Shown: positions 1-7,751 of the stretch, one piece after another
Layout of the letters: each line of letters begins with the position of its first letter
Position numbering within the stretch: the first letter of the stretch is position 1
Source of the DNA: a virus
Lineage: Duplodnaviria > Heunggongvirae > Uroviricota > Caudoviricetes
DNA: 7,751 nucleotides
Direction: 5' to 3' (one strand)
IMG/VR virus record: IMGVR_UViG_2698536571_000012
Program-made: the position numbers and the translations under genes
The notes under the pieces: model-generated
The model's database searches: none
Seen by the model: only the letters and a program-made list of their open reading frames with translations
Told to the model about the DNA's origin: nothing

Positions 1-22
1 GGGACGGAAGTCGCTGTCGTTC

Positions 23-268
23 TCAAAATCGGTGGAGCTGCATGACAAAGTCATCGGGCATTATCTGAACATAAAACACTATCAATAAGTTGGAGTCATT
101 ACCCAGCTTCCAAGCCTTATTACATTTAATCTGAGCATCGAGAATATCATTTCTGATAGCTGGAGCGTAACCGGATACATCGCTAATATTCATTAACTCT
201 TTGCACGATAGCATAGGCGCGTTATTGCGTTCAGTGGTCACGTTACCTGCATTCTTCTTACTGGTCAC
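23..268 (-). CDS. Hypothetical protein, 3' segment of a frame-disrupted gene downstream of the tape measure gene
   Basis: Track ORF with GTG start at 268 and TGA stop at 23-25. Hand translation shows the same frame stays open with no stop up to 571 (182 codons) but has no ATG/GTG/TTG before 268. An open frame this long in AT-rich DNA is unlikely by chance, so the coding region probably extends upstream (see finding on 23-701). Confidence 0.5.
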
Positions 269-548
269 ACCACCGTCATTTGTGGTAGCCGTTTTGCCAG
301 TGGCTGCTGAAATATCAGTTTGACCTACGATTGCTTTAAAGTTAATTTCCTGAAAAGTTAGCTGGATACGAAGACCGTTAGAGATAGTAACATCTTTAGA
401 GGCTTTAAAGTTGGTAATAATGGAATCGTCAATTTTAATTCCATCTTTACAGATAACAGAAATAATCTGCTTCTGGTCACGCCAGTTTTCCAGAGTGTCA
501 ATGAAGTTTTCTACTAATTGACCCTGACGAGTTAATAATAAGCTTCCT

Positions 549-740
<192 letters not shown>

Positions 741-857
741 TCATTTTTAACCAAGCCTTTGATATATATGTATTTTCTCTGTTAAGCGTGAGCTACGTGA
801 AAAATAATTTTTGGTGTGGGTATTAACTTTGCTTTATTCACGTAGAACACCGTTAAA

Positions 858-3038
858 TCATTCTTCCTCTGGATAGCTTGAACTTAAGAGCATATCCTGC
901 GTGAACTGGTCATTAGCTGATTGATTGAAAGTAAAGAAAGATGGTTCATCTGGTCGAACGACAACTTGACCACCAAGTGAAACTTTCACTGGCTCCTGAA
1001 TACGCTTACTCAAAGCACTAATTTCATCCCTCAGACCCTGAATATCTGCACTCGTTAATGCTGAATCTTGCTTAATGTTGTTTAACTCTGGATGATTGAA
1101 TCTTGCAATATTCATTGTGGCATTGTTAAACAATTCACCCATTGAACTAAAAATTCTACTCCATCCTTCGTTAATCATATTCGGTTTATTAGGGTCACCA
1201 GAATACACGGGATTAAAGTCACTACCCACACCTACCCCAGACGGATGCATATTAGCGTTTTTGACTACTTCCTGATTCATAAAATCCAGTGCTTTCTTCA
1301 ATGCATATAAACCAAGAGTGACGCCTCTGATTTGTGGAATCATTGAAGCTAATGCTAACGCTGTTTCATAACCGTCATCAGCATAACCAATTGCAAGAGC
1401 ACTACCTACACCACCAGCTACACCTTTCAGTTTTCCACCACCTTTACCAGTAGCTACCTGACCAGCCACCTGATTAGCTCTTGTACCTAACGTTGTGATT
1501 GCTCTTGTCAGGTTCATAACCCCTGTAGTAGCACTGAATAGCGTCTTTGCAGATAACGCTATAGCAAGACCTTTGACGAAGTTGATAAAACCATCACCGA
1601 CTTCATCAAGTAGTTTTCGTTTAGTGTCATCAAGGCTGTAATAGAACTTCTTAGTCTGTAAAATCCAGCCTTCAATGGTGTTATTGAATACGCGAATATC
1701 ATCTACACCAGCTTTAAGCATGTCGATAAGTCCACCGATAGCATCACCAGCGATAGAAGAACTCATCCCCATTTCACTAAGCAGGTTACTCAGGCTGGAT
1801 AAGAAGCCGTTTAGCTCATCCTGTGAACCTGAGAAGATTTTCACCATCGTATCATCCCAATTGTTTGCTAACTTACCTAAAGCTGTCTGAGTGCTCTTAG
1901 TGACTTCAGCCCAGCCACCCGCTTTATCAATCATCAAGCCCATCTGTTTAGCGACTTTAGGGAGAGTATCAGCGGAAAGTACCTTCCCGTTTTTCATGGC
2001 TGCATCAAGCTCTGTAGCAGTCATACCCAATGCTTCAGCGAATAGCTTAAATGCACCAGCCATACGGTCACCTAACTGCCCACGTAATTCCTCAGCCTGA
2101 ATCTTGCCCTTGCTCGCCATCTGCTCAAATGCTCTCAAAATGCCGTTTAGCTCATCGTTAGAAAGCCCCATTAAGCGACTCATAGCCGTTGCATTACCAA
2201 ATAGCTCCTGTGTCTGTTCCTGTGACATAGAACCCTGAGCACCTGCTGCAAACTTAGCGTAGCTTGATAGCCCTTCAGAGATATTAAGACCTGTCTTGTC
2301 TGCTAAATTTCGAATAAATACCTCAGCTTCAGATGCTTTATCACCAAGTACAAACTTAGCGGCTCTCTGTGCGGAATCTCGTTTAAGACCTGCATTCATA
2401 ATGGCCTTGTAAGCGTTAAGAGCACCCATCACAGAGTAAAATGCACCAGATAATTTAATCGCATTGCTTGCAAGATTATTAAATGCGTCGCTTGTATTGT
2501 TAATGCTGGCGGTCTTTGTCTGTGACCTGAGTTTATTCAACGTTTCACGAAGAGATTGATTTAATTTTGCAAGTTCAGCGTTAAACTTTTCACTTCCAAT
2601 ATTACCAGCCTTACCGCTTAAGCTGTAATACTGTGCTTTAAACATTTTAGCCATCAGCGGATTAATATCACCAAGCTTAGACATATTCACGCTATGCGCT
2701 GCTGTGATTGCTCTGTTTCCGCTAATTCGTGGTTGCCTTGATTGTTTTGGAGGATTAACAGTGTCATTAAATCTGGTGGCAAACTGAAATGCTTTTGTGC
2801 TTCTTGCTCTCTGCTCAATCTTGTCAAAGGTCTTATTAAACTTCCTTTCAAGCTGCCCTAAAGAACTTGTCAGATTGCTGTCAAGTTGCTTGGTATCGAC
2901 CTTAAACGCTCTATTCAAATTGCGTTCAATTCTTTGTGCTGACTGCAAAGCTGCCTTTTCAACTCTTTGCAAGCCCTTAATAACGTTTTCACTGAAACTA
3001 AGTTCAACGATAAAACTATCAACTGTGAATTTGCTCAT
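858..3038 (-). CDS. Phage tail tape measure protein (726 aa)
   Basis: Long, largely helical protein with the conserved tape-measure motif region (...GKIQAEELRGQLGDRMAGAFKLFAEALGMTATELDAAMKNGKVLSADTLPKVAKQMG...) and a Gly-rich hydrophobic segment (GKGGGKLKGVAGGVGSALAIGYADDGY). Start ATG 3038-3036 with GAGGTG Shine-Dalgarno 8 nt upstream. By the lambda gpH rule of thumb (~0.15 nm per residue) this would set a tail of roughly 100-110 nm. Confidence 0.85.
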   Translation of the reverse strand: MSKFTVDSFIVELSFSENVIKGLQRVEKAALQSAQRIERNLNRAFKVDTKQLDSNLTSSLGQLERKFNKTFDKIEQRARSTKAFQFATRFNDTVNPPKQSRQPRISGNRAITAAHSVNMSKLGDINPLMAKMFKAQYYSLSGKAGNIGSEKFNAELAKLNQSLRETLNKLRSQTKTASINNTSDAFNNLASNAIKLSGAFYSVMGALNAYKAIMNAGLKRDSAQRAAKFVLGDKASEAEVFIRNLADKTGLNISEGLSSYAKFAAGAQGSMSQEQTQELFGNATAMSRLMGLSNDELNGILRAFEQMASKGKIQAEELRGQLGDRMAGAFKLFAEALGMTATELDAAMKNGKVLSADTLPKVAKQMGLMIDKAGGWAEVTKSTQTALGKLANNWDDTMVKIFSGSQDELNGFLSSLSNLLSEMGMSSSIAGDAIGGLIDMLKAGVDDIRVFNNTIEGWILQTKKFYYSLDDTKRKLLDEVGDGFINFVKGLAIALSAKTLFSATTGVMNLTRAITTLGTRANQVAGQVATGKGGGKLKGVAGGVGSALAIGYADDGYETALALASMIPQIRGVTLGLYALKKALDFMNQEVVKNANMHPSGVGVGSDFNPVYSGDPNKPNMINEGWSRIFSSMGELFNNATMNIARFNHPELNNIKQDSALTSADIQGLRDEISALSKRIQEPVKVSLGGQVVVRPDEPSFFTFNQSANDQFTQDMLLSSSYPEEE

Positions 3039-3070
3039 TCATGTTTCACCTCTTTAAGTGTTCATATACG

Positions 3071-3111
3071 AAAAAGGGAAAGACTACCGATATCACTCGA
3101 TAATCTCTCCC
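3071..3111 (-). terminator. Rho-independent terminator-like hairpin immediately upstream of the tape measure gene
   Basis: On the minus-strand RNA: GGGAGAGA-U-UAUCGA-[GUGAUA]-UCGGUA-G-UCUUUCCC, about 14 bp of interrupted stem with G-U wobbles, followed directly by UUUUU (plus 3071-3075). Only ~18 nt separate the U-tract from the tape measure RBS. Confidence 0.5.
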
Positions 3112-3136
3112 GTAGATTTTCACCCAACCAATCTTG

Positions 3137-3343
3137 TTACCTAACCAGATAATAATTACCATCTTCACCAACAATCTGACAATCACTTGGTAATTTATCA
3201 AGACACCACTTAGCTATTTTCCTGATTCTATTCTTTTGCTTAGAGGAGGTGAATGATTTGATTCGTTTTGGTTTGTTGGGTTGTTCTTTCAATCGTTCAC
3301 TAATTGCTTTAATAAGCTCATAGCGTTCTGTTAAATCAATCAT
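3137..3343 (-). CDS. Hypothetical small basic protein (68 aa)
   Basis: Track ORF; ATG at 3343 preceded by AAGGTGGTGGTG; TAA stop 3139-3137. Lys/Arg-rich (KEQPNKPKRIKSFTSSKQKNRIRKIAK). Sits where a tail assembly chaperone would be expected, but is not acidic and shows no overlapping -1 frame partner. Confidence 0.65.
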   Translation of the reverse strand: MIDLTERYELIKAISERLKEQPNKPKRIKSFTSSKQKNRIRKIAKWCLDKLPSDCQIVGEDGNYYLVR

Positions 3344-3367
3344 TCACCACCACCTTTTAATTATTAA

Positions 3368-4078
3368 TTAAATAGCCTTTGCATATTTGCTAGAAATCTT
3401 CGTAAGCTGCTCAATATCAGCCTGCATAGCAATCTTCTTAGCATCTTCATATTCTTTCACAAGCTCTTTCATAGCCTGAAGCTCTCTTGAGAGATACAAC
3501 TTAACATTATCAAGTTGCTTGTTACGTGATGCCAAGATGTTCTGTCTAGCAATTTCAGCGAGTTCTTCATCGCTCTTATTAGTCATGTAAATAAACTGAC
3601 CAGCACCTCTTGATGCCTTAACCATCTTCACAATTCGATGTCCAGCAGGAAGACTACTAATCACGGCTGCGACGTTTTCTTGAAAAGTACCAAAACCATC
3701 ATTATCTTCGTATTGGTAATAGACAAATGGTTTCTGTGACAATTCATCCTGAATCTCAAATTCTGACGGCTCAATAGCTGATTGCATCAAGGTAACTTTG
3801 CTGTAAGCGTCATCTAATCTAAGGCGCTGTTCTTTCAGCAGTTGGTAATATTTCTTTTCAAGCTCAAGTAATGCTTCACTCTTGCAAATATCAGGCATCT
3901 CTTGAGGCTCAGGAGACACAAAGATGGTTGTTTTTGGTGACATCTTTAGCGATTGCTCAAGCTCAATACGCTTGTCATGCTCTTTACGCTGAATAGTGAT
4001 AGCTGGATGTTCAGTCTGTGGCGACCAGTCACTGAAGCTATCAATCACTTTGCCATTAATGTAAATATCATTTGTCAT
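3368..4078 (-). CDS. Hypothetical protein (236 aa) with predicted coiled-coil C-terminus
   Basis: Start reassigned to ATG 4078-4076 (MTNDIYINGK...) because GAGGA sits 6 nt upstream; the track's GTG start at 4126 has no RBS. TAA stop 3370-3368. Heptad-like C-terminal region (DEELAEIARQNILASRNKQLDNVKLYLSRELQAMKELVKEYEDAKKIAMQ). Function not recognisable by eye. Confidence 0.7.
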   Translation of the reverse strand: MTNDIYINGKVIDSFSDWSPQTEHPAITIQRKEHDKRIELEQSLKMSPKTTIFVSPEPQEMPDICKSEALLELEKKYYQLLKEQRLRLDDAYSKVTLMQSAIEPSEFEIQDELSQKPFVYYQYEDNDGFGTFQENVAAVISSLPAGHRIVKMVKASRGAGQFIYMTNKSDEELAEIARQNILASRNKQLDNVKLYLSRELQAMKELVKEYEDAKKIAMQADIEQLTKISSKYAKAI

Positions 4079-4253
4079 TGCTTTTCCTCTTCTAAGCGGA
4101 AGTGTTTCAGTTTTTAAAAAGCACACCTGACAGCCTATCTAAACTTAGAAGAGACTTAAAAGGCGGTTTGCCAAGTATGCTTTTTAAAAGCTGAATAGCC
4201 CTAGATAATTTCTTATAAAGGGCCATTCATAAGGTGAAGAAATTAAAACATCT

Positions 4254-4275
4254 AAAGGATTCAAAAAGGATTCAA
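4254..4275. repeat. Perfect tandem duplication, 2 x 11 bp (AAAGGATTCAA)
   Basis: Exact copies at 4254-4264 and 4265-4275 inside the ORF-free island. Confidence 0.9.
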
Positions 4276-4398
4276 ACGAATGAACAAGAGTACTTTTCGA
4301 GATGACCTCTCAGACTAACCTGAAAGGTCATGTAGCGAAAAGCATTGCACCTTTCAGAATAACTATCATTGATGTAGAATGATTAATAGTTTAATTCA

Positions 4399-4415
4399 GG
4401 AAGAGTTGCTCTTCC
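4399..4415. repeat. Perfect 17-bp palindrome GGAAGAG-TTG-CTCTTCC
   Basis: Arms 4399-4405 and 4409-4415 are exact reverse complements. No U-tract follows on either strand, so more likely a protein-binding dyad than a terminator. Confidence 0.85.
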
Positions 4416-4553
4416 CTATTACCATCATCTCATGCTTAAGGTTATTTGTCAACAGCTTTTTAACAGATTGGTAACATCAATTCTTATTTACCGTATTACC
4501 TACCCAGCAACCAACAAATAACCCTAAAGTCATCCAGAGAATAACGAGTGTCA

Positions 4554-4859
4554 TTACATCACCTCGCTGTAAGGGTTTAATTCATTCTGATAGGTCAAGA
4601 ATACATTCAGCTTCAATAATTGCTCAGGGCTTAAATCAAGTCGATTGCACTCTTCAATGATAAAGCGCTTATTGTATGGGTCTGTTACTTCCAGCTTGTG
4701 AACATAGTCACCAAGTTTAATTTCGTTGATTATATGCTTGTCAATATACGTTGACGCTTCAAAACAATGCATGAAATAGATATTAAAGCCCGACCTGTTC
4801 AGGTCAATCAACCAATTCATGGTTTCTTGGTCAACCATAATTTGCATTGGGTAATTCAT
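4554..4859 (-). CDS. Hypothetical protein (101 aa)
   Basis: Track ORF; ATG at 4859 with AGGAAGGA about 8 nt upstream; TAA stop 4556-4554. No recognisable motif. Confidence 0.7.
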   Translation of the reverse strand: MNYPMQIMVDQETMNWLIDLNRSGFNIYFMHCFEASTYIDKHIINEIKLGDYVHKLEVTDPYNKRFIIEECNRLDLSPEQLLKLNVFLTYQNELNPYSEVM

Positions 4860-5005
4860 TTTTAAAATCCTTCCTGTATCGCATTCTAAGACGTTTTAAC
4901 CCCTTTTTTAGACCACTTAAGGCGATTCCCTAAGTTACCCTGATTAGGGGCTTAAAAACGTTTCTGGTGCGTCTGGTAAAGCCTGAGAGATATGTTTTGC
5001 TGTTT

Positions 5006-5233
5006 TTAGCTCAAGTCTGAGACTAATAGCCCCATCTGGTGACCGTAGTCTTTTAACCAGCTTTGCTTAACCGGAGTCTTCAGAGAATAGTTAGGGGCTG
5101 ACAAGTGAAGATAGATATCATCTTTGCCGTGGATACTTCCCCATCCTTCGTATAACTCAAGCAAGTTTTCAAAATAACGAAATGCTTTATTAGTCTGAAG
5201 TTGTACTGTGATAGTTTTCATCAAGCACCCCAT
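5006..5233 (-). CDS. Hypothetical protein (75 aa; 71 aa if started at ATG 5221)
   Basis: Track ORF. The alternative ATG at 5221-5219 overlaps the upstream gene's TGA stop (TGATG, 1-nt overlap), consistent with translational coupling. Confidence 0.65.
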   Translation of the reverse strand: MGCLMKTITVQLQTNKAFRYFENLLELYEGWGSIHGKDDIYLHLSAPNYSLKTPVKQSWLKDYGHQMGLLVSDLS

Positions 5234-5442
5234 TCAGAAATAAGCTTAATTCCCTGCTCAAGCTGTTCAGGGTCGTTATAGTCGAGTATTACCAGTGGCT
5301 TTAATTCGTGTTTAAGCTGGTGGATTTGAGAGGGTTTTAATCGTTTGTTTGCTTTGAGGGTCACATCTTCAAATTCAGCATCTGCTAAATTCTGTCTGAT
5401 TAGGTGGCGGCCAAGTGTGGAATATTGGAACCTATAACACAT
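5221..5442 (-). CDS. Hypothetical protein (73 aa), middle gene of the coupled three-gene operon
   Basis: ATG 5442-5440 overlaps the TAA stop of the upstream gene (TAATG); GGAGG 4 nt upstream. TGA stop 5223-5221. Confidence 0.7.
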   Translation of the reverse strand: MCYRFQYSTLGRHLIRQNLADAEFEDVTLKANKRLKPSQIHQLKHELKPLVILDYNDPEQLEQGIKLISEWGA

Positions 5443-5732
5443 TAAACCTCCAATCTATCCGCCAGTTGATGGACCTTAGCGCTTAACACCTGAATCATTG
5501 AGCAACCTGCTACTGCGGACTGTGCTTTGAGTAGTTCCAGTTGGCCCGTTGTGATTCTGATGGCCTTAGAACCCTCTGCGACGCCCTTAACGTTATCGAA
5601 AGGGCTAAGGTTTACCGACTCTTTTAAAATCTCCCCAACAAGCGCTGTGTGCTTCATATCGGGATATTTGGCTTTGATTGCTGCCAGTCGTTCAAATGCC
5701 TCTGGCAAAAGGCGCGTAACTGTGTGAGTCAT
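5442..5732 (-). CDS. Putative ribbon-helix-helix (CopG/Arc-like) DNA-binding protein (96 aa)
   Basis: Start reassigned to ATG 5732-5730, which has AAGGAG 9 nt upstream; the track start at 5762 has no RBS. N-terminus fits an RHH pattern: beta-strand HTVTRL, helix LPEAFERLAAIKAKY, helix HTALVGEILKESV. The fold call is by eye only. Confidence 0.65.
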   Translation of the reverse strand: MTHTVTRLLPEAFERLAAIKAKYPDMKHTALVGEILKESVNLSPFDNVKGVAEGSKAIRITTGQLELLKAQSAVAGCSMIQVLSAKVHQLADRLEV

Positions 5733-5790
5733 TGTAAAAATCTCCTTAAATCTCTTACTCATACTACAATCTTAACATCTATTTAACATA

Positions 5791-5819
5791 TTGTCAGTAC
5801 CTCATTTACATGATACTAT
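5791..5819 (+). promoter_or_regulatory. Sigma70-like promoter for the small plus-strand gene
   Basis: TTGTCA (5791-5796), 17-bp spacer, TACTAT (5814-5819) with TG at 5811-5812 (extended -10). Lies ~50 nt upstream of the 5870 start codon. Confidence 0.4.
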
Positions 5820-5869
5820 GGTTGTAGGGGCTGATACAGGTGCTGTTTCCTTTCACAAAAGGAAAATTA

Positions 5870-6046
5870 ATGCATGATTTTTTCACAGCAATTATTGAAT
5901 CTCATCGTTTTAGCTCGTTGGGCTTTGCGGTATTTATTGTGCTATTGGTGTTTTGCGTTATGAATCGAGTCATTACAAAAAAGACAAAGCTTACAATTCG
6001 ACTTAAACTTCTTCGTGTTGAGATAGAGATTTCAGTAAATAAATAG
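5870..6046 (+). CDS. Small single-pass membrane protein (58 aa), candidate toxin or exclusion-type moron
   Basis: ATG 5870 with AGGA 6 nt upstream; the track's GTG start at 5840 has no RBS. Sequence MHDFFTAIIESHRFSSLGFAVFIVLLVFCVMNRVITKKTKLTIRLKLLRVEIEISVNK: one hydrophobic helix followed by a cationic tail. TAG stop 6044-6046. Confidence 0.6.
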   Translation: MHDFFTAIIESHRFSSLGFAVFIVLLVFCVMNRVITKKTKLTIRLKLLRVEIEISVNK

Positions 6047-6055
6047 CTGGTGGCC

Positions 6056-6352
6056 TTACCGGCACTTTCCCTTGATAATATTGGTGGCCCTCAGATTACC
6101 GGGGTCACCGTCTTTTAATCGTAGCTGGTGGACTGAATCCCATAAATCGTAATGATACAGCACCGCAAACTTCAAAGCGTCAATCTTTAAATCTGTCACA
6201 TCATCGACGAAATAATAATCCCTCCCTTCTTTCTTCGGTCGAATCCGGTAAACTTCCCCGTGAGTATCTTTCATCAAGTAACCTTCACGAGAAATGCTGT
6301 AACGTCTGAGTAAATAGTCACGGTATTTTCTCTCGCCATTATAAGTTTTCAT
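6056..6352 (-). CDS. Hypothetical basic protein (98 aa), translationally coupled to the replication initiator
   Basis: ATG 6352-6350 overlaps the initiator's TAA stop (TAATG); GGAGGA 8 nt upstream; TAA stop 6058-6056. Tyr/Arg/Lys-rich. Confidence 0.7.
   Translation of the reverse strand: MKTYNGERKYRDYLLRRYSISREGYLMKDTHGEVYRIRPKKEGRDYYFVDDVTDLKIDALKFAVLYHYDLWDSVHQLRLKDGDPGNLRATNIIKGKCR
6083..6116 (+). terminator. Rho-independent terminator-like hairpin for the small plus-strand gene
   Basis: Plus RNA stem GGUGGCCC (6083-6090) pairs with GGGUCACC (6102-6109), 8 bp with one G-U, 11-nt loop, then G-UCUUUU (6110-6116). It lies inside the 3' end of the convergent 98-aa gene. Confidence 0.45.
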
Positions 6353-7305
6353 TAAAACATTCCTCCACCATAAACACGTCTGACTTTAACTTTTTCTTTC
6401 TTTGGCTCGGTGTGAGTTTTCTTTTTTGGTGTAAAAGTAAAATCATCGTCACTATCATCAAAGTCATCGAGGTCACTAACCTTGTTCTTTAGCTTCGCAT
6501 TTCTGAATCTTTCTTTAATTTCTGCTTTACGCTGTTCACGTTTCAATTCCTCTTCAGGGTCTTCTTCATCATCAAGGTCAACATCCGGTAATTCATCATC
6601 AGTGGCGGGGCACTGTGTGTTTTTATGGTCACTACTAGCAATCACATCAGAGATTTTATCTTCCTTTTTAACGACCTCTTTAGCAGCTTCACTATCAAGG
6701 TCATCTAAGTCAGATGTTTTAACAGTCTCTTTAATAGCCTCTTCAATACCAAGAGAATCACATTCATGTGAATCACAGAGCGAAGCTCCCTTCTTAAAAT
6801 ATTCTTCTTCAAAGTCATCTTCTTTATTGTTATTAATAAGTTCTTTCTTGTTATTACTGTTATTATACGTGTCAAAGATTTTGACTGACTGAGTAAAAAA
6901 TTTTGACTCAGTGGGTAAAGAATTTTGACTCAGTGGGTCATCTTTCTTGACTGACTGAGTAACTTTAGACTCCAGCTTTGCCTTTCTGGCTTCCTTAGCT
7001 GTAAGCTCTGTTAAAACCTCCGGTACTTCATCAAGTGAATAAACTTTAATAACACACTGATTGCTTGCAACGTTAGTTTTCTTGATTAAACCATGTGCCT
7101 CAAGTTGTTTCATACATGCAATCACGGATGTTCTTGTGATTCCAGCATACTGACCAAGATGAGCATATGAAGGGGTATAATATTGCCCCTTATCGTGATA
7201 AAACTTTTGTTCATTCAACATGACAGTGTAAATAATACGGTCGGCAGCTTTAACGCCATTAGTCATCTGATAAATACGGTCATCAAACATGTGGAATTTT
7301 TCCAT
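6352..7305 (-). CDS. Phage replication initiator (lambda-O-like organiser) with internal origin, 317 aa
   Basis: Start reassigned to ATG 7305-7303 (MEKFHMFDD...) with AAGGAAAA RBS; the track's GTG start at 7362 adds an implausible 19-aa leader. N-terminal winged-helix-like segment (YAHLGQYAGITRTSVIACMKQLEAHGLIKK), a central linker encoded by the iterons, and a strongly acidic C-terminal tail (SDLDDLD, DVDLDDEEDPEEE, SDLDDFDDSDDDF). Confidence 0.75.
   Translation of the reverse strand: MEKFHMFDDRIYQMTNGVKAADRIIYTVMLNEQKFYHDKGQYYTPSYAHLGQYAGITRTSVIACMKQLEAHGLIKKTNVASNQCVIKVYSLDEVPEVLTELTAKEARKAKLESKVTQSVKKDDPLSQNSLPTESKFFTQSVKIFDTYNNSNNKKELINNNKEDDFEEEYFKKGASLCDSHECDSLGIEEAIKETVKTSDLDDLDSEAAKEVVKKEDKISDVIASSDHKNTQCPATDDELPDVDLDDEEDPEEELKREQRKAEIKERFRNAKLKNKVSDLDDFDDSDDDFTFTPKKKTHTEPKKEKVKVRRVYGGGMF
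6790..6870. other. AT-rich tract adjacent to the iterons (candidate DNA-unwinding element of the origin)
   Basis: About 80 bp of mostly A/T (ttcttaaaatattcttcttcaaagtcatcttctttattgttattaataagttctttcttgttattactgttattatacg) directly next to the iteron array, inside the initiator ORF. Confidence 0.55.
6879..6962. repeat. Iteron array: four 18-bp direct repeats at exact 22-bp phasing
   Basis: TTTTGACTGACTGAGTAA (6879-6896), TTTTGACTCAGTGGGTAA (6901-6918), TTTTGACTCAGTGGGTCA (6923-6940), TCTTGACTGACTGAGTAA (6945-6962), plus a degenerate copy TTTAGACTCCAG (6965-6976). Confidence 0.8.
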
Positions 7306-7458
7306 TATATTTTCCTTTTTAAAAATAAAACAAAGAAAGGGCTGACCACGTATAGTGACCAACCCCAGAGGGAGTGAATTAATTAGAAGATGGACTGATA
7401 AAGGAACTCAGAAGCCTGAGCGATTACGCGAGTATTAACAGCAAAAGGAAAAGCCTTG

Positions 7459-7488
7459 ATTGAATAAGAGGCCGTGAAAATCTGTCAA
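7459..7488 (-). promoter_or_regulatory. Candidate sigma70 promoter for the replication operon
   Basis: On the minus strand, consensus TTGACA (plus 7488-7483), 18-bp spacer, TTCAAT (plus 7464-7459). The -10 is weak (no A at position 2), so this is tentative. Confidence 0.3.
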
Positions 7489-7610
7489 TACCCTGACGCC
7501 TCCCAACGTTGTAACCTCTTAATGTTCTGAGTTCTTTTATCACCCCATATAAAAACCATAACAGATGTGATTATAAATTGCAACAATTATTTCACAGAAT
7601 AATTACTGAT

Positions 7611-7673
7611 TGGTCATTTATTGTTCACAGGGATACTTCTTAATATCTGAATCACCTATCTTGTAAATGACCA
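7611..7673. repeat. 10-bp perfect inverted repeat TGGTCATTTA / TAAATGACCA (candidate operator)
   Basis: Arms at 7611-7620 and 7664-7673, 43 bp apart, in the untranslated region upstream of the replication operon. Confidence 0.6.
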
Positions 7674-7751
7674 TATTTATGAGAATTTTAGCTCAACCTT
7701 TGAGCAATCCTGTATGACGTGCTCAGAGGCATTCTGAGAGCATCTGCAATG

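What the first reader, a model, noticed from the sequence alone, without database searches (positions are those of the whole stretch)
858..4078. Tape measure gene in a non-canonical neighbourhood: no recognisable chaperone pair, and replication genes within 3 kb
In tailed phages the tape measure gene is normally preceded by two overlapping chaperone ORFs joined by a -1 frameshift, and before that by the major tail protein, with terminase, portal and capsid genes further upstream. Here the two upstream genes (236 aa, 68 aa) do not overlap, the 68-aa protein is basic rather than acidic, and within 3 kb upstream lie accessory genes and the replication module. No packaging, head or lysis genes intervene. 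Either the genome has an unusual order (tail genes directly after early genes), or this is a reduced phage-derived element that keeps only part of a tail module.
Basis: partly seen in the sequence, partly recalled or inferred. Interest (0 to 1): 0.5.

Follow-up and report, generated by a model that had tools for sequence, protein, structure and literature searches.

The report
Candidate satellite of Felix O1-like phages
The tape measure gene does not belong to a phage but to a small mobile chromosomal island, common in E. coli, Shigella and relatives, that carries its own copies of two inner tail parts of Felix O1-like lytic phages and most likely hijacks or sabotages their tail assembly.

Summary
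Window 858-3038(-) encodes an intact 726-aa tape measure protein (TMP). No chaperone pair, tube, head, packaging or lysis genes lie nearby, and a lambda-O-like replication initiator with internal iterons lies 3.3 kb upstream.

The window is Shigella sonnei chromosome, not a phage. It covers most of an ~11-kb island. The family order is large serine recombinase, tube initiator (TI), TMP, 68 aa, 236 aa, ~105 aa, small ORFs, Rep/ori, Dam. Megablast matches occur in up to 468 of 5426 complete E. coli genomes. The same order occurs in Pluralibacter.

Only TMP and TI resemble phage genes, and only those of Ounavirinae (Bas63 gp17 and gp18). The TMP keeps the phage N-terminus (34/46) and hub-docking C-terminus (11/12) but is otherwise 15-45% identical. 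Island GC (39%) equals the phage's. One metagenome contig carries the exact predicted attP, which points to an excised circle.

Best reading: an enterobacterial counterpart of Vibrio PLE satellites, which build chimeric tails with their own TMP and hub protein. Helper dependence, packaging and defence are untested. The S. sonnei copy is decayed: IS1 and a 74-bp deletion disrupt TI, and IS elements split the recombinase.

The parts
1..102 (.). Right end of an IS1 copy that truncates the island's tube-initiator gene. It is not part of the island proper.
   Evidence: 98% identity to IS1A/IS1B ends in thousands of plasmid and chromosome records. The island match to other E. coli islands starts at 103. 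An IS1 transposase gene follows in the source genome.
103..701 (-). Pseudogene of the tail tube initiator (TI), an orthologue of Bas63 gp18 with Pfam Dit_like. Its 3' end (116 nt) was removed by IS1, and a 74-bp deletion at 553/554 shifts the frame.
   Evidence: 87-95% nucleotide identity to the gene just downstream of the TMP in Escherichia phage garuso. Intact island copies are 253-262 aa, match Dit_like at 2.4e-20, and are 58-81% identical to phage TI. The gene maps to bas63_0018, which PMC12609058 names the tube initiator.
716..765 (-). Hairpin (CAAAGGCTTGG...CTAAGCCTTTG) just upstream of the TI ribosome-binding site.
   Evidence: Inverted repeat I19. Conserved in all E. coli islands examined. 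Function unknown.
779..849 (-). Conserved ~72-nt island-specific element (GCTACGTGAA..N35..TTCACGTAGC..CACGCTTAA) between TMP and TI. It is a candidate regulated promoter/operator or an RNA element.
   Evidence: nhmmer finds it upstream of TI in every E. coli island, and again upstream of TMP in L006, L007, L008, L024 and L025 (E 1e-17 to 1e-20). It is absent from the garuso genome and from all phage records.
858..3038 (-). Tape measure protein, 726 aa, intact. It is a diverged homologue of Ounavirinae TMPs (Bas63 gp17) with phage-like termini.
   Evidence: Family matches. It is 33% identical to the garuso TMP over residues 1-498. By segment, identity to garuso is: N-terminus 1-46, 34/46; residues 47-230, 40/238; core 231-420, 85/190; residues 421-700, 45/299; last 12 residues, 11/12 (LLSSSYPEEE). 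dN/dS is 0.12-0.38.
3076..3111 (-). Intrinsic-terminator-like hairpin (15 pairs) followed by a T-run, between the 68-aa gene and the TMP.
   Evidence: Detected. It is present at the same place in all islands. The stem sequences differ but stay paired in L002 and in the Pluralibacter island L025.
3137..3343 (-). Conserved 68-aa basic protein (pI 9.7) of unknown function. It is a core gene of the island family.
   Evidence: 59 homologue clusters, all from Escherichia. Unannotated homologues lie at the same position in L024 and L025. dN/dS is about 0.1. The model has pLDDT 71: an N-terminal helix, a basic linker and a small beta/alpha domain, with no fold match.
3368..4078 (-). Conserved 236-aa acidic, mostly helical (coiled-coil-like) protein of unknown function. 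It is a core gene of the island family. RefSeq labels it 'transposase' without visible support.
   Evidence: 3119 homologue clusters, all those listed from Enterobacteriaceae, with no Pfam domain. The model has pLDDT 64 with long helices at 68-100 and 170-235, and no fold or PDB match. dN/dS is 0.2-0.6.
4424..4452 (-). Best sigma-70-like promoter in the window (TTGACA-17-TGnGATGAT), about 345 nt upstream of the 236-aa gene.
   Evidence: 10 of 12 positions, extended -10. This is a consensus match only. The window holds fewer such matches than its shuffles (13 against a mean of 20).
4554..4859 (-). 101-aa acidic protein of a family (101-109 aa) that always lies upstream of the 236-aa gene. It may be a regulator.
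   Evidence: 25-31% identical to the 107-109-aa proteins of the other E. coli islands; against the Pluralibacter protein L025_103 only a 37-residue stretch aligns (43% identical, E 4e-9). No family hits. The idea of two ribbon-helix-helix repeats comes from reading the sequence only.
5006..5442 (-). Two small ORFs (75 and 73 aa) in the variable cargo region of the island.
   Evidence: Listed. This stretch is not shared with L002 or L003. No family hits.
5442..5732 (-). Conserved small basic protein (96 aa from the internal ATG, 106 aa from the first ATG).
   Evidence: 94% identical to the L003 96-aa protein. Called as 96 aa in the S. sonnei genomes.
5870..6046 (+). Small opposite-strand ORF (58 aa as called in some S. 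sonnei genomes) with a hydrophobic segment. It is preceded by a divergent promoter-like pair at 5769-5819 and followed by a terminator-like hairpin at 6046-6063.
   Evidence: called in L013, L016 and L017. Function unknown.
6056..6352 (-). Conserved 98-aa basic protein immediately downstream of the replication initiator.
   Evidence: 88% identical to the L003 98-aa protein. The position is conserved in L024 and L025.
6352..7305 (-). Replication initiator (winged-HTH N-terminus, acidic C-terminus) of the lambda-O-like kind.
   Evidence: phrog_8102 at 1.9e-10, plus several 'replication initiation O-like' PHROGs. Pfam DnaD_N and HTH matches fall below threshold.
6871..6958 (.). Four tandem 22-bp iterons inside the initiator gene, taken as the origin of replication.
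   Evidence: Repeat family D1. An analogous 23-bp iteron array lies inside the rep gene of metagenome contig L096.
7688..7751 (-). Last 64 nt of a Dam-like N6-adenine methyltransferase gene with a C-terminal HTH. The gene runs off the window.
   Evidence: Mapped from L012 5729-6391. Pfam Dam at 5e-15 and HTH_7 on the L003 orthologue.

Best explanation
The TMP gene belongs to an ~11-kb integrative, self-replicating island. This island is most likely a satellite-like parasite of virulent Felix O1-like myophages (subfamily Ounavirinae), comparable to the PLE elements of Vibrio cholerae.

Shown:
- The island inserts site-specifically with a large serine recombinase.
- An attP junction without host DNA is found in nature, so an excised circle (or a tandem copy) exists.
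- The island has its own O-like initiator with iterons.
- It carries exactly two phage structural genes, orthologues of the helper's TMP (Bas63 gp17) and tube initiator (gp18).
- The island TMP keeps the phage TMP's N-terminus and its hub/puncturing-apparatus docking tip, and has diverged elsewhere.

Inferred:
- On infection by such a phage the island excises and replicates.
- It then expresses TMP and TI together with the conserved 236-aa and 68-aa proteins.
- TMP and TI take the places of the phage proteins in tails otherwise built from phage hub, tube, sheath and fibres (chimeric tails).
- These tails serve spread of the island in phage capsids and lower phage yield.

The copy in this window (S. 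sonnei) is degraded. TI is a pseudogene and the recombinase is split by IS elements, so this copy is probably immobile.
For: (1) Location and mobility.
- The window is S. sonnei chromosome.
- Related islands occur in up to 468 of 5426 complete E. coli genomes by megablast (38 cover at least 80% of the query). All are chromosomal, with up to 4 places per genome.
- They sit at five or more sites: yecE, tonB-yciI, dinB-lafU, msyB-lpxL and the rut-wrbA region.
- The yecE junctions are identical in three strains whose cargo differs.
- The recombinase has Resolvase, Recombinase and Zn_ribbon domains.
- Metagenome contig L096 (11,473 bp) carries the exact predicted attP and no host DNA. Both of its ends fall in rep, next to the iterons.

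(2) Replication. An O-like initiator with four internal iterons.

(3) Link to the helper phage.
- TMP and TI have homologues only in Ounavirinae-type phages.
- TI is 58-81% identical in protein and up to 95% in nucleotides.
- The TMP termini are conserved at 34/46 and 11/12 residues, against 15-17% identity in the flanking segments.
- In Bas63 the last 25 TMP residues are the modelled part that contacts the puncturing apparatus and hub, and gp18 is the first tube ring on the hub (PMC12609058).
- The window-type TMP core is closer to the phage TMP than to other island TMPs, which fits recombination with the phage.
- Island GC is 39-42%, the phage's is 38.9%, and host flanks are 50-60%.

(4) It is not a remnant.
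- The order small resolvase, Dam, Rep, small ORFs, 23x aa, small ORF, TMP, TI, recombinase is kept at 27-28% identity and in Pluralibacter.
- dN/dS is below 0.6 for TMP, TI, p236 and p68.

(5) Precedent. PLEs encode their own TMP, chaperone and baseplate hub protein, and build chimeric tails with ICP1 parts. This was shown by western blot, mass spectrometry and electron microscopy (PMC12987554).
Against: - No experiment or dataset here shows induction by a Felix O1-like phage, packaging, transduction or interference.
- The island has no recognisable terminase small subunit, pac or cos mimic, capsid-size factor or tail chaperone.
- An 11-kb genome is one eighth of the 86-kb capacity of the helper head, so packaging would need concatemers or small capsids. 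No gene for this was identified.
- Apart from TMP and TI, no island DNA resembles phage DNA, and the conserved 72-nt element upstream of TMP and TI is absent from the phage. A shared late promoter was therefore not found.
- No metagenome contig has terminal overlaps.
- The attP contig could come from a tandem integrated dimer. Its sample type is unknown.
- IMG/VR hits are prophage-style calls from isolate genomes, not virion data.
Confidence: 0.6

Rival explanations
1. The island is a defence-only element. Its TMP and TI are dominant-negative decoys that enter or titrate assembling Felix O1-like tails and poison them (abortive assembly). The island itself spreads only vertically, or by recombinase-mediated excision plus some other transfer route, and is not packaged by the phage.
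For: - Phage-like docking termini combined with a diverged body are what a poison subunit would need.
- No packaging or capsid-remodelling genes were recognised.
- Interference with tail assembly is a documented defence strategy: Tai systems (PMC11364771) and PLE11 Rta (PMC12987554).
- The S. sonnei copy keeps an intact TMP, p68, p236 and rep while TI and the recombinase are broken.
Against: - A pure defence gene pair would not need its own initiator and origin plus a recombinase, nor the circular form seen in L096.
- TI is kept so close to the phage protein (up to 81%) and under such strong purifying selection (dN/dS 0.04-0.28) that it looks functional rather than poisonous.
- No match to PADLOC models.
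- In PLE, the only experimentally studied parallel, the satellite TMP is a working virion part.
- Defence and satellite spread are not exclusive.
Confidence: 0.22
2. It is a decaying remnant of an integrated relative of Felix O1-like phages (a cryptic prophage) that happens to retain TMP and the next gene.
For: Both genes are adjacent and in phage order. The S. sonnei copy is visibly eroded by IS elements.
Against: - The same minimal gene set and order recur in hundreds of genomes, at five or more sites and in another genus, with no other phage genes.
- Purifying selection acts on all four genes.
- Island TMPs form their own diverse lineage: 42-48% identical between subtypes and 27-33% to phage TMPs.
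- Ounavirinae are virulent phages. No integrase gene is annotated in the complete garuso record.
- attP is intact in L096.
Confidence: 0.03
3. The window is part of a true phage or phage-plasmid genome with tail genes placed directly after early genes.
For: All genes are on one strand. A replication module and a TMP lie in one 7.7-kb stretch.
Against: - The source is chromosomal, with host genes within 10 kb on both sides and a total element length of about 11 kb.
- No plasmid record matches beyond IS1.
- No phage record matches beyond TMP and TI.
Confidence: 0.01
4. It is a mobile island whose TMP and TI serve a helper other than Ounavirinae, or a non-tail function such as envelope penetration or a channel for its own DNA uptake. 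Under this reading the similarity to Felix O1-like proteins reflects ancestry only.
For: - The function of the accessory genes is unknown.
- The 72-nt element and all other island DNA have no phage counterpart.
- TMPs can carry channel-forming or enzymatic activities (reviewed in PMC12609058).
Against: - Near-identical interface termini, and nucleotide identity of 87-95% in TI and 80% at the TMP 5' end, indicate continuing exchange with present-day Felixounaviruses, not just ancestry.
- No other phage group has closer homologues.
Confidence: 0.08

Closest known systems
[quoted passage not shown]
   Same: - Small chromosomal island integrated by a large serine recombinase.
- Own replication initiator and origin.
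- The presumed helper is a virulent myophage.
- The island encodes its own TMP plus a second inner-baseplate protein: BhuB in PLE, the tube initiator here, which lies immediately downstream of the TMP gene.
- The satellite TMP is strongly diverged from the helper TMP (20% in PLE, about 30% here).
- Small proteins of unknown function sit next to the TMP (Rta, 80 aa, in PLE11; a 68-aa protein here).
   Different: - Different host family (Enterobacteriaceae) and helper subfamily (Ounavirinae).
- About 11 kb, against about 18 kb for PLE (my own recollection, not checked here).
- No recognisable tail chaperone gene.
- TI is far closer to the helper protein (58-81%) than PLE BhuB is to ICP1's (41%).
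- The TMP termini are nearly identical to the helper's.
- Homology to PLE proteins could not be tested because no PLE sequence was available.
- No experimental evidence exists for induction, chimeric tails, transduction or defence.
[quoted passage not shown]
   Same: Satellite-type elements reported to carry a TMP gene. EPIPs also use a serine integrase.
   Different: Those elements also encode capsid, scaffold, head-tail connector or small terminase genes. This island has none. Its only structural genes are TMP and TI.
PICMIs of Vibrionaceae: minimalist satellites of virulent phages (PMC10803314)
   Same: A very small island that would depend on a virulent helper and has no capsid-remodelling genes. 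If packaged, it would probably go in as a concatemer in full-size heads, as PMC10803314 states for PICMIs (abstract seen).
   Different: From my own recollection of that paper, not checked here, PICMIs carry no tail structural genes. This island carries two tail genes, a large serine recombinase and an O-like initiator.
TMP and tube initiator of Felix O1-like phages (Bas63 gp17 and gp18; cryo-EM in PMC12609058)
   Same: Direct homologues in the same gene order, with the same TMP termini and similar lengths (682-726 aa in the islands; 735 aa in garuso and 742 aa in Bas63).
   Different: - The genes are encoded on a bacterial island without the chaperone pair (gp15/16), tube, sheath, hub or any other virion gene.
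- A terminator-like hairpin precedes the TMP.
- A 156-nt regulatory-looking spacer separates TMP from TI. In the phage the two genes abut.

Membership tests
Phage tail tape measure protein (Pfam TMP_3 / TIGR02675) | Significant match to the TMP core domain above curated cut-offs, and full-length homology to known virion TMPs | tested here: met
   TMP_3 scores 77 bits against a cut-off of 41. TIGR02675 scores 57 bits against 21. phrog_4036 matches at 4e-93. Alignment to the garuso TMP gives E 8e-82.
Tailed phage genome or prophage | Terminase, portal, major capsid, tube/sheath and lysis genes on the same element | tested here: not met
   None of these lie within 10 kb on either side in S. sonnei or in intact E. 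coli islands. The element is about 11 kb and bounded by host genes.
Tail assembly chaperone pair (G/GT type) | Two overlapping ORFs upstream of the TMP joined by a -1 slippery heptamer; small acidic proteins | tested here: not met
   The ORFs do not overlap and are in the same frame with two stops between them. There is no in-frame slippery heptamer. The 68-aa protein has pI 9.7. hhalign against the phage chaperone profiles gives probabilities of 0.1% or less.
PLE-type satellite | Integration by a large serine recombinase, with an excised circular form | tested here: met
   A 507-aa protein with Resolvase, Recombinase and Zn_ribbon_recom domains. Precise attL and attR in yecE. The exact attP on contig L096, without host DNA. 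In the window's own copy the recombinase is split by IS elements.
PLE-type satellite | Own replication initiator and origin | tested here: met
   O-like initiator PHROG matches and four intragenic 22-bp iterons. Whether it belongs to the same protein family as PLE RepA was not tested.
PLE-type satellite | Satellite-encoded TMP plus a hub-proximal baseplate protein that replace the helper's | tested here: inconclusive
   The genes are present and homologous to helper gp17 and gp18, with conserved interface termini. Incorporation into virions cannot be tested in silico.
PLE-type satellite | Satellite-encoded tail assembly chaperone | tested here: not met
   No chaperone-like protein was found by Pfam, PHROGs, profile comparison or fold search.
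PLE-type satellite | Induction by, packaging by and restriction of a specific lytic helper phage | not testable with these tools
   Only indirect links were obtained: homology restricted to Ounavirinae, matching GC, and mosaic exchange.
PLE-type satellite | Sequence homology to V. cholerae PLE genes | not testable with these tools
   PLE1 (KC152960) is not in the collections. No PLE protein sequence was available.
PICI / cf-PICI / P4-like satellites | My own recollection of the hallmark sets (they were not read in the papers here): tyrosine integrase with alpA and pri-rep plus terS or capsid-redirection genes (PICI); capsid, portal and connector genes (cf-PICI); psu, sid, delta and alpha (P4) | tested here: not met
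   No such domains were found in any island protein in Pfam, PHROGs or NCBIfam scans. The integrase is a serine recombinase.
Known anti-phage defence systems (PADLOC-DB 2.0) | Match of any island protein to a defence-system model | tested here: not met
   The only hit is a chance-level one (DpdF, E 0.048).

The most novel reading that the evidence does not exclude
Enterobacteriaceae (E. coli, Shigella, Salmonella, Citrobacter, Pluralibacter) harbour a widespread, apparently undescribed family of ~11-kb satellites of virulent Felix O1-like phages. These elements carry only the two lumen and first-ring tail parts (TMP and tube initiator) and use them to build chimeric tails and/or block helper tails. 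This would be a convergent counterpart of Vibrio PLEs in the best-developed genetic host, with a helper whose virion structure is already solved.
Probability: 0.5. Interest if true: 0.8.

Novelty: new variant of a known kind. Interest (0 to 1): 0.68.

Why it matters
- Satellites of strictly lytic phages are known in detail mainly from Vibrio (PLE, PICMI). The idea that a satellite swaps in its own tape measure to make chimeric tails was shown only in 2026, for PLE.
- An enterobacterial family with the same logic would make that mechanism testable in E. coli K-12 genetics. Bas63 and Felix O1 would serve as helpers, and their tail and baseplate structure is solved.
- The family may be present in up to about 9% of complete E. 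coli genomes (megablast matches), and in many assemblies of the S. sonnei lineage.
- It would also matter in practice. Felix O1-like phages are used for Salmonella and E. coli typing, biocontrol and therapy, and such islands could limit their efficacy or be spread by them.
- The near-identical TMP termini point directly to the residues that dock the TMP into the hub and at the head-proximal end.

Tried and rejected
- Chaperone or tube identity of the 236-aa and 68-aa proteins. Pfam, PHROGs, NCBIfam, PADLOC and PDB sequence search were all negative. So were AlphaFold models (pLDDT 64 and 71) searched with Foldseek, the 236-aa model against the viral library and the 68-aa model against the PDB, and hhalign against the phage chaperones.
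- Programmed frameshift. No slippery heptamer lies in the ORFs.
- Shared regulatory or packaging DNA with the helper. blastn of window 3040-7751 and of 715-870 against 50,697 phage records found nothing. nhmmer with the 72-nt element found nothing in the garuso genome. tblastn of all island ORFs against garuso hit only TMP, TI and an AP2/HNH-type endonuclease domain.
- Rfam. Only chance-level matches.
- RNA structure of the 72-nt element. The stem shows only wobble changes and no compensatory pairs.
- Circular contigs. None of the 78 metagenome loci has a terminal overlap. The attP contig L096 was found by gene order instead.
- IMG/VR hits are prophage-style regions of isolate genomes and say nothing about packaging.
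- An alignment-based metagenome scan with distant 236-aa relatives failed for lack of conserved stretches.
- PLE1 could not be fetched.
- Seven of ten allowed full-text searches were run, with terms including satellite, Felix O1, Ounavirinae, tape measure, serine recombinase and yecE. None found a description of this island.
- The RefSeq label 'transposase' for the 236-aa protein has no support in any profile library.

Full report
**1. What is in the window**

All substantial ORFs lie on the minus strand. Reading that strand from right to left in window coordinates:

| Window | Feature |
|---|---|
| 7688-7751 | 3' end of a Dam-like methyltransferase gene |
| 6352-7305 | 317-aa HTH protein |
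| 6056-6352 | 98-aa protein |
| 5442-5762 | 96/106-aa protein |
| 5006-5442 | two small ORFs |
| 4554-4859 | 101-aa protein |
| 3368-4078 | 236-aa protein |
| 3137-3343 | 68-aa protein |
| 858-3038 | 726-aa protein |
| 103-701 | broken gene |
| 1-102 | IS1 end |

The 726-aa protein is a tape measure protein: Pfam TMP_3 at 2e-21, phrog_4036 at 4e-93, TIGR02675 at 1.7e-15. The 317-aa protein matches replication-initiator PHROGs, including 'O-like' ones at 1.9e-10. Four tandem 22-bp iterons lie inside its gene at 6871-6958. This is the lambda-O arrangement of an origin within the initiator gene.

They do not overlap. They share a frame but are separated by two stop codons. No slippery heptamer lies in either ORF. 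The 68-aa protein has pI 9.7, whereas the chaperones of the related phages have pI 4.5-4.8.

**2. It is not a phage**

The window is 99.97% identical to a stretch of the Shigella sonnei chromosome (L012). There the element lies between the rut-operon side and wrbA. Its recombinase gene is split by an IS3-family element. IS1 and IS21 follow the broken gene at 103-701. The 10-kb flanks hold no terminase, portal, capsid, sheath, tube, wedge or lysis gene.

Intact relatives in complete E. coli genomes are about 11 kb long. They have the order: large serine recombinase (507 aa; Resolvase, Recombinase and Zn_ribbon_recom domains), a 'phage baseplate protein' (253-262 aa, Pfam Dit_like at 2.4e-20), TMP, about 68 aa, about 236 aa, about 105 aa, variable small ORFs (some HNH or AP2 type), a replication module, then Dam-HTH and often a small resolvase.

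Megablast with 858-4078 matches up to 468 of 5426 complete E. coli genomes. All matches are chromosomal, with up to four places per genome. Only 38 genomes cover at least 80% of the query, so most copies are divergent.

The islands occupy at least five sites: inside yecE, tonB-yciI, dinB-lafU, msyB-lpxL and the rut-wrbA region.

The 236-aa family has 3119 clusters at 90% identity. All named members are from Enterobacteriaceae: E. coli, Shigella, Salmonella, E. albertii, E. marmotae, Citrobacter and Pluralibacter. Members only 27-28% identical, in E. coli (L024) and Pluralibacter gergoviae (L025), sit in islands with the same gene order.

**3. The link to Felix O1-like phages**

Only two island genes resemble phage genes. 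In both cases all phage relatives are Ounavirinae-type myophages: Felixounavirus, Mooglevirus, SUSP-like and Erwinia relatives.

The broken gene at 103-701 is 87-95% identical in nucleotides to the gene immediately downstream of the TMP in Escherichia phage garuso. Intact island copies are 58-81% identical in protein to the phage gene. This gene is bas63_0018. The Bas63 cryo-EM study identifies it as the tube initiator: a hexamer of tube-like fold that sits on the trimeric hub and starts the tube (PMC12609058).

The island TMP is about 30% identical to phage TMPs overall, but the identity is strikingly uneven:

| TMP residues | Identity to garuso |
|---|---|
| 1-46 | 34/46 |
| 47-230 | 40/238 |
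| 231-420 (core) | 85/190 |
| 421-700 | 45/299 |
| 715-726 (last 12) | 11/12 (..LLSSSYPEEE) |

The same termini are present in Bas63 gp17. In Bas63 the last 25 TMP residues are the modelled part that contacts the puncturing apparatus and the hub.

Island TMPs are a diverse lineage of their own, 42-48% identical between subtypes. Yet the window-type core (QMASKGKIQAEELRGQLGDR...) is closer to the phage TMP than to other island TMPs. Nucleotide identity also reaches 80% across the TMP start. Both points indicate recurrent recombination with co-infecting phages.

Island GC is 39% in Escherichia and 42% in Pluralibacter. Host flanks are 50% and 60%, and the garuso genome is 38.9%.

**4. It is functional and mobile, not a remnant**

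dN/dS is 0.12-0.38 for TMP, 0.04-0.28 for TI, about 0.1 for the 68-aa protein and 0.2-0.6 for the 236-aa protein.

Three yecE islands with different cargo have identical junctions. From these junctions I predicted the attP sequence:

CCTCATAGTGTATTTAGACCTTGATGATTTT | TATTAGACACGTTTAAATACACTACC

Exactly this sequence is present in metagenome contig L096 (11,473 bp, 6x coverage). Its gene order is ..236 aa, TMP, TI, recombinase, attP, small resolvase, Dam, Rep... It holds no host DNA. Both contig ends fall inside rep beside a 23-bp iteron array, which is a natural place for an assembly to break.

This is direct sequence evidence for an excised circle or, less likely, a tandem copy.

**5. Regulatory-looking features**

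- A terminator-like hairpin with a T-run lies between the 68-aa gene and the TMP in every island. The stems differ in sequence but stay paired.
- A conserved 72-nt island-specific element lies directly upstream of TI in all E. coli islands, and again upstream of TMP in many of them. In the window only the TI copy, at 779-849, is intact. The element is absent from phages.
- In the phage, TMP and TI abut. In the island they are separated by 156 nt.
- I read this as separate, conditional expression of TMP and TI. That reading is an inference.

**6. Interpretation**

The closest documented system is the PLE family of V. cholerae, satellites of the lytic myophage ICP1. PLEs integrate with a large serine recombinase and replicate with their own initiator. 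In 2026 they were shown to encode their own TMP, tail chaperone and baseplate hub protein. These replace the ICP1 proteins in chimeric tails, as shown by western blot, mass spectrometry and tail-length measurements. PLE11 also makes an 80-aa protein, Rta, that blocks the helper's TMP (PMC12987554). That paper and PMC12822802 note putative tmp genes in other satellites. Seven full-text searches found nothing on an enterobacterial or Felix O1-linked island.

The island studied here has the same logic: recombinase, initiator with origin, TMP, and the gene downstream of TMP. I therefore consider a PLE-like satellite or parasite of Felix O1-like phages the best explanation (confidence about 0.6).

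The main rival is a defence-only decoy island (about 0.2). The two readings are not exclusive.

**7. What remains open**

- Helper dependence, packaging and interference are untested.
- No chaperone, small terminase, pac mimic or capsid-size factor was recognised.
- The conserved 236-aa helical protein and the 68-aa basic protein are orphans by every sequence and fold search tried. Their roles are open. They could act as a TMP-specific chaperone, an inhibitor of the helper TMP in the manner of Rta, or a capsid-size scaffold in the manner of Sid or CpmB. All three are speculation.

**8. The copy in this window**

The S. sonnei copy is degraded. TI lacks its last 116 nt because of IS1 and has a 74-bp frameshifting deletion at 553/554. 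The recombinase is split. The pre-TMP copy of the 72-nt element is reduced to its 3' end. TMP, p68, p236 and rep remain intact.

**Verdict**

- Novelty: a new variant of a known kind.

Noticed in passing
window 1-102 and 103-701: An IS1 end abuts the tube-initiator gene and removes its last 116 nt. The same gene carries a 74-bp deletion at 553/554. In the source genome the recombinase is split by an IS3-family element, and IS21 lies in between. This is typical IS-driven decay in S. sonnei.
   Followed up: yes
window 3076-3111 (-): A terminator-like hairpin with a T-run sits between the 68-aa gene and the TMP. It is conserved in position in all islands. The stem sequences differ but stay paired in L002 and in the Pluralibacter island L025.
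   Followed up: partly
window 779-849 (-); L006 11124-11195; L007 11147-11218; L008 9355-9427; L024 11038-11109; L025 11234-11305 and 4853-4924: A 72-nt island-specific element with an 11-bp inverted repeat around a conserved ATACCCAC core occurs upstream of TI and, in many islands, also upstream of TMP. A third copy lies near one end of the Pluralibacter island. It is absent from all phage records. Stem changes are wobble only.
   Followed up: partly
window 6871-6958: Four 22-bp iterons lie inside the initiator gene and encode a repeated TQSVK motif in the protein linker. Metagenome contig L096 breaks just beside its analogous 23-bp iterons.
   Followed up: yes
L096 (ERZ1090866 NODE-760), attP about 2,934-2,990 nt from the 3' end on the reverse strand: The contig carries the exact attP predicted from the yecE attL and attR, with no host DNA. 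Its left end begins with a Nextera adapter sequence, which is an assembly artefact.
   Followed up: partly
L032 (SKEF01003551.1), near 8,100: The attR-side arm of attP is joined to the middle of the recombinase gene, so the N-terminal 46% of the recombinase and the other arm are missing. This looks like a deletion derivative of the circular or tandem form.
   Followed up: no
window 5769-5819 and 5870-6046 (+): A divergent pair of promoter-like sites is followed by a small opposite-strand ORF with a hydrophobic segment and a terminator-like hairpin at 6046-6063. It could be a small membrane protein or a toxin-like gene.
   Followed up: no
window 4554-4859 (-) and homologues (L003 19528-19851, L025 9301-9612): The ~105-aa family upstream of the 236-aa gene looks by eye like two tandem ribbon-helix-helix repeats, which would make it a DNA-binding regulator. 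No profile hit supports this.
   Followed up: no
L008 9729-10037; L025 10697-10972: Some islands carry an extra acidic 91-102-aa protein between the 23x-aa and 68-aa genes. It has the size and charge of a chaperone, but hhalign against the phage chaperones is negative.
   Followed up: partly
window 3368-4078 (-): RefSeq and GenBank name the 236-aa protein 'transposase' in most records. No Pfam, NCBIfam or PHROG model supports this, so it looks like a propagated misannotation.
   Followed up: yes
L005 (Shigella flexneri CP182556.1) 9935-11544: A second, frameshifted TMP relative (37% identical to residues 186-726) lies in an IS-rich region. It is probably another decayed island of a different subtype.
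   Followed up: no
L007 16525-19111 versus L003 13365-14888: The recombinase module sits on opposite sides of the island, in opposite orientation, in different subtypes. In both cases it is next to the att site. This indicates swapping of integration modules with different target sites.
   Followed up: partly

What the first reader, a model, noticed from the sequence alone, without database searches (positions are those of the whole stretch)
3039..3136. Strong intrinsic terminator between the 68-aa gene and the tape measure gene
In the 98-bp gap, the minus-strand RNA can form a ~14-bp interrupted stem (GGGAGAGA/UCUUUCCC outer, UAUCGA/UCGGUA inner) followed by UUUUU. The tape measure RBS begins about 18 nt after the U-tract, leaving no room for a promoter. 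Tape measure expression would therefore depend on terminator read-through, a known way to set low stoichiometry of downstream tail components relative to abundant upstream proteins. It also implies that the 236-aa and 68-aa proteins are made in excess, which bears on what they are.
Basis: seen in the sequence. Interest (0 to 1): 0.45.

Follow-up and report, generated by a model that had tools for sequence, protein, structure and literature searches.

The report
Conserved terminator gating an island's tape-measure gene
The hairpin is a real, conserved transcription stop signal, but it sits in a small chromosomal island of E. coli/Shigella that carries phage-derived tail genes, not in a phage tail operon; it closes the island's own operon and leaves the tape measure gene behind it dependent on read-through.

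Summary
Observation confirmed. On the minus strand, 3111-3076 forms a 15-bp stem (3 G-U pairs, 6-nt loop) followed by UUUUU (3075-3071). It folds at -24.7 kcal/mol (z = -4) and is the best terminator-like site in the window. It occurs in all 41 related loci that include this gap. There are 12 stem variants, all of which fold. They include compensatory changes and G-C/G-U swaps that only work on the gene strand.

The window is a decayed ~11-kb chromosomal island, probably from Shigella sonnei, and relatives occur in 452 of 5426 complete E. coli genomes. The island has a serine recombinase, a replication-initiator-like gene and Dam. It also has a tape measure gene and a tube-initiator gene related to Felixounavirus phages.

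The terminator ends an operon (236-aa and 68-aa orphan proteins) driven by a conserved near-consensus sigma-70 promoter. The U-tract lies 4-33 nt from the tape measure ribosome-binding site in about 60% of islands, which leaves no room for a promoter. Read-through dependence is therefore well supported. The idea of abundant upstream structural proteins is not. This is an ordinary kind of element in an interesting, apparently undescribed setting.

The parts
3076..3111 (-). Terminator stem-loop: 5' arm 3111-3097, loop 3096-3091, 3' arm 3090-3076 (15 bp, 3 G-U pairs)
   Evidence: conserved with compensatory changes
3071..3075 (-). U-tract (TTTTT, then CGTAT); 5-7 T in all relatives
3047..3052 (-). 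Ribosome-binding site GAGGTG of the tape measure gene, 18 nt after the U-tract
   Evidence: GAGGTGAAA is conserved in all islands
858..3038 (-). Tape measure gene (726 aa), downstream of the terminator. Overall 29-33% aa identity to phage garuso TMP, but the 5' 135 nt (80%) and 3' 44 nt (86%) are phage-like
3137..3343 (-). 68-aa orphan gene, last gene of the terminated operon (stop codon 25 nt before the hairpin)
3368..4078 (-). 236-aa orphan gene (ATG 4078), first gene of the terminated operon. RefSeq labels it 'transposase' but no domain supports this
4424..4452 (-). Sigma-70 promoter TTGACA-17-GATGAT with TGn (CATAAT in most relatives), about 345 nt upstream of the 236-aa gene. The -35 is invariant in 30 loci
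777..848 (-). M2 module between the tape measure stop and the tube-initiator gene. In about 40% of islands a second copy lies between the terminator and the tape measure ribosome-binding site; that copy is absent here
104..701 (-). Tube-initiator ('baseplate protein') gene, 85-95% aa identical to garuso gp119. Here it is a pseudogene (frameshift and ~25-codon gap near 554, cut by IS1)
   Evidence: function assigned by synteny with Bas63 gp18 (PMC12609058)

Best explanation
This is a Rho-independent (intrinsic) terminator. It ends the island's own sigma-70-driven operon: promoter at 4452-4424, a ~345-nt leader, the 236-aa gene and the 68-aa gene. It insulates the phage-derived tail cassette that follows (tape measure, then tube initiator). 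In this copy the U-tract is 18 nt from the tape measure ribosome-binding site, so there is no promoter of its own. The tape measure protein can therefore be made only from the fraction of transcripts that read through the hairpin. It is kept low relative to the upstream operon unless something suppresses termination.

Shown: the hairpin, U-tract, strand, conservation, covariation and promoter, and the lack of space for a promoter. Inferred: that termination happens in vivo, how efficient it is, and that read-through is the functional route of expression.
For: Anatomy and stability.

Conservation: the hairpin is present in 41 of 41 loci with this gap, as 19 distinct sequences and 12 stem variants. 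It persists even where the neighbouring 68-aa protein is only 45% identical.

RNA-level and strand-specific: every variant folds at -16 to -24 kcal/mol on the gene strand, against -7.6 to -16.5 on the other strand, with 2-4 G-U pairs each.

Covariation: two inner-stem pairs change on both sides (U-G to G-U or A-U; G-C to C-G or U-G). Outer-stem changes are G-C/G-U swaps, and none of the 10 consensus pairs is broken. Chimeric arms taken from different inner-stem classes lose about 6 kcal/mol (-15.4 against -21.5).

Upstream promoter: conserved TTGACA-17-CATAAT/GATGAT with TGn.

Spacing: the distance from U-tract to ribosome-binding site is 4, 15-18 or 33 nt in about 60% of loci. No sigma-70-like site lies in the gap.

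Precedent: a related phage has the same terminator-then-gene layout between the tube and chaperone/tape-measure genes.
Against: There are no transcript data, so termination efficiency is unknown. The U-tract here is only 5 U followed by CG. In about 40% of relatives a 62-nt module (M2) of unknown function lies between the terminator and the ribosome-binding site. It could be a promoter, in which case read-through would not be the family's general route. This island copy is decayed (tube-initiator pseudogene, recombinase broken by IS elements), so expression of its tape measure gene may no longer matter. A small hairpin (CACUU/AGGUG) may partly mask the ribosome-binding site on read-through RNA.
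Confidence: 0.7

Rival explanations
1. Regulated gate. The terminator is efficient in uninfected cells and is overridden (antitermination, or terminator-resistant polymerase) when a Felixounavirus-type helper infects or when an island factor is made. The tape measure and tube-initiator proteins would then appear only during infection.
For: The cassette is phage-derived and sits in a satellite-like island. A near-consensus constitutive-looking promoter feeds directly into the terminator. A second terminator-like hairpin lies 33 nt before the replication-initiator-like gene. The upstream 68-aa protein is small and very basic in its middle.
Against: No alternative antiterminator fold was seen. 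There is no Rfam match. No nut/put-like element was identified upstream. No antiterminator homologue was found. The second hairpin is conserved in only one other locus.
Confidence: 0.2
2. Pure operon end. The hairpin only terminates and stabilises the upstream mRNA. The tape measure gene is transcribed by other means (a non-sigma-70 or helper-dependent promoter such as M2 in relatives) or, in this copy, not at all. Read-through would have no function.
For: M2 precedes the tube-initiator gene in all islands and the tape measure gene in about 40%. This copy is decayed.
Against: About 60% of islands, including intact ones such as L002 and L003, have only 4-33 nt between the U-tract and the ribosome-binding site, with an intact tape measure gene. 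M2 has no sigma-70-like hexamers and is absent from phage garuso.
Confidence: 0.2
3. The hairpin is the 3' end of a 3'UTR-derived small RNA, or an RNA processing or stability element, rather than primarily a transcriptional barrier.
For: The segment between the stop codon and the hairpin (ATTGGTTGGGT...) is conserved in most islands. The U-tract and hairpin would suit Hfq binding (general knowledge).
Against: The conserved upstream segment is missing in one variant class (L027-L031, L039), which keeps the hairpin. The motif is not enriched in the window. There is no Rfam family. This reading is compatible with, not an alternative to, termination.
Confidence: 0.07
4. A DNA-level element (protein-binding palindrome, recombination site or cruciform) at the junction between island-specific and phage-derived DNA.
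For: Mosaic breakpoints in BLAST hits fall at about 3061/3062 and 3132, on both sides of the hairpin.
Against: The arms contain 2-4 G-U pairs that are C-A mismatches on the other strand and in DNA. Stability is strongly asymmetric between strands. The T-tract is always on the 3' side of the gene strand.
Confidence: 0.03

Closest known systems
Canonical Rho-independent terminators of E. coli and its phages
   Same: A stem that is G-C-rich at its base, a short loop and an immediately following U-tract, placed just after a stop codon on the transcribed strand. The score is positive on the d'Aubenton-Carafa scheme.
   Different: The stem is rather long (15 bp) and A-U/G-U-rich in its inner half. 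The U-tract has only 5 U in this copy. No in vivo data exist.
Terminator between the tail tube and tape-measure-chaperone genes of Felixounavirus phage garuso
   Same: A strong hairpin plus U-tract about 20 nt before the next gene's ribosome-binding site, with no room for a promoter, placed just upstream of the tape measure module. The outer-stem and tail sequences look alike (GGGGGAGAC...GTCTTCCCCTTTTTTG against GGGAGAGA...GTCTTTCCCTTTTTCG).
   Different: In the phage it follows the abundant tube protein gene and precedes the chaperone genes. In the island it follows two orphan genes, and the chaperone genes are absent. Homology of the two hairpins is not established: BLAST of the island segment finds nothing in phages.
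T7 T-phi terminator after major capsid gene 10 (from my own knowledge, not checked here)
   Same: An incomplete terminator inside a co-directional gene series lowers expression of downstream virion genes relative to an upstream gene.
   Different: T7 uses its own RNA polymerase, and the upstream gene encodes a major structural protein. Here the polymerase is presumably the host's, and the upstream proteins are orphans.
Putative E. coli satellites carrying capsid, decoration, tape measure and baseplate-hub genes (Barth, Nguyen and Seed 2023, PMC10448857)
   Same: Small integrated elements of E. coli that carry a tape measure gene and one baseplate-related gene but lack most tail genes. They also have modular replication initiators, and some have serine recombinases.
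   Different: [quoted passage not shown] The island here has no capsid genes, and its tail genes are related to Felixounavirus. Twelve host accessions of this island, and its terminator sequence, are absent from their supplementary tables. Regulation by terminators is not discussed there.

Membership tests
Intrinsic (Rho-independent) terminator | Stable stem-loop, G-C-rich at its base, on the transcribed strand | tested here: met
   15 bp with 6 G-C pairs and GGG/CCC at the base; -24.7 kcal/mol, z = -3.96
Intrinsic (Rho-independent) terminator | U-rich tract immediately 3' of the stem | tested here: met
   TTTTT at 3075-3071, directly after the stem; 5-7 T in all 41 relatives
Intrinsic (Rho-independent) terminator | Position just downstream of a co-directional gene | tested here: met
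   The stop codon of the 68-aa gene is at 3137-3139, and the hairpin starts 25 nt later
Intrinsic (Rho-independent) terminator | Base pairing maintained in evolution (RNA-level selection) | tested here: met
   12 stem variants all fold. Two pairs show double-sided changes, G-C/G-U swaps occur, and chimeric arms are destabilised
Intrinsic (Rho-independent) terminator | RNA 3' ends or termination measured in vivo or in vitro | not testable with these tools
   No transcriptome data are available here
   It is a chromosomal island with a serine recombinase, a replication-initiator-like gene and Dam, inserted at different chromosomal sites
   The 236-aa and 68-aa proteins have no hits in Pfam, PHROGs, NCBIfam or PADLOC. 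The family is a narrow orphan one. The low-confidence helical model has no fold match
   18 nt from U-tract to ribosome-binding site here, and 4-33 nt in about 60% of relatives. No sigma-70-like site is present
Attenuator or riboswitch-type regulated terminator | A conserved alternative (antiterminator) structure or a known leader family | tested here: inconclusive
   No Rfam match at E <= 1. The 141-nt fold shows only the terminator. The upstream sequence is coding, and no systematic search for alternative folds was made
Processive antitermination (lambda N/nut, Q/qut, HK022 put type) | A nut/put-like RNA or DNA site upstream of the terminator, plus an antiterminator protein | not tested
   No homologue appeared in the family scans. 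No dedicated search for nut/put-like sites in the 345-nt leader was made
Phage satellite (for the island that holds the terminator) | An integrase, its own replication gene, some helper-related virion genes, and no complete set of structural genes | tested here: met
   Serine recombinase; PHROG replication-initiator hits; TMP and tube initiator related to Felixounavirus; no capsid, terminase or other tail genes
Phage satellite (for the island that holds the terminator) | Induction, replication and packaging that depend on a helper phage | not testable with these tools
   The six IMG/VR loci found were not examined further and give no evidence that the island is packaged

The most novel reading that the evidence does not exclude
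The terminator is a helper-responsive gate in an undescribed family of Felixounavirus-associated islands. The island's constitutive promoter idles into the terminator. Only on infection does termination fail, through a phage- or island-encoded antiterminator (possibly the basic 68-aa protein). That would release an island-made tape measure and tube initiator with phage-compatible ends, which either take over or poison tail assembly.
Probability: 0.12. Interest if true: 0.65.

Novelty: new member of a known kind. Interest (0 to 1): 0.3.

Why it matters
The terminator itself is textbook biology. Its value lies in what it says about the island's regulatory layout. A widespread island (452 of 5426 complete E. 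coli genomes, and very common in Shigella sonnei) carries its own tape measure and tube-initiator genes, with ends that match Felixounavirus phages. I found no description of this island. It keeps that cassette behind a strong terminator fed by a near-consensus promoter. This gives a concrete, testable handle for asking when and how the island deploys phage-like tail proteins: delete or weaken the hairpin, then measure read-through with and without phage. It also corrects the annotation context, since this is not a phage tail operon.

Tried and rejected
- **Rfam scan of the window at E <= 1:** nothing at the hairpin or M2.
- **BLAST of the hairpin segment and of the M2-containing gap against 50,697 phage records:** no match.
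- **nhmmer with an M2 profile against the full garuso genome:** nothing better than E = 0.9. M2 is therefore not a Felixounavirus promoter type that I can recognise.
- **Sigma-70 scan of an island with M2 upstream of the tape measure gene:** no site in M2 on the gene strand.
- **Motif ATTGGTTGGGT after the 68-aa stop codon:** not enriched in the window (5 matches with up to 2 mismatches, and 9 of 200 shuffles did as well).
- **Function of the 236-aa protein:**
  - No family hits.
  - Only 23 clusters at 50% identity.
  - The AlphaFold model was of low confidence (pLDDT 66, mostly long helices).
  - The Foldseek search of viral structures gave no hit with E <= 0.001.
  - The RefSeq label 'transposase' has no domain support.
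- **MAFFT alignment of hairpin variants:** it put the 3' arms of bulged variants out of register, so RNAalifold recovered only 10 of 15 pairs. I therefore folded each variant separately and ran arm-swap controls.
- **Second terminator-like hairpin before the replication-initiator-like gene:** conserved only in L002, because the replication module is swapped in the other islands.
- **Literature:** five searches and one supplementary-table check found no description of this island or terminator.
- **NZ_CP057957:** this representative of the Barth et al. serine-recombinase subset is not in the local collection.

Full report
**1. The observation**

Read on the minus strand, the 98-bp gap between the 68-aa gene (stop codon 3137-3139) and the 726-aa gene (ATG 3038) contains these elements:
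- GGGAGAGATTATCGA (3111-3097)
- GTGATA (3096-3091)
- TCGGTAGTCTTTCCC (3090-3076)
- TTTTT (3075-3071)
- 18 nt of spacer, then GAGGTG (3052-3047)

With G-U pairs allowed, the stem is a continuous 15 bp. The pattern scan ranks it first among all terminator-like sites of the window. RNAfold gives -24.7 kcal/mol, against -13.5 +/- 2.8 for shuffles (z = -3.96, 0 of 200 as good). The hairpin also dominates the fold of a 141-nt context. A d'Aubenton-Carafa-type score that I computed is +16, far above the other minus-strand candidates.

**2. The context is an island, not a phage tail operon**

The 726-aa protein is a tape measure protein (Pfam TMP_3 at 2e-21; PHROG tape measure families down to 4e-93). 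The genes upstream on the same strand are not tail genes. They are two orphans (236 aa and 68 aa), several small ORFs, and a helix-turn-helix protein that matches phage replication-initiator PHROGs.

Megablast places the window in E. coli chromosomes as an island of about 11 kb. Its gene order is:
- large serine recombinase
- 'baseplate protein'
- tape measure
- 68-aa gene
- 236-aa gene
- small genes
- replication-initiator-like gene
- Dam methylase

The island is inserted at different places: within yecE, between tonB and yciI, and next to wrbA. The gap region matches 452 of 5426 complete E. coli genomes, always on chromosomes.

The exact 236-aa protein heads a cluster named Shigella sonnei. 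It lies in 4.8-Mb chromosomes next to wrbA, with the recombinase broken by IS1, IS21 and IS3. In the window itself:
- Positions 1 to about 113 are IS1.
- The gene after the tape measure gene is a pseudogene.

That pseudogene is 85-95% identical in protein to gp119 of Felixounavirus phage garuso. By synteny with Bas63 (sheath gp13, tube gp14, TMP gp17, tube initiator gp18; PMC12609058), it is the tube initiator.

The island tape measure is only 29-33% identical to the phage one overall. Its first 135 nt (80%) and last 44 nt (86%) are phage-like. Phage-like sequence stops about 10-20 nt upstream of the tape measure ATG. The terminator therefore lies in island-specific DNA, right at the junction.

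**3. Comparative evidence for the hairpin**

I collected the same gap from 29 metagenome contigs, 2 reference genomes of other Escherichia species and 10 E. coli chromosomes.
- All 41 loci that contain the gap keep the hairpin plus 5-7 T. They comprise 19 distinct sequences and 12 stem variants.
- This includes loci where the adjacent 68-aa protein is only 45-62% identical.
- Every variant folds at -16 to -24 kcal/mol on the gene strand, but only at -7.6 to -16.5 on the opposite strand. Each contains 2-4 G-U pairs. The structure is thus selected at the RNA level, on the strand of the genes.
- The purine-only outer 5' arm is invariant. Its partner varies only between C and U opposite G.
- Two inner pairs change on both sides (U-G to G-U or A-U; G-C to C-G or U-G). 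No consensus pair is broken.
- There are three different inner-stem solutions. Joining the 5' arm of one class to the 3' arm of another costs about 6 kcal/mol on average (-15.4 against -21.5 for cognate arms).

Rfam has no family here, and the segment has no match in phage records.

**4. The transcription unit**

About 345 nt upstream of the 236-aa gene lies TTGACA-17-GATGAT preceded by TGn (4452-4424). In 30 related loci the -35 is invariant, and the -10 is CATAAT in most. This is the best-conserved non-coding element of the region.

The simplest reading is one operon: promoter, leader, 236-aa gene, 68-aa gene, terminator. The distance from the U-tract to the tape measure ribosome-binding site GAGGTGAAA is modular across the family. 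It is 4 nt, 15-18 nt (18 nt in this window), 33 nt, 74-75 nt or 99-101 nt. In the roughly 60% of islands with 4-33 nt, no promoter can fit and none is detected. Tape measure mRNA must then come from read-through.

**5. What qualifies that inference**

- The upstream proteins are not recognisable virion components. They have no family hits, and the family is narrow. The structural model is of low confidence and mostly helical, with no fold match.
- In about 40% of islands the longer gaps hold a 62-nt module, M2. Its sequence is CTACGTGAA, about 35 nt including ATACCCAC and an A/T-rich block, then TT(C/T)ACGTAGCTCACGCTTAA.
- The same module lies between the tape measure and tube-initiator genes in every island, including this window at 848-777.
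- M2's 9-bp stem tolerates C/U exchange as G-C/G-U on the gene strand.
- M2 has no sigma-70-like hexamers and is absent from phage garuso. Its role is open. If it is a promoter, the family design is 'terminator as insulator plus separate control', and this window's copy simply lacks that control for the tape measure gene.
- A further small hairpin module, M1 (GATAG-N4-CTATC), occurs on either side of the terminator in some islands.

**6. A phage precedent**

In garuso, the only strong terminator-like site of the 12.8-kb structural region is a 13-bp hairpin plus U-tract. It lies in the 73-nt gap between the tail tube gene and the tape measure chaperone genes, about 20 nt before the next ribosome-binding site. 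The outer stems and tails of the two hairpins look alike. I could not establish homology.

**7. Mechanism and rivals**

- **Best explanation (0.7):** an intrinsic terminator closes the island operon and leaves the tape measure gene dependent on leak-through.
- **Regulated gate (0.2):** the terminator is overridden on infection. The satellite-like context and a second terminator-like hairpin before the replication-initiator-like gene are suggestive. No antiterminator structure or factor was found, and that second hairpin is conserved in only one other locus.
- **Pure operon end with no functional read-through (0.2).**
- **sRNA or stability element (0.07).**
- **DNA-level site (0.03).** The G-U pairs and the strand asymmetry argue against this.

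**8. Novelty**

The element is an ordinary member of a well-known class, so interest in it alone is low. The setting appears undescribed. The nearest published case is the set of E. coli putative satellites with capsid, decoration, tape measure and baseplate-hub genes (PMC10448857). Twelve host accessions of the present island, and its terminator sequence, are absent from that paper's supplementary tables. Further literature searches found nothing. Absence from the searched library is not proof that the island is undescribed.

Noticed in passing
window 1-7751; loci L002, L003, L036, L037, L046-L049: The window is part of an ~11-kb chromosomal island. The island carries a serine recombinase, a Felixounavirus-like tube initiator and tape measure, orphan genes, a replication-initiator-like gene and Dam. 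It occurs in 452 of 5426 complete E. coli genomes and is inserted at several sites (yecE, tonB/yciI, wrbA). It looks like a phage satellite or tail-interference element, and I found no description of it.
   Followed up: partly
window 848-777 (-); second copies e.g. L006 3307-3370: M2 is a conserved 62-nt module with a 9-bp stem (CUACGUGAA/UU(C/U)ACGUAG) around a ~35-nt core (ATACCCAC...AAAAAT...). It always lies upstream of the tube-initiator gene. In about 40% of islands a second copy lies between the terminator and the tape measure ribosome-binding site. It is not sigma-70-like and is not present in phage garuso.
   Followed up: partly
window 4452-4424 (-): A near-consensus sigma-70 promoter (TTGACA-17-GATGAT with TGn; CATAAT in most relatives) has an invariant -35 in 30 loci. 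It is followed by a conserved ~345-nt leader before the 236-aa gene. The leader's role is unknown.
   Followed up: partly
window 104-701 (-) and 1-~113: The tube-initiator gene is a pseudogene here (frameshift and ~25-codon gap near 554) and is cut by an IS1 fragment. In the source genomes the recombinase is broken by IS1, IS21 and IS3, so this copy is immobilised and decaying while the tape measure gene stays intact.
   Followed up: yes
window 858-3038 (-): The tape measure gene is mosaic. Only its first 135 nt (80%) and last 44 nt (86%) resemble the phage gene, while the protein overall is 29-33% identical. The conserved ends are the parts expected to contact the phage assembly partners (the C-terminal 25 residues contact the hub in Bas63).
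   Followed up: partly
window 7366-7338 (-): A second terminator-like hairpin (12 pairs, then TTCTTTGTTTTATTTTT) lies 33 nt upstream of the replication-initiator-like gene's ATG (7305) and downstream of a TTGACA promoter-like site near 7487. It is a possible attenuator. It is conserved only in L002, because other islands carry different replication modules.
   Followed up: partly
L001 8450-8421 (-) (phage garuso): A strong intrinsic-terminator-like hairpin (13 bp, -19.9 kcal/mol in context) lies between the tail tube gene and the tape measure chaperone genes of a Felixounavirus, with no room for a promoter after it.
   Followed up: partly
window 3132-3122 (-): The motif ATTGGTTGGGT lies directly after the 68-aa stop codon and is conserved in most islands. 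In two hairpin variants a similar AATTGGTT(A/G)G forms the 3' arm of the inner stem. It is not enriched in the window.
   Followed up: partly
loci L003, L009, L015, L005-L008 etc., around the terminator: M1 is a small hairpin module (GAGATAGGTTCTATC / GAGATAGTCTTCTATC). It is inserted either upstream or downstream of the terminator in different islands, so the gap is a mosaic of short structured cassettes.
   Followed up: no
window 3368-4078 (-): The 236-aa protein is labelled 'transposase' in RefSeq and GenBank but matches no Pfam, NCBIfam, PHROG or PADLOC family. It is predicted to be mostly long helices. The label looks unfounded.
   Followed up: yes
window 3042-3019 (-) and 3060-3047 (-): A 7-codon out-of-frame mini-ORF (ATGAATGAG...TGA) overlaps the tape measure start. 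It is a relic of the phage chaperone gene's end (garuso ...AAAATGTAATGG). A 5-bp hairpin CACUU/AGGUG may partly mask the ribosome-binding site on read-through RNA.
   Followed up: no

What the first reader, a model, noticed from the sequence alone, without database searches (positions are those of the whole stretch)
4079..4553. 475-bp ORF-free island packed with repeats and mutually exclusive hairpins
This is the longest non-coding stretch in an otherwise tightly packed, translationally coupled region. It contains a perfect 2 x 11-bp tandem duplication (4254-4275) and a perfect 17-bp palindrome (4399-4415). It also holds two inverted repeats that share one arm: ATGACCT 4302-4308 with AGGTCAT 4325-4331, and CTGAAAGGT 4320-4328 with ACCTTTCAG 4349-4357. 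Because they overlap, they cannot both form in an RNA, which is the layout of an attenuator or riboregulator. No ORF in the region has a credible ribosome-binding site. It sits exactly at the boundary between the accessory genes and the genes leading to the tail module. Candidates are a late-promoter and activator-binding region, a packaging (cos/pac) or attachment site, or a small non-coding RNA.
Basis: seen in the sequence. Interest (0 to 1): 0.55.

Follow-up and report, generated by a model that had tools for sequence, protein, structure and literature searches.

The report
Promoter and structured leader of tail genes
The "empty" stretch is a conserved promoter followed by a folded, roughly 340-base untranslated leader RNA that probably keeps the tail genes of a small phage-related E. 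coli island switched off; its right-hand end is in fact a tiny unannotated membrane-peptide gene.

Summary
Short inverted repeats are far more frequent than chance (8 observed vs 0.19 expected). Several details do not hold:
- 4477-4554 is a conserved 25-codon gene, so the region is not ORF-free.
- The "17-bp palindrome" is a 7-bp hairpin with a 3-nt loop.
- The 2x11 tandem repeat occurs only in this copy.
- The "competing" hairpin is absent from half of the relatives.

All genes lie on the minus strand. The region is conserved (72-87% identity) and unannotated in 478 of 5,426 complete E. coli genomes. Comparing 33 distinct relatives shows:
- A nearly invariant sigma-70 promoter: TTGACA at 4452-4447, 17 nt, then TGnCATAAT (GATGAT here, 4429-4424).
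- A hairpin at the start of the transcript.
- An invariant 20-nt box (4336-4355), followed by a long hairpin (4292-4343).
- Terminator hairpins, which are degenerate in this window.
- A 26-bp hairpin (4106-4195) with compensatory changes at 13 of 26 pairs. Its loop pairs with the ribosome-binding site of the next gene (4144-4153 with 4087-4096), and this pairing is kept in families with different sequences.

The structures are more stable as minus-strand RNA, so they act in RNA rather than as DNA sites. Best reading: a promoter plus a regulatory leader of the tail-gene operon. It is a new RNA family of a known kind. How repression is lifted is unknown.

The parts
4477..4554 (-). Small gene for a 25-aa hydrophobic peptide (MTLVILWMTLGLFVGCWVGNTVNKN). 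Its start overlaps the stop of the upstream 101-aa gene (TAATG). It is not part of the leader, but it occupies the right end of the reported 'ORF-free' region.
   Evidence: The ORF is 25 codons in nearly all relatives, with 25 distinct peptide sequences, conserved W7/G11/G15-C16/N20, and a GAGG ribosome-binding site about 8 nt upstream. It is unannotated in the RefSeq homologues.
4424..4464 (-). Sigma-70 promoter facing the tail genes: A/T-rich upstream stretch, -35 TTGACA (4452-4447), 17-nt spacer, TG, -10 GATGAT (4429-4424). Most relatives have CATAAT at -10.
   Evidence: (10 of 12 consensus matches, TG present) and the same site in L001 and L022. Block identity is 0.93, with 24 of 48 columns invariant across 33 distinct relatives, against 0.5-0.6 in neighbouring variable blocks.
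4399..4417 (-). Inferred transcription start (about 4417/4416), immediately followed by a 5'-terminal hairpin P1 (GGAAGAG-CAA-CUCUUCC on the RNA).
   Evidence: The start position is inferred from its distance to the -10 element. The hairpin is predicted by RNAalifold; two of its pairs show compensatory changes in 6 and 8 sequences. In L022 the hairpin is followed by a U-run and is called terminator-like.
4361..4391 (-). Variable cassette. In this window it is an imperfect 13-nt-arm hairpin. Relatives have other modules here: (GGAT)2-4 repeats and a 22-28-nt hairpin insert.
   Evidence: (I18) and columns 99-180 (mean identity 0.58).
4336..4355 (-). Invariant 20-nt box GAAAGGUGCAAUGCUUUUCG. It can fold on itself (GAAAGGU:GCUUUUC), or its 3' half can form the outer stem of the next hairpin.
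   Evidence: Identity is 0.99 across relatives. It occurs once in the window, with 0 matches expected. In IMG/VR the 18-mer appears in copies of this island plus 3 unrelated chance hits. The self-fold was predicted.
4292..4343 (-). Long 'core' hairpin. The outer stem is GCUUUUCG (4343-4336) with CGAAAAGU (4299-4292). The inner 12-bp stem is 4331-4320 with 4313-4302, closing a 6-nt loop.
   Evidence: The inner stem has 10-13 contiguous pairs in all 27 distinct variants, in six different sequence versions. 90% of cells are paired, against 41-55% when the partner columns are slid. It is more stable as minus-strand RNA in 21 of 22 variants.
4254..4275 (-). 2 x 11 tandem duplication. It is a local slippage product with no conserved counterpart.
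   Evidence: D4; relatives carry a single copy.
4194..4227 (-). Terminator-like hairpin T2 (GCCCU at 4223-4219 with AGGGC at 4202-4198 on the RNA). Its U-tract is degenerate in this window (AGGGCUAUUCAGCUUUU). Most relatives have AGGGCUUUUU, and 18 of 33 also carry a canonical terminator T1 upstream that this window lacks.
   Evidence: columns 290-485. T1 is called as a terminator in L001. No terminator is called in the window's leader. The T2 stem never varies, so it offers no covariation test.
4106..4195 (-). Hairpin P5: a 26-bp stem (arms 4195-4169 and 4132-4106) with a 36-nt apical region.
   Evidence: I1. On alignment A4, 97.7% of cells are paired, 13 of 26 pairs show compensatory changes, 0 of 500 shuffles reach the observed values, and slid controls give 37-57%. 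It is more stable as minus-strand RNA in 29 of 30 variants, with means of -33.3 vs -23.9 kcal/mol.
4144..4153 (-). Anti-Shine-Dalgarno sequence CUCUUCUAAG in the apical region of P5.
   Evidence: (I13).
4079..4097 (-). Ribosome-binding region of the 236-aa gene (CUUAGAAGAGGAAAAGCA before AUG 4078-4076). Positions 4096-4087 pair with the anti-SD.
   Evidence: The loop-to-SD duplex is -14 to -22 kcal/mol in every family (z of -2.7 to -6.2 against shuffled loops). This includes relatives with a different SD (AGAGGUGAA) and a matching loop sequence (UUCACCUCU). 91.9% of cells are paired. RNAalifold also finds the pairing.
3368..4078 (-). First gene controlled by the leader: 236 aa, function unknown. 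It is followed by a 68-aa ORF, the tape measure gene (858-3038) and a baseplate gene cut by IS1.
   Evidence: The 236-aa protein has no hit in Pfam, PHROGs, NCBIfam, PADLOC, the PDB or any phage genome.

Best explanation
The stretch 4079-4476 holds the promoter and the roughly 340-nt 5' untranslated leader of the minus-strand operon. That operon begins with the 236-aa gene and continues into the tape measure and baseplate genes.

**Proposed mechanism**
1. A consensus-like sigma-70 promoter (4452-4424) starts transcription at about 4417.
2. The RNA folds into a 5'-terminal hairpin, an invariant 20-nt box with a long hairpin, and one or two terminator hairpins. The terminators are strong in most relatives and weakened here.
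3. Just upstream of the gene, the RNA forms a 26-bp hairpin. Its loop base-pairs with the Shine-Dalgarno region, so ribosomes cannot load.
4. Expression of the tail genes is therefore held down at two levels: premature termination and masking of the ribosome-binding site.
5. Something must relieve this. The most likely candidates are read-through (antitermination) and/or cleavage of the 26-bp stem by RNase III, which would detach the anti-SD from the message. This may be triggered when a helper phage infects.

**Shown by comparison of relatives**
- The promoter motif and its conservation.
- The RNA-level structures and the strand on which they act.
- The conserved pairing between anti-SD and SD.

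**Inferred**
- The transcription start site.
- Actual termination at the terminator hairpins.
- The repressive effect on translation.
- The trigger that lifts repression.
For: - **Gene layout.** All genes are on the minus strand, and the region lies between the 25-codon gene and the 236-aa gene.
- **Conservation.** The region is conserved and unannotated in 478 of 5,426 complete E. coli genomes.
- **Promoter.** TTGACA-17-TG-n-(C/G)AT(A/G)AT is the best-conserved block together with the box (identity 0.93 and 0.99).
- **Overall folding.** The leader as minus-strand RNA folds at -111.1 kcal/mol (z -7.85). The plus strand gives -92.5 (z -4.40).
- **Strand asymmetry.** G-U pairs exist only in the minus sense: 21 of 22 core-hairpin variants and 29 of 30 P5 variants are more stable as minus-strand RNA.
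- **P5 covariation.** 13 of 26 pairs have compensatory changes, 97.7% of cells are paired, and 0 of 500 shuffles match.
- **Core hairpin.** It is kept in six sequence versions.
- **Anti-SD:SD pairing.** It is kept in all families, including three with different SD and loop sequences, and RNAalifold recovers it.
- **Terminators.** A canonical terminator T1 lies inside the leader in 18 of 33 relatives.
- **No hidden gene.** No ORF of consistent length is conserved inside the leader.
Against: - No transcript data are available, so the start site, termination and repression are all untested.
- In this window the leader has no canonical terminator and the -10 element is weaker (GATGAT). This copy is also decaying: IS1 cuts its baseplate gene.
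- The compensatory changes come from a few recombining sequence families, perhaps 3-4 independent events. The counts therefore overstate independence.
- Covariation statistics for the core hairpin are weak on the model-fitted alignment.
- A 26-bp stem plus loop-to-downstream pairing may be sterically awkward as a simultaneous pseudoknot. The two pairings could instead alternate.
- No antiterminator or other regulator was recognised among the window's proteins.
Confidence: 0.6

Rival explanations
1. The promoter drives a free-standing small RNA of about 170-300 nt, ending at T1 or T2. It would act in trans, like lambda 6S/oop RNA or the CI RNA of satellite P4, with the invariant box as its recognition sequence. 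On this view the downstream hairpin and SD masking are a separate element.
For: - The promoter is strong and conserved.
- Terminator hairpins lie 170-300 nt downstream in most relatives.
- The invariant 20-nt box is partly single-stranded.
- The block most widely conserved across genomes is 4265-4485, that is, promoter to core hairpin.
Against: - This window lacks T1 and has a degenerate T2.
- A scan of the island's upstream 3 kb found no consistent complementary target.
- The box occurs nowhere else in the window.
- This reading is compatible with the leader model rather than exclusive of it.
Confidence: 0.2
2. One reading: the hairpins 4302-4331 and 4320-4357 share an arm and compete, switching transcription or translation on and off.
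For: In the window both pairings exist (I9 and I22). The alternative duplex is -12.7 kcal/mol against -17.1 for the main stem. A second possible competition exists: GCUUUUC of the box can pair either upstream (GAAAGGU) or downstream (GAAAAG).
Against: - The alternative pairing is weak (-3.9 to -6.6) in 14 of 27 distinct variants, while the main stem is kept in all of them.
- No U-tract or SD follows this hairpin, so there is nothing for it to gate.
- The box-internal alternative never varies, so it cannot be tested by covariation.
Confidence: 0.08
3. A DNA-level site: a replication origin, a packaging (cos/pac) site, a recombination site, or clustered operators for a DNA-binding protein. For example, the GCTTTTTAAAAGC-like motif occurs at 4108-4122, 4177-4193 and 4453-4466.
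For: The region is AT-rich and full of dyads. Three similar near-palindromic motifs are present, one of them next to the -35 element (D3, D6, I6, I19). The island encodes a replication-initiator-like protein.
Against: - Pairing is preserved while sequence is not. One family replaces both arms of P5 with unrelated complementary sequence while the motif at the promoter stays unchanged.
- Mismatches are G-U only in the minus sense. This has no meaning for duplex DNA.
- The tandem repeat is unique to this copy.
- Four 22-bp iterons inside the initiator gene (6871-6958) are a better origin candidate.
Confidence: 0.07
4. A non-functional spacer whose repeats are chance or decay products.
For: This island copy is damaged by IS1. 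The tandem duplication is a recent slip. Cassettes come and go in the middle of the leader.
Against: - The region is conserved in 478 genomes, with invariant blocks.
- Inverted repeats are about 40-fold above chance.
- There is covariation.
- The folding z-score is -7.85.
Confidence: 0.03

Closest known systems
Leader of the lambda pL-N transcript (nutL boxA/boxB, followed by a large RNase III-sensitive hairpin that influences N translation). Recalled from established lambda literature; not tested here.
   Same: Same order of parts: a strong sigma-70 promoter; a short conserved single-stranded box followed by a hairpin; and then, immediately upstream of the first gene, a long double-stranded stem (22 bp or more, the size RNase III needs) linked to masking of the ribosome-binding site.
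   Different: - There is no sequence similarity and no Rfam match.
- The box (UGCUUUUCG) only loosely resembles boxA.
- The hairpin after the box has 12 bp and variable loops, not a 5-bp boxB.
- No N-like protein was recognised.
- The genes controlled are tail genes, not an early regulator.
- RNase III cleavage is untested.
Lambda late-gene control region (pR' - 6S RNA - tR', read through by Q antiterminator).
   Same: A consensus-like, probably constitutive promoter; a leader of a few hundred nucleotides ending in intrinsic terminator(s); then the virion structural genes.
   Different: - No Q-family protein was found among the window's ORFs.
- The Q-binding element and the promoter-proximal pause were not tested.
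- This window's copy lacks a canonical terminator.
- The lambda region has no anti-SD hairpin.
Anti-Shine-Dalgarno 5' UTRs and fold-back mRNAs, such as the hok family and many phage and IS mRNAs in which an upstream segment pairs with the SD.
   Same: A conserved upstream sequence is complementary to the SD region, it co-varies with the SD, and it is presented by a stable local structure.
   Different: The anti-SD sits in the loop of a 26-bp hairpin, a pseudoknot-like topology. There is no known activating processing step or antisense partner. The nearby 25-aa hydrophobic peptide gene lies upstream of the promoter, not under this leader.
Immunity region of satellite phage P4 (constitutive PLE promoter; leader with seqA / cI(seqB) / seqC complementarities causing premature termination).
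   Same: An element that depends on another phage; a constitutive-looking promoter; and a leader with internal complementary boxes and terminators ahead of the operon.
   Different: The box-to-arm complementarity that would mimic seqA/seqB is not conserved. There is no similarity to P4 sequences. Processing into a small RNA is untested.
Phage satellites that carry their own tape measure gene: PLE11 of Vibrio cholerae, PLE-like elements and some cf-PICIs (PMC12987554, Extended Data Fig. 10).
   Same: This concerns the island, not the leader. It is a small element with a large serine recombinase, a replication gene, no capsid or terminase genes, and its own tape measure gene closely related to that of a lytic myovirus.
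   Different: This is E. coli with Felixounavirus-like tail genes. Helper dependence, excision and transfer were not tested here. I found no paper describing this island.

Membership tests
Sigma-70 promoter | -35 and -10 hexamers close to consensus at 16-18 nt spacing | tested here: met
   TTGACA-17-GATGAT with TG present, 10 of 12 matches. Most relatives have CATAAT at -10. The same site is called in L001 and L022.
Sigma-70 promoter | A transcript 5' end about 7 nt downstream of the -10 element | not testable with these tools
   No transcript data are available. A start at about 4417 is inferred.
SD-sequestering 5' UTR (anti-SD element) | An upstream segment complementary to the Shine-Dalgarno region of the next gene | tested here: met
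   10 perfect pairs, 4144-4153 with 4087-4096 (I13). The extended duplex is -18.0 kcal/mol, against -8.6 +/- 2.6 for shuffled loops.
SD-sequestering 5' UTR (anti-SD element) | The pairing is maintained when either partner changes | tested here: met
   Relatives with the SD AGAGGUGAA carry UUCACCUCU in the loop. The ACUUAGAGGA family pairs through one G-U. All families give -14 to -22 kcal/mol. 91.9% of cells are paired, and 4 of 10 pairs have changes on both sides.
SD-sequestering 5' UTR (anti-SD element) | Reduced translation that is relieved by disrupting the pairing | not testable with these tools
   This needs reporter fusions.
Intrinsic terminator / transcription attenuator | A G+C-rich stem-loop followed directly by a U-tract | tested here: inconclusive
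   No such site is called in the window's leader; T2 here ends AGGGCUAUUCAG. In relatives, T1 is a canonical terminator (9-bp stem followed by TTTCTTT), and T2 is followed by UUUUU.
Intrinsic terminator / transcription attenuator | A conserved alternative (antiterminator) pairing that competes with the terminator stem | tested here: not met
   The only competing pair proposed (4320-4328 with 4349-4357) concerns a non-terminator hairpin and is weak in 14 of 27 variants. No conserved competitor of T1 or T2 was seen.
Lambda Q-type late control region | A Q-family antiterminator gene in the element | tested here: not met
   None of the nine window proteins hits any Pfam antiterminator family. The island's genes outside the window are annotated as recombinases, a Dam methylase and a baseplate protein.
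Lambda Q-type late control region | A Q-binding element in the promoter and a sigma-dependent promoter-proximal pause | not tested
   The promoter spacer is nearly invariant, which would allow a protein site. No motif model was available to test this.
RNase III processing hairpin | An uninterrupted double-stranded RNA stem of about two helical turns (20 bp or more) | tested here: met
   P5 has 26 pairs with one C-A mismatch in the window, and 22-27 pairs in all families.
RNase III processing hairpin | Cleavage by RNase III in vivo or in vitro | not testable with these tools
   This needs mapping in an rnc mutant or an in-vitro cleavage assay.
Any described RNA family (Rfam 15) | A covariance-model match at or near the gathering score | tested here: not met
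   The only hits are chance-level matches to eukaryotic snoRNA and miRNA models, at about half the gathering score or less.
Iteron-type replication origin | Conserved tandem direct repeats | tested here: not met
   The 2 x 11 repeat is present only in the window. Four 22-bp iterons lie elsewhere, at 6871-6958.

The most novel reading that the evidence does not exclude
The leader is the helper-sensing switch of an undescribed E. coli phage satellite that parasitises Felix O1-like lytic phages.
- A constitutive promoter would continuously make a short, terminated and translationally masked RNA.
- Infection by the helper would supply an antiterminator, an RNA, or a processing activity acting on the invariant box and the 26-bp hairpin. 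This would trigger read-through and unmask the ribosome-binding site.
- The island would then produce its own tape measure and baseplate proteins at the right moment and take over tail assembly.
Probability: 0.2. Interest if true: 0.7.

Novelty: new member of a known kind. Interest (0 to 1): 0.45.

Why it matters
The element lies in an island carried by about 9% of complete E. coli genomes, and it is annotated in none of them. It marks where and how the island's tail genes are controlled. Those genes are close copies of genes from lytic Felix O1-like phages.

If the island is a satellite or a defence element, this leader is the natural place to look for the signal that couples it to phage infection.

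The finding also adds an unannotated 25-codon membrane-peptide gene. It provides a clean example of a ribosome-binding site masked by the loop of a long hairpin, with co-variation across natural variants, that is ready for reporter tests.

Tried and rejected
- **Rfam.** A search of the whole window at E <= 1 gave only chance hits. No tRNA or tmRNA was found.
- **Phage DNA.** A DNA search of 50,697 phage genomes with 3900-4900 found nothing. A protein search with the 236-aa gene also found nothing.
- **Related loci.** `search for related loci` in GTDB species genomes returned only 2 loci (Escherichia), and IMG/VR returned 6. Most relatives were therefore fetched one by one from the E. coli collection.
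- **Motif scans.** An exact 14-mer scan of IMG/VR returned mostly chance hits. An 18-mer scan returned island copies plus 3 unrelated hits.
- **Whole-leader RNAalifold.** It was too gap-ridden to recover most helices, so modules were analysed separately.
- **Covariance model of the core hairpin.** It still misaligned the base of the inner stem in variants with a shorter linker, so its covariation statistics are weak. I relied on per-sequence stems instead.
- **Trans target.** A 14-nt complementarity between 4278-4291 and the initiator gene (I6) was rejected. The best duplexes fall at unrelated positions in relatives.
- **Leader peptide.** The invariant box contains AUG after a GGUG, but the ORF from it runs from 5 codons in the window (read from the sequence) to about 68 in relatives. 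This was rejected as a conserved peptide.
- **Protein family scans.** Pfam, PHROGs, NCBIfam, PADLOC and PDB sequence searches recognised only the tape measure protein and a replication-initiator-like protein.
- **Literature.** Searches for this island as a satellite found nothing specific.
Full report
**1. Setting**

Every substantial ORF in the window lies on the minus strand. In order of transcription they are:
- a replication-initiator-like protein (6352-7362; PHROG replication-initiation families);
- several small ORFs;
- a 101-aa ORF (4554-4859);
- the finding region;
- a 236-aa ORF (3368-4078);
- a 68-aa ORF;
- a tape measure protein (858-3038; Pfam TMP_3).

Window 1-102 is the end of IS1. 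The window is about 91% identical to a roughly 11-kb chromosomal island of E. coli:
- The island is bounded by a large and a small serine recombinase gene.
- It carries a Dam methylase, the replication gene, the tape measure gene and a baseplate gene.
- It has no capsid or terminase genes.
- It sits at different chromosomal sites: tonB-yciI in one strain and wrbA-ymdF in another.
- Parts of its tape measure and baseplate genes are 88-93% identical in DNA to Felix O1-like lytic phages.

**2. The observation**

The listed repeats are at the stated coordinates. The region holds 8 perfect 9-mer inverted repeats within 60 nt, against 0.19 expected; 0 of 500 dinucleotide shuffles reach 8.

Three statements need correction:
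- The right end is a gene. 4477-4554 (minus) encodes a 25-aa hydrophobic peptide with a GAGGTG ribosome-binding site, and its start overlaps the upstream stop (TAATG). The ORF is kept at 25 codons, with conservative changes, in nearly all relatives.
- The '17-bp palindrome' is a 7-bp hairpin with a 3-nt loop.
- The 2 x 11 duplication exists only in this window; the other 32 distinct relatives have one copy.

**3. Conservation**

The region matches 478 of 5,426 complete E. coli genomes at 72-87% identity. The core most often retained is about 4265-4485. RefSeq annotates nothing there in any of the 20 genome homologues I fetched. It has no counterpart in 50,697 phage genomes and matches no Rfam family.

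I collected 33 distinct versions of the stretch from the promoter to the start codon of the downstream gene. Conservation is uneven:

| Block | Mean identity |
|---|---|
| About 48 nt holding the promoter | 0.93 |
| 20-nt box GAAAGGTGCAATGCTTTTCG (4336-4355, minus) | 0.99 |
| Blocks between them | 0.5-0.8 |

In the less conserved blocks, whole cassettes are exchanged, inserted or lost.

**4. Promoter**

On the minus strand the invariant block reads TTGACA (4452-4447), a 17-nt spacer, TG, one base, then CATAAT in most relatives and GATGAT in the window (4429-4424). The scan calls this site in the window and in two distant relatives.

A start about 7 nt downstream (around 4417) would put the GGAAGAG/CUCUUCC hairpin at the very 5' end of the RNA. 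This start position is an inference. RNAalifold recovers that hairpin, and two of its pairs show compensatory changes in 6 and 8 sequences.

**5. The structures act in RNA, on the gene strand**
- Folded as minus-strand RNA, 4420-4076 gives -111.1 kcal/mol (z = -7.85). The plus strand gives -92.5 (z = -4.40).
- Across distinct variants, the core hairpin is more stable in the minus sense in 21 of 22 cases, and the big hairpin in 29 of 30 (means -33.3 vs -23.9 kcal/mol).
- The reason is that many pairs are G-U in the minus sense, which would be C-A mismatches on the other strand. Duplex DNA sites show no such asymmetry.

**6. The big hairpin (P5) and the masked ribosome-binding site**
- The hairpin 4195-4106 has 26 pairs. 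On the module alignment, 97.7% of cells are paired. 13 of 26 pairs have changes on both sides, 0 of 500 shuffles reach the observed values, and sliding the partner columns drops pairing to 37-57%.
- One family replaces UUUUAAAAAGCAUAC / GUGUGCUUUUUAAAA with CUUAAUAGAGCAUCU / GGUGCUCUAUUAAG. Two further families differ again.
- The apical region contains CUCUUCUAAG, which is complementary to CUUAGAAGAG in the ribosome-binding region (AGAGGA, 6 nt before the AUG).
- The duplex is -14 to -22 kcal/mol in every family, with z of -2.7 to -6.2 against shuffled loops.
- Relatives whose ribosome-binding site is AGAGGUGAA or GAGGUGAA have UUCACCUCU or UUCACCUC in the loop instead.
- Caveat: these variants are a handful of recombining families, so the number of independent events is small.

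**7. The box and the core hairpin**

After the invariant box comes a hairpin with an outer stem (GCUUUUCG / CGAAAAGU) and an inner stem of 10-13 pairs. The inner stem is present in all 27 distinct variants, in six sequence versions with varying loops.

On a model-fitted alignment, pairing is 90% against 41-55% for slid controls, but double changes are few.

- It reaches -9.4 to -12.7 kcal/mol in 13 variants but only -3.9 to -6.6 in the other 14.
- It is always weaker than the main stem.
- No terminator or ribosome-binding site follows this hairpin.

I therefore do not regard it as a conserved switch. A different competition is possible: GCUUUUC could pair with GAAAGGU inside the box rather than with the downstream GAAAAG. 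It cannot be tested because these bases never vary.

**8. Terminators**
- Eighteen of the 33 relatives carry a canonical intrinsic terminator (GCCCUAA-loop-UUAGGGCG followed by UUUCUUU) after the core hairpin. The scan calls it in L001.
- A second hairpin (GCCCU...AGGGC), followed by UUUUU, precedes P5 in nearly all relatives.
- In the window the first terminator is absent and the second has a poor U-tract. No terminator is called.

**9. Interpretation**

The parts, in order, are: a strong conserved promoter, a structured leader with terminators, a ribosome-binding site masked by a conserved pairing, and then the tail genes. I read this as the control region of the island's tail-gene operon. 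It would hold expression down by premature termination and by blocking ribosome loading.

What lifts the block is unknown. A stem of 22-27 bp immediately upstream of a masked ribosome-binding site is the arrangement known from the lambda N leader. There, RNase III cleavage relieves an inhibitory structure; this is established literature recalled from memory, not tested here. Cleavage of P5 would physically detach the anti-SD.

The invariant box suggests recognition by a protein or RNA factor, possibly supplied by an infecting phage. None of the window's proteins resembles a known antiterminator.

**10. Alternatives**
- **Free-standing small RNA ending at the terminators.** This is compatible with the data and may coexist with the leader function. 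A search for a target in the island gave nothing consistent.
- **DNA-level site (origin, cos/pac, att, operators).** The strand asymmetry and arm-swapping covariation argue against it. Four 22-bp iterons inside the initiator gene (6871-6958) are a much better origin candidate.
- **Chance or decay.** Conservation and covariation exclude this.

**11. Novelty**

This is an undescribed RNA element, but of a familiar kind: a promoter plus a regulatory 5' UTR with an anti-SD. I found no paper on the island. Satellites that carry their own tape measure genes have recently been reported, namely PLE11, PLE-like elements and some cf-PICIs (PMC12987554). That makes a satellite-like role for this island plausible but untested.

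Noticed in passing
window 1-102: This is the right end of insertion sequence IS1: 100% identical, with a median of 10 copies per genome in 4,963 of 5,426 genomes. It cuts the island's baseplate gene, so this copy of the island is damaged.
   Followed up: yes
window 6871-6958: Four tandem 22-bp repeats (GTCAAAGATTTTGACTGACTGA and variants) lie inside the replication-initiator-like gene 6352-7362. The layout matches the lambda origin inside gene O, so this is the likely origin of the island.
   Followed up: partly
window 4477-4554 (minus): A conserved 25-codon gene for a hydrophobic single-helix peptide is translationally coupled (TAATG) to the 101-aa gene. It is unannotated in every RefSeq homologue examined. 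Its function is unknown.
   Followed up: partly
whole window; L001 5885-15535; L002 1245-12409: The host element is an island of about 11 kb:
- It carries large and small serine recombinases, a Dam methylase, a replication gene, and tape measure and baseplate genes.
- Parts of the two tail genes are 88-93% identical in DNA to Felix O1-like lytic phages.
- It has no capsid or terminase genes.
- It is present in 478 of 5,426 complete E. coli genomes (up to 3 copies per genome) at different insertion sites.

It looks like an undescribed satellite-like or tail-interfering element.
   Followed up: partly
window 7390-7427 / 7511-7548: A 38-nt inverted repeat (76% complementary, 83 nt apart) lies in the intergenic region upstream of the replication gene. 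It may be another structured leader or a regulatory site.
   Followed up: no
homologous leaders, alignment A1 columns 50-180 (e.g. L009 1280-1758, L015 1210-1617): Cassettes come and go between relatives:
- a (GGAT)n run of 2-4 copies;
- a 27-nt hairpin insert between the -10 element and the first hairpin;
- an insert of about 28 nt containing complementary arms (ATGTTC/GAACAT) before the invariant box.
   Followed up: no
L014 2174-2461, L015 2416-2688, L016 2187-2474, L017 2555-2827: Some relatives carry small HNH endonuclease genes among the accessory genes upstream of the leader. The accessory region is mosaic, with two unrelated families of the gene that precedes the 25-codon ORF.
   Followed up: no
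window 3368-4078 (minus): NCBI's pipeline labels some homologues of the 236-aa protein 'transposase'. The protein has no hit in Pfam, PHROGs, NCBIfam, PADLOC, PDB sequences or any phage genome, so the label looks unfounded.
   Followed up: partly

What the first reader, a model, noticed from the sequence alone, without database searches (positions are those of the whole stretch)
5006..5762. Translationally coupled three-gene operon of small proteins led by an RHH-like protein
Three ORFs of 96, 73 and 71-75 aa are chained by 1-nt stop/start overlaps (TAATG at 5440-5444, TGATG at 5219-5223), which implies fixed stoichiometry. The first has an N-terminal pattern consistent with a ribbon-helix-helix fold plus a ~50-residue C-terminal extension, the layout of RHH antitoxins and small phage repressors. 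The other two are unrecognisable by eye. The position, between replication and structural genes and divergent from the membrane-protein cassette, is where phages commonly carry toxin-antitoxin, anti-defence or defence cargo. Direct repeats TTAACAT (5772-5778 and 5783-5789, 11 bp apart) in the promoter region could be the RHH operator.
Basis: inference. Interest (0 to 1): 0.55.

Follow-up and report, generated by a model that had tools for sequence, protein, structure and literature searches.

The report
Tandem ribbon-helix-helix regulator operon
The three chained small genes are real and form the conserved control module of a small, uncharacterised phage-related island in E. coli, led by a predicted DNA-binding protein made of two fused ribbon-helix-helix units, and they do not look like a toxin-antitoxin or defence cargo.

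Summary
Three minus-strand genes, A (96 aa, 5442-5732), B (73 aa, 5221-5442) and C (71 aa, 5006-5221), are joined by TAATG and TGATG overlaps. All three are conserved with divergent alleles.

- The two TTAACAT repeats belong to an array of four 11-bp-phased ATGTWRA boxes. The array covers two face-to-face promoters, one for A and one for a divergent 58-aa membrane protein.
- The operon is not variable cargo. In 52 of 52 related loci a B-family gene is coupled to A.
- B always travels with C (21 of 21 loci). Otherwise B carries a fused C-terminal HTH and C is absent (31 of 31 loci).
- A alleles assort freely with B types, which argues against A being a cognate antitoxin.
- B and C have no hits in Pfam, NCBIfam, PADLOC or PHROGs. 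B has essentially no relatives among 1.84 billion representative proteins.

The module lies in an ~11-kb serine-recombinase island between tonB and yciI. That island carries Felixounavirus-like tape-measure and Dit genes and may be a satellite.

Most likely A is an autorepressor and B-C is a co-adapted DNA-associated accessory pair. No function has been demonstrated.

The parts
5442..5732 (-). Gene A, 96 aa: predicted single-chain tandem ribbon-helix-helix DNA-binding protein and first gene of the operon
5221..5442 (-). Gene B, 73 aa: lineage-restricted small protein, translationally coupled to A (TAATG)
   Evidence: The divergent allele B' is 56% identical. The B-like N-terminal domain of the 128/141-aa B-HTH proteins scores hhalign E 8e-4. 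Exhaustive phmmer found only 4 hits. The AF2 model is low confidence and its fold hits are non-specific. PGAP leaves it unannotated in several genomes.
5006..5221 (-). Gene C, 71 aa: lineage-restricted small protein coupled to B (TGATG), always linked to a free-standing B
   Evidence: Allele C' is 47% identical, E 9e-25. B with C in 11 of 11 loci, B' with C' in 10 of 10, and absent with B-HTH in 31 of 31. No family or PDB sequence hits.
5772..5811 (-). Putative operator: four 7-bp boxes ATGTWRA at 11-bp phase. R1 is 5811-5805, R2 is 5800-5794 (degenerate here, GTACTGA), R3 is 5789-5783, R4 is 5778-5772.
   Evidence: It is the only phased cluster in the island. In locus L004, where A is a pseudogene, R3 and R4 carry substitutions. 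Binding by A is inferred, not shown.
5769..5797 (-). Promoter-like site for A-B-C: -35 CTGACA (TTGACA in nearly all relatives), 17-nt spacer, TG-extended -10 TAAGAT
   Evidence: This is a consensus match only. The number of such matches in the region is no more than in shuffles. Position and conservation are the argument.
5791..5819 (+). Divergent promoter-like site (-35 TTGTCA, 17 nt, -10 TACTAT) whose -35 overlaps the -35 of the A promoter
   Evidence: It lies upstream of the membrane-protein ORF.
5870..6046 (+). 58-aa single-pass membrane protein with an ESHRF motif, divergent from A and always 137-138 nt from A's ATG. Three alleles exist.
   Evidence: for ORFs in 10 loci. for alleles m1, m2 and m3. 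One search gives GRAVY 0.74 and pI 10.2.
4554..4859 (-). Gene D, 101 aa: next gene in the same orientation, probably the fourth gene of the unit. Two alleles are 28-32% identical.
   Evidence: No convincing terminator lies between C and D. The next promoter-like site is at 4452-4424. RHH-like by eye only; hhalign against A was negative.

Best explanation
The three genes are the front of a conserved regulatory operon, A-B-(C)-D, of an ~11-kb integrative phage-related element of Escherichia.

A is a monomeric 'pseudo-dimer': two ribbon-helix-helix units fused in one chain. I infer that several copies bind side by side, on one face of the DNA, to the four 11-bp-phased ATGTWRA boxes. Those boxes cover the overlapping -35 hexamers and the -10 of A's own promoter. 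Binding would therefore shut off both its own operon and the divergent small membrane-protein gene. This resembles the autoregulatory feedback of P22 Arc and the omega repressor on heptad repeats.

B is made in step with A by translational coupling but is not allele-matched to it. B and C form a co-adapted pair, probably a complex. That pair is functionally interchangeable with a single B-domain-plus-HTH protein. This points to a DNA-associated regulatory or DNA-processing accessory role, not a toxin.

Status of each step:
- Shown by sequence: the gene structure, the coupling, conservation, allele linkage and the repeat array.
- Predicted: the RHH fold.
- Inferred: DNA binding, repression, the B-C complex and their role.
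For: Fold of A:
- β-α-α, linker, β-α-α topology.
- Weak BFVD hits are to archaeal-virus RHH proteins.
- F TraY is described as an RHH dimer in one polypeptide that binds as a train of three monomers (PMC12117103).
- Both β-strands (H3-R7, S55-T61) are invariant across homologues that are only 71% identical overall.

Operator:
- Four phased boxes are conserved in 38 of 47 loci, with variable spacers between R3 and R4.
- It is the only such cluster in the island, and 0 of 2000 simulations gave a phased triple.
- The boxes overlap both promoter-like sites.

Module:
- A B-family gene is coupled to A in 52 of 52 loci.
- B-C linkage is perfect, and C is absent whenever B carries the HTH extension.
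- The extension matches HTH_28 in 5 of 5 members (best E 1.6e-4), and also HTH_23 and HTH_7.
- A clade versus B type, and B type versus D allele, are freely assorted.
Against: - Both AF2 models are low confidence (pLDDT 57.8 and 60.4).
- A hits no RHH model in Pfam, NCBIfam or PHROGs and no PDB sequence.
- The two halves of A show no detectable similarity to each other.
- The promoter hexamers are consensus matches, no more frequent than in shuffles.
- The whole intergenic region is conserved, so conservation of the boxes alone is weak evidence. The box motif was defined after seeing the sequence.
- The perfect B-C linkage could partly reflect the lack of shared sequence at the B/C junction for recombination.
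- Nothing shows what B and C do. No expression or binding data exist.
Confidence: 0.5

Rival explanations
1. Classical type II toxin-antitoxin module. A is an RHH antitoxin whose C-terminal part neutralises a small toxin, B and/or C.
Against: - The C-terminal half of A is predicted to be a second RHH repeat, not a toxin-binding tail.
- B and C match no toxin family. The B model gave no toxin-fold hit, though it is low confidence.
- Two A clades, 71% identical, pair with every B type, with the breakpoint at the A/B junction.
- B occurs fused to an HTH in 31 of 52 loci.
- L004 has a frameshifted A with B and C intact.
Confidence: 0.05
2. Three-component system of omega-epsilon-zeta type, or a small abortive-infection or defence pair. 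A is only the transcriptional regulator. B and C are the functional pair, either antitoxin-toxin or sensor-effector, possibly directed against a phage.
For: B and C are perfectly co-linked and allele-matched, while A is not matched to them. That is the pattern expected when the regulator is separate from an interacting pair. Omega is an RHH repressor that binds 7-bp direct repeats (2bnw). The operon sits in a phage-related island.
Against: - No hit in PADLOC or the other libraries.
- About 60% of islands have no C at all but carry a B-HTH fusion instead. That is hard to reconcile with B as antitoxin and C as toxin.
- C is soluble and near-neutral, with no recognisable catalytic motif.
- B and C are found only in this island family.
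Confidence: 0.15
3. TraY-like architectural role. A binds the repeat array to bend or organise DNA for a DNA transaction of the island, such as replication origin firing, excision/integration by the serine recombinases, or packaging. B-C or B-HTH would be specificity or directionality factors. Transcriptional repression would be secondary or absent.
For: - The best structural match is the relaxosome accessory protein TraY, which binds as a train on adjacent sites.
- The HTH fused to B is of the resolvase/transposase type (HTH_28, HTH_23, HTH_7).
- The island has two serine recombinases and a Dam methylase carrying an HTH_7.
- The array lies about 300 bp downstream of the replication-initiator operon.
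Against: - No relaxase or oriT-type gene is annotated in the island.
- The array coincides precisely with the -35 and -10 elements of two divergent promoters. That is the usual place for a repressor operator.
- Seven-bp boxes at 11-bp spacing are shorter than typical initiator iterons (established knowledge).
- The B-HTH C-terminus shows no BLASTP similarity to the island's own recombinase or Dam HTH.
Confidence: 0.2
4. B and/or C are not real genes but chance ORFs downstream of a single regulator gene.
For: PGAP does not annotate B in several complete genomes, nor B'/C' in others. There are no family hits.
Against: - Protein-level conservation persists at 47-56% identity where the DNA no longer aligns.
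- pN/pS is about 0.1 for B.
- Start/stop overlaps with Shine-Dalgarno sequences are conserved in two different geometries.
- The ORFs are intact in all 21 loci of those types.
Confidence: 0.02

Closest known systems
F-plasmid TraY (single-chain double RHH, relaxosome accessory protein)
   Different: Sequence identity is 11% and there is no hit to the Pfam TraY family or any other. No relaxase or oriT context exists. The array here overlaps promoter elements.
P22 Arc/Mnt immI region and other phage RHH repressors
   Same: A small RHH protein is encoded as the first gene of an operon that it probably shuts off. The divergent promoters overlap and share an operator region (established knowledge of immI). 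Arc and single-chain Arc are among the top fold hits.
   Different: Arc is a 53-aa homodimer that binds as a tetramer to a palindromic 21-bp operator. A is a fused double unit facing four direct repeats. The downstream genes are unrelated to ant.
Omega repressor of the omega-epsilon-zeta operon (pSM19035)
   Same: An RHH regulator binds cooperatively to strings of 7-bp repeats in promoters (2bnw). It is the first gene of a three-gene operon, where the regulator is separate from the interacting pair.
   Different: Omega is a dimer with a single RHH. Its heptads are contiguous, with a 7-bp period rather than 11 bp. Epsilon and zeta are unrelated to B and C, and zeta is a 287-aa kinase toxin. Most islands here lack C.
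AvtR and DndE (other natural tandem-RHH proteins)
   Different: AvtR is from an archaeal virus and DndE from a DNA-phosphorothioation system. There is no sequence similarity and the gene neighbourhoods differ.
RHH-antitoxin type II TA modules (RelBE, ParDE, MazEF-mt, TacAT, FitAB)
   Different: See the membership test. There is no toxin-binding tail, no recognisable toxin and no allele matching between A and its neighbours.

Membership tests
Ribbon-helix-helix (MetJ/Arc/CopG) superfamily | β-α-α unit whose N-terminal strand pairs with a second strand to form a two-stranded antiparallel ribbon | tested here: met
Ribbon-helix-helix (MetJ/Arc/CopG) superfamily | G-x-S/T/N turn between the two helices, with the N-cap of helix 2 contacting the phosphate backbone | tested here: met
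   Repeat 2 has G76-C77-S78 immediately before helix 79-93. G76 and C77 are invariant and position 78 is S or T. Repeat 1 has a variant, (K/S)-H28-(T/S).
Ribbon-helix-helix (MetJ/Arc/CopG) superfamily | Significant match to a curated RHH sequence family | tested here: not met
   No Pfam, NCBIfam or PHROG family at E<=1. The PDB profile search gave only noise.
Ribbon-helix-helix (MetJ/Arc/CopG) superfamily | Sequence-specific binding to repeated DNA sub-sites | not testable with these tools
   Candidate sites exist: four phased ATGTWRA boxes. EMSA or footprinting is needed.
TraY-type single-chain double RHH | Two RHH repeats in one polypeptide acting as a monomeric pseudo-dimer | tested here: met
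   TraY and single-chain Arc align over 74-76 residues, covering both repeats.
TraY-type single-chain double RHH | Relaxosome context (oriT, relaxase, conjugative transfer genes) and homology to TraY | tested here: not met
   No relaxase or transfer genes are annotated in two complete islands. Identity is 11% and there is no Pfam TraY hit.
Type II toxin-antitoxin with RHH antitoxin | Antitoxin made of an N-terminal DNA-binding domain plus a C-terminal toxin-neutralising segment | tested here: not met
   The C-terminal half is predicted to be a second RHH repeat.
Type II toxin-antitoxin with RHH antitoxin | Partner belongs to a known toxin superfamily (RelE/ParE, MazF/CcdB, PIN, Doc, GNAT, zeta and others) | tested here: not met
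   B and C have no hits in Pfam, NCBIfam, PADLOC or PHROGs. The fold search for B was non-specific. The fold of C was not tested.
Type II toxin-antitoxin with RHH antitoxin | Cognate pairing: antitoxin and toxin alleles co-vary | tested here: not met
   Clade A1 occurs with B, B', BH1 and BH2. Clade A2 occurs with B, BH1 and BH2. The breakpoint is at the A/B junction.
Type II toxin-antitoxin with RHH antitoxin | Toxicity of the toxin and neutralisation by the antitoxin | not testable with these tools
   Only indirect evidence: L004 has a frameshifted A with B and C intact.
Known anti-phage defence systems (PADLOC-DB v2) | Match of any component to a defence-system protein model | tested here: not met
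   No hit for A, B, C, D, the 98-aa ORF, the membrane ORF or BH.
Phage satellites (PLE-like or PICI-like), for the surrounding island | Integrase, own replication initiator, helper-related structural genes, and no capsid or terminase genes | tested here: met
   - The large serine recombinase has Resolvase, Recombinase and Zn-ribbon domains.
- A replication-initiator PHROG matches.
- TMP and a Dit-like gene are syntenic with Felixounavirus. Part of the Dit-like gene is about 92% nt identical to those phages.
- No capsid or terminase gene is annotated.
Phage satellites (PLE-like or PICI-like), for the surrounding island | Induction, replication and packaging dependent on a helper phage | not testable with these tools
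   No experimental report was found.

The most novel reading that the evidence does not exclude
The operon may be the master switch of an undescribed family of Escherichia phage satellites, or tail-interference islands, that target virulent Felixounavirus phages. That would make the family an enterobacterial counterpart of the Vibrio PLEs. In this reading the tandem-RHH protein A keeps the island silent. The co-adapted B-C pair (or B-HTH) senses or responds to the helper and triggers expression of the island's own tape-measure and Dit alleles.
Probability: 0.15. Interest if true: 0.75.

Novelty: new variant of a known kind. Interest (0 to 1): 0.42.

Why it matters
An RHH-led autoregulated operon is a familiar design. 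This one has three unusual features.
- The regulator is a natural single-chain double RHH with no sequence family. Only a handful of these are known, such as TraY, AvtR and DndE.
- It faces four direct repeats that span two face-to-face promoters.
- Its coupled partners are ORFans that show a clean natural domain swap: B plus C, or B fused to an HTH.

The module is the probable control point of a compact island found in about 2% of complete E. coli genomes (128 of 5426). I found no description of that island in the literature searched. It carries tail genes of virulent Felixounavirus phages. Understanding the switch would be the first step toward testing whether E. coli has satellites of lytic myoviruses. 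Strains such as E24377A and UMNK88 carry the island, so the question is experimentally accessible.

Tried and rejected
- **Family scans.** Pfam, PHROGs, PADLOC and NCBIfam gave no hits for A, B or C. PDB sequence-profile searches with A, C, B-family and D alignments gave only noise.
- **Internal duplication of A.** hhalign of the N- and C-halves was negative. The duplication is therefore supported only by predicted structure.
- **Distant homologues.** The word-index search found only close relatives, all in Escherichia, Shigella or Citrobacter. Exhaustive phmmer with B gave 4 hits, one of them a probable artefact in a 2315-aa protein.
- **Fold searches.** The afdb50 library was unavailable.
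- **D as an RHH relative of A.** hhalign was negative, so this is kept only as a by-eye remark.
- **B-HTH C-terminus versus the island's own HTH domains.** BLASTP against the recombinase and Dam HTH found no alignment.
- **Other searches.** Rfam gave nothing credible in the window. A and the 236-aa protein are absent from the GenBank phage set by tblastn.
- **Literature.** Searches for a described satellite or island with these features found nothing relevant.
- **The 106-aa start for A and the 75-aa start for C.** Both were rejected because they are not conserved.
- **Circularity of island-sized metagenome contigs (about 11.7-13.6 kb).** This could not be tested because only partial contigs were held.

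Full report
**1. Observation**

- A runs 5732->5442 (96 aa). An AAGGAG lies 9 nt before its ATG.
- B runs 5442->5221 (73 aa). Its ATG overlaps A's TAA, giving TAATG at 5444-5440, with GGAGG 4 nt upstream.
- C runs 5221->5006 (71 aa). Its ATG overlaps B's TGA, giving TGATG at 5223-5219.

Two longer alternative starts were rejected.
- The 106-aa start of A (ATG at 5762) is not conserved in relatives. It also coincides with the predicted transcription start.
- The 75-aa start of C is not the one shared with the divergent allele.

**2. The genes are real**

The window belongs to a chromosomal island found in many E. coli genomes. A blastn search with 4900-5840 hit 128 of 5426 complete genomes, always on the chromosome.

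The hits fell into three classes: full length; A plus the 5' part of B; and A only. In the last class the match begins exactly at the A/B junction.

Reading the loci showed that the apparently variable part is occupied by divergent alleles of the same genes.
- B' is 76 aa and 56% identical to B.
- C' is 69 aa and 47% identical to C (E 9e-25).
- Alternatively there is a 128/141-aa protein (BH). Its N-terminal ~80 residues align with B (BLASTP E 0.001; hhalign E 8e-4). Its C-terminal ~50 residues match the HTH_28, HTH_23 and HTH_7 models below their thresholds. All 5 of 5 members match HTH_28, with best E 1.6e-4.

pN/pS is 0.05-0.41 for A and about 0.1 for B. PGAP frequently fails to annotate B, B' and C'.

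**3. Co-occurrence**

I combined E. coli genomes, one GTDB genome, four IMG/VR contigs and 40 metagenome contigs. This gave 52 loci with a readable A-B region.
- A B-family gene directly follows A in 52 of 52 loci.
- The junction GGRGG-N4-TAATG is identical in all 14 loci inspected. B'/C' are coupled through an ATGA overlap.
- B occurs with C in 11 of 11 loci, and B' with C' in 10 of 10. BH1 and BH2 occur with no C in 31 of 31.
- The two clades of A (about 71% identical) combine with all B types. B types combine with both alleles of the next gene, D. Membrane-protein alleles combine with both A clades.
- One odd locus (L045) has a C-like 57-aa ORF coupled directly to A, with no B.

Counts in complete genomes agree: 20 for B-C, 36 for B'-C', and 57-60 for BH1.

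So A-B-(C) is a core module of the element, not cargo. B-C behaves as a matched pair. A is not matched to either.

**4. What A is**

No sequence method recognises A.

AlphaFold2 on 27 homologues gave a low-confidence model (pLDDT 57.8). Its topology is clear: strand 3-7, helices 10-22 and 28-36, a disordered linker 37-56, strand 57-61, and helices 62-75 and 79-93.

- After these come the PutA RHH domain, AvtR, DndE, MazE, NikR, AmrZ, TacA, CopG, omega, ParG and others.

TraY is described as carrying the whole RHH dimer in one polypeptide and binding as a train of monomers on adjacent sites (PMC12117103).

Several sequence features agree with the fold. The second repeat has the canonical G-x-S turn (G76-C77-S78). 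Both β-strands are invariant across homologues that otherwise differ by up to 29%.

The two halves are not detectably similar in sequence.

**5. The operator and promoters**

Aligning relatives shows four boxes with an 11-bp period: ATGTAAA-tgag-ATGTTGA-caat-ATGTTAA-ataa-ATGTTAA.
- All four boxes are intact in 38 of 47 loci.
- The spacer between boxes 3 and 4 varies (ATAA, ATAG, AAAT, ATAT) while the cores stay the same.
- The window is the only locus where box 2 is GTACTGA and the -35 is CTGACA rather than TTGACA.
- It is the only phased cluster in the island. No phased triple arose in 2000 Markov simulations of the window. The motif was defined post hoc.

The consensus scan places two promoter-like sites here.
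- A promoter, minus strand: -35 at 5797-5792, 17-nt spacer, TG-extended -10 at 5774-5769.
- Divergent promoter, plus strand: -35 at 5791-5796 and -10 at 5814-5819.

The two -35 hexamers overlap. The plus-strand promoter faces a conserved 58/61-aa single-pass membrane protein. That gene always lies 137-138 nt from A's ATG.

The boxes map as follows: box 1 abuts the plus-strand -10; box 2 covers both -35 elements; box 3 lies in the spacer; and box 4 overlaps the minus-strand -10. Occupancy by A would plausibly silence both promoters.

In L004, where A is frameshifted, boxes 3 and 4 carry substitutions. This is a single anecdote.

**6. B and C**

Both are soluble and about 8 kDa. Neither has any family hit.

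The informative evidence is comparative. B is always present. It either carries an HTH in cis or is accompanied by C in trans. This suggests that the B-C pair and the B-HTH protein do the same job, and that the job involves DNA.

**7. Context**

Two complete islands lie between tonB and yciI. Their gene order is:
- a large serine recombinase (Resolvase, Recombinase and Zn-ribbon domains);
- a Dit-like protein;
- a 726-aa tape-measure protein;
- two hypothetical proteins;
- a 428-bp gap with a strong promoter-like site;
- D, then C-B-A;
- the membrane ORF on the opposite strand;
- a 98-aa ORF;
- a replication initiator (PHROG 8102 and others);
- a Dam methylase with an HTH_7;
- a small serine recombinase.

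The TMP and Dit genes are syntenic with Felixounavirus genes such as garuso_118 and garuso_119. Window 242-677 is about 92% nt identical to these phages. The TMP as a whole is only about 30-33% aa identical.

No capsid or terminase genes are present, and no paper describing the island was found. The island looks like a satellite or tail-interference element of virulent Felixounavirus phages. That is inference only.

**8. Mechanism and rivals**

*Best explanation (0.5).* A is a single-chain double-RHH autorepressor acting on the four-box array. It controls both its own operon and the membrane-protein gene. B-C is a co-adapted, DNA-associated accessory pair, and the whole is a core regulatory module.

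*Rivals.*
- TraY-like architectural role in replication, recombination or packaging, with B-C or B-HTH as specificity factors (0.2).
- Omega-epsilon-zeta-like arrangement with B-C as an effector pair (0.15).
- Classical RHH-antitoxin TA (0.05).
- Spurious ORFs (0.02).

The TA reading fails three tested membership features: the antitoxin tail, a recognisable toxin and allele matching.

**9. Novelty**

This is an RHH-led autoregulated operon of a known kind, in an unusual form. It combines a natural tandem RHH without a sequence family, a four-box direct-repeat operator across face-to-face promoters, and ORFan partners with a natural B+C versus B-HTH swap.

The operon itself has moderate interest. 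The surrounding island is the more striking object.

Noticed in passing
window 1-7751; L001 10744-24535; L002 2611-13464: The window is part of an ~11-kb island between tonB and yciI. The island carries a large serine recombinase, a replication initiator, a Dam methylase with an HTH_7, a small serine recombinase and two tail genes. It has no capsid or terminase genes. It occurs in about 2% of complete E. coli genomes. It looks like an undescribed satellite or tail-interference element, and no paper describing it was found.
   Followed up: partly
window 242-677 and 858-3038 (-): The tape-measure gene and the Dit-like gene after it are syntenic with Felixounavirus garuso_118 and garuso_119. Part of the Dit-like gene is about 92% nt identical to many Felixounavirus phages. 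The TMP is only about 30-33% aa identical overall and has nearly the same length (726 vs 735 aa). This suggests recent exchange with virulent phages.
   Followed up: partly
window 1-133: An IS1 end (93-98% identical to IS1A/IS1B) truncates the Dit-like gene in this copy of the island. Together with the degenerate operator box 2 and the weakened -35, this copy may be decaying.
   Followed up: partly
window 5870-6046 (+): A conserved 58/61-aa single-pass membrane protein with an invariant ESHRF motif and a basic C-terminus. It has three alleles and is divergently transcribed from the A promoter at a fixed distance. It could be a holin-like, exclusion or toxic effector under A's control.
   Followed up: partly
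window 4554-4859 (-): The next gene, D (101 aa; alternative 107-aa allele only 28-32% identical), is present in nearly all loci and assorts independently of B type. By eye its C-terminus looks like a β-α-α RHH unit (KRLVIEQTNK..ISPEQFLK). hhalign against A and the PDB profile search were negative.
   Followed up: partly
window 4127-4553 (-): A 428-bp non-coding gap holds the best promoter-like site of the region (TTGACA, 17 nt, TG-GATGAT at 4452-4424). A ~300-nt leader follows before the 236-aa gene. There is no Rfam match. It could be a late promoter or an untranslated RNA.
   Followed up: no
window 6056-6352 (-): The 98-aa ORF just after the replication initiator has an HNH-like motif by eye (H-x4-KDGDP-x-N-x4-N). 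PGAP names 'HNH endonuclease' at or near the B'C' match in two related genomes, though which ORF it refers to was not checked. The pattern recalls the domesticated endonucleases of Vibrio PLEs. There was no Pfam hit at E<=1.
   Followed up: no
window 3368-4078 (-): The 236-aa protein is annotated 'transposase' by PGAP in several genomes. It has no Pfam, PHROG or NCBIfam hit and no tblastn match in the phage collection.
   Followed up: partly
L004 2043-2323; L045 1154-1327: Two natural variants stand out. L004 has a frameshifted A (and a frameshifted rep) with B and C intact and mutated operator boxes. L045 has a C-like 57-aa ORF coupled directly to A, with no B.
   Followed up: partly
L018-L020, L024, L041, L052 (metagenome contigs of 11.7-13.6 kb): Several gut-metagenome contigs carrying the module are about the size of the whole island. 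This might reflect excised or circular copies. Only partial contigs were held, so terminal overlap could not be checked.
   Followed up: no

What the first reader, a model, noticed from the sequence alone, without database searches (positions are those of the whole stretch)
6790..6976. Iteron-type replication origin embedded inside the initiator gene
Four 18-bp direct repeats begin exactly 22 bp apart (6879, 6901, 6923, 6945), which is two helical turns. A degenerate fifth copy and an ~80-bp A/T-rich tract are adjacent. The whole unit lies within the initiator reading frame, at about codons 115-172, where it encodes a TQSVK-type peptide repeat and an N/K-rich linker. This matches the lambda ori-within-gene-O layout, in which the initiator's N-terminal domain binds iterons located in its own gene next to an unwinding element. 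The repeats come in two subtypes (core ACTGAGT in copies 1 and 4, its reverse complement ACTCAGT in copies 2 and 3), so the array has internal dyad character.
Basis: partly seen in the sequence, partly recalled or inferred. Interest (0 to 1): 0.6.

Follow-up and report, generated by a model that had tools for sequence, protein, structure and literature searches.

The report
Replication origin inside its initiator gene
A gene on a small mobile island of Shigella/E. coli carries, in its own coding sequence, four evenly spaced protein-binding repeats next to an easily melted A/T-rich stretch, which is the classic layout of a replication origin embedded in its initiator gene; it is a new enterobacterial example of a known design, not a new design.

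Summary
Four repeats lie exactly 22 bp apart (6879-6966) beside the least stable DNA duplex in the window (6787-6866). Both sit inside the minus-strand gene 6352-7305.

The repeats act at the DNA level. A 22-bp period rotates the reading frame, so the same 16-mer is translated as PLSQN in one copy and PTESK in the next. Copies 1 and 4 differ from 2 and 3 because the consensus would put a TGA stop in their frame.

Homologues settle the question. E. coli islands carry three allelic cassettes, each consisting of an N-terminal domain, iterons and an A/T tract, with sharp boundaries. Each cassette has its own 22/23-bp array at the same gene position. Relatives sharing 26-27% whole-protein identity also have arrays there.

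Verdict: a RepA_N-like (PLE-RepA-like) initiator with a lambda-O/pSK41-style in-gene origin. It is a new member of a known kind. Origin firing itself is untested.

The surrounding island is more interesting. It looks like a PLE-like element with Felix-O1-like tail genes and contains no GATC sites.

The parts
6352..7305 (-). Initiator gene (317 aa; RefSeq homologues are annotated 'helix-turn-helix domain-containing protein')
   Evidence: ORF list. Start ATG 7305 matches the annotated homologues. PHROG 'replication initiation protein' / 'replication initiation O-like' hits, E 1.7e-10 to 9e-6.
6946..7305 (-). N-terminal winged-helix DNA-binding domain (residues 1-120), RepA_N/DnaD-NTD-like
6945..6962 (-). 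Iteron 4 (first in gene direction; frame 0; variant core ACTCAGTCAGTCAAGA)
6923..6940 (-). Iteron 3 (frame 1; consensus core ACCCACTGAGTCAAAA; arms TGAC-N7-GTCA)
6901..6918 (-). Iteron 2 (frame 2; consensus core ACCCACTGAGTCAAAA)
6879..6896 (-). Iteron 1 (frame 0; variant core ACTCAGTCAGTCAAAA)
6963..6976 (-). Degenerate fifth copy (GCTGGAGTCTAAAG; matches only with a 1-nt indel)
   Evidence: Read from the sequence. Weak.
6871..6885 (.). Palindrome GTCAAA-GAT-TTTGAC formed by the end of iteron 1 and an extra inverted half-site
   Evidence: In L018 it reads GTCAAG-AAA-CTTGAC, so the pairing is kept by a change on both arms.
6787..6866 (.). A/T-rich, purine-skewed tract; candidate DNA-unwinding element
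   Evidence: Least stable duplex of the window at 40, 60 and 80 bp. GC 0.22-0.28. AT 0.78-0.82 at gene nt 441-500.
6838..6852 (-). Conserved 15-mer AACAAGAAAGAACTT inside the A/T tract
   Evidence: Identical in L018 and L014 (frame 0, NKKEL) and in L016, where it is read in another frame (EQERTF). Shuffles of L016 never shared more than a 14-mer with the window gene.
6816..7575 (-). Exchangeable specificity cassette (part of the leader, N-terminal domain, iterons, A/T tract)
   Evidence: Window versus the type B allele: identity is at least 95% outside this stretch and about 45% inside it, from gene nt -270 to +490. Types B and C diverge exactly from the ATG to about nt +560.
6352..6815 (-). 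Linker remainder plus acidic C-terminal domain, shared between cassette types
   Evidence: Blastn hits of other alleles cover only this part. Residues 125-244 are predicted disordered and 250-275 helical.

Best explanation
The stretch 6787-6976 is the vegetative replication origin of a small integrative island, and it lies inside the island's own initiator gene.

Proposed mechanism (inferred):
- Dimers of the initiator's N-terminal RepA_N-like winged-helix domain bind the four semi-palindromic iterons (T[T/G]AC-N7-GTCA). The iterons are spaced two helical turns apart.
- The resulting nucleoprotein complex stresses and opens the adjacent 80-bp A/T-rich tract, which contains a conserved purine-rich 15-mer.
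- The conserved acidic C-terminal domain recruits a helicase or primase, from the host or from a helper phage, to start theta replication of the excised circle.
- The peptide encoded by the origin (residues ~114-173) is just a disordered linker.

Because the protein's specificity determinant and its DNA target sit side by side, they are exchanged between islands as one cassette.

Shown here: the repeat geometry, its DNA-level nature, its recurrence and co-variation in homologues, the fold of the N-terminal domain, and the low duplex stability.

Inferred: binding, unwinding, replisome recruitment and origin firing.
For: (1) The repeats act at the DNA level. The 22-bp period rotates the frame (phases 0, 1, 2, 0). 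The identical 16-mer ACCCACTGAGTCAAAA encodes PLSQN in one copy and PTESK in the next. Placing that consensus in copies 1 or 4 creates an in-frame TGA, and those copies carry CAG TCA instead. L018 shows the same pattern. In type C, one copy loses its TGA and one spacing shrinks to 22 bp.

(2) The layout recurs. Three E. coli alleles whose N-terminal domains are 36-44% identical each carry their own array at gene nt ~345-437:
- type A: 22 bp x4;
- type B: 23 bp x~3.8, AACCA-N5-TGGTT;
- type C: 23 bp x3.5, TGACA-N3-TGTCA.
Each array is followed by an A/T-rich tract. Distant relatives also have arrays just after the domain: L014 (23/24 bp x3.4), L016 (22 bp x3.9) and L022 (21 bp x1.9).

(3) Cassette exchange has sharp boundaries that enclose the domain, the iterons and the A/T tract.

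(4) The iteron core and the semi-palindrome pattern occur nowhere else in the window.

(5) The A/T tract is the least stable duplex in the window. Its 15-mer is conserved across reading frames.

(7) Precedent:
- pSK41 Rep is 319 aa. Its NTD (residues 1-120) binds four Rep boxes located centrally in rep, and the origin-encoded central domain is a dispensable linker (PMC5703833).
- Lambda iterons lie at O gene nt 349-433, followed by an A/T tract.

(8) Residues 125-244 are predicted disordered.
Against: There is no experimental evidence of binding or replication.

Pfam RepA_N and Phage_rep_O do not match by sequence, and hhalign against lambda O gives probability 0.1.

In the closest characterised relative (PLE) the origin is intergenic, not in the gene.

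Within type A the cassette is nearly invariant. Against L018 the array as a whole is no more conserved than the domain-coding part (variable columns 0.239 versus 0.206). There is therefore no independent signal of synonymous-site constraint.

Two distant relatives (L019, L020) have no in-gene array.

No DnaA box or IHF site lies near the array, and no partner helicase loader was identified.

In this window the island is decayed: an IS1 end is present and the baseplate gene is broken. The origin may no longer be used here.

The AF2 model rests on only 9 sequences.
Confidence: 0.75

Rival explanations
1. The array is only an operator or copy-control (handcuffing, incompatibility) site for the same protein, and the true origin lies elsewhere in the island, for instance in a non-coding region as in Vibrio PLEs.
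For: The PLE origin is intergenic (PMC7145576). A 380-nt non-coding stretch with a 38-nt imperfect inverted repeat lies just upstream of the gene (7306-7690). Co-variation with the N-terminal domain proves only that the protein binds here.
Against: No iteron copy or semi-palindrome exists anywhere else in the 7.7-kb window, including the upstream region. The array is always flanked by the least stable A/T tract, which carries a 15-mer conserved at the DNA level. The exchanged cassette contains the A/T tract. The pSK41 and lambda precedents use exactly this layout as the origin.
Confidence: 0.12
2. The periodicity is a by-product of a low-complexity or repeated peptide linker and has no DNA function.
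For: TQSVK occurs twice. The region encodes an N/K-rich segment that is predicted to be disordered.
Against: Periods of 22 and 23 bp are not multiples of 3. The same DNA is read in different frames and gives unrelated peptides in every type. A 15-mer is conserved although it is read in two frames. Loss of one 23-bp unit frameshifts the gene in L013. This shows that the repeats are carried at a cost to the coding sequence.
Confidence: 0.02
3. The repeats are a site for another island function, such as packaging (pac), recombination by the small serine recombinase, or a decoy or target for a helper-phage protein.
For: The island carries two serine recombinases and phage-derived genes. In PLEs the iterons are also the target of a phage origin-directed nuclease (PMC8263062).
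Against: The repeats co-vary with the initiator's own DNA-binding domain, not with the recombinases. No phage gene with a homologous N-terminal domain was found apart from one Parageobacillus phage.
Confidence: 0.05

Closest known systems
RepA_N theta replicons of Gram-positive plasmids (pSK41, pTZ2162, pAD1 type)
   Different: There is no Pfam PF06970 match by sequence. The host is enterobacterial and the element is a chromosomal integrative island, not a plasmid. The C-terminal domain is acidic and mostly predicted to be disordered, and it is unrelated. No antisense-RNA control was identified.
RepA and ori of Vibrio cholerae PLE phage satellites
   Different: PLE iterons lie in a non-coding region (PMC7145576), whereas here they are inside the gene. 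There is no detectable similarity outside the N-terminal domain. The hosts and presumed helper phages differ.
Bacteriophage lambda O gene / ori-lambda (and lambdoid relatives)
   Same: Four ~18-bp iterons are spaced 20-24 bp apart at gene nt 349-433, compared with 340-427 here. A purine-rich A/T tract follows them immediately, and all of it lies in the linker between an N-terminal DNA-binding domain and a C-terminal recruiting domain. Weak PHROG 'replication initiation O-like' hits exist.
   Different: No demonstrable homology to O (hhalign probability 0.1; no Pfam Phage_rep_O hit). No P-like helicase loader is encoded downstream; there is only an unassigned 98-aa ORF. The dyad symmetry of the iterons is weaker in the window's type.

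Membership tests
RepA_N-type replicon | N-terminal DNA-binding domain with the RepA_N/DnaD-NTD winged-helix fold | tested here: met
RepA_N-type replicon | Sequence match to Pfam RepA_N (PF06970) | tested here: not met
   No hit even at E<=1 for 9 family members. PLE RepA likewise showed no evident primary-sequence similarity to the staphylococcal RepA_N initiators by BLASTP and was assigned to the family on structure.
RepA_N-type replicon | Iterons located centrally within the rep coding sequence, directly after the N-terminal domain | tested here: met
   Gene nt 340-427 of 954. The same position holds in six further alleles or relatives.
RepA_N-type replicon | [quoted passage not shown] | tested here: met
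   T[T/G]AC-N7-GT[C/A]A occurs only at the four iterons. It is clearer in type B (AACCA-N5-TGGTT) and type C (TGACA-N3-TGTCA). The arms in the window's type are short (4-5 bp).
RepA_N-type replicon | Origin-encoded central residues are a dispensable linker | tested here: inconclusive
   Residues 125-244 are predicted disordered (pLDDT <50), and their sequence is unconstrained across types. Dispensability needs an in-frame deletion experiment.
RepA_N-type replicon | The initiator binds the iterons and drives replication from them | not testable with these tools
   Needs EMSA or footprinting and a trans-complementation replication assay.
Lambda O / ori-lambda | Homology to the O N-terminal domain (Pfam Phage_rep_O) | tested here: not met
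   hhalign of the family profile versus lambda O gives probability 0.1. No Pfam hit. Only weak PHROG 'replication initiation O-like' hits, E 3.7e-7 to 9e-3.
Lambda O / ori-lambda | Four iterons followed by an A/T-rich tract inside the initiator gene | tested here: met
   (lambda nt 349-433 versus nt 340-427 here). A/T tract confirmed.
Lambda O / ori-lambda | A P-type helicase loader encoded immediately downstream | tested here: not met
   The downstream 98-aa ORF (6056-6352) has no Pfam, PHROG or NCBIfam match.
PLE-type phage satellite (context of the replicon) | Large serine recombinase plus a RepA_N-like initiator on a ~12-18 kb island lacking capsid and terminase genes | tested here: met
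   L001 and L018 each have a large serine recombinase, the initiator, a tape measure and a Dit-like baseplate gene, with no capsid or terminase gene annotated. L001 also has an annotated adenine methyltransferase and a small recombinase. The window itself lacks the recombinase because it is cut by IS1.
PLE-type phage satellite (context of the replicon) | Excision, replication and transduction triggered by a helper phage | not testable with these tools
   No hits in viral contig collections.

The most novel reading that the evidence does not exclude
The gene is the replicon of an undescribed family of PLE-like phage satellites in Escherichia, Shigella and Salmonella that parasitise lytic Felix-O1-like myoviruses.

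Evidence consistent with this reading:
- The islands combine a large serine recombinase with a PLE-RepA-like initiator.
- They carry tail genes copied from Felixounavirus (a tape measure and a Dit-like hub).
- Like that phage, they contain no GATC sites at all.

Under this reading, the swapping of in-gene origin cassettes (types A, B and C) would be the footprint of an arms race over origin recognition, as seen between PLEs and ICP1.
Probability: 0.3. Interest if true: 0.8.

Novelty: new member of a known kind. Interest (0 to 1): 0.5.

Why it matters
The finding assigns a function to a gene that RefSeq labels only 'helix-turn-helix domain-containing protein'. That gene is present in 151 of 5426 complete E. 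coli genomes.

It extends the RepA_N-style 'origin inside rep' design to enterobacterial chromosomal islands. The only Gram-negative RepA_N initiator I found characterised is that of the Vibrio PLE.

It also gives a clean natural example of how a DNA signal and a reading frame share sequence: iteron variants and spacings are dictated by stop-codon avoidance.

It supplies three ready-made, presumably orthogonal initiator/origin cassettes for testing specificity.

Finally, if the island is a satellite of Felix-O1-like phages, which are used in Salmonella typing and biocontrol, the origin is the handle for detecting its activation.

Tried and rejected
- Phage databases: tblastn and blastn of the gene against 50,697 phage records found nothing. 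N-terminal domains of types B and C hit only one Parageobacillus phage. No helper-encoded Odn-like homologue was found.
- Species-representative genomes: the protein-pattern scan and the iteron-pair DNA pattern found nothing.
- IMG/VR: both the protein and the DNA pattern found nothing.
- Rfam found nothing in the window.
- No DnaA box or IHF site lies near the origin.
- Pfam, NCBIfam and PHROG gave nothing for the seven small ORFs.
- Synonymous-constraint test within type A: uninformative, because the E. coli alleles are almost identical across the cassette.
Stop-codon avoidance explains the subtypes.
- Literature searches for a described Felix-O1 or Felixounavirus satellite, or an E. coli RepA_N satellite, found none. 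The library is incomplete, so this is not proof of absence.

Full report
**1. What is in the sequence**

The window carries four direct repeats starting at 6879, 6901, 6923 and 6945, exactly 22 bp apart. Tandem Repeats Finder scores the array 95, the highest in the window. I scored the fraction of matching bases between four consecutive units for periods of 15-30 bp. The array reaches 0.773. In 200 dinucleotide-preserving shuffles the mean was 0.519, the sd 0.024 and the maximum 0.604.

Immediately beside the array, 6787-6866 is the least stable duplex of the entire 7751-bp window at 40, 60 and 80 bp (nearest-neighbour energies). GC there is 0.22-0.28. The other low-stability regions sit at or between ORF boundaries, but this one lies inside a long ORF.

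Everything lies in the minus-strand gene 6352-7305 (317 aa). The listed ORF starts further upstream at a TTG, but the annotated homologues begin at MEKFH, which is ATG 7305. The iterons cover codons 114-143 and the A/T tract runs to about codon 173.

**2. The repeats are a DNA feature, not a peptide feature**

Twenty-two is not a multiple of three, so successive copies are read in phases 0, 1, 2 and 0. The identical 16-mer ACCCACTGAGTCAAAA is translated as PLSQN in copy 3 and PTESK in copy 2. TQSVK appears only in copies 4 and 1, which are 66 bp apart.

The ACTGAGT and ACTCAGT heptamers sit at different offsets, so the array has no in-register dyad.

The subtypes have a simpler cause. I substituted the copy-2/3 core into the positions of copies 1 and 4. 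This produces ACC CAC TGA, an in-frame stop, and the real copies there read ACT CAG TCA. The same rule holds in the 73%-identical homologue L018.

In type C arrays the core AGTGAC would give TGA in one phase. There, one copy reads TAAGAC and one spacing is 22 instead of 23 bp, which avoids that phase. The type B unit has no stop triplet in any frame, and its array is the most perfect (95% matches).

In L013, loss of exactly one 23-bp unit frameshifts the gene.

Each iteron is a short semi-palindrome, T[T/G]AC-N7-GT[C/A]A. That pattern and the iteron core occur nowhere else in the window.

The end of iteron 1 forms a 6-bp-arm palindrome with an extra half-site (6871-6885, GTCAAA-GAT-TTTGAC). 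In L018 it reads GTCAAG-AAA-CTTGAC, so the pairing is kept by changes on both arms.

**3. What the protein is**

Pfam gives only sub-threshold winged-helix and DnaD_N hits. PHROGs gives 'replication initiation protein' / 'replication initiation O-like' families at E 1.7e-10 to 9e-6 over residues 5-169.

The family is small. Only 25 representatives at 50% clustering reach E<=1e-3 among 1.84 billion proteins. The closest proteins are from Shigella sonnei (99%) and E. coli.

An AlphaFold model built on 9 sequences gives three regions:
- a confident N-terminal domain, residues 1-120 (block-mean pLDDT 81-93 over residues 11-110);
- disorder over residues 125-244;
- a helix at residues 250-275.

A profile comparison with lambda O shows no homology (probability 0.1).

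**4. Homologues**

The gene occurs in 151 of 5426 complete E. coli genomes, always on the chromosome. Most hits match only the 3' half of the gene. Fetching 18 loci showed three allelic types. Their N-terminal domains are 36-44% identical and their C-terminal halves are shared.

Each type has its own tandem array at the same gene position:

| Type | Loci | Position (gene nt) | Array |
|---|---|---|---|
| A | window, L001, L025-L029 | 340-427 | 22 bp x4 |
| B | L002-L007, L010 | ~352-437 | 23 bp x~3.8, ACCCAACCAGAATTTGGTTACCT |
| C | L008, L009, L011, L012 | 347-426 | 23 bp x3.5, GACAAAATGTCATCAGTACCAGT |

Each array is followed by an A/T-rich tract.

Sliding identity shows sharp cassette boundaries. 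Window versus type B is at least 95% identical outside gene nt -270 to +490 and about 45% identical inside. Types B and C diverge exactly from the ATG to about nt +560. The domain, the iterons and the A/T tract therefore move as one module.

Relatives at 24-27% whole-protein identity also carry arrays just after the domain:
- L014: 23/24 bp x3.4 at nt 418-498;
- L016: 22 bp x3.9 at nt 407-492;
- L022: 21 bp x1.9.

L019 and L020 have no in-gene array.

A 15-mer, AACAAGAAAGAACTT, lies 20-28 nt after the last iteron. It is identical in the window, L018 and L014 (read as NKKEL) and in L016, where it is read in another frame (EQERTF). Shuffled controls never shared more than 14 nt.

One weakness remains. 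Type A alleles in E. coli are nearly identical across the cassette. Against L018 the array as a whole is no more conserved than the domain-coding part (0.239 versus 0.206 variable columns). In that comparison, by my reading of the alignment, the core of copy 2 is unchanged and most of the other changes fall in the spacers and in outer copy 4. I therefore have no independent synonymous-site signal.

**5. Comparison with known systems**

pSK41 Rep is 319 aa (PMC5703833). Its N-terminal 120 residues (RepA_N) bind four Rep boxes located centrally within rep. The central domain encoded by the origin is a dispensable linker. The C-terminal domain is essential and binds DnaG. In pPR9, a ~500-bp region comprising the RepA_N domain and origin has been replaced as a module. 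These points match what is seen here.

[quoted passage not shown] This is attributed to pressure from a phage origin-directed nuclease (PMC8263062). The PLE origin, however, is intergenic.

In lambda the four iterons are annotated at O gene nt 349-433 and are followed by a purine-rich A/T tract. That is almost the same coordinates as here, but the proteins are not detectably related and no P-like loader follows this gene.

I therefore file the element as working like both, and as a structural member of the RepA_N/PLE-RepA group. The Pfam sequence criterion is not met.

**6. Mechanism and confidence**

The most likely mechanism has four steps:
- N-terminal domain dimers occupy the four phased iterons.
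- The complex opens the adjacent A/T tract.
- The conserved C-terminal domain recruits a host or helper helicase or primase.
- The excised island replicates as a circle.

The geometry, the DNA-level nature of the repeats, their recurrence and co-variation, the fold and the low stability are shown. Binding, opening, recruitment and firing are inferred. Confidence is 0.75.

The main rival is that the array is only a control site and the origin lies elsewhere. I give this 0.12. Against it, no other iteron copy exists in the window and the A/T tract travels with the cassette.

The peptide-repeat explanation is effectively excluded.

**7. Context and things noticed**

In relatives, the window is part of a roughly 11-14 kb island. 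It is inserted between tonB and yciI (L001), near cutC/argS (L018) or next to dinB (the L012 remnant). In L001 its gene order is:
- large serine recombinase;
- Dit-like baseplate protein;
- tape measure;
- small ORFs;
- initiator;
- adenine methyltransferase;
- small recombinase.

The baseplate protein is 75% identical to Felixounavirus garuso gp119. The tape measure shares 88%-identical DNA segments with that phage.

The window contains no GATC at all, against about 27 expected. The GATC-free zone coincides with the island in L001 (13482-25084) and L018 (5237-16954). A 14.8-kb stretch of garuso also has none, against 52 expected.

In the window itself the island is decayed. Positions 1 to ~113 are an IS1 end and the baseplate gene is broken.

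I found no paper describing this island and no virome contig carrying it.

**8. Verdict**

The finding is correct in substance. It is a new enterobacterial member of a known design: an iteron origin embedded in a RepA_N-like or lambda-O-like initiator gene. The origin itself is of moderate interest. The island around it may deserve more.

Noticed in passing
window 1-7751; L001 13482-25084; L018 5237-16954; L030 (phage garuso) 1-14771: GATC is completely absent. The window has 0 sites against ~27 expected. The GATC-free zone coincides with the island in L001 and L018, while the flanking chromosome has normal density. A 14.8-kb Felixounavirus segment also has 0 against 52 expected. The island nevertheless encodes an adenine methyltransferase just upstream of the initiator.
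   Followed up: partly
window 858-3038 and 104-701; L001 10744-24535; L018 5635-16954: The island looks like a PLE-like element. It has a large serine recombinase, a PLE-RepA-like initiator, and a tape measure and Dit-like baseplate gene derived from Felix-O1-like phages (75% aa identity for the baseplate protein; 88% nt segments in the tape measure). It has no capsid or terminase genes and occupies at least three chromosomal sites. I found no description of it in the searchable literature.
   Followed up: partly
window 1-113 and 104-701: The window starts with an IS1 end. The adjacent baseplate gene is broken into fragments (aa 1-49 and aa 75-224 of the L001 protein) and truncated. The island copy in this (probably Shigella sonnei) genome is therefore decaying, although the initiator ORF and iterons are intact.
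   Followed up: partly
window 7338-7366 (minus strand) and 7390-7427 / 7511-7548: A strong intrinsic-terminator-like hairpin followed by a T-run lies just upstream of the initiator start codon. It sits inside a ~380-nt non-coding leader that also holds a 38-nt imperfect inverted repeat. This could be a regulatory leader or small RNA. Rfam has no match. The distal part of this leader (beyond about nt -280) is ≥95% identical across all three cassette types, and types B and C share it right up to the ATG.
   Followed up: no
window 6056-6352 (minus strand): A 98-aa ORF overlaps the initiator stop codon (ATGA) and is present downstream of the initiator in all E. coli islands examined. It has no Pfam, PHROG or NCBIfam match. 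It occupies the position that the helicase loader P has in lambda.
   Followed up: no
window 6352-6600 (C-terminal end of the initiator); L016 gene nt 728-749: The conserved C-terminal end carries an acidic-aromatic motif (DLDDFDDSDDDF) reminiscent of the SSB C-terminal tail. Separately, a stretch of at least 22 nt (TTGATGATGAAGAAGACCCTGA, encoding DDEEDP) is identical at the same gene position in L016, whose protein is only 27% identical.
   Followed up: no
L013 gene nt ~360-420; L012: L013 has lost exactly one 23-bp iteron unit, which frameshifts the initiator. Its last iteron has the central A-tract flipped (TGACATTTTGTCA) with the arms kept. L012 is also frameshifted and sits in a remnant next to dinB.
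   Followed up: partly
L014 8933-9184: In a distant relative, the gene immediately downstream of the initiator encodes a short T5orf172-domain protein. This is the nuclease domain family used by the ICP1 origin-directed nuclease that targets PLE origins.
   Followed up: no
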